In this document: positions 1 to 41,854 of the stretch, one piece after another
Numbering within the stretch: the first letter of the stretch is position 1
How the letters are laid out: the number at the start of each line of letters is the position of its first letter
Origin: Alphaproteobacteria bacterium
Lineage (GTDB): Bacteria; Pseudomonadota; Alphaproteobacteria; GCA-2731375
Reading direction: 5' to 3'
Assembly (NCBI GenBank): GCA_965225945.1
Contig: CBDDBZ010000009.1
Span: forward strand, 1-41,854
Length of the DNA: 41,854 nucleotides
Notes under the pieces: generated by a model
Databases searched by the model: none
Told to the model about the DNA's origin: nothing
Seen by the model: the letters and a program-made list of their open reading frames with translations, nothing else
Program-made: the position numbers and the translations under genes

Positions 1-25
1 CGGCGCGGCTCTCCCTTACGGACAT
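1..25 (-). CDS. Possible 5' end of a gene running off the window (MSVRESRA...), perhaps S-(hydroxymethyl)glutathione dehydrogenase
   Basis: ATG at 25 on the minus strand reads MSVRESRA. It lies just downstream of gfa, where class III ADH genes are commonly found. Only 8 codons are visible. Confidence 0.25.
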
Positions 26-133
26 GACGAGCCAAATTACCCGGCTCATAACCGCGCCACCCTGCCGGCCTATAGCCCCCTCTGAACGGATCGTCATTGA
101 CGATCATGCTCTAATTGCAACGCGAGCGAACGA

Positions 134-706
134 TCAGTCGGTCAAGACGCCCGAGGCCTTGGCGGCGTGCGTCGCCAGAAAATCCATCAACGGCGGCGAC
201 AGGCAATCGTACGGCTCGAGTCCGAGCTCCCGCAGCCGCGCCCGAACGCCGTCCATCTGGTCGGGCGGGGTGCCTCCCTCGATGATCGACGACACGAAAG
301 CGGCGAATTCGGGCGCCGACCAGCCGTCATCGTCGGAGAGCTCCGTGTGAACGAAGTCCAACCCGTGGAGCGGATGGCTCTCGTTCACCACTCGGCCGTA
401 CATGTGCGTTCCGCACGCCTTGCAGGCGTGACGATGAATGGCCGCGGACGAATCCACGATCTCGAGCTTGTCCGCGTTCGCGGTTACGCTGAGCTTGTCG
501 CGCGGGGTAACCGCGATCTGCGAGAAAGTCGCGCCCGCCGGCTTCCAGCACTTGGTGCAGCCACAGACGTGGTTGTGGACTGTCTGTGTCGCCACCGTCA
601 CTTCGACCGCATTCTCGCCGCACAGGCACCTCACCGTCCCGCCGGCGAAGTCTGCCTTGCCCGGTTTCACACCCTGGTCGACGGCCGGGTGAATCGATAT
701 GGCCAT
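134..706 (-). CDS. gfa: Glutathione-dependent formaldehyde-activating enzyme (S-(hydroxymethyl)glutathione synthase)
   Basis: [10 protein letters not shown] start, Zn-binding Cx[14 protein letters not shown] and CxxCG motifs, C-terminal [13 protein letters not shown]; GGAGG RBS upstream of ATG 706. Confidence 0.95.
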
Positions 707-905
707 GTTTTCGTCCCTCCATTTGGTCGCGACGGGCGCTCTTGGTTCGGAATTCTGATTGTGAGCGCCCCGGATCGTGAGTGTGCGCCGAGCGGGGCGG
801 CGGCTCAACGAATTTTCTCAATTCATGATAGGCGCCGAAGCCATGCGCATCGCGCTCCATGCCCGCGTCTCGAGCGACGACAAAAGGCAAGATCCGTTAA
901 AGGAA

Positions 906-1930
906 GGCTCAATTCGTGAATTGTATGCATTGGTGATAGAGTGCCTGGAACGTCAGGAGGTTGGGTTATGGACGGCAAGGGTTTCCAGGTGTGGCTTTCG
1001 GCGGCGCGCGGGCTGACGCGCGCGCAGCGGCGCGAGGCGCTCGCGGTGCTGTCGGGCCGGAGCGAGGGCGAGGCATCGAAGGCCGCGATCGAGCTTGGTG
1101 TGGACGAGGCCCGGCGCTGTCCGCACTGCGCGAGCGAAGGGGCGGTTTCGCGCGGTATGGCGCGGGGTCTGCGGCGCTACCAGTGCAAGGGCTGCGGCAG
1201 GACCTTCAACGCGCTGAGCGGTACGCCGCTGTCGGGCTTGCACCACAAGGAACGCTGGCTGTCGTTCGGGGCGTCGCTGGCGAAGGGGGAGACGGTGAAG
1301 GCGTCGGCGGCGCGCTGCGACGTGGCGGTGAGCACGGCGTTCCGCTGGCGTCACCGGTTTCTGGCGGCGGCGCGGAGCGATTCGGAGGTGCTCAAGGGGA
1401 TCGTGGAAGCGGACGAGACCTACGTCCTGGAGAGCCGGAAGGGCGCGCGCGGGCTGGGGCGCAAGGCACGGCGGCGGGGCGGCAAGGCGAAGAAGCGCGG
1501 CCTCTCGCGCGAGCAGGTACCGGTTCTCATGGCGGCGGACCGGAGCGGAACGACGGTCAGCGCGGTGCTGCCCAGGGTCGATGCGGCGGCGCTCACGGCT
1601 GCCCTCGACCCGGTGGTCGCGAAGGACGCCCTGCTGGTCTCCGACGGCGGCGCGAGCTACCCACCGTGCGCCGCCGCGCTCGGGGTGAGCCACGAAGCAC
1701 TCAACCGCTCGATGGGGGAACGGGTTCGGGGCGATCTGCATGTGCAGACGGTGAACAGCCGCCACAGCCGGTTGAAGGACTTCCTGCGTCCCCGCCGCGG
1801 CATCGCCACCCGCTATCTGGACAACTACCTGAGCTGGTTCCACCTCGTCGGCCTCGCCCCCGGCGCCAATGACCGAGCCTGCCTCGCCGCCGCCGTAACA
1901 AGGTGACGCATACAATTCACGAATTGAGCC
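906..1930 (+). mobile_element. IS1595-family insertion sequence (1025 bp)
   Basis: Perfect 23-bp terminal inverted repeats ggctcaattcgtgaattgtatgc (906-928) and gcatacaattcacgaattgagcc (1908-1930) around one transposase ORF. No target duplication visible. Confidence 0.93.
968..1906 (+). CDS. IS1595-family transposase
   Basis: Zn ribbon CPHC...CKGC, HTH, EADETY, SDG and HVQTVN catalytic-type motifs; AGGAGG RBS before ATG 968. Confidence 0.93.
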   Translation: MDGKGFQVWLSAARGLTRAQRREALAVLSGRSEGEASKAAIELGVDEARRCPHCASEGAVSRGMARGLRRYQCKGCGRTFNALSGTPLSGLHHKERWLSFGASLAKGETVKASAARCDVAVSTAFRWRHRFLAAARSDSEVLKGIVEADETYVLESRKGARGLGRKARRRGGKAKKRGLSREQVPVLMAADRSGTTVSAVLPRVDAAALTAALDPVVAKDALLVSDGGASYPPCAAALGVSHEALNRSMGERVRGDLHVQTVNSRHSRLKDFLRPRRGIATRYLDNYLSWFHLVGLAPGANDRACLAAAVTR

Positions 1931-2015
1931 ATTATTTAACCTACGGCAACGTAGCGTGGGACGCCGAGCGGGCAGATTTCGTGTCCCCGCATCCAACGGG
2001 CGTCGTCGCCCCCTC

Positions 2016-2744
2016 TCAGCGGCCGGCCTCGCGCGTCCGCAGCATCGCCTCGCGGGCCGCGTCGAGGGCTTGGTCGAGGTCGAGCTCGGTCGATTTCAGG
2101 AACACCCGCTTGGTCGCGCGAATGGCGGCCGGGTCGAAGCCGATCAGGACCTCGGCCATCCGCTCGGCCTCCGCCAGCACTTGGTCGTCGGTCACCACCC
2201 GATTGATCAGGCCCAGCGCCAGCGCCCGCTCGGCGGAAACGTTCTCGGCCAGCGTCAGCATTTCGAAGGCCGCCTTCGGGCCGGCGCGATGCACCAGGCC
2301 GGGCGTCACCATCGTCGCCGCGAGGCCGCGCTTCACCTCCGGATAGCCGAACACGGCGCCCGCGCCCGCCACCACCAAATCGCAGGCGATGGCCAGGTTG
2401 CAGCCGCCGCCCAGCGCATAGCCCCGGACGGCCGCGATCATCGGCTTGTCGGTTCGGGCGCCGAGCCGGAAGATGGCGGAATGGGCCATGGCGTGCGCGC
2501 GGGCCGCCGCCGCGTCGTCGTCCCGGCGTGTCTGTGCCTCGTTCAGGTCCGCGCCGGCGGAGAAGGCCCGCTCGCTCCCCGCCAGGATGATCACCGCGAC
2601 GGAATCGTCCCGGTGGGCCGCGTCAAGGGCATCGACCAGGCCATCGACCAGGGCATCGTTCATCGCGTTGAGCTTTTCCGGGCGATTAAGGGTCAACCGC
2701 CGAATGGCGCCCTTGTCCTCGCACAGCACCACGTCGTCCGTCAT
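2016..2744 (-). CDS. Enoyl-CoA hydratase/isomerase family protein
   Basis: LTLNRPEKLNAM, AFSAGADL, GYALGGGCNLAIACD, FGYPEV crotonase motifs; RBS before ATG 2744. Confidence 0.92.
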   Translation of the reverse strand: MTDDVVLCEDKGAIRRLTLNRPEKLNAMNDALVDGLVDALDAAHRDDSVAVIILAGSERAFSAGADLNEAQTRRDDDAAAARAHAMAHSAIFRLGARTDKPMIAAVRGYALGGGCNLAIACDLVVAGAGAVFGYPEVKRGLAATMVTPGLVHRAGPKAAFEMLTLAENVSAERALALGLINRVVTDDQVLAEAERMAEVLIGFDPAAIRATKRVFLKSTELDLDQALDAAREAMLRTREAGR

Positions 2745-2797
2745 CGCACCCTCCCCCGCTTCGTTCGCGCGCATGCTAGTGGAGCCGGCGGCGGCCG

Positions 2798-4393
2798 TCA
2801 GGTCCAGATCAGGTTCCGGTAGGGGACGGGGCCGCCCGCCCGAATGTCGTCGAACAGACCCACTTCCCAATCGAGATAGGCGAGCACGTTTCGGCGAACG
2901 TCGCCCGGCCGTTCGGAACTGGCGAGCCAATGGTCCACGCGGGGGGAGAGCAGGTGCACCTCGCCGCCCTCGAGTTCGAGCCCGGCCCGCGTCCACGCGG
3001 CGATGCCACCATCGAGCACCAGAACCTCGCCGGCGCCGGAACCGACCTCCCTCGCCGCCAGCGCCGCCGTCGTTCCATCTTCCGAGGTCAGGACCAGCGG
3101 TCCCTCGCCACCGAGCTCTCCCAGCCTTCGCGTCAACTCGGTGCGCGAGCACCAAGCCGCAGCCCCGACATGGCCCGCGACATAGGCATCGGAATGGCCG
3201 ACATCGACGACGCGCACCGCTCCGGTCCGCTGGGCGAGCTCGCGGGGAGCGATCCGGCGCGATGCCGCCACCTCGATTGCAGGCACGGGCGGCGTCCCCT
3301 TCGCCAGATCGGCGCCGGCAAGGCCGTCGGCGAGGACGAAGATCTCCCCCCACCCCATCATGGTGAGCCAGAGCGCGGTCACCGTGGCGCGGACCGAATC
3401 GTCGTCGACCAGCACGAAGCGGGCGCCAAGGGTGGCGAAATAGCGCTCGGGGCTCATCACCAGCGTGCCCTCCGGCGCGTTGACGGCGCCGGCCAAATGA
3501 CCCGCCTCGAATTTGCGCGGCGTACGCACGTCGAAGAGGTAGGTCGTGCGTGCGCCCTCCGACGCCCAAGCGGCGAGCCTCGCCAGATCGATCGACGGGA
3601 TTTCACCCAGCGCGGCCACCCGGGCGGCGCGTGTCCTCGCCACCTCCACCGCGCCGGGCGTGAGGAAATCGGTGAAGCGGCTCGCGCCGACCTCCAGCTC
3701 CCCGCCGTCGAGCAGCCAGCCTCGGGTACCGTGGTGCAGCACGCGGATCTCGTTCGGCACGCCCGCCGCGAGCAAGGAGAGGCCCCCCAGGATTCCGCGC
3801 GTGCCGCTCATGCAGTTGACGACGACCTTGCTCGCCGGATCGGGCACCAGGTCCTCGAACCCGCGCAGCAGGTCGGCGCCCGGCGCGTTGATGGCGCCGG
3901 GGATGGCGCCGAGCCGGTATTCCCGGCGCGGGCGACTGTCGAGGACGATGCAGTCCTCGCCCCTCTCGAGCCCCCCCCCCTCGAGCCACTGGGCCAGCTC
4001 GCGCGATTCGATGAAGTTCGGCCGGCCATACGCCCTCGCGAAGGCGCCGAAGCCCTTGGCCGGCACCTCGATCTCCTGAAACAGCGCCAGACCCGCCGCC
4101 GCCCAGGCGCGGGCGCCGCCGTCCAGCACGCCGACGTCGGCGTAGCCGAGTTCAGCCAACCGATTCGCCGCGAGATCCGCTTCCCCGCCACCGCCGTCCA
4201 GCAGGACGATGCGGGTCGCGAGTCGGGGCACCGCGCAGGGAATCGAGAGTTCCAGGCGCGAGAGCGGCAGGTTCGCCGCCAGCAGCGGGTGGGCAGTGCC
4301 GAATTCGGTGATCTCGCGGACGTCGATGAAGGCGATCTCGCGCCCATCGGCCAGCATACGGGCGACCTCGGGCGCGGAGACGGGGCGTGGCAT
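2798..4393 (-). CDS. Multi-domain rhodanese-like sulfurtransferase
   Basis: Four rhodanese repeats (IDVRE...HPLLA; LDSRP...VNCMSGTRG; FDVRTP...GHLAGA; VDVG...GHV) with LDGG..AW endings; GGGAGG RBS before ATG 4393. Confidence 0.9.
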   Translation of the reverse strand: MPRPVSAPEVARMLADGREIAFIDVREITEFGTAHPLLAANLPLSRLELSIPCAVPRLATRIVLLDGGGGEADLAANRLAELGYADVGVLDGGARAWAAAGLALFQEIEVPAKGFGAFARAYGRPNFIESRELAQWLEGGGLERGEDCIVLDSRPRREYRLGAIPGAINAPGADLLRGFEDLVPDPASKVVVNCMSGTRGILGGLSLLAAGVPNEIRVLHHGTRGWLLDGGELEVGASRFTDFLTPGAVEVARTRAARVAALGEIPSIDLARLAAWASEGARTTYLFDVRTPRKFEAGHLAGAVNAPEGTLVMSPERYFATLGARFVLVDDDSVRATVTALWLTMMGWGEIFVLADGLAGADLAKGTPPVPAIEVAASRRIAPRELAQRTGAVRVVDVGHSDAYVAGHVGAAAWCSRTELTRRLGELGGEGPLVLTSEDGTTAALAAREVGSGAGEVLVLDGGIAAWTRAGLELEGGEVHLLSPRVDHWLASSERPGDVRRNVLAYLDWEVGLFDDIRAGGPVPYRNLIWT

Positions 4394-4521
4394 CGCCGAT
4401 CCTCCCTGAATATCGAGCGCCGCCAGCCTCGGAAGCCGCGAAGGCGATGTCAATCGCAGGCGATTCCCCATGTGCGGATCATGCTATAGGCTCGACCAGC
4501 CCACGGAGCCCGGGAGCGGTC

Positions 4522-5355
4522 ATGAGCGACATCGCCATCGAGAGAGAGAACGGGCCGAGCATCGAAACCGATCCTCGCGAGGCCGCGCGCACCCTCCGCG
4601 CTGCCGCCCGCGCCGGCCGCCACGACGGCCTCACCACCGGCCTCGCGCCGGGCATGGTGCAGGCCAACTTGGTGGTACTTCCGGCCGACTGGGCCGACGA
4701 TTTCCGCCGCTTCTGCGCACTGAACGCCCAGGCCTGCCCACTTCTGGCAGAAACCGCGCCCGGCGAGACCGCGCTTCCCGGCCTGGCTGAGGATATCGAT
4801 CTCCGGCTCGACCTGCCGCGCTACAACGTCTTTCGCGACGGCCGGCTGGTGGCGGAGGCGACGGACCTCCGCGCGCTCTGGCAAGACGACTTCGTGGCCT
4901 TCGCGCTCGGCTGCTCCTATTCGTTCGAAGAGGCGTTGGGGAGCGCGGGCCTGCGGCTTCGCCACCTCGACCAGGGCGTCAAGGTGCCGATCTACCTGAC
5001 CAACGTCGAAACCGTGCCCGCCGGGCCCTTCCGGGGACCGACCATCGTCTCCATGCGCCCCTTTTCGCCCGCCGACGCGATTCGCGCCATCGCCATCACA
5101 TCCCGCTTCGAGAAGGTGCACGGCCCCCCGATCCACTTCGGCGACCCGGGGGGAATCGGCATCGAGGATCTGGCCCGGCCCTATTCCGGCGCCCCGCCGG
5201 TGCTGTATCCGGGCGAGGTGCCGCTCTTCTGGGCCTGCGGGGTCACGCCCCAGGTGGTGCTGGCCCGCGCGCGGCCACCCATCGCCATCACCCACAAGGC
5301 AGGCCACATGCTGATCACCGATCTGCTGAACGCCGACCTGGCCGACCTTTCCTAG
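4522..5355 (+). CDS. Putative hydro-lyase, DUF1445 / D-glutamate cyclase family
   Basis: TTGLAPGMVQANLVVLP, GCSYSFEEAL, HGPPIHFGDP, VPLFWACGVTPQ, ITHKAGHMLITD motifs. Confidence 0.9.
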   Translation: MSDIAIERENGPSIETDPREAARTLRAAARAGRHDGLTTGLAPGMVQANLVVLPADWADDFRRFCALNAQACPLLAETAPGETALPGLAEDIDLRLDLPRYNVFRDGRLVAEATDLRALWQDDFVAFALGCSYSFEEALGSAGLRLRHLDQGVKVPIYLTNVETVPAGPFRGPTIVSMRPFSPADAIRAIAITSRFEKVHGPPIHFGDPGGIGIEDLARPYSGAPPVLYPGEVPLFWACGVTPQVVLARARPPIAITHKAGHMLITDLLNADLADLS

Positions 5356-5422
5356 CTGCGAGCCGCTTTCGGGTGGATCGGCGGGGCGCTATCCTGTGGC
5401 GCGACAAGGGGGAGTTTCGACG

Positions 5423-6310
5423 ATGGGCGCAAACCCGGCGAGCGCGTGGCGCGGCAAGGCGGCGGCGCGGGGTATCGAGGTCGAGGATCTGACGCCCGCC
5501 ACGGCGAGCCGTATCGACGGGGTCGATCTGGCCGAGGCGCCCGACGCCGAATTGGTCGAGATCCTGAAGGCGGCCGCCGCCGAGCGGATACTACTGGTCT
5601 TCCCGGATCAAGCGCATCTGACGCCGGCCGCCTACGTCGCCTTCGCGAATCGTTTTGGCGGTGTCTTCAACCGGCACAGCCGACGCGACCTCTGCCTCGC
5701 CGAGCACCACGAGATCTTCGTCGTCGGCAATGTCGAGGGCGGCTCGCGCAAGGTGGGGCTCAACTGGCACACCGACGACTATCATCTGGCGCGCCCGGGC
5801 CTCTACACCTTCCTGCACGCGATTGAACTACCGCCGGTGGCGAACCACACCAGCTACGCCAACGGCGTCGCCGCCCATGCGGCGCTCGACCCCGAGACCA
5901 GGTCGGCGATCGACGGCGTCCGCGTCCGTCACAGCCGCCGCCGGCTCTTCACGGAGCTCTTCGCGGACGCGAGCGAGGAACAGATCGCGCGGGAAGCCGA
6001 AGCCTTTCCGGACGTGATCCACCCCCTGGTCCGCACAATTCCCGAACTCGATCGCAAGGGCCTCTTCCTCGGTGGTGAATGGGGCAGCGACATCATCGGC
6101 ATGGAGGAAGACGCGGGCGAGCAGCTTTATCGCCGGCTGCTCGACCACATGAGGGACCCGGCTTTCGTCTACCGCCACCGCTGGCGGCCGGGCGACGTGC
6201 TGTTCAGCGACAATCGCTGCAGCCTGCACCGGGCCGAGGATTGGGACGCGGAGCACCACCGCCGCCGGCTGCACCGCATCATCCTTTGGGACACGGTGGC
6301 GCCGTCCTGA
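5423..6310 (+). CDS. TauD/TfdA-family Fe(II)/2-oxoglutarate dioxygenase
   Basis: WHTD (HxD), HPLVR, W.PGDV..DNRCSLHRA and RRLHR motifs. Confidence 0.9.
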   Translation: MGANPASAWRGKAAARGIEVEDLTPATASRIDGVDLAEAPDAELVEILKAAAAERILLVFPDQAHLTPAAYVAFANRFGGVFNRHSRRDLCLAEHHEIFVVGNVEGGSRKVGLNWHTDDYHLARPGLYTFLHAIELPPVANHTSYANGVAAHAALDPETRSAIDGVRVRHSRRRLFTELFADASEEQIAREAEAFPDVIHPLVRTIPELDRKGLFLGGEWGSDIIGMEEDAGEQLYRRLLDHMRDPAFVYRHRWRPGDVLFSDNRCSLHRAEDWDAEHHRRRLHRIILWDTVAPS

Positions 6311-6327
6311 CGCGACGGGGAGATCGC

Positions 6328-6771
6328 GTGAAAATACGACCGGCGACGAGCGAGGACGTCGAGGCCATCCAGGCCCACGCGCGGGCGGCCTATCAGATCT
6401 ATGTCGCGCGGATCGGCCGCGAGCCGGCGCCGATGGTCGCGGACTTCGCCGCCCAAGTCGCCGCCGGCCAAGTCCACGTGATGGTGGAGGATGCCCGCAT
6501 CCTGGGCTACGTCGTCTTCGATCCCCGGGACGATCATCTGCACCTGGAGAACGTGGCCGTCGACCCGGCGCGTAAGGGCGAGGGCATCGGCGGCGCGCTG
6601 ATCGCCTTCGTCGAGGCCGAGGCGCGGCGCGCCGGCCTCGTGGCGGTCGAGCTCTACACCAACCGGATGATGCACGAGAACCTCGAGATGTACCCCGCCC
6701 TCGGCTACCGCGAGACCGGCCGGCGAACCGAGGACGGCTTCGAACGGGTCTACTTCCGTAAGGAAGTCTGA
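6328..6771 (+). CDS. GNAT-family N-acetyltransferase
   Basis: IRPAT start, LENVAVDP..KGEGIG acetyl-CoA motif, LYTN..M.EN...Y..LGY; GTG start after GGGGAG. Confidence 0.9.
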   Translation: MKIRPATSEDVEAIQAHARAAYQIYVARIGREPAPMVADFAAQVAAGQVHVMVEDARILGYVVFDPRDDHLHLENVAVDPARKGEGIGGALIAFVEAEARRAGLVAVELYTNRMMHENLEMYPALGYRETGRRTEDGFERVYFRKEV

Positions 6772-6857
6772 GGCGGCGAACCGCGTCGCATCGCGCCATC
6801 CAGACGGAGATGGAGGTGCGCCTTGGGCAACTTCGCCGGATCGCGCGGGCCGGACAT
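6750..6857 (-). pseudogene. N-terminal stub of an adenosine deaminase-like amidohydrolase
   Basis: MSGPRDPAKLPKAHLHLRLDGAMR resembles the ADA N-terminal LPK.xLHxHLxG motif (second His is Arg). It ends after about 25 similar codons against the convergent GNAT gene. Confidence 0.6.
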
Positions 6858-6880
6858 CGTGCTCGCCGCGAGCCAGGCTC

Positions 6881-8065
6881 TCAGGCGAGAAACGGATCGA
6901 GACGATCGAAGGCCTCGGCCAAGCGCTCCCGGGTCTGGGCATAGCAGAGCCGGATGAAGCCCTCGCTCGCCGGCCCGAAGGCGGCGCCGGGGGCGAGACC
7001 GACCTTGCTCTCGCGCACCACCCGGGTGCACCAATCGAGGCTGTCGGTCATGCCGTCGACGGCGAAAAAGGCGTAGAAGGCGCCGTCGGGTTCGGCCATT
7101 CGGACCCGTGGGTGGGCGTTAAGACGCTCGACCGTCAGGCGCCGGGCCTCGCCATAGCGACGAACCAGCTCGGCGACGAACGGCTCGCCGTCGCGAATCG
7201 CGGTGATGCCTGCGACCTGGCTGAACTCGGCCGGGCAGGAATAGTGGAACTCGATGCACTTTTCCAGGATCGGCCCCAGGCTCGCCGGCGAAATGAGCCA
7301 GCCGAGCCGCCACCCCGTCATGCACCAGGACTTGGAAAAGCTGTTGATGGCGATGACCCGGTCTTGCGGCTCGGCGATGTCGATGAAGGAGGGCGCGCTT
7401 GCAGAGCCGTCGTAGATCAGCCGGACATAGACCTCGTCGGCGACGACCCAAATGCCGCGCTCCCGGCAGAAATCCAGGATCCGGCGCTGCAATTCCCGGC
7501 TCGCCACCCAGCCGGTCGGATTGCTGGGCGAGTTGACCATAATCGCCCGGGTCCGACCGTCGACCTGGTCGAAGAGCTGGTCGAGATCGAGCCTCCAGCC
7601 CCGGTTGCCGAGGCGGAGGCCGACGAAACGCACTTCACCGCTCATCAGCCGCACGGTCTGGATCAGATTGGGCCAGATCGGCCCGACCACCACCACGTTG
7701 TCGCCGGGGTTGGTCAACACCTGCTGCACGAGGTTGACGCCGCTCATGGCCGAGGCGGTGACCCTGACCCGCTCGAAGTCCACCGCTCGGCCGTGCAGCC
7801 GGGTGGAGTATTCGGCGATCGCGTGACGCAGCTCGTCGAGGCCCCGGTTCTCGGTATAGAAGGTCCGCCCCGCCGCCAGCGCCTCGGCCGCAGCCTCGGT
7901 GATGAACTCCGACGTCGGCTGATCCGGCTCGCCGTACCACAGCGCGATGATGCCCTCGATTCCCATGGCCGCGTTGGCGACGTCACGGATCTTGGAGGAT
8001 TCCAGCGCCTCCACCTCCGCCCGCGCGCCGGCCGGCCCCGTCGCCTTCAGGTCGACGTCGATCAT
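6881..8065 (-). CDS. PLP-dependent aminotransferase class I/II
   Basis: GEPD, NSPSNPTG, ADEVY, SFSKSWCMTGWRLGW (PLP lysine), PG.AFG and IRLCYA motifs. Confidence 0.93.
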   Translation of the reverse strand: MIDVDLKATGPAGARAEVEALESSKIRDVANAAMGIEGIIALWYGEPDQPTSEFITEAAAEALAAGRTFYTENRGLDELRHAIAEYSTRLHGRAVDFERVRVTASAMSGVNLVQQVLTNPGDNVVVVGPIWPNLIQTVRLMSGEVRFVGLRLGNRGWRLDLDQLFDQVDGRTRAIMVNSPSNPTGWVASRELQRRILDFCRERGIWVVADEVYVRLIYDGSASAPSFIDIAEPQDRVIAINSFSKSWCMTGWRLGWLISPASLGPILEKCIEFHYSCPAEFSQVAGITAIRDGEPFVAELVRRYGEARRLTVERLNAHPRVRMAEPDGAFYAFFAVDGMTDSLDWCTRVVRESKVGLAPGAAFGPASEGFIRLCYAQTRERLAEAFDRLDPFLA

Positions 8066-8166
8066 GTCACCGCCCCGTCTCGCATGCCGGCGCTATCACC
8101 TTTGGTTAACCGAATGTCAATCCCCCGAGGCCACACTTCGCGCCGCCACGACCACCGCGGTGCGCC

Positions 8167-9396
8167 ATGTCTATCTTCCCCCATCTCCTGATCATCGCCG
8201 GCTACGCGGTTCTCGCCGCGGTGATCGCCATCACCCTGCCGACGTCGCTTCGCGGCATCGAGACGACCACCGGTTACGTCATCGGCGGCTGCGTCTTTCT
8301 GATCGCGGCATTGCTGCACGAGATCGTATCGCGGCATCGACAATCGCGGAATCTCTCCGAGACGATGCGCGAGGCTTGGAGCAGCCAAGCCATCGACGTC
8401 GATGCGCTGCACCGCGTCAACAAGGAGTTGATCGGCGAGCTGGCCGAGACACGCTCTGAGATCGGCATGCTCAGGGAGCGGATCGAGCGGTCCACGGGCG
8501 ACACCGGCCAGACGGTGATCTCGGAAATGCGGGTGCTGCAGGCGCAGTTGAACCAACTCGCGCAGGCCCGGGGCAAGCCGGCCATCGCCCTCACGCCTAC
8601 CAAAGCGACGCCGCGCATCAACGGCGCGAAGGTAGTGGCCAGCGAAGATGAAGGCGACGGCGCCATCCTCGACGTCATCCGCTCGGCCCTCAAGGACAAC
8701 CGCATCGACCTCTACCTGCAGCCGATCGTCAGCCTGCCGCAGCGCAAGATCCGCTTCCACGAGGCCTTCTCGCGCCTGCGGACGCCGTCGGGCCAAGTGA
8801 TCATGCCCGACGACTATCTGCAGGTGGCACGCGAGGCCGGCCTCATCAGCACCATCGACAACCTGCTGCTGTTCCGCTGCGTCCAGCTCGCGCGCCGGAT
8901 CAAGCGGCGAAATCGCGGCGGCCAGATCTTCATCAACCTTTCCTCCCACACGCTGGCCGACGACGACTTCATCGACGAGTTCGTACGGTACCTGGAAGGA
9001 CACGCCGATCTCGCCAACCATCTGGTGTTCGAGGTGTCGCAGGAGGACCTGCTCGACTACGGTGATCGGATGCAGGTCTGCCTCGACCGGCTGGCCGAAC
9101 TGGGCTTCCGGATTTCGGTCGACCAGTTGCAACACCTGGCGATCGACTTCGACGCGCTGGCCCGGAGCCACGTGAAGTTCGTCAAGGTCTCCTCCGACCT
9201 GCTGCTGAGCGACGGGCGCGCGGCCAACGCGACGCTGCATCCGGCCGACTTCAAGGAGGCGCTCAGGCGCAACGAGATCGATCTCGTCGCCGACCGCATC
9301 GAGGACGAGCGCGAGGTGGTCGAGTTCCTGGACTTCGAGCTCGACTTCGGTCAGGGCTTCCTCTTCGGCGAACCGAGGCCGGCCCGGGAGAATTGA
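8167..9396 (+). CDS. Membrane-anchored degenerate EAL-domain protein (TipF-like)
   Basis: Two N-terminal TM segments, a coiled coil, then LYLQPIVSLPQRK..HEAFSRLR, FINLS and QGFLFGEP. The DDFG and EGVE motifs are replaced (SVDQL, DRIEDE). Confidence 0.85.
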   Translation: MSIFPHLLIIAGYAVLAAVIAITLPTSLRGIETTTGYVIGGCVFLIAALLHEIVSRHRQSRNLSETMREAWSSQAIDVDALHRVNKELIGELAETRSEIGMLRERIERSTGDTGQTVISEMRVLQAQLNQLAQARGKPAIALTPTKATPRINGAKVVASEDEGDGAILDVIRSALKDNRIDLYLQPIVSLPQRKIRFHEAFSRLRTPSGQVIMPDDYLQVAREAGLISTIDNLLLFRCVQLARRIKRRNRGGQIFINLSSHTLADDDFIDEFVRYLEGHADLANHLVFEVSQEDLLDYGDRMQVCLDRLAELGFRISVDQLQHLAIDFDALARSHVKFVKVSSDLLLSDGRAANATLHPADFKEALRRNEIDLVADRIEDEREVVEFLDFELDFGQGFLFGEPRPAREN

Positions 9397-9473
9397 GCGC
9401 GCGACGGAAACGTTCCCGAGCCGCGCCGAAGCCCGCTCGGGCCGCCGGCAGCGGCGCGGCGCGGCCGTGGAAA

Positions 9474-9741
9474 CGCCGGCGGCCGGCGTCGTCGAGCAAA
9501 TCGGCGTAGGCGGCAATGAAGGCCTCGACCTCCGCCTCCACCGCCTCGGCGAGCAGCCCCTGGGCGCCCGCGCGCAGCGCATCGGTCAGCGGATCGGCGA
9601 CCGAAATCTTATCTGGATGGGAGAACGAAACAACCCTATCGTCCTACATGGCGTATCCTTCCTTCGCGGAAATCGGCGACTCGTCATCGCCAGGATACGC
9701 CGCCTTCACTTCAACCCGTCACCAAGTTTCGGCCATGGCTC
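9474..9741 (-). pseudogene. IS256-family remnant (left end plus first ~58 codons of the transposase)
   Basis: From ATG 9649 the minus strand reads M*DDRVVSFSHPDKISVADPLTDALRAGAQGLLAEAVEAEVEAFIAAYADLLDDAGRRR, typical of an IS256 N-terminus. Stop at codon 2, truncated near 9474; GAG-type end near 9741. Confidence 0.8.
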
Positions 9742-10020
9742 GAGGAGAAGGCGCGGCAAGATTCGAGAGCTTGATGCACGCCATACCCGTCCGCGGCGCC
9801 TCGCGAAGACACGGCCCCATAAGGTCCCGGAAATGGTATACTGGCCCCCGAAAGCGCGCGGGCCGGCGGATCGCGGGCCAATTCACGTCACTTTGCCCTC
9901 GATGACGACATTTATCGGGCGATATATCCTTGGTCTTGAATATGCGGGAGTCCGCCAAATCCTTGAAAATCATTGCCGTTCCGACATCGCCCCGGCGGGG
10001 GGCGGTCTCGTTCTGCAAAA

Positions 10021-10050
10021 TTGACGTTTCTACGTACAAATATACATAAT
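10021..10050 (+). promoter_or_regulatory. Sigma70-like promoter candidate in an AT-rich patch
   Basis: TTGACG (10021-10026), 18-nt spacer, CATAAT (10045-10050) within a strongly AT-rich stretch of an otherwise GC-rich window. Confidence 0.45.
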
Positions 10051-10282
10051 ACCATATTTACAGTAATTTAATACCCACCCACGACACCGTCGCCGAGTGC
10101 GCCCCTGGTCCGAGGCATCGCTCCCGGATCGACGTCGCCCGTGCTCCGGCCGCCGAACGCGGCCCGACGTCGCGGCCGGCTCTCGAACCTCGCAACGCGG
10201 CCGCCCGACCTCTCGATTGCGAGTACCTCTTGCGCTTCACGCGGCAAGCCGTGCGGCCTTCTTTCTTCGACGCCTTGCCGGT

Positions 10283-10430
10283 CCCCGCCGTCGAGCCCAT
10301 GGTTGCCATGGTGCCCGGGCCGAGGCGGCTGTCAATGATCTCCGACCAGCTTCGCTGGCGTCCCCTGTGGGGCGTCATTGACAGCCGCCTCGGCCCGGGC
10401 GAAGCCTCCCCCATGGGCTCGACGGCGGGG
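10283..10430. repeat. 148-bp long inverted repeat with a branched apex
   Basis: Outer 20-bp stem 10283-10302/10411-10430, 10x10 internal loop, inner 26-bp stem 10313-10338/10375-10400. The 36-nt loop holds two mini-hairpins (ccagc-ttc-gctgg, cccc-tgt-gggg). Confidence 0.9.
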
Positions 10431-10532
10431 TGCGACGGATCTCGGGTCATGGGGTCGGGTGCCCTTATTCGTGAGTTTCCGATGCCCCGGATACTGGCAA
10501 GCGATGGTGCGTAAAGGTGCCTGACCTCTTTT

Positions 10533-10799
10533 TCCGAGGCCCTGGAGGTGCTGCGCGGATTGATCGACAAGATCACCGTCGAACCCACCGACGACGGCTA
10601 CGACGTCGAATTGGTTGGCGATATCGTGCAGATGCTGGAGGTGCCGGGCACGCCAGGTGGCAGTGTTCCGGAATTGTTCAAGTGTTCGGTAAAGGTGGTT
10701 GCGGGGGCAGGCAACCAGCGTTACTTGCAGCTCACTTTTTCGCGGATTCCAAGGCTTTCACCGGAGCAAGTCGGCGCGGCTACCCTTCCGATCGCCTGA
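10533..10799 (+). pseudogene. C-terminal remnant of a large serine recombinase/integrase
   Basis: SEALEVLRGLIDKITVEP...VELVGDI...SVKVVAGAGNQRYL resembles the C-terminus of alphaproteobacterial tRNA-targeting recombinases. No N-terminal catalytic domain is present. Confidence 0.7.
10696..10717. other. att-like site: 16-nt core equal to a tRNA-Met 3' end, with inverted-repeat arms
   Basis: tggttgcgggggcagg (10696-10711) is the reverse complement of cctgcccccgcaacca; arms tggttgc/gcaacca are inverted. Confidence 0.6.
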
Positions 10800-10824
10800 T
10801 GTACAGGGTACAAGCGAGGCATCG

Positions 10825-10844
10825 AAAGCCGCATGTCGGCTTTT
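10825..10844. terminator. Small terminator-like hairpin
   Basis: aaagccg-catgt-cggcttt(t), directly before the IS21 left end. Confidence 0.4.
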
Positions 10845-10961
10845 GCTGTGGAACGGCGTGCAAAGTTGACCCCTGTTGAGGGGTGATCGGCGTCCAAATT
10901 TGACCCCCTGAGCCTGGCTAGTCCAAGTCACCTCGTTTTTGGGCGGACGAGGTGGTGGGGG

Positions 10962-12473
10962 ATGTTGGTCGTGGAGACGATAGCGCGGATCCGGCGGGAG
11001 TATTTCGTCAAGGGGAAGCCGATCAAGGAGATCGTGCGGGACGTGAAGGTCTCGGGCAACACGGTGCGCAAGGTGATCCGTTCGCAGGCGACGGCGTTCA
11101 CCTACGACCGGCGGGTCCAGCCGATGCCGAAGCTGGGGCCGTGGACGGCCGAGCTGGAGCGGATGCTGGAGGCCAACGAGACCAAGTCGAAGCGGGAGCG
11201 GCTGACGCTGCTACGGATCTCCGAAGCCCTCGAGGGTCTGGGCTATGGCGGCGGCTACGACGCGGTGCGGCGCTACGCCAAGGCGTGGCGGTGGCGCCGT
11301 TCGGCATCGACGGCGCAGACCTATGTGCCGTTGGTGTTCTCGCCGGGCGAGGCCTATCAGTTCGACTGGAGCCACGAGTACGTGGTGCTGGCGGGGGTGA
11401 CGACCAAGGTCAAGGTCGCGCACGTCCGGCTGTGCCACAGCCGAATGTTCTTCGTCCGCGCTTATCCGCGCGAGAGCCAGGAGATGGTGTTCGACGCCCA
11501 CGACCGGGCATTCCGGCTGTTCCAGGGTGCCTGCCGGCGAGGCATCTACGACAACATGAAGACGGCGGTGCAGACCGTCCTCATCGGCAAGGAGCGCGCG
11601 TTCAACCGGCGCTTCGTGCAGATGTGTGGCCACTACCTGGTCGAACCGACAGCATGCACGCCGGGAGCGGGATGGGAGAAGGGGCAGGTCGAGAACCAGG
11701 TCGGGATCATCCGCGGTCGGTTCTTCACCCCGCGGCTGCGCTTCAAGACCTACGACGAACTCAACGCCTGGCTCTTGGACCAGTGCGTCGCCTACGCCCG
11801 GCGTCATCCCCACCCGGTGTTCAAGGACAGGACTGTCTGGCAGGTGTTCGAGGACGAGCGTCCGTCCCTGGTCGGCTATCGCGGGCCGTTCGACGGCTTC
11901 CACGCGGTCCCGGCGTCGGTGTCGAAGACCTGCCTGGTGCGCTTCGACAGCAACAAGTACAGCGTGGCGGCGCGCGCCGTCGGCCGTCCGGTCGAGGTCC
12001 ATGCCTACGCCGATCGCATCGTCATCCGCCAGGACGGCGAGATCGTCGCCGAGCATGCCCGGCGCTTCGGCCGCGACCAGACCGTCTATGACCCGTGGCA
12101 CTACGTGCCCGTGCTGGCGAGGAAGCCCGGTGCGCTTCGTAACGGCGCGCCGTTCAAGGACTGGGCGCTGCCCGGCGCCCTGGGTCGCGTGCGCGTCCGG
12201 CTCGCCGGCCACGACGACGGCGACAGGCAGATGGTCGAGATCCTCACCGCCGTGCTGGCGGATGGGCTGGCGGCGGTGGAGGCCGCCTGTGCCGAGGCGC
12301 TCGCTGGCGGCGTGTGCAGCGCCGACGTCGTGCTCAACATCCTCAATCGTCGGCGCCAGCCGTCCGAGACGGCGCCGATCCCGACGCCCGCGAACCTGCG
12401 TCTTCGCTTTGAGCCGGTGGCCGATTGCACCCGCTACGACCGCTTGAGGGGGGTCGGCCATGGAGCGCCATGA
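10962..12473 (+). CDS. istA: IS21 transposase IstA
   Basis: N-terminal [34 protein letters not shown] motifs, [14 protein letters not shown]. Confidence 0.95.
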
Positions 12474-13188
12474 GGTCCTGGAGATGATGGCCGCACTCAA
12501 GCTCGCCGGCATGCGCGACGCGTTCGACGAGGTGCTCGCCGACGGCCTCAAGCGCCAGCATCCGATGCAGCGAATCATCGGCGAGCTGTTGAAGGCCGAG
12601 ATCGCCGACAAGCAGGCGCGATCCATCAAGTACCAGATGAGTGGCGCCAAGCTGCCGCTGGCCAAGGAGCTGGCCGACTTCGACTTCACCGACACCCCGG
12701 TCAACGAGCCGCTGGTCCGCGAGTTGGCGGTCGGCGGCTTCCTGGCCAACCAGCGCAACGCCGTGCTGATCGGCGGCACCGGCACCGGCAAGAGCCATCT
12801 CGCCGTCGCCATCGCGCGGGCCTGCATCCGCGATGGCGCCCGGGGCCGCTTCTTCAACGTCGTCGACCTGGTCAACCGGCTCGAGGCCGAAGCCCGCGCC
12901 GGCCGCCAGGGCCGGCTCGCCGATCAGCTGGCCCGGCGCGACCTCGTCATCCTCGACGAGCTCGGCTACCTGCCCTTCGCCCAAACCGGAGGCCAGCTGC
13001 TGTTCCACCTCGTCAGCCGGCTCTACGAGCGCACCTCGATCATCGTCACCACCAACCTGACCTTCGGCGAATGGCCGTCCGTCTTCGGCGACGCCAAGAT
13101 GACCACCGCGCTCCTCGATCGTCTGACGCACCACTGCGAGATCATCGAGACCGGAAACGACTCCTGGCGCTTCAAGAATCGGTCCTAA
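12460..13188 (+). CDS. istB: IS21 helper AAA+ ATPase IstB
   Basis: Walker A GGTGTGKS, Walker [26 protein letters not shown]. Confidence 0.96.
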
Positions 13189-13391
13189 AGGCAACCGATC
13201 CACCTGCCGCCCGGTCGCCCAGGTGGGCCCACAGGAACCTCCCACGCGCGGTCCGCCGCCAGCCGCGTGGTGGGCGCGTCGGCCCGCGCGCGGGCCCCTC
13301 CTATGGACTACCTGTACGACCTCCGCCGTGCATCCCCAAAGGGGTCAACATTGCACGCCGATAGGGGGTCAATGTTCAACGCCGATTGACA

Positions 13392-14437
13392 CTTGGGCTC
13401 GGCCGTGCCGTATCCTCGGCTTTGCGTTGGCGTTCGCCCTCGCTCAGGGGTCCGCCGCCGCCGGCGAGGATCGCGGCATCCTGACCATCCAGAACGAGAA
13501 CGACGTCTATAACGGCACCGGCGCCGACGGCGACTACACCAACGGTCTGCTGCTGTCCTACCTCTCGCCGTTGGTGAGTGAAAAGGATCATCCGGCCCGT
13601 TGGGTCGCCGACCGTCTGCCCTTCCTCACCAGCCGGCATCTCCGCTACGGCATAAGCCTCGGTCACAACATCTACACCCCCGAGAACACCTTCGCGCGCA
13701 CCCGCGTTACCACCGACCGGCCCTACGCGGGGTGGCTCTACCTCGGCTTCTCGCTGCTGAACTACGACGGCCCCGACGGCTCGAGCGACGACGGCACCCG
13801 GCTTTCGGGCGACCTCGGCATGATGCAGAGCCTGGTTCTGGACCTCGGAATGGTTGGCCCGCTGGCCCAGGGCGAGCGCGTGCAGAACGATTGGCACACC
13901 CTGTTCGGCTTCCCTCACGCCAACGGTTGGAACAACCAGCTCGGAAACGAGCCGGGCGTGAATCTGACCTACCAGCGCCTCTGGCGCCTGAGCTTTGCGG
14001 AGCATCTCGACTAAACCCTCGAATTCGACGTGATGCCCCGGCTCGGCGGCGCGCTCGGCAACGTCGCGACTTACGGCGCGGCGGGCGCGACGTTTCGCGT
14101 GGGCACGGGTCTCGATCGCGATTTCGGCCCGCCCCGCATTCGGCCCATCCTGACGGGCTCGGGATATTTCGCCGGCGGCCGGGGTCTCGACGGGTACGCC
14201 TTCGTCGGCGTCGAGGGGCGCGCCGTGATCCGAGACATCTTCCTGGACGGCAATAGCTTCGGCGGCGGCCATTCGCTCGAGAAGCACCACTTCGTCGGCG
14301 ACGTACAGGGCGGTGTGGTGCTCACCTGGGGCAATTTTCGGTTGAGCTACACTCGCGTCTACGTCTCGCCCCAGGCGCGTGGGAGTGAATCGCATCAGTT
14401 CGGCGCCGTCTCGCTCTCCTGGCGGATGGCCTTCTGA
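13392..14437 (+). pseudogene. lpxR: Lipid A deacylase LpxR-family outer-membrane protein, disrupted
   Basis: ENDVY...DYTNG, GHNIYTP, DRPYAGWLY, GW.NQL.NEPG, V.RDIFLDGN and terminal F. In-frame TAA at 14012-14014; start codon removed at the IS21 right end. Confidence 0.85.
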
Positions 14438-14454
14438 GGCGGCGCCGACCGAGG

Positions 14455-15468
14455 TCAGGATTCGTCGGGTCCGGAAGGCTCGGAATCGAGAAAGGCGCGC
14501 ACCAGATCGCGGGCGCCGACCGTCGGCGCCACGCGGCCGGCCGCGACCTCGGCCTCGACGCGGGCCCGCGCTTCCATCATGGCCGCATCGTCCGTCAGGC
14601 GCGAGATCAGCTCCGCCTCGACCTCGCGCCAGAGCCAGAAGCAGGCCTGATCCGCGCGGCGCTGGCGATGCGCGCCGGCCGCCTCGAGGCTGGCGCGATG
14701 ACGTTCGACGGCGTCGGCGACGGCCTCGATGCCGCGGCCCTCGAGCGCGGAGATCATCAGCGTCTCGGGGATCCAGGCGGGATGTTTGGCGCGCAGCAGG
14801 CCGAGCGCCGCGCGATAATCGGCGACGGCGTGGCGCGCCGCGCCCTCGAGCGCGCCATCGGCCTTGGTGACGACGACGATGTCGGCGAGCTCCGTCACGC
14901 CGCGCTTGATGCCCTGCAACTCGTCCCCGCCGCCGGGCGAGACCAGCAGCACGAAGCAATCGACCATCTCCTCGACCGCGAACTCCGACTGGCCGACGCC
15001 GACCGTTTCCACCAGCACGAAGTCGAAACCCGCCGCCTCCGCCAGCAGCATCGCTTCGCGGGTCCGCCTAGCCACCCCACCGAGAGATCCGGCGGCCGGC
15101 GTGGGCCGGATGAAAGCGTTCGGGTCACGCGCGAGTTCCGCCATCCGCGTCTTGTCACCGAGGATCGAGCCGCCGGTCCGGGCCGAACTCGGATCGATCG
15201 CCAGCACCGCGACCTTGCGCCCGAGCCCGGTCAGATGCCGGCCGAAGGCCTCGATGAAGGTCGACTTGCCGACGCCGGGCGCGCCCGAGATCCCGAGGCG
15301 CGGCGCGCCGCCGGTCCGCGCCATCACCCGTGCCAGCAGCTCCTCGGTCATCTCCCGGTGGTCGGCGCGGGTCGATTCGGCGAGCGTGATGGCCCGCGCG
15401 AGCGCCTGGCGGTCGCCCGCGACGAGGCGGCCGGCGAGTTCGGCGGGGGCATCCTTGGTATCGCTCAT
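14455..15468 (-). CDS. meaB: Methylmalonyl-CoA mutase-associated GTPase MeaB
   Basis: LARAITLAES, GAPGVGKST, DPSS..TGGSILGDKTRM, ETVGVGQSE, GDELQGIKRG. Confidence 0.95.
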   Translation of the reverse strand: MSDTKDAPAELAGRLVAGDRQALARAITLAESTRADHREMTEELLARVMARTGGAPRLGISGAPGVGKSTFIEAFGRHLTGLGRKVAVLAIDPSSARTGGSILGDKTRMAELARDPNAFIRPTPAAGSLGGVARRTREAMLLAEAAGFDFVLVETVGVGQSEFAVEEMVDCFVLLVSPGGGDELQGIKRGVTELADIVVVTKADGALEGAARHAVADYRAALGLLRAKHPAWIPETLMISALEGRGIEAVADAVERHRASLEAAGAHRQRRADQACFWLWREVEAELISRLTDDAAMMEARARVEAEVAAGRVAPTVGARDLVRAFLDSEPSGPDES

Positions 15469-15553
15469 GGAGGGCCAAGATATCGCAGCCCCGCCGCCGG
15501 CGCAGCGGAATTCCCCTATAATCGCCGAGCGGCAATGGCCGGGAGAGGACGCA

Positions 15554-16399
15554 ATGGCGACGACGGCGGCACCGAGCGGCGAGATCCATTACGACCTCCA
15601 CGACATGACGCCGCCCTGGCGCGAGGCGCCGGAGACTATCGTCTTTCATCACGGCGTCGGCACCACGGGCGGCATCTGGAGCGACTGGCTGCCGGTGCTG
15701 ACCGGACGCTTCCGGCTGCTGGCCTTCGACCTGCCGGGCTTCGGCCGCTCGCCCGCGCCGGGCGAGGGCTACCGCTGGACCCTGGAAGGCATGATGGCCG
15801 ACCTGATGGCCGTCGCCGACGCGGCCGGTATCGAACGTTTCCATTTGGTCGGCGAATCGGCGGGCGGCACGGTCGCGCTGCACACCGCCGTGAATTCGCC
15901 GGAGCGGCTGCTGAGCGTCACCGGCGTCTCCTGCGCCCACAGGGGCAACGCGATCCAGCGGGTGGCTGAGTGGTGGGACCAGATTTCGGGCGACGGCCTC
16001 GCCGCCTGGTCGGCCGAGATGATGCGGCTCCGCTTCCACGAGGGGGAGGTCGACGACGACGTCCTCGCCTGGTTCGAGGCGGCGCAGAGCGCGGGCGACG
16101 CCCGGGCCGTGCTCGGCATCGCGCGAATGCTGGTGGCTGCGGACCTCTCGGCGAAGCTCCCCGAAATCACCCTGCCGGTGCTGCTGCTGGCACCGGACGG
16201 CAGCCCCTTCGTCGCCCCGCCGATCACGGCCGAGATGCATTCGCTCGTGCCGGGGGCGGAGCTCGAGATCTTTGCCCACGCCCGCCACGGCCTCGCCTGC
16301 TCCCATGGCGAGGCCTGCGCCGAATGTCTATATGACTTCCTGACGCGCCGCGCCGAGGCGGCCCAGCGTCGCCTTCAATGCGAGGAACACACCCCATGA
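15554..16399 (+). CDS. Alpha/beta fold hydrolase
   Basis: HHGVG, DLPGFGRS, nucleophile GESAGG, C-terminal His (ARHG). Confidence 0.9.
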   Translation: MATTAAPSGEIHYDLHDMTPPWREAPETIVFHHGVGTTGGIWSDWLPVLTGRFRLLAFDLPGFGRSPAPGEGYRWTLEGMMADLMAVADAAGIERFHLVGESAGGTVALHTAVNSPERLLSVTGVSCAHRGNAIQRVAEWWDQISGDGLAAWSAEMMRLRFHEGEVDDDVLAWFEAAQSAGDARAVLGIARMLVAADLSAKLPEITLPVLLLAPDGSPFVAPPITAEMHSLVPGAELEIFAHARHGLACSHGEACAECLYDFLTRRAEAAQRRLQCEEHTP

Positions 16400-17031
16400 T
16401 CATCACCGGCATCAACCATCTGGCCTTCATCACCGACGACATGGAGAAGACTATCCGCTTCTACCGCGACCTCCTCGCCATGACGCTGGAGGCGGGGATC
16501 GGCCACGACGGCTATCGCCACTACTTCTTCCGCGCCGGCAACGCGCAGGTCGCCTTCTTCGAATACGACGGCGCGAGTCCGATGCAGCGCAAACCCCACG
16601 GCGCCATGACCAGCGCGCCGCTCGGCTTCGACCATGTCGCCTTCCAAGTGGAGAGCCGCGAGGACCTGTTCCGCCTGAAGGACAGGCTGGAGGCGGCGGA
16701 AGTCGAGGTCTCGGGCGCGGTCGACCACGGCACGATCTGGTCGATCTATTTCTACGACCCCAACAACATCCCGCTGGAGGCGAGCTGGACCCTGGTCGAC
16801 GTCGTGCGGCCGCCGGCGATGGCGGAGGATCAACCGATGGCGATCGTCGCCGAAGGGGCCGAGCCGCAGCCGGGCCAATGGCCGGAGCCGAAGGCCCCGA
16901 CGCCGGAGGCCGCCATGCTGGCGCATGCCGGCAACGGGCATCCGATGCGGGAAGCTTTGTTGCGCGAGGGACGCGGCCACCTGACCGCCGACGCCGAGGT
17001 CGTCCTCGGCCGGAGCCAGGCGGCGGAATAA
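16396..17031 (+). CDS. VOC/glyoxalase family protein
   Basis: GINHLAF...FYRDLL, FDHVAF, SIYFYDPNNIPLE; ATGA coupling with the upstream hydrolase. Confidence 0.9.
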   Translation: MIITGINHLAFITDDMEKTIRFYRDLLAMTLEAGIGHDGYRHYFFRAGNAQVAFFEYDGASPMQRKPHGAMTSAPLGFDHVAFQVESREDLFRLKDRLEAAEVEVSGAVDHGTIWSIYFYDPNNIPLEASWTLVDVVRPPAMAEDQPMAIVAEGAEPQPGQWPEPKAPTPEAAMLAHAGNGHPMREALLREGRGHLTADAEVVLGRSQAAE

Positions 17032-17034
17032 TCT

Positions 17035-17214
17035 TCAGTGAGCGGCGGTGGGCGTGACGCCGGCCTCGAGGGTGAACTGGCGACCACAATAGGGGCAGTC
17101 GATCTCCCGCCCGTCGCCCAGGTTCAGATAGACGGCGGGATGGCCCAACGCGCCGCCGCCCCCATCGCAGCGCACGACCGTCTGCGCGACCTCGACGATT
17201 TCCGGCGGCTCCAT
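17035..17214 (-). CDS. zf-CHCC zinc-finger protein (NDUFS6-like)
   Basis: V.CDGGGGALGHP.VYL......CPYCGRQF. Confidence 0.9.
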   Translation of the reverse strand: MEPPEIVEVAQTVVRCDGGGGALGHPAVYLNLGDGREIDCPYCGRQFTLEAGVTPTAAH

Positions 17215-17505
17215 CGCCCTCGCCCCGAACTCACCGCCGCGTCGATCGGCGCGGCAGCCGGATGATACGCAAACCCGCCCGACAATCAACCGCGCGATCC
17301 CGCCGCGCCAGGGCAATCGCGTGAACGCGATCACCCTGGATTCTTCTTGTTCCCTCAGACGCCGGGCGCGCCCATTCGGGCGCTCGGGCGCTGCTCGCAT
17401 AAGCTCGCGGGGCCTCAATGGCCCATTCGCGGCAATCGAGGCGGCATCAAGGCCGTGTCCGTCACTTCATGCGATTGCCCTGGCCGCCGCGCCGGCCGAG
17501 GCGGA

Positions 17506-18120
17506 TCAGCCCTCGGCGGTGGCGCGCTTGCGCCGTATGTAGTTGCCGATCTGGCTGAGCAGGAACAGCGGCGCGCCGATGCTGGCCGCCAGCAGGAACC
17601 ATTCGTGCAGACCCAGCCAGGTGACGGGCGCCACGACATACATGATGTCTTCCATCTCGAAGCCGAGCGCGTTGGGTTGCTCCACCGCGCCCGGCCCCCA
17701 GCGTTCCTTCACCCCGAAGCGCACCGTGAAGACCACGGCGATGGAGATCCCGGCGAGCAGCCCCAGCAAAACGCTCCATGCGCCGAAGCGGCCATCGGCC
17801 AGGCCCAGGCCGAGGAAGACGGTGACGTAAGTATTGCCGCTGGCGATGTGATCCAGGTGGTAGCCGAGCCGGCTGACCTTTCCCGTCGCCCGCGCGAGCT
17901 GGCCGTCCACATGGTCCAGGAACATCGCGCCGAGGAAGAACAGCGCACCGAGATCCGCTGCCGTCGCGCCCCGGGAATAGAGCCAGAGCGCGGTCCAGGC
18001 AAACGCCATGGTGCAGATGCTCACCAGGTTGGGATGCACGCCCAACGGGGCCAGAAGCCTCACCACCAAACCCGCCAGACGCTGATCCCAGAACGGTACT
18101 ATGCGGTACGCTCGCGCCAT
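17506..18120 (-). CDS. CDP-alcohol phosphatidyltransferase family protein
   Basis: HPN.VS and DHVDGQLAR...S.LG..LD signature; hydrophobic segments. Confidence 0.9.
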   Translation of the reverse strand: MARAYRIVPFWDQRLAGLVVRLLAPLGVHPNLVSICTMAFAWTALWLYSRGATAADLGALFFLGAMFLDHVDGQLARATGKVSRLGYHLDHIASGNTYVTVFLGLGLADGRFGAWSVLLGLLAGISIAVVFTVRFGVKERWGPGAVEQPNALGFEMEDIMYVVAPVTWLGLHEWFLLAASIGAPLFLLSQIGNYIRRKRATAEG

Positions 18121-18869
18121 CGGGGCGTCTCCTCCAACAAACCCTGGATCTCGCTCTCGGCGCGGCGAAGATCCTCGGGAAAATCGATCTCGATCCAGGG
18201 CAGACCGGTGATGTCCTCGTAGCCGAACGTGCCGGGCGGCGATTCCACGACCAGGTCGCGAATGGGCTGCTCATAGATAATCTCGGGCTCGCCGGCGTCA
18301 ACATAGCGCCAAACACGATTTGGCAAACCCCGCGCCGCGTCGGGCGAGAAGCGGGCGAAGCCGATCCATTCCCCCTGCCAATCGCCGGAATCCGTCGGTC
18401 GTTTGTGAAAATCGACGATTCTGTCGTCGCGGATGCAGAGCTTCACCGGATCGTCGCCCGGCTCGAGCCGGCGGTCCATCACGAAGCAACTGTCGAGCTC
18501 GGTGTCGACCAACCGCGCCATGATTCGATGATCGTAAAGCACGTCGCCGTCCATCAGCAGAACCGGCGCCTCGGCGCCCTCGAATTCGTCCGCCAAGGCC
18601 GCGAGCGTTTGGATCGCCCCCTCCGGGTAGCGCGGCGCGGGCACCGTGCGGACGAACCCTTGGGCGCCGAGCGAGACGATCTCGGCCTCGACATCGCCGG
18701 CCCGATGGCCGACGCCCAACACCAGCTCCGAGACGCCGAAATGCGACAACAGCTCGACATGGCGGGCCAGCAGGCTGCGGCCACCGAACTCCAGCAATAC
18801 CTTCGGTGGGGCGTTGCCGCCCCGCTGCAATCGCGCGCCGATCCCGGCGGCCAACATCACGGCCTTCAT
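18099..18869 (-). CDS. Phosphocholine cytidylyltransferase-like nucleotidyltransferase
   Basis: MKAVMLAAGIGARL...PKVLL, LMDGDVLY, WIEIDFPEDL. Confidence 0.88.
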   Translation of the reverse strand: MKAVMLAAGIGARLQRGGNAPPKVLLEFGGRSLLARHVELLSHFGVSELVLGVGHRAGDVEAEIVSLGAQGFVRTVPAPRYPEGAIQTLAALADEFEGAEAPVLLMDGDVLYDHRIMARLVDTELDSCFVMDRRLEPGDDPVKLCIRDDRIVDFHKRPTDSGDWQGEWIGFARFSPDAARGLPNRVWRYVDAGEPEIIYEQPIRDLVVESPPGTFGYEDITGLPWIEIDFPEDLRRAESEIQGLLEETPRWRERTA

Positions 18870-18888
18870 CGTATCGGGAACTCCGTTC

Positions 18889-21582
18889 TCAGCCTTTGCG
18901 CTCCGCCGGCCCGGCCCGGGCGCCGTTCGGCGCGACCAAGGGAACCAGGCTCGGAAGAATTAAGAGCGTGCATATCAATGTAAACAGGATGGCGATGGTC
19001 AAGAGCTCGCCCATGCTCGCCATGCCGCGGTGGGCCGAGATCGCCAAGCTGCCGAAGGAGGCGAGCGTCGTGAGCGTGCTGAAGAGCACGGCCCTCGGCG
19101 TCGTCGTCCGCATCAGCAGGGCGGGGTCTGCGAGCTGGCCCAACCGCTCCACGACGTGGATGTTGCTGGCGACGCCGAGGCCGAAGAGGAGCGGCAGCGT
19201 GATCACGTTGGCGAAGTTCAGATCGAGGCCGATCGCCGCCGCGCCGGCGAGGGTGAAGCCTGCGGCCAGGGCCAGTGGCGCCAAGGTCAGCAGAACCAGC
19301 GAGAAGCGCCGATGAACCGCGACCAGCAGGATCGCTATGGCCACCACGGCGAGCGCCGTCGCGATCAGAAAGGCCTCGATCACCACCTCGCTGGCGCCGG
19401 AGACGGTGATCGCCGATCCGACGGCATCGGGCGCCTCCCGGCTCACCGCATCGACGAATCGCTTCAGGTTTTCGCGCACCATGAGATCGCGCGTCGGGGC
19501 GGCCCGAATACGATAGACGTCGCCGACACCCACCCAGCGCGCGCGCAGGGCGTCCGGCACCGCCTCGACCGTCGTCTCCGCCGCTCGCAGCGCCAGCGAC
19601 AAATCCACGATCATTCGCGGGAAGTGTCCCAGCAGGCGATGCTCCAGATCGCGAACCGCCTCCGGGCCCCGCGCCGCGAGAATCTCGAAGGCGCGGCTTG
19701 CACGGCGAATCGAGTCACCGAGCGGGCCGGCGCGTTCCGCCCCGCCCGCGAGCCCGGCCCAGGTCTCGCCCGTGTGGCGGAGGGCCGCCACGCGGTCTTC
19801 CTCGCCGCTGCTGGTCGCCTCCGCGAGCGCGAGCAGCGGCGCCAGATAGAACGCCATCTCCTCGACGACGGCGAGCTTCTCCTCCTGGCCCGAGGGCACG
19901 AAGCTCGCGAGGGTGAGGCTGCGGCGGACCTCGTCGGATCGCTCGAGCCGAAGGGCCAGGCGGACCGCCGAGGCCAGATCCGGCGCCAGAATGTCGACCG
20001 CATAGGGCGAGGCCTCGGGATCGGCGCTCAATTCGAGGAAGGTCGCCACCGATTCCGATTCCGGATCGCGAAGATTGACCGGATTGAGGTCGAAACCGAC
20101 CCGAGGCAGCCAGAAGAGTGCCACGATCATCGCCGCGAGCGATACCACCAGCACCGAGCGATGGTGGCGGGTCACGACGTGTTCCAACAGGCGCCACGGC
20201 TTGTTGTGCGGCCATCGCGCCTCGGGGCGGCCAGGCAGCAGTGCTAATAGCGCGGGAAGCACGGTCAGGTTCGCCACATAGGCGAGCCCCATGCTGACGC
20301 CGGAAATCAGCCCCAGCTCGGCGAAGCCCCGATAGTCCGTGGGCAGAAAGGCGAAGAACCCGAGCCCCGCCGCCAGCGCGGCGATGGCCAGCCCCCGGGC
20401 GACGCCCCGGGCCGCGCGGACCAGCGCCGCCCTCTCGTCGCCGTCGCCTTCAGCCAGCTCCTCGCGAAACCTGAGACAGAAGTGGATCGAGAAATCCACC
20501 GCCAAGCCGATGAAGAGCACCGCGAAGGCGACCGAAAGCAGGTTCAGATGGCCGACCGCGAGGGTCGCGAATCCGGCGCTCCACGAAAGGCCCATCAGAA
20601 GCGTGACGAGGGTCGCGATCACCAGACGGATAGCGCGAAGGCCGAGACCGAGCAGCAGGGCGACCAGCCCGAGCGAGAGAAGACCCGCCGTGGTGCCGCC
20701 GAGCTTGGCGCTCTCCAGCTCCTCCTGCCGCATCGCCGGTGTGCCGGTGAGCCGCAGCCGCGTGCCGTTGCTCGGGCCGATGCCGACCTGGCGCGCGAGC
20801 GCCCGCACCTCCGCCATCGCGACGCGGGCCGGTGCCAGGCTCGCGGTGTCGAGACGGGGCCGCGCCAGGATGATCTCTCGCGCGTCGTGCGCATCGCCCG
20901 CCTCTCCGGCCATCACGCGCCGCCAGGAAAGCCTCGCCGGCCGGCCGACGGCCGCCGCCTCGCCGACATCGGCGATCCGTTCCGCCAGATCGCGAAGCGC
21001 GGGCTCGGAAGCGCCCGCCTCGCCGACGCGGCGAAAGGCAAGGGTCATCACCTTCAGCAAGCCGGCGAGCGAGGGCTCGCGGGCCAAGGCGCCCAACAGC
21101 GGTTCCGCGGCCGCGAGCCGGTCGGCGAGCGCCTCGAGCGCCTCGATTTCCATGTAGAGAAACCCGTTTCGGCGCAAAAAGATTTCGCCCGACGGCCAAT
21201 AGACGCTCTCGAAGTGGGGCGAGGCCCGCAGGCGCGCCGCCAAGGCTTCGGCGTGCCCAGCGGCGGCTTCCGGCTCGCCGCCGTCGATCACGATCACGAG
21301 GGCGTCGTCGAGCTTCGGAAAGACGCGCTGAAAGGCCGTATCGTGGCGCCGGAACGGCACGTCCTCGGCGATCATGTTGGTCGTGTCGGTATCGATCACG
21401 AGCTGGCGATGGGCGAGCAGAAGGGAGGCGACGGTCACCAGGGCGGCCAGCAACAACACCCACGGCGCGCGTCGCGCGACGCCACCGACCCAGGCCCCGA
21501 CCAACCGCGCCCAAGGGTCCGAGCCCGCGAGATCTTCGAACTCTCGCCTCGAGCCACCTTCAACTCGGGACGGTCTCGACAT
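18889..21582 (-). CDS. hpnN: MMPL/RND-like transporter, hopanoid-associated HpnN type
   Basis: 897 aa with two TM clusters; GHLNLLSVAFAVLFIGLAVDFSIHF, DLNPVNLRDP.SESV, NFANVI.LPLLFGLGV, AISAHRGMASMG. Confidence 0.8.
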   Translation of the reverse strand: MSRPSRVEGGSRREFEDLAGSDPWARLVGAWVGGVARRAPWVLLLAALVTVASLLLAHRQLVIDTDTTNMIAEDVPFRRHDTAFQRVFPKLDDALVIVIDGGEPEAAAGHAEALAARLRASPHFESVYWPSGEIFLRRNGFLYMEIEALEALADRLAAAEPLLGALAREPSLAGLLKVMTLAFRRVGEAGASEPALRDLAERIADVGEAAAVGRPARLSWRRVMAGEAGDAHDAREIILARPRLDTASLAPARVAMAEVRALARQVGIGPSNGTRLRLTGTPAMRQEELESAKLGGTTAGLLSLGLVALLLGLGLRAIRLVIATLVTLLMGLSWSAGFATLAVGHLNLLSVAFAVLFIGLAVDFSIHFCLRFREELAEGDGDERAALVRAARGVARGLAIAALAAGLGFFAFLPTDYRGFAELGLISGVSMGLAYVANLTVLPALLALLPGRPEARWPHNKPWRLLEHVVTRHHRSVLVVSLAAMIVALFWLPRVGFDLNPVNLRDPESESVATFLELSADPEASPYAVDILAPDLASAVRLALRLERSDEVRRSLTLASFVPSGQEEKLAVVEEMAFYLAPLLALAEATSSGEEDRVAALRHTGETWAGLAGGAERAGPLGDSIRRASRAFEILAARGPEAVRDLEHRLLGHFPRMIVDLSLALRAAETTVEAVPDALRARWVGVGDVYRIRAAPTRDLMVRENLKRFVDAVSREAPDAVGSAITVSGASEVVIEAFLIATALAVVAIAILLVAVHRRFSLVLLTLAPLALAAGFTLAGAAAIGLDLNFANVITLPLLFGLGVASNIHVVERLGQLADPALLMRTTTPRAVLFSTLTTLASFGSLAISAHRGMASMGELLTIAILFTLICTLLILPSLVPLVAPNGARAGPAERKG

Positions 21583-21615
21583 ATATAAGCCCCGGTTAGA
21601 ACTTTCTCGGAGGTC

Positions 21616-22305
21616 GTGATGACCGCTAGGAGCGTGGTGTCGGCCTCGCCGGACAGCACCTCACATAGCGCCCGGCGCCATCGGCCGCAACCGGCCCGTG
21701 TCGTTTGCGGCGGGCTCCTGTCGCTCGCGCTCGCACTATTCGCGGGCGGCCCGGCGCGCGCCTCGGAGCCCTCGGTCGCGCTGATCGATCGGCTCAACAC
21801 CGGCATGCTGGAGATCATGCGGCGCGCCGACGACCTGGGCTTCCAGGGTCGCATCACGGCCTTCGAAATCCTGCTCGCCGACACCTACAATCTCAGGATC
21901 ATGGCCAAGGTCGCCGTCGGCCGCCAGTGGCGCTCTCTCGATGACGCGCGGAAGGACCAGTTGGTCGCCGCCTTCACGGCGATGACGGTCGCGACCTATG
22001 CCAACCGCTTCAAGGGCTATTCCGGCGAAAGCTTCGAGATCGACGGCAGCGAGCCCTCGATCCGGGGCATGGTGCTGGTCAAGAGCCGCCTCATGCGCGG
22101 CAACGGCGAGGCGGTCGACCTCAACTATCTGACCAAGTCCTACCGCGACGGCTGGCGTATCGTCGACGTCTATCTCGACGCCAAATACAGCGAACTGGCG
22201 AGGCTTCGCGCCGAATTCGCCTCGGTCATCGCGAAGGAAGGCTATGACGGCCTGATTCGCCGCATCGAGGAACGGACCGCCGAGGCCGCGCCGGGCCAAG
22301 GATGA
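21616..22305 (+). CDS. hpnM: HpnM/MlaC (Ttg2D)-family periplasmic lipid-binding protein
   Basis: Signal peptide, TYANRF.GYSGE.F, WRIVDVYL....SELA..RAEF; divergent from hpnN. Confidence 0.75.
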   Translation: MMTARSVVSASPDSTSHSARRHRPQPARVVCGGLLSLALALFAGGPARASEPSVALIDRLNTGMLEIMRRADDLGFQGRITAFEILLADTYNLRIMAKVAVGRQWRSLDDARKDQLVAAFTAMTVATYANRFKGYSGESFEIDGSEPSIRGMVLVKSRLMRGNGEAVDLNYLTKSYRDGWRIVDVYLDAKYSELARLRAEFASVIAKEGYDGLIRRIEERTAEAAPGQG

Positions 22306-22338
22306 TGCGGCCGGCTCGAGCGCGCGCCCGCGAACACC

Positions 22339-22809
22339 ATGGCTAGGCCACCGCGCCCGGCCGCGGGCCGCGCGGTGGCGGGCGCCCCCCGGCTCGAGGT
22401 CCTCCCCGGCATCGCCATTCCGGAACGCGAACTCCACGAGCGGTTCATTCACGCCGGCGGCCCCGGCGGGCAGAACGTCGACCACGTCGCCACCGCCGTG
22501 CAGTTGCGTTTCGACGTCGCCGCCTCGCCCACGCTGCCGGAAGCGATCAAGCGACGGCTTCGGCGCCTGGCCGGGCGGCGCTTGACGGCGGAAGGTGTCC
22601 TGGTGATCGAGGCACGACGTTTCCGCGCGCGCGAACGCAATCGTCTCGACGCGCGGGCGCGGCTCGTGGCGCTGCTGCGCCGGGCCGCGGCGGCACCCCG
22701 GCCACGCCGGCCCACCAAGCCCTCGCGCGCCGTCCGGGCGAGGCGGCTCCAGGCCAAGCGGGCGCGGGCCGATGTCAAGCAGCGACGCCGCCCACCGAAT
22801 TCCGATTGA
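22339..22809 (+). CDS. arfB: Alternative ribosome-rescue peptidyl-tRNA hydrolase ArfB (YaeJ)
   Basis: GPGGQNV GGQ motif, VQLRFD, basic tail R.PTKPS...RRL..K. Confidence 0.92.
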   Translation: MARPPRPAAGRAVAGAPRLEVLPGIAIPERELHERFIHAGGPGGQNVDHVATAVQLRFDVAASPTLPEAIKRRLRRLAGRRLTAEGVLVIEARRFRARERNRLDARARLVALLRRAAAAPRPRRPTKPSRAVRARRLQAKRARADVKQRRRPPNSD

Positions 22810-24040
22810 GCCTGCGGCCGAGCAGCAGTGCCAGCGGGATGGTGAGGAAGATCATCGCCGAGAGGCACGCCAGCGTCACGGTGACGCTGGTGGCATCGCT
22901 CAAGACGCCGAAGAGGAACGGCGCCGTCGCCCCGCCGCCGATGCCGAGCGTGTAGAAGAGCCCGAAACCGCGGGCTCGGCGCTCGGGCGAGACGAACTCC
23001 GGAAGCGTCCCGTAAAGCACCGACGAGGTGCCGTTCAGCATCGCGCCCAGAAACGGCAGCAGCCCCATCGAGGGCCCGAGCGGCAGGACCAGAAGCACCA
23101 GGATCAGGGCGCCGGTCAGGGCCTCGGTCAAAACCACGCTCGCCGTGATCCCGAAGCGCTCGGCCAGCATGCCGCAGAGGAACTTGCCGGCGGCGCCACC
23201 GATGAACACGAGGGCGAGCGCGAAGCCGATCCCGGCCGCCTCGATCCCCTTAGCCAGCAGCAGGAACGGCAGAAAGGTGAGGCACGCGGTGCGACTCGCC
23301 CCGTCGATCACCTCGATCACGGCCAAGAGCGCGAAGCCATGGCGATCGCCGATGCCCCAGTCGAAGCCAGCCCCACCGCGCGTCCGCTGGGCCGCGCGCG
23401 CCCGCGTGACCGCCGCCCCGACGCCGAGCGCGGCGAACGCCAGCCCGATGACGAGCGCCATGGCGATCCCGGCGGCGCCGTAGCCGCCGGCGATCAGGCG
23501 CCAGCCGAGAATTCCCACCAGCAGGCCCGCCAGCGCCGGCACCACCGCCTTGCCCACGTCGCCCGCGAAGTTGTAGATGCCGATCGCGCGCCGCTGGCCC
23601 GCGCCCTCGTAGACGCGCGAGACCAGCGAGGCGCAGAGCGGATGCTGCACGCTGGAGCCGAAGCCGGCGAGGACGAGGAACCCGATCAGCCCGACGACGC
23701 CCTCGGCGAAGCCGAGGCAGACGAAGGCGCCGCCGGTGACGGCGGTGCCGACGACCAGCAGGCCACGTTCGCCCAGCTTCTCCGCCAGCAGGCCCGCCGG
23801 GATCTGCCCGACGGCGAGCGCGGCGGAAAACAGCGACTTGATGATGCCGACGACGGTCAACGTGAGCGCGAACTCCAGCTGCCAGAGCGGCAGGAGGAAA
23901 TAGATCACGTCGGAAAAGCCGTCATGGACGGAGTGGATGCCACAACAGGCGCCGAGCGTCGCCCGCCGCTTGCGCCGCTCGGGCGCCGCCGGTCCGCTCG
24001 GAGACGGTCCGGCCTCGATATCGATCCCGCCGACGCTCAT
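22775..24040 (-). CDS. MFS transporter
   Basis: About 12 hydrophobic helices, G.LAEKLG.R motif A, AIGIYNFAGDVGK. Confidence 0.9.
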   Translation of the reverse strand: MSVGGIDIEAGPSPSGPAAPERRKRRATLGACCGIHSVHDGFSDVIYFLLPLWQLEFALTLTVVGIIKSLFSAALAVGQIPAGLLAEKLGERGLLVVGTAVTGGAFVCLGFAEGVVGLIGFLVLAGFGSSVQHPLCASLVSRVYEGAGQRRAIGIYNFAGDVGKAVVPALAGLLVGILGWRLIAGGYGAAGIAMALVIGLAFAALGVGAAVTRARAAQRTRGGAGFDWGIGDRHGFALLAVIEVIDGASRTACLTFLPFLLLAKGIEAAGIGFALALVFIGGAAGKFLCGMLAERFGITASVVLTEALTGALILVLLVLPLGPSMGLLPFLGAMLNGTSSVLYGTLPEFVSPERRARGFGLFYTLGIGGGATAPFLFGVLSDATSVTVTLACLSAMIFLTIPLALLLGRRLNRNSVGGVAA

Positions 24041-24131
24041 CGCACGCTACCTTCGATCCAAGGCGCGATAGATACGCTCCGGTGACGTGGCGTTCCAGAA
24101 GTATCGCGGTTTCGTGACGCTCTCGCGCGCC

Positions 24132-24950
24132 TCAGGAGGTGTCGGGCACGAAAGGCCGAACCTCGATGCCGTCGGCGTCGGCGATGACCAGTTGCGATTC
24201 CTCGATCGCCGTCCAGTTTCCGCCGACATCGTCCAACGGCTCGGACACGACCAGCAGCCCGCGGCGGGCCGCCTCGTCCCCGAGCCCGGCCGCGCCCAGC
24301 GCCTCGGCGCCGATGCCGGCATACAACGTCGGCGACTTGGCATCGCTCGAATGGCGCAGCGCGATGATCCGCTCGGAGTCCGAGAGCGCGAGCGAGATGC
24401 GGAGAGGCGCCTGGACGCCGTGGTCCGCCATCACCCGCTCCACCTGCCCGACGGTACGGGCGAGCGCAGCCTCCGGATCCCGGTCGAGGCCATGGCTCAG
24501 CGCCAGGCAGAACATCGCCTCGCTGTCGGTGGTGCCGACCCGCGCGCGGTAGAATTCCGGCGCGATCATCGCCTCGAGAGCGCGCCGCACCTCCCACCAG
24601 CCGCCGATGCGACCGTTGTGCATGAAGAGCCAGCGGCCGAAGCGGAAGGGATGACAGTTGGCCCGGCTGGTAGAGGTGCCGGTCGAGGCGCGGACATGGG
24701 CCAGGAACAGGCCGGCGCGGATCTGCTCGGTGATCGCCAGCAGGTTTTCGTCGTTCCAGGCCGGCAGCACGTCGCGAAAGACGCCGGGCTCGGCGCGGTG
24801 GGCGTACCAGCCGATGCCGAAGCCGTCGCCGTTGGTGGTGGAGACCGATTCCCGGGCATGCAGGCTCTGGTCGATGAGCGAGTTCTCCGGCTCGAACAGC
24901 AATTCGGAGAGAAAGATCGGCGCCCCGAGATAGGCGAGCCAGCGACACAT
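24132..24950 (-). CDS. Class II glutamine amidotransferase (YafJ/EgtC-like Ntn hydrolase)
   Basis: MCRWLAY (Cys2 nucleophile), NGDGFG.GWY, AHVRAST, NCHPF, HNG, G.TDSE, SEPLD. Confidence 0.92.
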   Translation of the reverse strand: MCRWLAYLGAPIFLSELLFEPENSLIDQSLHARESVSTTNGDGFGIGWYAHRAEPGVFRDVLPAWNDENLLAITEQIRAGLFLAHVRASTGTSTSRANCHPFRFGRWLFMHNGRIGGWWEVRRALEAMIAPEFYRARVGTTDSEAMFCLALSHGLDRDPEAALARTVGQVERVMADHGVQAPLRISLALSDSERIIALRHSSDAKSPTLYAGIGAEALGAAGLGDEAARRGLLVVSEPLDDVGGNWTAIEESQLVIADADGIEVRPFVPDTS

Positions 24951-24984
24951 CGGCGTTTTCTCCCTCGTTGTCGGCCCGGTGCCC

Positions 24985-25389
24985 CTACCAGAGCGGCGTT
25001 TCGTCCACGGTGGAGACGTGCGCCGCCACCACCTTCCAGCCGAGCCCGGGGAAGCGCGCCCAGGTCTGGCTCTGGCGGCCGATCAGATCGCGGTCGCGGA
25101 CCTTGAACTCCAGGTTGACCACGGCATGGTCGCGCCCAAGGGTCAGGATCTCCAGGCGCCGACGAGCCTCCTTGATCCCAGGCCCGGCCGGCCGGGCGAC
25201 CCGATGCCGGTGGATTTCCTCGAAGCCGTAGCCGTTCTCGTGCATGGCGTAGCGGATGGTATGCGGGCTCTCCCAGAAAGTAGCGTCGAGCACCGCTACG
25301 TCCTTTTCCACCAGCGCCGTCTCGTAAGCTTCGAAGAGGCCGCGGATCTCCTCGACGATCTCGGGCAGGTTCGGTGTCAGGTCGCTCAT
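24985..25389 (-). CDS. AtzH/HpxZ-like (DUF3225) protein
   Basis: F..YE.AL...DV.VLD..FW.SP.TIRY...EN.YG, GRQSQTW, GWKVVAAHVS; ATGA coupling to the amidase. Confidence 0.9.
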   Translation of the reverse strand: MSDLTPNLPEIVEEIRGLFEAYETALVEKDVAVLDATFWESPHTIRYAMHENGYGFEEIHRHRVARPAGPGIKEARRRLEILTLGRDHAVVNLEFKVRDRDLIGRQSQTWARFPGLGWKVVAAHVSTVDETPLW

Positions 25390-26570
25390 GGCCGTTCTCC
25401 CATCGCCCGGGCGAGCGCGACCAGGCTGGCGTCCGTGCCGGGGCCACCGACGATGGAGAGGCCGACCGGCAAGCCGTCCACCGTCGCTCCCGGCAGGCTC
25501 ACCTGCGGCACGCCGGCCAGCCCGCCGTGGCTCGCCAGTGTGGCGATCCGCTGGCGGAGCGGCTCCTGGGCAGAGATCGCCAGACCCTTGGGCGGCGCCG
25601 GAAAGGGCGTCGTGGGCAGGCAGAGGACCGTACCGGGCGGCAGCAGATGTCGCAGGCGCGCGCGGGCTTCCGCCCGCATCAAGGCCGCCCATTGTCGCTC
25701 GGTCTCGGGAATGTTCGCGGCCAGCGCCAGATTACGGGCGACGGAGAAGGCGAAGCGCGGGTTTTCGCAATCGATCCAGTCCTTGAAGGTGAGCCAGCCT
25801 TCGTAAGGCTGCAAGGTGCGTTGCGCGCGGGCCCAGACCGAGAGGCCGGGCGGCGCCATGGTCTCCTCCGCCACCTCGCCGACGATTGCGCCGAGGCGGG
25901 CGACCATCGGCTGGAGTGCCTCGGCCACCGCGTCGTCGGCGAAGCCGAAGGCATCGACCGCCACCAGCAGCCGGTCGGGCAATTCCGCGGGAATCGCCTC
26001 CTCCAGCAGGACGGCGGAGACAGCCGCGAAGGTTTCGCCGTCGCGGGCGAACCAGCCGGCGGTATCCGAGCTCGGCGCCTGCGCCATCAGCCCCGAGAGG
26101 TCGAGCCGGCCCCAGGTCGGGCGGATGCCATGGATCCCGCAGAAGCTCGCCGGCACCCGGACCGAGCCTCCGGTATCGCTACCGAGCGCGGTATCGCAGA
26201 GGCCCGAGGCGACCGCCGAGGCCGAGCCCGAGGAGGAGCCGCCCGGCACCCGGTCCGGGGCCCGGGGATTGAGCGGGGTACCGTCGAAGGCGCTTTCCCC
26301 CAAGATGCCGAGGGAGATCTCGTCGGTCACGGTCTTGCCGATCAGCGTGGCGCCCGCCGCCAGCAGGGTCTCCACCGCCCAGGCATGGCGTTCCGGCACC
26401 GGGTTGTGGCGGGCCCAGTCGTGGTTGCCGCCGCCGGTCGGATGGCCCGCGACGTCGTAGAGATCCTTGACCGCGAAGCTGAGGCCGGCGAGCGGCCCGC
26501 CCGCCTGGCCCTCGATCCGAAACTCTCCGCCCGGAACGAAGGCGCTGCTCGATTGCCGGCCAGCGGGCAT
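25386..26570 (-). CDS. Amidase-signature family amidase
   Basis: GPLAGL.FAVKD, PGGSSSGSA, GSDTGGSVRVPASFCG. Confidence 0.93.
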   Translation of the reverse strand: MPAGRQSSSAFVPGGEFRIEGQAGGPLAGLSFAVKDLYDVAGHPTGGGNHDWARHNPVPERHAWAVETLLAAGATLIGKTVTDEISLGILGESAFDGTPLNPRAPDRVPGGSSSGSASAVASGLCDTALGSDTGGSVRVPASFCGIHGIRPTWGRLDLSGLMAQAPSSDTAGWFARDGETFAAVSAVLLEEAIPAELPDRLLVAVDAFGFADDAVAEALQPMVARLGAIVGEVAEETMAPPGLSVWARAQRTLQPYEGWLTFKDWIDCENPRFAFSVARNLALAANIPETERQWAALMRAEARARLRHLLPPGTVLCLPTTPFPAPPKGLAISAQEPLRQRIATLASHGGLAGVPQVSLPGATVDGLPVGLSIVGGPGTDASLVALARAMGERP

Positions 26571-26954
26571 CTATTTGCGTTCGACCAGTTGGTAGAGCAC
26601 GCCGTGGCCGTCCTTCGGATGGATGAAGACCATGTGGCCGGCCTCGATCACGCGGGCGCCGTTGGCCTTCATTTCCGCCGTCGCGGCGGCCAGGTCGTCG
26701 ACCGCGAGCGCCACCAGATGCAGACCCTCGCCGTGCTTTTCGAGCGCCCGGGCGATCGCGCCCTCGCCCAAGGGCTCCGCCAGCTCGATGAAGCGGCCGG
26801 AATCGCCGAGTGGCAGGATCGCCCGGCGCAATCCCAGCTCCGGCTGCTCCACCGGCGCCTCGCGCGCCTTCATGCCGAGTTTTCCTTCATAGTCCTCCAG
26901 GCTCCGGTCCAGGTCCTCGACCCGGACCACGATATGGTCGATTCCCTTGTGCAT
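26571..26954 (-). CDS. VOC family protein (methylmalonyl-CoA epimerase-like)
   Basis: IDHIVV.V.DL, IEL.EP, GEGLHLVAL.V.D, FIHPK..HGVL.QL. Confidence 0.85.
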   Translation of the reverse strand: MHKGIDHIVVRVEDLDRSLEDYEGKLGMKAREAPVEQPELGLRRAILPLGDSGRFIELAEPLGEGAIARALEKHGEGLHLVALAVDDLAAATAEMKANGARVIEAGHMVFIHPKDGHGVLYQLVERK

Positions 26955-26977
26955 CGTGTTCCCTCCCCACGCGTCCC

Positions 26978-27436
26978 TCAAACCCGCCCGGCGGCCCAAT
27001 TTCGCCGGATCGCCGCGCATTCCTCGCTCCTGACGCCGGTGACGAGATCCAGCGTCCGTGCCGTCAGCGCCAACAACGTCTCGACCGAATAGCCGCCATA
27101 GTCGGTCCGCTGCAAATCGACGTGGCGGGCGCCGAGGACGAGTTGCGCGACACCGGCTTCCTGCAGCGCCCAGCAGCACATCGGACAGGGTTCCATGGTG
27201 GTGTAGCAAGTGGCACCCGAGAGGTCCGTCGTCTCGCCCTTGGCGCAGGCGTCGCGGATCGCATCGACCTCGGCATGCGCCGTCGGATCGTTTTCGGAGC
27301 GGACCCGGTTTCGGCCGATGCCCAGCACCTCGCCATCGCGCACGATGAGCGAGCCGACGGGGATGTTTCCCGCCGCCTCGCCGACCCGCGCCTCGGCGAG
27401 GCAGCGGTCCATGAAGTCGGTGTGTTTGTCGTTCAT
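26978..27436 (-). CDS. Nucleoside/nucleobase deaminase (TadA/GuaD-like zinc deaminase)
   Basis: PVGSLIV, DPTAHAEV.AIR, TMEPCPMC. Confidence 0.9.
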   Translation of the reverse strand: MNDKHTDFMDRCLAEARVGEAAGNIPVGSLIVRDGEVLGIGRNRVRSENDPTAHAEVDAIRDACAKGETTDLSGATCYTTMEPCPMCCWALQEAGVAQLVLGARHVDLQRTDYGGYSVETLLALTARTLDLVTGVRSEECAAIRRNWAAGRV

Positions 27437-27471
27437 CGTGATCTCCGCTCCCTGGGCCTTTGACGGTAGCA

Positions 27472-27639
27472 TCGATGGGGAAAGCTGCGTAGCCCGTTCG
27501 GCGGCCGGTTTCGATCCGGCCGGGGCGAGCCCCCGTCGCCGCGCGGGCGAGGACGCCATGGCATGGATTCGGCGGAAACGTGAACCGCATCACGGCCGGC
27601 GAGTTCGGAACGATGACGTCGGACCGATCGGAAGGTCGA
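27472..27639. repeat. Non-coding segment upstream of the deaminase, copy A (diverged direct repeat of 29863-30030)
   Basis: Shared blocks tcgatggggaaagc.gcgtagcccgttcggcggccgg.ttcgatccg.ccggggcgagcccc, catggcat.gattcg, accgcatcacggccggcg, ccgatcggaaggtcga. Confidence 0.9.
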
Positions 27640-27765
27640 TGGTGCGGGACCGCTACCGATCCTAAGCCGAAGTAGATGACGCCGGGCGCCTATCTGGCTA
27701 ATATTTGCCGAATTTACGGAAGGAGCGAAGATGCGGCCATCATCGTGTTGAGGTAATCTTACGTT

Positions 27766-29337
27766 ATGGAAATCGCGTTGACCCCCATGGAATTCGCTCG
27801 GCGTGCGCGCCGGCTCTACGCCGAACGTGAAGCGGTCGTCGATGGAGATTTGCGGTTCACTTACGCCCAGTTCCTGGAACGCTGCGACCGCTGGTCGTCG
27901 GCGCTCCAGGCGCTGGGAGTCGGGCATGGCGATCGGGTCGCCTACATCGCGCCGAACACGCACTCTCATCTAGAGGGGTACTACGCGGTACCCCAAATTG
28001 GCGCGGTGCTGGTGCCCATCAATTATCGGCTGCTGCCGGATGAATTCGAGTACATCATCAACCACTGTGGGGCCAAGATCGTATGCGCTCACGCGGACTA
28101 CATCGACGCCATTGACGGCATTCGGGACAAGCTGGTCGGCGTCGAACATTTCGTGGCGCTGGAAGGCTCGGGAGACGACTGGATCGATTACGAATCGAGG
28201 CTTCGGTCGCATTCGCCCGACTTCGCCGAGATCGAAATCGCCGAGACCGATCTCCTCTCGATCAACTACACGAGCGGAACGACGGCACGGCCCAAGGGGG
28301 TGATGATCACCCACCGCAACGCGTACGTGAACATCATGGGCACCCTTGCCCATCACCACCTGACACCGAGCGATCGATATCTGTGGACCTTGCCGATGTT
28401 TCACGCGAACGGGTGGACCTTCACCTGGATCAACACCGCCCGCGGCATGGCCCACGTCTGCCTTCGGAAAGTGGAACCAGCGCTCATCTTCCAGCTGATC
28501 AAGGACGAGAACATTACGATGTTCTGCGCGGCCCCCACGGTGCTCATCGGCATCGCGAATGCGCCAGAGGAAGTCAGGGCGGGTGCGCCACGTGGTATCC
28601 GCCTGTTTACCGCCGGGGCCCCACCCGCGCCGGCAACAATCGAGCAGGTCGAGCGAGAACTCGGTTGGGAGCTGACTCACGTGTACGGGCTCACCGAGAC
28701 GGCGCCCCTCATCACGATCTGCGAGCCTCGCCCCGAACATCGCAATCTAGCGCTCGAGGAACGAGCCAAGATCAAGTCGCGCCAGGGCGTCGAGCTCGTG
28801 AGCTCCGGGGAGCTTCGGGTCGTCGACGAAGATGGAAACGAGGTCCCACACGACGGGGAATCTCTCGGCGAGATCACGGTGCGGGGCAACGTGGTCATGA
28901 AGGGCTACTACAACGACCCCGAGGCAACGGACGCGGCGATCAAGAACGGCTGGTTCCACTCGGGCGATGCGGCGGTCGTTCACCCCGATGGCTTCGTGGA
29001 AATTCGGGATCGATTCAAAGACGTCATCATCAGCGGCGGCGAGAACATCTCTTCGGTAGAGGTCGAAGGCTGTCTGCTGCGTCACCCGGCAGTGCGGGAA
29101 GTCGCCGTCGTCGGCATGAGCCATGAGAAATGGGGCGAGGCACCCCATGCCTTCGTCATCCTGCGAGATGGTGCCGAAACGAGCGAAGATGAGCTCAAGC
29201 TTCACGTGCGCGACAGCTTGGCCCACTTCAAGACGCCGCAGTGGGTGAGCTTCGTCGACGACCTGCCAAAGACGGCGACGGGTAAGGTACAGAAGTTCGT
29301 ACTGCGGGGCGGCAAAGCCGGCATCGCGCGACAATAG
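27766..29337 (+). CDS. Acyl-CoA synthetase (long-chain fatty acid-CoA ligase family)
   Basis: YTSGTTARPKG, YGLTET, GWFHSGD, DR.KDVIISGGENISS.EVE, LPKTATGKVQK. Confidence 0.95.
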   Translation: MEIALTPMEFARRARRLYAEREAVVDGDLRFTYAQFLERCDRWSSALQALGVGHGDRVAYIAPNTHSHLEGYYAVPQIGAVLVPINYRLLPDEFEYIINHCGAKIVCAHADYIDAIDGIRDKLVGVEHFVALEGSGDDWIDYESRLRSHSPDFAEIEIAETDLLSINYTSGTTARPKGVMITHRNAYVNIMGTLAHHHLTPSDRYLWTLPMFHANGWTFTWINTARGMAHVCLRKVEPALIFQLIKDENITMFCAAPTVLIGIANAPEEVRAGAPRGIRLFTAGAPPAPATIEQVERELGWELTHVYGLTETAPLITICEPRPEHRNLALEERAKIKSRQGVELVSSGELRVVDEDGNEVPHDGESLGEITVRGNVVMKGYYNDPEATDAAIKNGWFHSGDAAVVHPDGFVEIRDRFKDVIISGGENISSVEVEGCLLRHPAVREVAVVGMSHEKWGEAPHAFVILRDGAETSEDELKLHVRDSLAHFKTPQWVSFVDDLPKTATGKVQKFVLRGGKAGIARQ

Positions 29338-29440
29338 CGGAGAAGATCACGAAGGCTCGATGGGGTGGCCCCGGAGAATTGGACAGTCGGCCGAGGTGTT
29401 TTCCCCCCGATGAGGGAGGGATACGAGATGAGGACGCGGC

Positions 29441-29689
29441 TCAGGCGGCGGTCTCGGTCCGGGCGCGGCGCGGCACCAGGGTCGCTCCTTCCGGCGGGAT
29501 CTTCAGCATCTCCGGGTCCGCCACCTTGGCAGCCATGAAATGCATCGCCAGGCCCCGGCGCGGCCGCTTCGTCCGGTTGTGGAGCGAGCGGTGCGGTATC
29601 AGGCGGTGATGGATGGAGAGGCCGCCCGCCGGCACCTCCGCCGCCTCTTCCCGGCAGCGGTCCATGAAGCCGGTGTGTTCGTCGTTCAT
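29441..29689 (-). pseudogene. Chimeric 82-aa ORF: deaminase N-terminus fused in frame to a PhyH C-terminus
   Basis: MNDEHTGFMDRC matches MNDKHTDFMDRC (27436). AAEVPAGGLSIHH...HRSLHNRTKRPRRGLAMHFM matches the PhyH C-terminus at 34784-34990. Confidence 0.85.
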
Positions 29690-29724
29690 CGCGATCTCCG
29701 TCCGTCGTATCTTTGATGGTAATA

Positions 29725-29852
29725 CCAAACGGCGATGAGCTCGACTCGTCGCCGTTTGGCAAGCGCGACCGCGCGCCCGAGCTTATGCGAGGAAAAGCCT
29801 GCGTAGCGTTTGAACGCCAGATGAGCGGCAATGAGTTCTACTCATTGCCGCT
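29725..29852. repeat. Pair of related REP-like hairpins
   Basis: ccaaacggcgatgag-ctcga-ctcgtcgccgtttgg (29725-29759) and agcggcaatgag-ttcta-ctcattgccgct (29824-29852). Confidence 0.75.
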
Positions 29853-29862
29853 TGATAAAACG

Positions 29863-30030
29863 TCGATGGGGAAAGCCGCGTAGCCCGTTCGGCGGCCGGA
29901 TTCGATCCGACCGGGGCGAGCCCCCCTCCCCGCGCGAGCGGGGATGCCCATGGCATAGATTCGCCGCAAGCGAAGACCGCATCACGGCCGGCGGGCTCGG
30001 TTCGACGACTCGGGCCGATCGGAAGGTCGA
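29863..30030. repeat. Non-coding segment upstream of the deaminase stub, copy B
   Basis: Diverged direct repeat of 27472-27639. Confidence 0.9.
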
Positions 30031-30133
30031 GCCGAGGCATGGCCGCCGCCGACGCGATCACCTGCAATGTCGTCTATCGGGGGTATAGTCCCCGTCTGGC
30101 CGGGGTGGTCGATTCGGTCATTGATAGCCATAG

Positions 30134-32073
30134 ATCGGGATAGGGGGGCGCCTCGCGGCGCCGCCCCTCCCACACCACCTGGCATACGGGTCACGTACCT
30201 CGGCGGTTCGACCGGGTTAAGCATGGGCAGAGACATGGAGTCTGGGGAGACCGAATGAGTCGAAAGCGTGGTTTCGCAGGGCCATTTGGACCGCCGGGTG
30301 TCCGGACATGCGCCAGAACCCGGTCGGTGAACCGGCTGCGACCGCTGCATTGAACTTTGGGACGCCACGACGGCGCAGTTCCTTGAAGCGGTTTTGCCCG
30401 TTCCGCCATTGCCGCCAAAGATACATTCGTAGTCTTCGGCGGATCCAGGCTTCCAGATGGGTGAGCACGCGGGGGGTCTGGCAGAAACCGAAATAGCCGC
30501 GCCAACCGATCAGGTATGGTGCCAGTTCTTCGATCACCTGCTCGAGGCTGAGCCCCCGTGTCCGGTGGGTGAGGTCCCGGATCCGCGTCTTGAACTTCTT
30601 GAGCGCTTGTGGCGCGATGCGCCGCTCGCTCCCATCGTTCGAGATGCTGAAGCCCAGGAACTTGCGCGCCTCCGGTCGCGCCACCGCACTCTTGGCCTCG
30701 TTGACCTTCAGCCGCAGCTTCTTGGTCAGGAACCGGCTCACCGAGGCCATGACCCGCTGGCCGGCGCGGTGACTGCGAACATAGATGTTGCAGTCATCGG
30801 CATAACGGCAGAAGCGGTGGCCGCGGCGTTCCAGCTCCTTGTCGAGGTCGTCGAGCACGAGATTGCTGAGGAGGGGCGAAAGCGGACCGCCTTGCGGGGT
30901 CCCCTCGTCCACTGGGCTGACCAAGCCGTTTTCCATCACCCCGGCCTTCAAGAAGGCCCGGATAAGCTTGAGCACCCGCTTATCGGACAGCCGCGCGGCG
31001 ACCCGCGCCATCAAGCTGTCGTGGTTCACCCGGTCGAAAAATTTTTCGAGATCGAGATCGACCACGATGCCATAGCCCTCGGCGACATGACGTTGCGCTT
31101 GGGCGACGGCCTGATGGGCGGAGCGCCCCGGACGGAAGCCGTAGCTGTGCTCGGAAAACGTCGAATCCCAACGCGGTTGAAGGACCTGCAACAGGGCTTG
31201 CTGGATCAGTCTGTCGACGACGCAAGGCACGCCGAGCTTTCTGACCCCGCCGTCCGGCTTGGGTATTTCGACCCGTTTGACCGGCTGCGGCTGGTAACTT
31301 CCTTCGAGCAGTTGAGACCGGATGCTTGGCCAGTGTTCACGCAGGTGGTCCCTGGCGTCGTTGATGGTCATACCATCGACGCCGGGACCACCCTTGTTCC
31401 TGCGAACCTGTTTCCAGGCCCTTTCGAGGTTCTCTCGCTCGCACACCACCTCCATCAGTTGCTCTGCCGTGGCCGGGTTTTCGGGCTCTGGCGCCGCCAT
31501 GGGTGGTTCGGCCCCGTGGTGACCGCCGACCGGGGCTTCACCCCGGTCCCTCGGCTCCAGGGCCAGTGAGTACTGGACGTTCCGCCGCTCTCCACTCATG
31601 AGTTGCCAGTCCTACTTGCCTCTCCCGATCGTTCGGGCCTTCGACCATCGTTGCCGGCTCGGCCTATCCGTTGCTCCGCCTTTCGGCCTGGAGTGCCTCA
31701 ATAGCCTTGCCGACGCCATGACCTACTATGCCCTCTGCTGACTCCTGCGCCGCGATCAGGTTGCCTTACGGCTTCCTCAGTTCCGAGATCGGAACACGAC
31801 GCAGGCCTCCCCAGGTAAGTTCGGTCGCCTTCCCCGCAGCCCTGCCGGATCTACAGCCTCGGCCCTTGATGGATATGGACTTCGCGGTTCGTCGCCCGCT
31901 CGTCCGGCCAGGGATGCCTCGTATCCGGTTTCTGTTCGTCAGGTCGCGGTTTTGCTCCACACTGCCTTCGGAAGCCACCTCGCGATGACCCCCTTGTGCT
32001 TCGCTAATCCTTCACCTCCATCAGGTTGGATGGGAGACTTTCACTCCTAAGCTACCGAACATGCTGGGCACAC
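30134..32073 (-). mobile_element. Group II intron, class C (IIC), 1940 nt
   Basis: 5' GTGTG at 32073; domain V gaaccgccg...gacccgtatgccaggtggtgtg and domain VI ending cctatcccgAT at 30134; RT ORF with no endonuclease domain; located just 3' of the stem-loop accgct-gaa-agcggt. Confidence 0.92.
30217..31599 (-). CDS. ltrA: Group II intron reverse transcriptase/maturase
   Basis: NKG.PGVDG, IPKPDGG.R.LG.P...DR.IQQA, DLEKFFD, GTPQGGPLSPLLSN, RYADD, FLGF, GW.GYF X-domain. Confidence 0.95.
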   Translation of the reverse strand: MSGERRNVQYSLALEPRDRGEAPVGGHHGAEPPMAAPEPENPATAEQLMEVVCERENLERAWKQVRRNKGGPGVDGMTINDARDHLREHWPSIRSQLLEGSYQPQPVKRVEIPKPDGGVRKLGVPCVVDRLIQQALLQVLQPRWDSTFSEHSYGFRPGRSAHQAVAQAQRHVAEGYGIVVDLDLEKFFDRVNHDSLMARVAARLSDKRVLKLIRAFLKAGVMENGLVSPVDEGTPQGGPLSPLLSNLVLDDLDKELERRGHRFCRYADDCNIYVRSHRAGQRVMASVSRFLTKKLRLKVNEAKSAVARPEARKFLGFSISNDGSERRIAPQALKKFKTRIRDLTHRTRGLSLEQVIEELAPYLIGWRGYFGFCQTPRVLTHLEAWIRRRLRMYLWRQWRNGQNRFKELRRRGVPKFNAAVAAGSPTGFWRMSGHPAVQMALRNHAFDSFGLPRLHVSAHA

Positions 32074-32194
32074 AACGAAACCGCTTTCAGCGGTAGTTCG
32101 TGGTGCCGGGCGGTGAGGTCGGTGGCGTAACGGATGGGTCGATCCTGTGTTGAGGTTTGGAGTTCCGAACCTCACGCAACACGGGAGCAGACCC

Positions 32195-33100
32195 ATGACC
32201 GATAGTGACAAGACCATCAGCCCGCTGCGCCAGCGCATGATCGACGACATGGTGCTTCGCGGCTTCAGTGCCAACACGCAGCGCGGCTACATCAGTGCGG
32301 TGGCCGGCTTTTCCGACTTTCTCGCACGCTCTCCGGATCGGGCGGAGGCGGAGGATCTCAGGCGCTATCAAGTGCATATGCGCAAAGCAGGCGCATCGGC
32401 GATGACGATGAACGCGGCGGTCTCGGCATTGCGGTTCTTCTTCGGCGTCACGCTCGGCCGAGGCGACGCCGAGATCGGCATGACGACGGTGGCAATGCCG
32501 CGCAAGCTGCCGGTGATCCTGAGCGTCGAGGAAATGGCGCGGCTTCTCGATGCCGCCCCCGGTCCCAAATACAAGGCGGCCTTTTCGCTGGCCTATGGCG
32601 CCGGCCTGCGCGCTTCGGAGGTGGTCCATCTCAAGGTCCCGGACATCGACAGCAACCGCAAGACGCTTCGCATCGAGCAAGGTAAGGGCCGCCGAGATCG
32701 CTACGCCATGCTCTCGGATCGCGCCGTCGAGCAGCTCAGGGTCTGGTGGTTGCTTGGCCGCGCCCGCGGCGTGATGCTGCCCGGCGGTTGGCTGTTTCCA
32801 GGCCAGAACCCGGTCAACCCGTTGACCACCCGCCAGCTCCGTCGCGCCCTCGATGGCGCCAAGGCGGGGGCGGGGATCGAGAAGCGGATCTCGCTTCACA
32901 CGCTGCGCCACTGCTTCGCCACCCATCTCCTCGAACAGGGCGTCGACATCCGCGTGATCCAGGTTCTACTGGGGCACAAGAAGCTGGAGACCACGGCTCA
33001 CTACACCCAGGTCGCCAGCACCACCTTGCGGCGCGCCAAGAGCCCACTGGACCTGCTCGAGCCGCCGACGCCCAAGACCAAGCGCAAGCCGCCGAAGTGA
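32195..33100 (+). CDS. Tyrosine recombinase/integrase (IntI/XerD-like)
   Basis: SAM-like N-terminal domain, YGAGLRASE, GKG.RDR, HTLRHCFATHLLE.G.DIR.IQ.LLGH..LETT..Y. All catalytic R-K-H-R-H-Y residues are present. Confidence 0.95.
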   Translation: MTDSDKTISPLRQRMIDDMVLRGFSANTQRGYISAVAGFSDFLARSPDRAEAEDLRRYQVHMRKAGASAMTMNAAVSALRFFFGVTLGRGDAEIGMTTVAMPRKLPVILSVEEMARLLDAAPGPKYKAAFSLAYGAGLRASEVVHLKVPDIDSNRKTLRIEQGKGRRDRYAMLSDRAVEQLRVWWLLGRARGVMLPGGWLFPGQNPVNPLTTRQLRRALDGAKAGAGIEKRISLHTLRHCFATHLLEQGVDIRVIQVLLGHKKLETTAHYTQVASTTLRRAKSPLDLLEPPTPKTKRKPPK

Positions 33101-33113
33101 GCCGGCGGCCTCG

Positions 33114-34328
33114 GTGCCGCGTCCCGCGCTCGAGGTCCAGGACATCTTCCGCGACCACGGGCCCGGCTTCCGTCGGGCCCGGGCCGGTCGTCTGAGCCTC
33201 GGCCAACTGAAGGTCATGTCGGCGATCGAGTGTTGCCGCACCGCCGCGCTCGGCGGTCATGTCGCGGCCTGCGAGGACTGCGGGCAGAACCACATCGCCT
33301 ACAATTCCTGTCGCAACCGCCATTGTCCCAAATGCCAAGGCCAGGTCGCGCGCGAATGGCTGGCGGCGCGAGAGGCCGAACTGCTCTCCGTCCCCTACTA
33401 CCATCTCGTCTTCACCCTGCCAGCGGCGATCGCCGACATCGCCTATCAGAACAAGTCGGTGATCTACGATATCCTGTTCAAGGCGAGCGCCGAGACCATG
33501 CTCACCATCGCCGCCGATCCCAAGCATCTCGGCGCCAAGATCGGCATCACCGCCGTGCTCCACACCTGGGGCTCGGCCATGACCCACCATCCCCACATCC
33601 ACATGATCGTGCCGGGTGGCGGAATCTCACCTGACGGTAGCAGTTGGATCTCTTGCCGGCCCGGCTTCTTCCTGCCCGTCCGCGTGCTCTCGCGCCTCTT
33701 CCGCCGCCTCTTCATCGAGAAGCTCCTCGCCGCCCACGAGGCAGGGCGCCTGAAGTTCTTCACCGACCACACCAGCCTCGCCGAGCCGGCGGCCTTCCGT
33801 GTCTTCCTCGCACCGATGCGCAAACAAGAATGGGTCGTCTACGCCAAGCCGCCCTTCGGCGGACCAGAGGCCGTGCTCGCCTATCTCTCCCGCTACACCC
33901 ACCGTGTCGCCATCTCGAACAGCCGCCTGGTCAGCTGCGACAGCCAAGGCGTCATCTTCAAGTACAAGGACTACCGGCGCAAAGGACGCGAGCGCTACAA
34001 GACCTTGCCCCTGGCCGTGCCCGAGTTCATCCGCCGCTTCCTCCTCCATGTCCTGCCCTCGGGCTTTCACCGCATCCGCCATTACGGCCTCTTCGCCAAC
34101 GGCGGTCGCACCCGCAACATCTCCCTTGCCCGCGAACTGCTTGCCATGCCGGCACCGGAGAGTGAGGCCGACGATGCCGCGAGTGACGATGATACCGAAC
34201 CGCCGTCCCTCTCAGAGCCCTGCCCGCAGTGCGGCGGCCGTATGATCGTCATCGAGCGCTTCGAGGCCGGCGCCCAACCACGCGCCCCGCCCCGTGCACG
34301 GCCCCTGGCCAGGGCCACGGCAGCATGA
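33114..34328 (+). CDS. IS91-family rolling-circle (HUH, Y2) transposase with Zn-binding domain
   Basis: CRTAALGGH...C..C, YNSCRNRHCPKCQ, H.VFTLP, LHTWG, HPHIH (HUH), YLSRY (Y2), FHRIRHYGL. Confidence 0.95.
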   Translation: MPRPALEVQDIFRDHGPGFRRARAGRLSLGQLKVMSAIECCRTAALGGHVAACEDCGQNHIAYNSCRNRHCPKCQGQVAREWLAAREAELLSVPYYHLVFTLPAAIADIAYQNKSVIYDILFKASAETMLTIAADPKHLGAKIGITAVLHTWGSAMTHHPHIHMIVPGGGISPDGSSWISCRPGFFLPVRVLSRLFRRLFIEKLLAAHEAGRLKFFTDHTSLAEPAAFRVFLAPMRKQEWVVYAKPPFGGPEAVLAYLSRYTHRVAISNSRLVSCDSQGVIFKYKDYRRKGRERYKTLPLAVPEFIRRFLLHVLPSGFHRIRHYGLFANGGRTRNISLARELLAMPAPESEADDAASDDDTEPPSLSEPCPQCGGRMIVIERFEAGAQPRAPPRARPLARATAA

Positions 34329-34600
34329 CCGACACCGCTTCGAATAACGCTATTGCCGCCGCTCACCCGCGGCCACGATCCCGCTCGCCGCAACACCATC
34401 GAGCGCGCAGGGAACCACCTGCGAGACCCGCCGGCATCGACCCGAAGTCGCCATCAAACCACCCTGCCGGTGTCGTCGCCAATCAGATCCGAGCCATCCA
34501 GCAGCGCCGGCCACCCGAGAAAGCTGGCCCGCCGCTCGCAAATCCCCATAGACCGAGCGTGCCGCACCGCCGAGCCTAGTCCTGCCCGCGGTTTCCTCCC

Positions 34601-34679
34601 TTAAGCGTTGTCCGACACCTGCCGATCCAGTCCGCCGGATGCAACCCCTGCGCCTCGGCAGGTGTCCGACAACGCTTAA
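34601..34679. repeat. Terminal long hairpin of the recombinase-IS91 element
   Basis: ttaagcgttgtccgacacctgccga (34601-34625) pairs with tcggcaggtgtccgacaacgcttaa (34655-34679): 25 bp with one central C:C mismatch and a 29-nt loop. Confidence 0.9.
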
Positions 34680-34683
34680 CACA

Positions 34684-34722
34684 ATCTGTTTGTATCATCT
34701 GTTTGTATCATCTGTTTGTATC
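34684..34722. repeat. Perfect 13-bp tandem repeat x3 (atctgtttgtatc)
   Basis: Three exact adjacent copies beginning 4 nt after the element's inferred right end. Confidence 0.95.
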
Positions 34723-34783
34723 GACTAATATTATGGCAAATCCCGAGGGTGCTCCGGACATCGCGACCACGTCCGGGCGTCGT

Positions 34784-35594
34784 TCAGCCCGCTCCCTCGG
34801 TCCGGGCGCGGCGCAGCACCGGGGTCGCGCCCTCCGGCAGAAGCTTCAGCATCTCCGGGTCCGCCACCTTGGCATCCATGAAGTGCATCGCCAGGCCCCG
34901 GCGTGGCCGGTCGGTCCGGTTGTGCAACGAGCGGTGCGGCATCAGGCAGTGATGGATGGCGAGGCCGCCCGCCGGCACCTCCGCCGCCACGGCGCCCGTC
35001 TCGTCGAGTTCGGGAATGGCGAAATAGAAACCCTTCTTGACCGAGCTGTGGCGAGGCCGCCCGCCGGCACCCAGAAATAGAAACCCTTCTTGACCGAGCT
35101 GTCCCAGAGTTGTGCGCCATCCGCGCACCGTGTCGGCCCGGCAGGTACCACATGCAGCCGTTCGCAATCGTTGCGTCGTCGAGCGCCATCCAGACACTGA
35201 CGGTGCGCTCGCCCGCGACGTTGAAATAATAGTTGTCCTGGTGCCAGCCGACGGCGCCGCCGGTCGCCGCCGGCTTGTAGAGGCCCTGGTAGTGGATCAG
35301 GCGGATATCCGGTCCGATCAGGCATTCCACCAGGTCCAGCAGGCGAGAATCGTTGATCAGCATGCGGAAAATCGGGTGGCGGAGATGCGCCGTGCGAATC
35401 TGATAGACCTGGAAATCCTCGTCCCGATCGCCGCCCGACTGCACATTCTCGAGCGCCTGCTCGGCCTGCAGCCGAGCTGCGATCTCCGTGTAGCAGTCGC
35501 GGAGGTGCGCGATCTCCTCGGCCTCCAAAAATCCCTTCGAGAGCAGATAGCCCTCTCGCCGGAAATGCTCGAGCTGATCCTGGGCGAGCCGCAT
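34784..35594 (-). pseudogene. Phytanoyl-CoA dioxygenase (PhyH) family protein, frameshifted
   Basis: F.REGYL, KPA..GGAVGWHQD, W.ALDDAT..NGCM..LPG.H, HRS..NRTD.PRR. The coding sequence is spread over three frames by a slip near 35113 and an internal duplication at 35049-35102. Confidence 0.88.
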
Positions 35595-35722
35595 GGTCGC
35601 TTCTCCCCTCAACGTGCCATCCGCGATGGTAGCGCGCCACCCGCCGGCGCGAAAGCGGCACCATGCCTCGGGCGGCAAGTGTTGATATACTCGCCGAGTT
35701 GCGACGAGATCCGGAGGGCGCG

Positions 35723-37006
35723 ATGCGGGTCGAGATCAACTATGGCAAGGGCAAGCTCCCGGTCGAGCTGCCGGAGGGACTGGACGTCACCGTGATCGCC
35801 AAGCGCGACATGCCGACGCTCGCCGATTCTCCGCGCGCGATCGAGGCCGCGCTCTCCGAGCCCGTGGGCGCGCCGCCCTTGGAACAGCTCGCCCGAGGTG
35901 CCCAAAGCGCCTGCATCCTGATCTGCGACATCACCCGGCCGGTGCCGAACGGGCTCTTCCTGGGGATCCTGATCCGCCGCCTGATCGCCGCCGGCATGCC
36001 GGCCGACGCCATCACCGTGCTGGTGGCGACCGGCCTGCATCGGCCGAACGAGGGCGAGGAACTTGCCGAACTGGTTGGCGATCCCTGGGTGCTGAACCAG
36101 GTGCGGGTGGAGAACCACTTCGCCACCGACGATTCCGCGCATGTCGATCTCGGCCGCACCTCGGGCCGGGGCACCGTGGTCCGCCTCGACCGCCGGCTGG
36201 TGGAGGCCGACCTGAAGATCGCCACCGGCCTGGTGGAGCCGCACTTCATGGCCGGCTATTCCGGCGGCCGCAAGGTGATCGCCCCCGGCGTCGCGCACAG
36301 CCAGACCATCACCACCTTCCACGCCGCCCGCTTCATGGAGCACGCCAACGCCGCCAACTGCGTGCTCGACGGCAATCCGCTGCACGAGGAGCAGTTGGAG
36401 ATCGTGCGCATGCTGGGCGGCGCGCTCGCCCTCAACACCGTGATCACCGAGGATCGCGAGCTCTGCTTCGTCAACTTCGGCGAGATCGTGGAGAGCCACC
36501 TCCTGGCGGTGGCGCATGCCCGCGAGCACGCCGAGGTGGAGGTGGCGGAGCGCTTTCCCACCATCCTCACCAGCGCCGCCGGCTATCCGCTCGACAAGAC
36601 CTACTATCAGACCGTGAAGGCCATGGTGGCGCCGATGGACATCCTCAGCCCCGGCGGCGACCTGATCATCGCGTCGGAGTGCGCCGAGGGCATGGGCTCA
36701 GCCCCCTATGTCGAGGCGCAGCGCCGCCTGGTCGCGGGCGGGCCGGAGCGCTTTCTGGAGGAAATCGAGGCCAAAGCCCATGCCGATATCGACGAGTGGC
36801 AGACCGAGATGCAGTTGAAGCCGATGCGCATCGGCACCATCCATCTCTATAGCGACGGCCTTGCGGGCGAGGACCGGGAGCTGACCGGCGTGGCCATGAC
36901 CGAGGACCTGAGCGCCACCATCGCCGCCGCCATCCAGCGGGCCGGCTGCCACCGCCTGGCGGTGATCCCCGAGGGCCCCTACGTGGTGCCGCGCATCGCG
37001 GAATAG
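35723..37006 (+). CDS. larA: Nickel-pincer-dependent lactate racemase (LarA) family protein
   Basis: DITRPVP, ATGLHR, NH, EPHFMAGYSGGRK...PGV, GYPLD..YYQ.VK, VIPEGPY. Confidence 0.85.
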   Translation: MRVEINYGKGKLPVELPEGLDVTVIAKRDMPTLADSPRAIEAALSEPVGAPPLEQLARGAQSACILICDITRPVPNGLFLGILIRRLIAAGMPADAITVLVATGLHRPNEGEELAELVGDPWVLNQVRVENHFATDDSAHVDLGRTSGRGTVVRLDRRLVEADLKIATGLVEPHFMAGYSGGRKVIAPGVAHSQTITTFHAARFMEHANAANCVLDGNPLHEEQLEIVRMLGGALALNTVITEDRELCFVNFGEIVESHLLAVAHAREHAEVEVAERFPTILTSAAGYPLDKTYYQTVKAMVAPMDILSPGGDLIIASECAEGMGSAPYVEAQRRLVAGGPERFLEEIEAKAHADIDEWQTEMQLKPMRIGTIHLYSDGLAGEDRELTGVAMTEDLSATIAAAIQRAGCHRLAVIPEGPYVVPRIAE

Positions 37007-37014
37007 GGGCGCGA

Positions 37015-38014
37015 CTACGAGCTCGGCGGCATCCGTTGGCGGACGGCGGTCCGCATCACGGCGACGGCGGCCAATAGCTCGTCCAACTCCCGCAGCAGCA
37101 CCGGCGCCTCCTTGGCGTCGATATCGCCGTCGTCGGCCAGGAACGCGCCCGCGTGGTTGAAGACGTCGCCCGCCTCCTTGCCGATGCTGGTCAGGTGCGC
37201 GAGCCATTCCCTCGCCACGTCCGGGGCCGGCAAGCGCAGCAGCAGGCAATCATGGGCGGCGGCGAGATGGCCGGTCACCGGCATCTCGCCGGCCGCGGCT
37301 TCCAGCGCCTCGACCACGTCGAGCGGCATATGCCGCGGGGTCGGGGTTGCCATATTCCTTGCGGTTATCACCCACACCCACGTAGTGTGTTGCATTGAGG
37401 AGGCGATCCGGCTAATTCCGACCGACCAGGTCGTACTTAACGAAACGGGAAGCCGGACATCGTCTGAGCGACGCCTAGTCGAAGAAAGCGCGCGGGTCGT
37501 CCGCGCCTGTTAGTCTCCTGCGCGTTTTGATGCAGCAGACGAAGACACGCAAGAACTGCCGGACGTATTGAGCGAACTTGAAAACCAGTTCACCGTCCGG
37601 CACTACGCAATTCAATGAAGCTCTGATTTCCTGGAATAAGGCAATGAAGTGACGGTCCTTTATGCAACGTGGCGTTTTGCCAAATCCGACTCAATGATTA
37701 GGATTTCCACCACGCTAAAGTGTCGCCTAAAAGGCGCTACAATGCCGTCCGAGTCCCTGCTCGGCATCGCCGGAGATATCTCCGCTTCGACCTGCACCGA
37801 GCTTTACTCAGGAAAATGGGTGCACACTACATATAGTGGGTGTGGGTGATAACCGGATAGGCAAGCCATATTCCGAGAGGGTCGACTTGGAAACCCGGCA
37901 CCGCGCCGCCGCGCGGGCCTCGCCGCCCGAGGCATGCAGCAGCGAGCGGACGGCGGACTTGGCGTCGACGTAGCTCTCGGGATGGAAGGAGTGGATGCGG
38001 CTCTTGGTGGTCAT
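37015..38014 (-). pseudogene. Phage-type regulatory protein (CII-like), split by a 506-bp insertion and frameshifted
   Basis: N-part MTTKSR...GGEARAAARCRVSKSTLSEYG (HTH) joins, after removing 37359-37864, to NPD/PRHMPLDVVEALEAAAG..PVT...KEAGDV....LADDGDID.KE, with one frame slip near 37340. Confidence 0.65.
37359..37864. mobile_element. 506-bp non-autonomous TIR element (MITE-like) with a 10-bp target site duplication
   Basis: Direct repeat gccatattcc at 37349-37358 and 37865-37874; perfect 20-bp inverted repeat cggttatcacccacacccac at 37362-37381/37836-37855; ttgc/gcaa termini; lower-GC interior with no convincing ORF. Confidence 0.88.
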
Positions 38015-38399
38015 CGGACGGGCCCCCGCCTGGTCCATGGACGGCATAGAACCTGGGCCAATCGCCCGGGGCTGGCAAGCCTGCCGCGCGCATCACCAGC
38101 CGAGGCCCCCACCATGGCCGGCATGCATGTCGTTCGGAGCGTCGTGAGCCAAATACGAAGGTGTCGCGGAGATCTCGTTGGAGGGCCCGTCGTGTCGCTC
38201 GCATGGTCGATTGTGTACAGGCCCCGACCAGACGAGACGGGTCGGTGCGTCGATCGGCGGAGCGTCGGGATTCAGGGATACCTTCCCCGTCAGGGCGAGG
38301 TGACCATTCGGCCCCGTCGCCAGCGCGCATAGATTCTCCTGTCCTTGGGCGCTAAGGCCAGGGAGGATTTCGATGGAGCGTCGTCAGCGCCGCCCACGG

Positions 38400-39965
38400 A
38401 AGCCGCTACTGTGGTCGGAAAACTATTCTGAATCGATGAGGAAGGCCAACAAGGCCCTGCGTGCCGATCTCATCGATCCCAGGACCTGAGCAACATGGGC
38501 TTGCTCGATCAAACTCATGGGCGACGGTATGCGCGGAGTTCGCGAGCGTCGTGGATGCTTTCATGACTGCCCGCAGGTAGCGTTAACCGAACACAGATGC
38601 GGACCTGCCGACAAACGGATCGTTCCGCGTGCATCCTGGGCGACGTGGTCGATGGTACCGACTTCCAGGGCGACGGGGCAACGTGGCGGCGCGTTTGGAG
38701 GGACTGGCGCGGCCCGGCATCTGAGCCGGTAGTGTCCACGCACGCGTGCGTCGACCTGGCGTTCGTTGATGAGTCATCGAGCGCATCGATCGCCGGCGCC
38801 CAACCCGGATAGGGGTGCTGTCCTGGCGAACCTGTGCCCCATGAAGGCCCTCTCCCCGCCAGGGCCTCAATAGCGGTGCTGACCGTTCGACACATGTCGG
38901 GCTCCGAATCAGGACGCTATTGCCGATGGACTCACCCGCGGCCATTATTACCGGCCTCGCGCTCAAGTGGCTCTTCGCAACGCCATCGAGCTTCGCGCTA
39001 CAAGGGTGAATCCGTGGACGTGAAGCAGGCCGTGCGTGAGCTGGGCGTGCCGACATTCCGAGGGGGCGTACGCAAGGCGTCGAGTCGCGTGCGTGTCCCG
39101 GTCAGCCATCGGAAACTGGCCCACGTCTGGGCCATCGTTACGACCGTACTCTTGGACGTCTTCGCGATCCGACGAGCTCACGATGAGCGTGGTCATCGAG
39201 CCGAGCTTGCGCCCGGAGATTGAGCGCGTCAAGCATGACAGTCTCGACGCCTATGACCTCGTGCTCCGGGCCATCCCGACGTCTATCCGGCGATGCTGGA
39301 CCGAAGGCGGTGCCGGCTCGGCCGCAAATCCGCTTCTTGAGAGTGCGCTCATACATGGAACCCGATTACGGCGCTGGCGCACGGTGCCTGGAGCCATGAT
39401 AGCCTGTTCGCGCGCCGACGCCGAGGAGAACCGCCTCGGGGCGACCCGCCATGCCCATGCGGCTGATCGCTCCTGCGCCGACGATCAGCGTTGCTCCGAC
39501 GGCTTTGCCGATCAGCTTGGTCCGCACGGATCGCGAACCGCGCGCAGGCCTCGAGGCGGCGCAGGTCAGTCCGTCATGCGCGCTTTCCTAACAAACTTCG
39601 GCAGCGTCGTGATGGTCCTTGCCGGTGATTACCGCAGCATCGAATGGGGCGAGCAAGCGCTCCGTTGATGGATCCGATGGACTACTCCGCATGGTTCGTC
39701 GCCTATCGCCATTTTCGTCGCGGCGATTACGAGGCGGCGGCCGATGCGGCGTATCAAGGTTTTCAGATTCGTCTATTGGAGCTCGGCGCACTTTCTGCTG
39801 GCGGCAACGCACTGCGAAGCTTCGGAAGCTCGACGCGGCTAAGTCCGCCGCCGAGCATGCGTCCTTGTGCTTCGGGCTTTACCATCAGCGGATTGTGCGC
39901 CGCTCGATATTCACGAATTGCTCGCCGTGCCCTTAAGCGAGCGCTTGGTGGGACTACCGCCATAA
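38400..39965 (+). pseudogene. Heavily eroded class III adenylate/guanylate cyclase-TolB-like-TPR gene
   Basis: Ordered fragments in shifting frames: KALRADLIDP, KLMGDG..AEFASVVDA, GDVV...FQGDG/NVAARLEGLARPG, LPARASIAVL, YKGESVDVKQAVRELGV, GGVRKA..RVRV, SLDAYDLVLRA, IEWGEQALR. Boundaries approximate. Confidence 0.8.
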
Positions 39966-40123
39966 ATTCTACGGCTGCGGCTTCATGCGTTTCAGGGCAA
40001 CGAACGAAACCGCTTTCAGCGGTAGTTCGTGGTGCCGGGCGGTGAGGTCGGTGGCGTAACGGATGGGTCGATCCTGTGTTGAGGTTTGGAGTTCCGAAGC
40101 TCACGCAACACGGGAGCAGACCC

Positions 40124-41029
40124 ATGACCGATAGTGACAAGACCATCAGCCCGCTGCGCCAGCGCATGATCGACGACATGGTGCTTCGCGGCTTCAGTGC
40201 CAACACGCAGCGCGGCTACATCAGTGCGGTGGCCGGCTTTTCCGACTTTCTCGCACGCTCTCCGGATCGGGCGGAGGCGGAGGATCTCAGGCGCTATCAA
40301 GTGCATATGCGCAAAGCAGGCGCATCGGCGACGACGATGAACGCGGCGGTCTCGGCATTGCGGTTCTTCTTCGGCGTCACGCTCGGCCGAGGCGACGCCG
40401 AGATCGGCATGACGACGGTGGCAATGCCGCGCAAGCTGCCGGTGATCCTGAGCGTCGAGGAAATGGCGCGGCTTCTCGATGCCGCCCCCGGTCCCAAATA
40501 CAAGGCGGCCTTTTCGCTGGCCTATGGCGCCGGCCTGCGCGCTTCGGAGGTGGTCCATCTCAAGGTCCCGGACATCGACAGCAACCGCAAGACGCTTCGC
40601 ATCGAGCAAGGTAAGGGCCGCCGAGATCGCTACGCCATGCTCTCGGATCGCGCCGTCGAGCAGCTCAGGGTCTGGTGGTTGCTTGGCCGCGCCCGCGGCG
40701 TGATGCTGCCCGGCGGTTGGCTGTTTCCAGGCCAGAACCCGGTCAACCCGTTGACCACCCGCCAGCTCCGTCGCGCCCTCGATGGCGCCAAGGCGGGGGC
40801 GGGGATCGAGAAGCGGATCTCGCTTCACACGCTGCGCCACTGCTTCGCCACCCATCTCCTCGAACAGGGCGTCGACATCCGCGTGATCCAGGTTCTACTG
40901 GGGCACAAGAAGCTGGAGACCACGGCTCACTACACCCAGGTCGCCAGCACCACCTTGCGGCGCGCCAAGAGCCCACTGGACCTGCTCGAGCCGCCGACGC
41001 CCAAGACCAAGGGCAAGCCGCCGAAGTGA
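40124..41029 (+). CDS. Tyrosine recombinase/integrase, copy 2
   Basis: Same protein as 32195-33100 except M>T (ASAM/TTMN) and R>G (KTKR/GKPPK). Confidence 0.95.
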   Translation: MTDSDKTISPLRQRMIDDMVLRGFSANTQRGYISAVAGFSDFLARSPDRAEAEDLRRYQVHMRKAGASATTMNAAVSALRFFFGVTLGRGDAEIGMTTVAMPRKLPVILSVEEMARLLDAAPGPKYKAAFSLAYGAGLRASEVVHLKVPDIDSNRKTLRIEQGKGRRDRYAMLSDRAVEQLRVWWLLGRARGVMLPGGWLFPGQNPVNPLTTRQLRRALDGAKAGAGIEKRISLHTLRHCFATHLLEQGVDIRVIQVLLGHKKLETTAHYTQVASTTLRRAKSPLDLLEPPTPKTKGKPPK

Positions 41030-41042
41030 GCCGGCGGCCTCG

Positions 41043-41759
41043 GTGCCGCGTCCCGCGCTCGAGGTCCAGGACATCTTCCGCGACCACGGGCCCGGCTTCC
41101 GTCGGGCCCGGGCCGGTCGTCTGAGCCTCGGCCAACTGAAGGTCATGTCGGCGATCGAGTGTTGCCGCACCGCCGCGCTCGGCGGTCATGTCGCGGCCTG
41201 CGAGGACTGCGGGCAGAACCACATCGCCTACAATTCCTGTCGCAACCGCCATTGTCCCAAATGCCAAGGCCAGGTCGCGCGCGAATGGCTGGCGGCGCGA
41301 GAGGCCGAACTGCTCTCCGTCCCCTACTACCATCTCGTCTTCACCCTGCCAGCGGCGATCGCCGACATCGCCTATCAGAACAAGTCGGTGATCTACGATA
41401 TCCTGTTCAAGGCGAGCGCCGAGACCATGCTCACCATCGCCGCCGATCCCAAGCATCTCGGCGCCAAGATCGGCATCACCGCCGTGCTCCACACCTGGGG
41501 CTCGGCCATGACCCACCATCCCCACATCCACATGATCGTGCCGGGTGGCGGAATCTCACCTGACGGTAGCAGTTGGATCTCTTGCCGGCCCGGCTTCTTC
41601 CTGCCCGTCCGCGTGCTCTCGCGCCTCTTCCGCCGCCTCTTCATCGAGAAGCTCCTCGCCGCCCACGAGGCAGGGCGCCTGAAGTTCTTCACCGACCACA
41701 CCAGCCTCGCCGAGCCGGCGGCCTTCCGTGTCTTCCTCGCACCGATGCGCAAACAAGAA
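41043..41759 (+). pseudogene. IS91-family transposase, copy 2, interrupted before the Y2 motif
   Basis: Matches copy 1 up to APMRKQE, then reads into foreign sequence (stop at 41795). Confidence 0.9.
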
Positions 41760-41854
41760 CCTGATTACGCACTTTACTCAGCCGGATTAATGTGATACAA
41801 ATCGTGAACATTTGGTGGTTTTACAGGAGATTCACGATGCCACGCAACAAGGTT
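41760..41854 (+). mobile_element. Left end of a second IS1595-family IS (continues beyond the window)
   Basis: Begins CCTGATT at the breakpoint; AT-rich leader; AGGAG RBS and ATG 41837 giving MPRNKV, similar to M.RNKVQFQ.G transposase N-termini. Confidence 0.7.

Follow-up and report, generated by a model that had tools for sequence, protein, structure and literature searches.

A group IIC intron at the terminal hairpin of a recombinase-bearing IS91-family element

We describe here a class C (IIC) group II intron located precisely at the left end of a mobile element with genes for a tyrosine recombinase and an IS91-type transposase, an observation confirmed by comparing occupied and empty copies of that end. 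The reading that we favour, with a probability of roughly 0.85, is that the intron retrohomed into the bottom strand at the left terminus of the element. The window under study is a stretch of 41,854 nucleotides of an alphaproteobacterial genome (contig CBDDBZ010000009.1), and all positions given below refer to it unless a contig is named. The first-pass annotation had proposed that the intron homes to the terminal hairpin of the element, and this core idea holds, the same site recurring in distant bacteria; since relatives in those bacteria occupy the same spot, the intron lineage appears to be specialised for this hairpin.

The intron, its boundaries and its class

The intron is 1940 nt long and lies on the minus strand of the window (Table 1), starting with GUGUG at 32073 and ending with ...CCCGAU at 30134; a flanking G (30133) borders it on one side and base 1 of the element (32074) on the other. 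Deletion of 30134-32073 joins ...gccataG to AACgaaaccgc..., which has the same form as the left end of a second copy of the element (...ggcaacG/AACgaaaccgc at 40002/40003, the slash marking the junction), base 32074 of copy 1 being in register with base 40003 of copy 2 according to the repeat finder. None of the shifted intron boundaries recreates the empty-site sequence, and this junction comparison shows the boundaries originally claimed, 30134 and 32073, to be exact. The sequence at the junction also agrees with the site as it had been described on the intron strand, a stem-loop followed by ttcgtt/c. What did not stand was the placing of the intron inside a terminal GAAC of the element: the G is the invariant last base of the flank (20/20 in this genome, and also in two other genomes) and is more likely the end of the target than part of the element, which puts the intron at the element/flank junction and not within the element.

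Table 1. Positions of the intron, its parts and the element copies in the window
Feature	Position	Strand	Basis
Complete group IIC (bacterial class C) intron	30134..32073	-	Occupied versus empty site; Rfam group-II-D1D4-3 126.3 bits, D1D4-1 38.5 bits
Intron-encoded protein, 460 aa, RT and maturase (X), no endonuclease domain	30217..31599	-	Pfam, solved relatives
Domain I core, full length of the Rfam D1D4-3 model	31819..31989	-	Rfam
Domain V, 34 nt, CGC at triad position, 2-nt bulge	30174..30207	-	Alignment of 67 intron 3' ends
Domain VI hairpin, bulged A (30141) 8 nt from 3' splice site	30137..30171	-	Fold and alignment
EBS1 GACGAA (intron 181-186), loop of GCGG/CCGC stem	31888..31893	-	Alignment of relatives
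EBS3 G (intron 223, in GUAGAU), partner of first 3'-exon base C	31851	-	Best-covarying column
IBS1 UUCGUU, complement of the first six bases of the element	32074..32079	-	Pairing with EBS1
IBS3, C on intron strand, complement of the invariant flank G	30133	-	Flank comparison, covariation
5'-exon hairpin ACCGCU-GAA-AGCGGU, terminal hairpin of the left end of the element	32080..32094	-	DNA fold
Left flank, belongs to a dispersed repeat family (about 66 nt) often found beside the element	30065..30133	+	blastn
Element copy 1, 2608 bp; recombinase 32147-33100, transposase 33114-34328	32074..34681	+	Pfam; ends from genome copies
Element copy 2, unoccupied left end (site 40002/40003)	40003..41759	+	Repeat finder, blastn

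As a ribozyme, the intron combines the group II domains with GUGYG...AY ends (here GUGUG and GAU). Domains V and VI, for which the Rfam model RF00029 gave no match in 30000-32200 (E up to 1), were assigned by our own reading of the alignment of 67 intron 3' ends; domain VI shows compensatory changes across the relatives, and domain V has at its triad position the CGC that marks IIC introns. In the same interval a snoRNA match of 28.4 bits, below the gathering score of 40, was taken as chance, and a scan of 31900-32700 found no promoter-like site around the 5' exon. The only Pfam domains in the intron-encoded protein are RVT_1 (residues 112-319, E 8e-42) and GIIM (333-412, E 1e-22), and scores against solved structures group it with class C proteins: 490 bits with the GsI-IIC RT (6ar1, E 6e-146), 364 with 7uim (E 1e-107) and 297 with 5hhl, versus 142 with the IIB protein 6me0 (E 2e-40) and 129 with the IIA protein LtrA (E 2e-36). 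Rfam, Pfam and the best solved relatives, which are IIC, therefore all support the initial assignment to a class C intron without an endonuclease domain.

Copies of the element and of the intron in the genome

The element carries a tyrosine recombinase (Pfam Phage_integrase and SAM_4) and a transposase with Y2_Tnp (E 6e-68) and Zn_Tnp_IS91 (E 4e-32), that is, the HUH Y2 nuclease and N-terminal zinc-binding domain of the IS91 family. It resembles IS91, IS801 and IS1294 in these domains and also in its ends, which differ from one another and have subterminal palindromes (a 24-bp inverted repeat at the right end, the terminal hairpin at the left), with a short specific target flank at one end only. 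Some IS91-family members bear an integrase-like gene.

With an identity cutoff of 90%, blastn located 22 left ends starting at element base 1 across all 39 contigs of the genome (6.27 Mb). Twenty of them are uninterrupted, all preceded by G within a left flank of the form ..CAwmG, and the right flanks are mutually unrelated. The two occupied ends, one in the window (C9:32074) and one at C38:212485, each have the intron's 5' end before them. Copy 2 of the window, in which an insertion of the IS1595 family breaks the element at base 1757, had been regarded as an unoccupied target, and rightly so: its hairpin, IBS1 and IBS3 are identical, and 19 other ends are such targets too. The same genome holds a second element subfamily with an end that would not pair with EBS1, and all four of its copies are unoccupied. 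The repeat to which the flank of copy 1 belongs has 16 further matches over 10 contigs (blastn) and flanks 3 other left ends.

Four intron 3' ends are present in the genome (contigs C9, C38, C39 and C36), with the last 30 nt common to all, and they lead into four different 3' flanks (ctatggc.., cgttggc.., cgttgac.. and ctatggc..) that are the reverse complements of the usual left flank of the element (..gyCAwmG). Judged by these flanks, the four copies probably represent independent insertions. One of the four is whole. The two copies beyond those at the occupied left ends are truncated, with 3' flanks resembling other element targets; the C36 copy is a 47-nt remnant.

These copies bear on the idea that the intron is a passenger in a composite, spread by transposition of the element or by read-through. 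The intron does abut the element at both complete 5' junctions, and IS91-family elements are described as carrying adjacent DNA along by one-ended transposition (PMC13181058). However, 20 of the 22 element copies have no intron, no two intron copies have a 3' flank in common, and among relatives intron and element vary independently of each other, some intron copies lying in tandem behind another intron. In addition, the sequence beyond the 3' end of the intron is the normal target flank of the element, including the G, which means that a pre-existing element/flank junction was split. We therefore find the passenger explanation scarcely credible and retain retrohoming into element ends that were already in place.

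A separate matter is whether the window copy is a dead relic, neither mobile nor splicing-competent, which we consider possible though doubtful. Its domain V has a G x A mismatch beside the bulge where the relatives have G-C, three of the four genome copies are broken and 20 targets have been left empty; against this, the ORF is unbroken and can be aligned from end to end with those of relatives, and the intron copies are 99.6-100% identical to each other. The C36 remnant begins with the same A, so the domain V variant was present while the intron was still spreading.

In the public sequence data, one contig of run X1 joins 30133 to 32074 with only 20 letters on its short side, and it is uninformative for the window locus because the flank ..agccatag also occurs at other empty ends. 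Most of the intron is covered by contigs of the RNA libraries X12 and X16, one of which bridges the 5' junction, with DNA carry-over a possible source; these contigs give no sign of splicing. Loose contig ends fall at 30133 in X8 and X12.

Recognition of the element end and its recurrence in relatives

The exon-binding sites were located by covariation across relatives. The pairing of EBS1 with the exon end, suggested by the first-pass annotation, is present in the window (6/6 pairs) and general among the relatives: at least 3 consecutive pairs are formed at 60 of 69 junctions (19.1 on average and 27 at most in 1000 shuffles of the exons), with matched EBS1/exon pairs such as GACUGA/UCAGUC and GACGUA/UACGUC. 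In 45 of 49 introns the EBS3 base is the complement of exon base +1. EBS1 thus appears, from these alignments, to track the terminal bases of diverged elements in other genomes and phyla. Since EBS1 pairs with the last six bases of the element and EBS3 with the flank position, the insertion point is the exact element/flank junction, and any copy of the element, wherever it is placed, offers the full target. The 5'-exon hairpin ends 6 nt from the insertion site and is predicted to fold as DNA at -10.6 kcal/mol (z -3.5; none of 200 shuffles folded as well), so that insertion occurs, as is usual for IIC introns, a few bases 3' of a DNA hairpin with short EBS1-IBS1 and EBS3-IBS3 pairings.

Of 546 relatives found, the loci of 80 were surveyed and 72 junctions could be read. 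A recombinase gene on the opposite strand lies 72-162 nt upstream of 20 of these junctions, 13 of which also have an IS91 transposase; 12 more have an end-like motif with no recombinase match nearby (7 of the 12 with more than 1.7 kb of upstream sequence), and 32 follow an ordinary terminator-like hairpin, mostly with T runs. Automatic sorting of the 5' exons left 20 junctions as 'other', which were then reassigned by eye, and tandem status was settled by Rfam for those introns that sit behind another intron. In other genomes the intron accounts exactly for the difference between occupied and empty ends, the bases before the junction being ..gattG and ..gtt[at]G; in one genome (G001) two ends starting with AACTAAG are also empty. 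The recombinases of the elements at this recurring site are only 28-60% identical.

On the RT tree, end-associated introns fall into two well-supported clades, drawn from Alpha- and Betaproteobacteria and Acidobacteriota: the clade of the window, with 10 rows (support 100/100), and a second one with 22 rows. All ten members of the former are end-associated (8 by a recombinase match, 1 by the motif only and 1 in tandem behind an end-sited copy), so that, as the first-pass annotation would have it, the close relatives lie at recombinase-IS91 ends and not mostly at terminators. End association needs two state changes on this tree, and monophyly of the end-associated introns is rejected (AU test, p 0.027), which implies a history of two shifts, or of a single one plus a loss. 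The tree covers the intron protein of the window and those of its relatives; it leaves out five junctions with ORFs shorter than 380 aa (L063, L075, L097, L100 and L102) and those with less than 1700 nt of sequence after the start, and rows L048_287 and L074_1624 (interrupted intron, wrong ORF) were removed from the careful version.

Ordinary IIC behaviour, in which any hairpin is taken and this end is met simply through the abundance of the element, would require no specialisation. IIC introns have been described as relying on structure over sequence (PMC7306698), nearly half of the relatives' junctions follow ordinary hairpins, and this genome has 22 element ends. Yet every readable junction of this genome is a site of the same kind (5' junctions 2/2; 3' flanks 4/4 element-target-like), the clade of the window is uniformly end-associated, the site is shared by elements with widely diverged recombinases, and EBS1 follows the terminal bases of the element, with ends that would not pair left empty. 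We regard this explanation as very improbable and keep to a lineage specialised for the element end.

How such an end is read is a finer question. The specificity could be real and due to pairing alone, through the six IBS1 bases and IBS3, with the hairpin serving the element and going unread by the intron. EBS1 pairing reaches 6 bp in 14 of the 69 junctions, several of them at element ends, with just 3 pairs in 29, and the stems of the end hairpins are short (4-6 bp, versus 8-13 bp at terminator sites). In contrast, every end-associated junction has its hairpin at a constant 6-7 nt from the site, as do terminator-associated relatives, and some end-associated introns (such as L047 and L076) pair with only 3 exon bases, which is insufficient to define a site. 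Hairpin reading and pairing alone are inseparable by sequence, since the element conserves its hairpin regardless; we nevertheless judge pairing alone unlikely and prefer joint recognition of hairpin and pairing bases.

Proposed mechanism and comparison with known systems

Retrohoming at the element end would proceed as in other IIC introns, through recognition of the DNA hairpin together with the short IBS1 and IBS3 pairings, reverse splicing into a transiently single-stranded target, and reverse transcription primed from a growing DNA strand. The end may also be exposed as folded ssDNA, as the first-pass annotation suggested. Analogy with IS91 would make the occupied end the initiation (ori-like) one, since on the top strand the conserved flank of the target is found 5' of it, and our reading of flank conservation suggests that the strand entered by the intron is the complement of the one transferred by the transposase. 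In IS91, a tetranucleotide adjoining oriIS is reported to be essential and abuts oriIS downstream of tnpA (PMC13181058), whereas here the conserved flank is upstream of the genes, so that gene orientation relative to ori and ter seems reversed. Since the intron takes the place of flank bases required beside oriIS in IS91, the occupied copy has probably been disabled as a donor and not turned to read-through; by the same analogy, blocked initiation would be more likely than failed termination, and we saw no sign of read-through mobilisation.

We put forward more tentatively, and with little confidence, a stronger version in which IIC introns have a third target class, next to terminators and attC, inserting at the very phosphodiester cut by an IS91-type transposase at its initiation end. 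A transposase nick on the opposite strand would leave a flank 3'-OH, paired to the 3' exon and adjoining the inserted intron RNA, and the endonuclease-less intron would thereby borrow its RT primer from the element that it invades. By replacing the initiation flank bases, it would silence the copy as a donor and act as a hyperparasite of a rolling-circle transposon. The lineage as such, apart from this stronger version, is a natural system that could reveal how introns without an endonuclease find single-stranded or nicked DNA, and whether they exploit the nuclease of another element or restrain that element. It would also pinpoint where a little-studied branch of the IS91 family, one that bears a recombinase, is cut and which of its hairpins is functional.

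The intron shows likenesses and differences with three known systems: (i) Group IIC-attC introns such as S.ma.I2, whose insertion is strand-specific and opposite to the neighbouring genes, are likewise a sublineage of IIC introns that has specialised on a folded recombination site belonging to a different mobile system (PMC3001079); here too, the intron is antisense to the genes of the element, at a hairpin that serves the enzymes of that element. The target, however, is an IS91-family terminal hairpin at an element/flank junction, with neither an attC site nor a cassette array, in a 2608-bp element and not an integron cassette, and at least two clades are involved versus one. (ii) Terminator-targeting IIC introns such as B.h.I1 and GsI-IIC share with it the ORF class, the ribozyme parts, the hairpin-adjacent site and the use of EBS1 and EBS3, but here there is no T run, the short hairpin belongs to a transposon end, the pairing with IBS1 reaches up to 6 bp and is conserved across genomes, and the site is defined by sequence like a homing site. 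(iii) Introns such as E.c.I4, in IS3-family genes, and RmInt1, in ISRm2011-2, also use a multicopy insertion sequence as homing site, with an occupancy reported to vary by genome (PMC3522654). These are introns of other classes, inserted in the sense orientation within the transposase gene and spliced from its mRNA, whereas the present one is antisense and outside any gene, at the presumed point of DNA cleavage of the element.

We found no report of IIC introns at IS91-type ends in the literature searched, although survey tables outside that literature may list such sites; one survey of intron neighbourhoods describes class C introns as 'without biased flanking features' (PMC7306698). Three target specificities have been listed for bacterial group II introns, namely homing sites, terminators and attC (Zimmerly and Semper 2015, PMC4424553). 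The list would grow to four with a IIC lineage dedicated to one transposon family's end, and such a lineage would show sequence-defined homing inside a class thought mainly to read structure. The intron is of a known kind, and its target class is new relative to the literature searched.

The intron and the ends that it occupies

The right-hand neighbour of the intron is a 2608-bp element (window 32074-34681), of which a second copy begins at 40003. The element carries genes for a tyrosine recombinase and for a transposase of the IS91 type (Y2_Tnp, Zn_Tnp_IS91). In the window's own genome (39 contigs, numbered C..) blastn located 22 left ends starting at element base 1. Twenty of them are uninterrupted and in all 20 the base before the element is a G, within the loose flank consensus ..g-y-C-A-w-m-G; the two remaining ends, in the window and at C38:212485, are preceded by the intron 5' end. 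The right ends all terminate in ...CTTAACA, with unrelated bases beyond. Comparison of occupied with empty left ends confirms that the intron sits at the element's left end and that the limits proposed in the first-pass annotation, 30134 and 32073, are exact. That annotation had also placed the insertion inside a terminal GAAC of the element: the position was right, but the G behaves as the target's final base and not as a base of the element.

This genome contains four copies of the intron: the whole one in the window, one on C38 that a 750-bp insertion interrupts, one on C39 without its first 821 nt, and on C36 a remnant of 47 nt. Across the 30 nt compared, the four 3' ends do not differ. 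The sequences that follow them (ctatggctatc.., cgttggctagc.., cgttgaccc.. and ctatggctaaa..) differ, and all are reverse complements of typical element left flanks, G included; therefore, on at least four occasions the intron has divided a junction of flank and element that was already in place.

The assignment to class C was borne out. The intron matches two domain I-IV families of Rfam, group-II-D1D4-3 (126.3 bits, full model length) and D1D4-1 (38.5 bits), and its protein carries only RVT_1 and GIIM. The solved structures closest to this protein are IIC, namely the GsI-IIC RT 6ar1 (E 6e-146, full length), 7uim and 5hhl/5hhj, with the IIB protein of 6me0 (E 2e-40) and the IIA protein LtrA (E 2e-36) scoring far below. 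The Rfam domain V/VI model had no match in the intron, so both domains were assigned from the 3'-end alignment. Within the final 74 nt, domain V spans 34 nt and has CGC where the triad is expected, besides a G.U pair and a bulge of 2 nt; domain VI is a hairpin whose bulged A lies 8 nt before the 3' end. Across 67 aligned intron 3' ends there are compensatory changes in the distal stem and basal pair of domain VI; beside the domain V bulge, a pair that is G-C in the relatives is mismatched (G x A) in the window's intron.

Features located in the window and elsewhere in its genome (G000; C.., contigs)
Feature	Location	Strand	Remarks
Group II intron	window 32073 to 30134	-	1940 nt; starts GUGUGCCCAGCAUG, ends CCCCCCUAUCCCGAU
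Intron-encoded ORF	window 30217-31599	-	460 aa; sole long ORF; Pfam RVT_1 + GIIM, no other domain
Second-subfamily element copies (n=4)	C38:248500-248660, C35:324958-325120, C26:9330-9500, C38:270260-270430		no intron in any
group-II-D1D4-6 arrays	C38:557219-561045, C37:375807-377752, C31:260915-264742		loci L014, L018
IS1595-family insertion	window 41760-41854 (in copy 2), C38:214242-215271		at least 9 other copies
Dispersed repeat, other members	C29:162735-162798, C34:8748-8807, others
Right-terminal 368-bp repeats	C38:202868-203234, C39:252595-253299, C31:11146-11440

Site recognition and the relatives of the intron

Read along the intron strand, the 5' exon finishes with a hairpin, ACCGCU-GAA-AGCGGU (as DNA, fold -10.6 kcal/mol, z -3.5), followed by UUCGUU. 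The guide bases EBS1 were sought by aligning the 5'-terminal 300 nt of the intron and of its relatives. A loop closed by GCGG/CCGC (intron 181-186, GACGAA) covaries, intron by intron, with the final 5'-exon bases, matched pairs among relatives including AACGAA/TTCGTT, GACTGA/TCAGTC, GACGTA/TACGTC, TACT../..AGTA, ATA../..TAT and CAA../..TTG. At least three consecutive pairs from exon position -1 are present at 60 of 69 junctions, compared with a mean of 19.1 and a maximum of 27 in 1000 shuffles in which exons were exchanged among introns. Likewise, a scan of all alignment columns found that position 223, in GUA[G/A]AU, is complementary to the first 3'-exon base in 45/49, being G with exons starting C and A with exons starting T. 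The predicted EBS1 and EBS3 are thus fixed by covariation. In the window the proposed pairing of EBS1 with the exon end extends to 6/6 positions, with a G.U at -1, and position 223 is a G opposite C. All of the recognised sequence lies within the element save one base, the invariant flank G.

Is this association peculiar to one genome? An RT search, with one genome per species, found 546 relatives, and in the best 80 of these we placed 72 intron 5' junctions, the final part of their sorting into types being done by eye: (i) at 20 junctions the opposite strand encodes a recombinase homologue (28-60% identical to the window's) at 72-162 nt upstream, followed in 13 by an IS91 transposase; (ii) 12 more have a similar short hairpin and a ..TTCGTT-like tail with no recombinase match near, three of them with less than 700 nt of upstream sequence, one with a transposase at 297 nt and one with an intervening insertion; (iii) 32 lie behind longer hairpins, mostly with T runs, resembling ordinary terminators; (iv) six are in tandem behind another intron copy; and (v) two are uninformative. 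Introns of the end-associated type occur in, among other hosts, Mesorhizobium (plasmid and chromosomes), Bradyrhizobium, a betaproteobacterial MAG and many Acidobacteriota MAGs.

Empty ends were sought in the genomes of two relatives, and in both the intron is the exact difference between occupied and empty ends. The first (G001) has two occupied and three empty ends (..gattG|AAC..). In the second (G002), one element subfamily has two occupied and one empty, another has one of each, and a third, with a different first base, has no occupied end among the 7 copies shown (..gtt[at]G|). The window's genome also holds a second subfamily, ~75% identical (left end CACTAAATCGC..), with target flanks of the same kind (..CCATAG, ..CAAGG); its end is predicted not to pair with EBS1, and all four copies are empty.

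A maximum-likelihood RT tree was built from 63 rows, after removal of two with wrongly picked ORFs and leaving out junctions with an ORF below 380 aa or too little sequence past the start. The end-associated introns form two clades, one of 10 rows that includes the window (100/100 support, sister terminator-associated) and one of 22 rows (100% SH-aLRT in a quick tree). Two changes between the end- and terminator-associated states are needed on the tree. A single end-associated clade was rejected by the AU test (p 0.027), which is an indication only, the group having been defined post hoc from a tree. Every row of the window's clade is end-associated; its close relatives do not sit mostly at ordinary terminators. 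The relatives' junctions thus support, well beyond a single locus, the interpretation that the hairpin end of the element is the intron's homing site.

Probable strand polarity and predicted effect of insertion

HUH transposases remain bound to the 5' end of the moved strand and join it to the 3'-OH of the cut target, a chemistry by which conserved target bases should precede the element, on its 5' side, in the strand that is transferred. Here the conserved flank, which resembles the CAAG of IS91, is on the left side of the top strand, and the element has two palindromes at its left end and a large one at its right end. Taken together, these features make it likely that the left end is the initiation end and that the top strand is transferred. 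The genes would then be inverted relative to IS91 proper, for which one account (PMC13181058) describes a terIS upstream of the genes, an oriIS downstream adjoined by an essential, specific tetranucleotide, and a bottom-strand circle as active intermediate.

If the top strand is transferred, the intron would enter its complement, and the target would not be the transposition intermediate itself. A transposase nick would fall exactly opposite the insertion point and, speculatively, could prime reverse transcription. Beside the candidate initiation end the intron puts ..GCACAC in place of ..CAwmG, a replacement that, by analogy with IS91, should stop an occupied copy from acting as donor rather than cause the read-through suggested by the first-pass annotation; the flanks of the four intron 3' ends in the window's genome hold no trace of intron and flank having moved together.

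Neighbouring repeats and comparison with known introns

The last ~66 nt of the left flank (window 30065-30133) are a member of a dispersed repeat, for which 10 contigs yield 16 further matches. The repeat includes a small hairpin, GGGGTATAGTCCCC, and its end reads ..AGCCAwAG. Several element copies of both subfamilies sit exactly at its end, so it seems to be a preferred target of the element. Immediately past complete right ends there are tandem repeats, up to three, of the element's right-terminal 368 bp (bases 2241-2608), linked by 3 variable bases; rolling-circle termination errors or the recombinase could have produced them. Short tandem repeats of a ..CTGTTTGTAT.. unit follow two right ends (window 34682-34800, C26:84021-84140). 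About half of the element copies are cut at base 1757 by an IS1595-family insertion (1031 bp, DDE_Tnp_IS1595 E 2e-34), with bases 1750-1757 duplicated on either side. The 750-bp insertion in the second intron copy (C38:210008-210757), which interrupts that copy at intron base 1727, looks non-coding, has terminal inverted repeats of ~40 nt and a repeat of GTTCAATGC on both flanks, and is probably a MITE. Upstream of the intron, 27389-27617 and 29642-30009 are mutual repeats (80-91% identity; repeat finder families D3-D5), one downstream and one upstream of an AMP-binding enzyme gene (27766-29337). The genome also holds another family of group II introns, distinct from that of the window's intron (Rfam group-II-D1D4-6, 163.7 bits). 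Its members are arrayed head to tail with a repeat length of 1881 bp, in three units on C38 and on C31 and in two on C37; tandem copies also occur among relatives of the window's intron (loci L047, L053, L059, L064 and L094).

In the literature searched we found no paper linking IIC introns to IS91-family ends, although an earlier mention may exist. One review distinguishes three target specificities for bacterial group II introns, namely homing sites, terminator motifs and attC sites (Zimmerly and Semper 2015, PMC4424553). The attC introns are described, in another paper, as a monophyletic IIC subset that enters the bottom strand and runs against the adjacent genes (PMC3001079), and a survey of 863 bacterial introns gives class C no biased flanking features and no more than a slight preference for mobile elements (PMC7306698). 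Set beside these, the intron is of a known kind with a new, sequence-defined class of target.

Follow-up and report, generated by a model that had tools for sequence, protein, structure and literature searches.

Positions 32074-34681 of the 41,854-nt stretch of alphaproteobacterial DNA analyzed here (the window, taken in its whole length) are a 2608-bp insertion sequence with two genes, the first for a tyrosine recombinase and the second for an HUH/Y2 transposase. The insertion sequence is an active, many-copy member of the IS91 family, in a subgroup whose transposase gene is preceded by one for a tyrosine recombinase, and this gene pair is of a kind already known from ISMno24-type annotations. 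New in this analysis are the empty sites, the covariation and strand bias of the right-end hairpin, the pairing of the left end with a box beside that hairpin, and the concerted change of a dinucleotide. We consider it probable (roughly 0.65) that the element moves as an IS91-style single-strand transposon by way of its minus strand, with the origin at the right end, the terminus at the left end and the recombinase as a partner.

A recombinase-transposase gene pair in many copies

The sequence common to the copies begins at 32074 and ends at 34681 on the plus strand; genome-wide, 22 left and 22 right ends were counted, and five copies have a length of exactly 2608 bp. The preliminary description had put the right end at 34680, one base short of the shared sequence. 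It had also reported that the unit is present twice in the window, and a second copy does start at 40003 (plus strand), preceded by CA-AC-G. Over its first 1757 bp (40003-41759), this copy differs from copy 1 by only three SNPs, and at 41759 it is broken by an IS1595-family element that extends from 41760 to the contig end. In 10 copies, copy 2 included, another insertion sequence has landed in the 8-bp site AACAAGAA (33823-33830 in copy 1, 41752-41759 in copy 2). No inverted pairs of at least 40 nt were found in the window, and the described lack of terminal inverted repeats was confirmed, though a subterminal inverted match exists between the left end and 34588-34599. We also noted a contig from a public RNA library that covers the element, which we do not take as transcription.

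The recombinase gene (32195-33100, plus strand) encodes a 301-aa Xer/IntI-like protein with a Pfam Phage_integrase match (1e-40) and an N-terminal SAM-like domain, and the co-oriented transposase gene (33114-34328, plus strand) follows after 13 nt. Its 404-aa product matches Y2_Tnp (5.5e-68) and Zn_Tnp_IS91 (4e-32) in Pfam and scores 427.6 bits against the NCBIfam IS91 transposase model NF033538 (cut-off 125). Open reading frames and Pfam/NCBIfam matches thus bear out the two-gene unit that had been read from the sequence at the outset, an intact IntI/Xer-like recombinase upstream of an IS91-type transposase. The statement that such pairs are already annotated held as well: alphaproteobacterial plasmid copies annotated as "IS91-like element ISMno24 family" carry the same gene pair and are 73-77% identical in the DNA of the transposase gene. 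In ISfinder, recombinase-bearing IS91 elements include ISAzo26, ISMno23, ISWz1 and ISShvi3.

Related loci, 80 in number, were found in Alpha- and Gammaproteobacteria, Nitrospira, Gemmatimonadota, Acidobacteriota and Chloroflexota. Wherever there is room downstream (76/76 loci), the transposase gene adjoins the recombinase gene, and 34 of 35 pairs are separated by 0-13 nt. The recombinase residues R139, K164, H235, R238, H261 and Y270 are invariant in 35/35 relatives, as are the zinc cysteines, HHPHxH and Y257/Y261 of the transposase, and the pairwise distances of the two proteins are correlated (r 0.71; Mantel 0/2000). Judged from these sequence comparisons, the recombinase is an obligatory, catalytically intact and co-evolving partner of the transposase. 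The openly accessible papers searched yielded no functional work on the recombinase of such pairs.

Folded ends of the element

The right end carries a subterminal hairpin at 34601-34679, with 25-nt arms (34601-34625 and 34655-34679), a 29-nt loop and, as first described, one central mismatch, which is C·C on the plus strand and G·G on the minus strand. Folding is calculated at -28.6 kcal/mol (z -8.0) for the plus strand and -32.5 kcal/mol (z -8.7) for the minus strand, and 0/200 shuffles folded as well. With 31 relatives aligned, RNAalifold gave -31.8 kcal/mol for the minus strand versus -22.9 for the plus strand. The covariation check suggested in the preliminary description revealed compensatory changes at 10 of the 18 hairpin pairs in these relatives, and of the mismatches in 33 distinct right hairpins, 31 are G·T-compatible on the minus strand and one on the plus strand, although the related sequences are not independent and both counts therefore overstate the number of events. 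The compensatory pairs and the 31-to-1 wobble bias support the earlier suggestion that the ends function in folded, single-stranded form. The right-end tails vary: TAACA (11), TCACA (8) and TAACG (8) occur among the 31 aligned, together with four others, and the relative IS-B ends in TCAGT. The AAC/GTTRRRY first described is not conserved: AAC is present in 19/31 right ends, and the window's own copy is the only one with a strict GTTRRRY.

At the left end, the repeat AACGAAACCGC (GGACTAAACCGC in most relatives) occupies 32074-32085 on the plus strand and, read on the minus strand, ends GTTC/GTCC. A small hairpin, ACCGCT-TTC-AGCGGT, lies at 32080-32094 (DNA fold z -3.5); its motif is present in 51 of the 55 loci examined, and it is likely the terminus signal on the minus strand. 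This hairpin had been described as part of a GAAC-plus-hairpin end and stands as such. The G directly precedes AACGAAACC in all left ends but two copies, both split there by a group II intron, and in copy 1 of the window the intron has displaced it to 30133.

The left-end repeat is complementary to a box, GCGGTTTCCTCC (34588-34599, plus strand), that precedes the right hairpin by 1-10 nt. Between left ends and boxes, 154 of 192 cells are Watson-Crick, a value equaled by 0/2000 partner shuffles. The 16 distinct pairs show the compensatory classes AAATCGC/GCGATTT, AACCCGC/GCGGGTT and GAA/TTC, and the wobbles fall nine times on the minus strand and never on the plus strand. The joined ends fold into an outer stem, an internal loop and an inner stem, with conserved mismatches, a variable loop and a bias toward one strand. 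These pairing patterns indicate that the two ends of the element fold together as single-stranded DNA, and the most probable substrate of the recombinase is this same site, folded or as joined ends.

Insertion sites and the terminal dinucleotide

For one repeat family, four filled sites were compared with five unfilled ones. Insertion occurs after CA without target duplication, and the left junction carries two additional variable nucleotides; the empty site holds a single CA, assignable to either element or target, and nothing is duplicated. Two paralogous empty sites read ...GCCA|GAACC, in place of the empty site first predicted. Per these sites, the mobile unit consists of the conserved core, the G and the two variable nucleotides on the left (30131-30133 for copy 1), and the original left junction of copy 1 lies at 30129-30133 (plus strand), with the target CA at 30129-30130, a variable TA at 30131-30132 and the G at 30133. 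Relatives of the genome, being too distant, supplied no further empty sites, no unfilled IS-B target was found among the loci examined, and an Rfam search with the target repeats and the 1.7-kb IS-B insert gave no match.

Several origins of the variable pair were considered. A target duplication was rejected, both bases being equal to the right flank in only 1 of 12 sites, as was a lineage mark, given that the pair varies inside the SNP groups 2530A/G and del-1006. Single-strand exchange at the outer-stem boundary predicts a left pair identical to that of the target and was rejected on the C24 site, which shows TA versus GA. An origin in the donor's right flank is weakened by AA, found at six left junctions and at 0/22 right flanks in this genome; in the wider family, the distributions of the variable pair and of the right-flank dinucleotide look alike, which leaves room for a donor-flank origin. 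Variable nucleotides at one junction only, combined with two nucleotides shared by element and target, would also fit a double-stranded circle moved by the tyrosine recombinase alone, in the style of Tn554 or of conjugative-transposon integrases, with the variable nucleotides as coupling sequences from the previous site. The distribution of AA speaks against such a circle, as do the strand-biased wobbles, which argue for single strands, and the invariant catalytic motifs of the transposase, and we regard this explanation as very improbable.

The terminal dinucleotide of the element, CA at 34680-34681 (plus strand), equals the dinucleotide cut in targets and the single CA of the empty site. The exchange point falls after this dinucleotide instead of at AAC, where it had been placed. 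Terminal, target and spacer dinucleotides co-vary, in the classes CA, CG, GT and CC: across 24 lineages, the spacer complements the terminal dinucleotide in 19 and the target dinucleotide in 21, and the terminal and target dinucleotides are the same in 19. Preferred targets resemble AYGNCCG-N4-GGGYCA (~17 nt) and include the element's own right end; the conserved bases of the target lie 5´ of the cut in the plus strand (RGYCA|), with no constraint on the right flank. Targeting of hairpin feet was rejected, the longest perfect stem at the cut averaging 4.29 at 17 sites versus 4.24 at 3000 random CA sites.

The preference for its own right end would explain both the tandem copies of the element, seen in L102 and L061, and the 368-nt right-end fragments that sit after full copies; a contig joint of 34681+AT+33406 was also found. 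Recurrent tandem and partial tandem copies, like the conserved catalytic residues of the recombinase, would also be expected of a resolvase that recombines two joined-end sites, either reducing tandems and cointegrates to single copies or freeing a circle from a tandem. Xer-type enzymes resolve plasmids and chromosomes in this way. However, tandems persist despite intact recombinase genes (L102) and a site with two symmetric arms was not found, making a resolvase role improbable.

We judge it unlikely, too, that the HUH transposase only makes a single-stranded circle whose folded ends the IntI-like recombinase joins to a double-stranded target, with replication resolving the product. Integron integrases act on attC, and XerCD on CTX phage DNA, in comparable recombination of single with double strands. 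The recombinase, with its invariant catalytic residues, is in an integron-like subgroup: its best matches in the PDB are XerC-like, IntI4 and XerA, and such recombinases are grouped beside integron integrases in a 2019 preprint (10.1101/542381). The joined-end fold with its one-strand bias has attC topology, the ~17-nt target motif is att-like in length, and a group II intron and an IS110-family element have inserted at the left end, as is described for attC sites (PMC9229058). No variable dinucleotide is known in IS91 elements that lack the recombinase, where a single terIS cut site is reported (PMC13181058). The IntI-specific insert (10.1101/542381), however, is absent from the recombinase: the alignment to IntI4 (2a3v) splits, with query 179-215 opposite chain 175-247, and the score against TIGR02249 (174 bits) is below the cut-off of 265. 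AAC/GTTRRRY is unconserved, the exchange point lies inside a loop, after 5 nt of a 7-nt spacer and off the arm boundary, and the two arms appear by eye to lack dyad symmetry. A one-point exchange would likewise inherit the variable dinucleotide, and the transposase alone integrates the classical IS91 circle, according to PMC13181058. For the integron-like recombination of the ends that had been envisaged, the attC-like topology of the joined ends speaks in favor, and the missing IntI-specific insert and the exchange point away from AAC speak against. The anatomy agrees at least equally with an HUH reaction of the IS91/IS608 style.

Proposed pathway and related systems

In the minus-strand pathway that we favor, the HUH/Y2 transposase would nick the minus strand beside the long right-end hairpin, the putative origin. 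Replication would displace the nicked strand until its release at the left end, the putative terminus, where the small hairpin is followed by GTTC/GTCC. The product would be a single-stranded circle, in which the left end may pair with the box next to the right hairpin, giving a long stem/internal loop/stem that presents the cut site. The strand-biased wobbles speak indirectly for such a circle. The circle would then insert, without target duplication, after a target dinucleotide (CA here) that equals the terminal dinucleotide of the element and would complement a guide-like dinucleotide at the hairpin foot. The constant right end and the existence of alternative left ends, as seen in the 368-nt fragments, the 34681+AT+33406 joint and the tandem copies, suggest the right end as origin and the left as terminus; for IS91, PMC13181058 describes a functional bottom-strand circle and the same succession of terminus, accessory gene, tnpA and origin. 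Some observations run counter to the proposed pathway. Conserved target bases 5´ of the cut in the plus strand would, by IS608-type HUH logic, suggest plus-strand cutting, in opposition to the wobble evidence; a conservative HUH reaction leaves the two variable left-junction nucleotides unexplained; and the 17-nt target motif exceeds the tetranucleotide targets of classical IS91. No circle or junction was seen in the assembled contigs of the 24 public runs.

The element shares with classical IS91, IS801 and IS1294 the transposase family (NF033538, Y2_Tnp, zinc domain), the lack of terminal inverted repeats and target duplication, a subterminal palindrome at either end, an accessory gene that separates tnpA from one end, and a constant right and variable left end. 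The GTTC/GTCC of its left core on the minus strand equals terIS or target tetranucleotides reported for IS801, IS1294 and IS1294b (PMC13181058), with positions 1-2 of the would-be tetranucleotide variable. Unlike these elements, it has a tyrosine recombinase in place of Orf121 or of nothing, a far longer right hairpin (20-25 bp) and two variable left-junction nucleotides, and it fixes only the target dinucleotide while preferring a 17-nt motif. The two-gene layout is the same in recombinase-bearing IS91 elements of the ISMno24 type, from which it is no different in kind, being a very active new member.

Comparison with IntI/attC reveals a recombinase of the same subgroup and a single-stranded stem/internal loop/stem with fixed mismatches, a variable loop and a favored strand; in the manner of a linear cassette, the left-end portion of the site finds its partner in the box at the inner border of the right-end structure. 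In contrast to IntI/attC, the element is without the IntI-specific insert and a conserved GTTRRRY/RYYYAAC, has its exchange point in a loop, and carries a transposase gene, the neighbor of the recombinase gene in all loci, where an integron would have attI, a promoter and a cassette array. In IS608 (IS200/IS605, Y1 HUH), guide bases at the foot of the subterminal hairpin reportedly complement the cleavage site and also define the target. The element similarly has a short hairpin-foot sequence complementary to cleavage-site and target bases, but it uses a Y2 enzyme of another family and only 2 nt covary. Judged by geometry, it corresponds to the plus-strand right end of IS608; the wobble bias, in contrast, favors the minus strand.

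Recombinase-plus-IS91 pairs are widespread, and in Bacteroidota they sit by tet(X) resistance clusters, according to PMC11194056 and PMC11322121. The anatomy of the element (exact ends, empty sites, joined-end fold with its strand bias, guide-like dinucleotide and variable dinucleotide) makes the division of labor between the two enzymes cheaply testable. The same anatomy offers a possible link of rolling-circle transposons to the folded-DNA recombination of integrons. If, as we consider unlikely, the transposase makes a minus-strand circle and the recombinase joins its folded, attC-like ends to look-alike chromosomal sites, leaving the variable dinucleotide as a footprint, the integron recombination system would have its nearest free-living relatives in these elements.

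Copies of the element and coupling of its two genes

The insertion sequence at window 32074-34681 carries two co-oriented plus-strand genes 13 nt apart, one encoding a tyrosine recombinase of 301 aa (32195-33100; Pfam Phage_integrase, 1e-40, and an N-terminal SAM-like domain) and the other an IS91-family transposase of 404 aa (33114-34328; Pfam Y2_Tnp, 5.5e-68, and Zn_Tnp_IS91, 4e-32; 427.6 bits against NCBIfam NF033538, cut-off 125). The source genome, a 6.27-Mb draft of 39 contigs with the window as one entire contig, holds 22 left and 22 right ends of the element. Five copies are exactly 2608 bp and two further uninterrupted copies have a 17-nt insertion and a damaged tip, respectively, with a few SNPs at most between copies. 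Gene calls and copy census thus bear out the two-gene unit, present twice in the window, noted in a preliminary description. Similarity between copies begins at 32074, as proposed there, but ends at 34681, one base beyond the right limit given (34680). The second window copy (40003-41759) is truncated by another IS, beyond which the contig ends. Two types of IS, each ~1.03 kb long, disrupt an 8-bp site within the transposase gene (AACAAGAA, 33823-33830) in ten copies. One type belongs to the IS1595 family according to Pfam; in the second window copy, where the site is 41752-41759, it runs from 41760 to the contig end at 41854. Since the inserts occur in either orientation and are 93-100% alike, they represent repeated independent hits at one hot spot.

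A recombinase scan of one genome per species gave 80 loci, which belong to several phyla. In all 76 loci with >141 nt downstream, the recombinase gene is followed by that of an IS91 transposase, the other four ending too early to judge. Of 35 complete pairs, 34 have an intergenic gap of 0-13 nt, the 35th being a mis-called ORF left out of the alignments. Recombinase residues R139, K164, H235, R238, H261 and Y270 are invariant (35/35), as are the HHPHxH motif, Y257/Y261 and zinc cysteines of the transposase (35/35), and pairwise protein distances of the two enzymes are correlated (r = 0.71; matched in 0/2000 permutations). The invariant residues, constant pairing and correlated distances show that both enzymes are selected for catalysis and move as a pair.

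As the preliminary description stated, such pairs are already annotated on alphaproteobacterial plasmids: an "IS91-like element ISMno24 family transposase" stands beside a "tyrosine-type recombinase/integrase" on pMNOD01 of Methylobacterium nodulans, and the same pair is found on pACRY02 of Acidiphilium cryptum. A second recombinase-IS91 family occurs in the source genome (contig positions C26:9518-11622, C35:322781-324885, C38:246323-248427 and C38:270445-275101); its uneven identities to the element (recombinase 50%, transposase N-terminus 85%, remaining transposase 71%) suggest a mosaic. Elsewhere, a relative that we term IS-B (recombinase identity 63%) is present in at least 22 copies in one complete metagenome-assembled genome.

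Insertion sites and the left junction

The copy on contig C24 can be compared with two empty paralogues of its site at other places in the source genome: these read ...TTTCAGCCA|GAACCGG and the filled site reads ...GCCA-TAG-[AACGAAACC...GCTTAACA]-GAACCGG. Four more copies sit in one repeated sequence family, whose unfilled members have TCA + 11 nt + TTAGC; three filled members have TCA + NNG + element + 11 nt + T(T/C)AGC, and the fourth (C26b) has 9 nt in place of 11. These comparisons of filled and empty sites show that the element goes in after CA without target duplication, and contradict the empty site predicted earlier (gccatagAACacaatctg). The empty site has a single CA, which is not assignable to element or target. 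Across 76 flanks, the target preference is AYGNCCG-N4-GGGYCA.

The inserted DNA includes two variable nt left of a constant G-AACGAAACC. Among left flanks, with duplicate flanks counted once and the original junction of the first window copy added, this pair is AA in six, TA in about six, AC in five, and AT, TG, CA or a single A once each. Two candidate origins were rejected: the pair does not agree with the SNP lineages of the copies, as a lineage mark would, and does not match the target. A third, the right flank of the donor copy, is made less likely by the lack of a match to right-flank dinucleotides in the source genome. IS-B likewise has a variable pair, of seven kinds, in its left junction (...CGACGT + NN + GGACTAAACCGC); its right end is ...CCCTTCAGT, and GT, not CA, is common to target and right end.

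A minus-strand group II intron (30134-32073; reverse transcriptase/maturase ORF 30217-31599; Rfam D1-D4 matches) sits exactly between G and AACGAAACC of the first window copy, its 5' exon being the terminator-like left hairpin (32080-32094) plus TTTCGTT. Another copy (C38) has the same intron at this position but differs in variable pair and target; a partial copy of the intron on C39 precedes a third junction of this type, and in relatives belonging to two further phyla (L043, L059) the 5' ends of introns adjoin this point as well. In at least eight IS-B copies, an IS110-family element (Pfam Transposase_20, DEDD_Tnp_IS110; locus L087:2172-3889, also L077, L089 and L097) separates GGACT from CTAAACC within the left end, the result either of recurrent site-specific hits or of a composite moving as a unit. 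Both borders of a ~190-nt repeated unit (window 30065-30130; e.g. G000 C24:61776-61923), with about 49 partial matches in the source genome, a promoter-like start, several hairpins, the end ...GATAGCCAA and no Rfam match, are favoured sites of the insertion sequence. Three 13-nt units (ctgtttgtatcat) immediately follow the first window copy (34683-34722), and the copy at C26:84154 has a run of similar units beside it. Intron and first copy are surrounded by direct repeats (27389-27617/29642-30009; 29432-29645/34775-34988), 62-214 nt in length and 80-91% alike, which hint at a region composed of duplicated segments.

Predicted fold of the joined ends

In 42 of 48 scorable loci, a right hairpin of 16-25 bp (34601-34679 in the window) lies 305-365 nt past the transposase gene. 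Covariation in its stem, where the preliminary description had suggested looking for it, was found with RNAalifold for 31 right ends: the minus strand gave -31.8 kcal/mol and 18 predicted pairs, 10 with compensatory double changes, and the plus strand -22.9 kcal/mol and 16 pairs, 11 with such changes (covariation and wobble counts here and below come from non-independent related sequences and so exaggerate how many separate events there were). The plus strands of 33 distinct hairpins have 31 C·A/A·C mismatches and one G·T; the same 31 are G·T wobbles on the minus strand, and C·C (G·G on minus) is also retained at two fixed positions.

A conserved box just 5' of the hairpin (34588-34599) matches the left end as its inverted complement. 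In 16 distinct pairs of left end and box, 154/192 cells are Watson-Crick, three columns have compensatory classes, and the mismatches include nine minus-strand and zero plus-strand wobbles; dealing partners among loci lowers pairing to a mean of 140.4 (sd 2.9), with 154 reached in 0/2000. Compensatory classes and wobbles are spread over different positions and clades. The spacer dinucleotide immediately 5' of the hairpin foot complements the last dinucleotide of the element (CA, 34680-34681) and the target dinucleotide, in the classes TG/CA, CG/CG, AC/GT and GG/CC. Across 24 lineages, spacer-terminal pairing holds in 19, terminal-target identity in 19 and spacer-target pairing in 21, with the misses in L044 (right-end tail mis-parsed) and L056 (stem runs into spacer) being parsing problems.

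Because the left end pairs with the box, the dinucleotides pair and a long hairpin exists, the joined ends of a circle or tandem would be able to fold into a stem-loop-stem structure. The predicted fold comprises an outer stem (left end and box), an internal loop with the variable pair, a 2-bp helix of terminal and spacer dinucleotides, a 3-nt bulge, a long inner stem and a variable loop.

Polarity and the role of the recombinase

The right end is constant and alternative left ends occur; 368-nt right-end fragments immediately follow full copies at three loci, a contig from a public run has the joint 34681 + AT + 33406, and tandem copies occur in L102 and L061, the former being head-to-tail IS-B copies with the joint CAGT + AG + GGACT. 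The left core on the minus strand ends GTTC here and GTCC in most relatives. An IS91 paper (PMC13181058) lists these as terIS or target tetranucleotides of IS801, IS1294 and IS1294b. For IS91 it gives the order terIS, orf121, tnpA, oriIS and targets of four nucleotides; the functional intermediate is a single-stranded circle of the bottom strand, and Orf121 makes the terminus cut more precise. Its accessible part does not mention recombinase-bearing relatives. The constant right end, alternative left ends, GTTC/GTCC, gene order and minus-strand bias fit an origin at the right end and a terminus at the left, by analogy with IS91. Counting against this assignment, the conserved target bases precede the cut at its 5' side when read on the plus strand, and the guide-like geometry matches the IS608 right end, also on the plus strand.

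The preliminary description proposed that the HUH enzyme may make a single-stranded circle whose folded end the recombinase integrates or resolves at AAC. The recombinase is kin to IntI, the joined ends are attC-like in topology and strand bias, the target motif is long, and the left end is invaded by a group II intron and an IS110-family element, as PMC9229058 describes for attC; the variable dinucleotide is not known from classical IS91. However, the recombinase lacks the IntI insert: aligned to IntI4 (2a3v) it has a gap at the extra helices, and its NCBIfam matches all fall under their cut-offs. According to a preprint on the classification of tyrosine recombinases (10.1101/542381), the integron-like subgroup takes in enzymes from IS91 and IS3 elements, and these enzymes are without the extra IntI helices. 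Moreover, AAC/GTTRRRY is not conserved among right ends and AAC is missing from the IS-B end, the exchange point lies inside the loop and not at AAC, the arms have no dyad symmetry, and the variable pair would also be inherited under simple one-point exchange. We consider this division of labour unlikely. That the recombinase acts as a resolvase appears less probable still, and a recombinase-only pathway via double-stranded DNA is highly improbable.

We favor an HUH-driven pathway with some obligatory recombinase step, to which we assign a probability of roughly 0.65. The element is very active and the recombinase-IS91 gene pair itself is of a known kind; the mechanistic leads, rather than the gene pair, are the point of interest.
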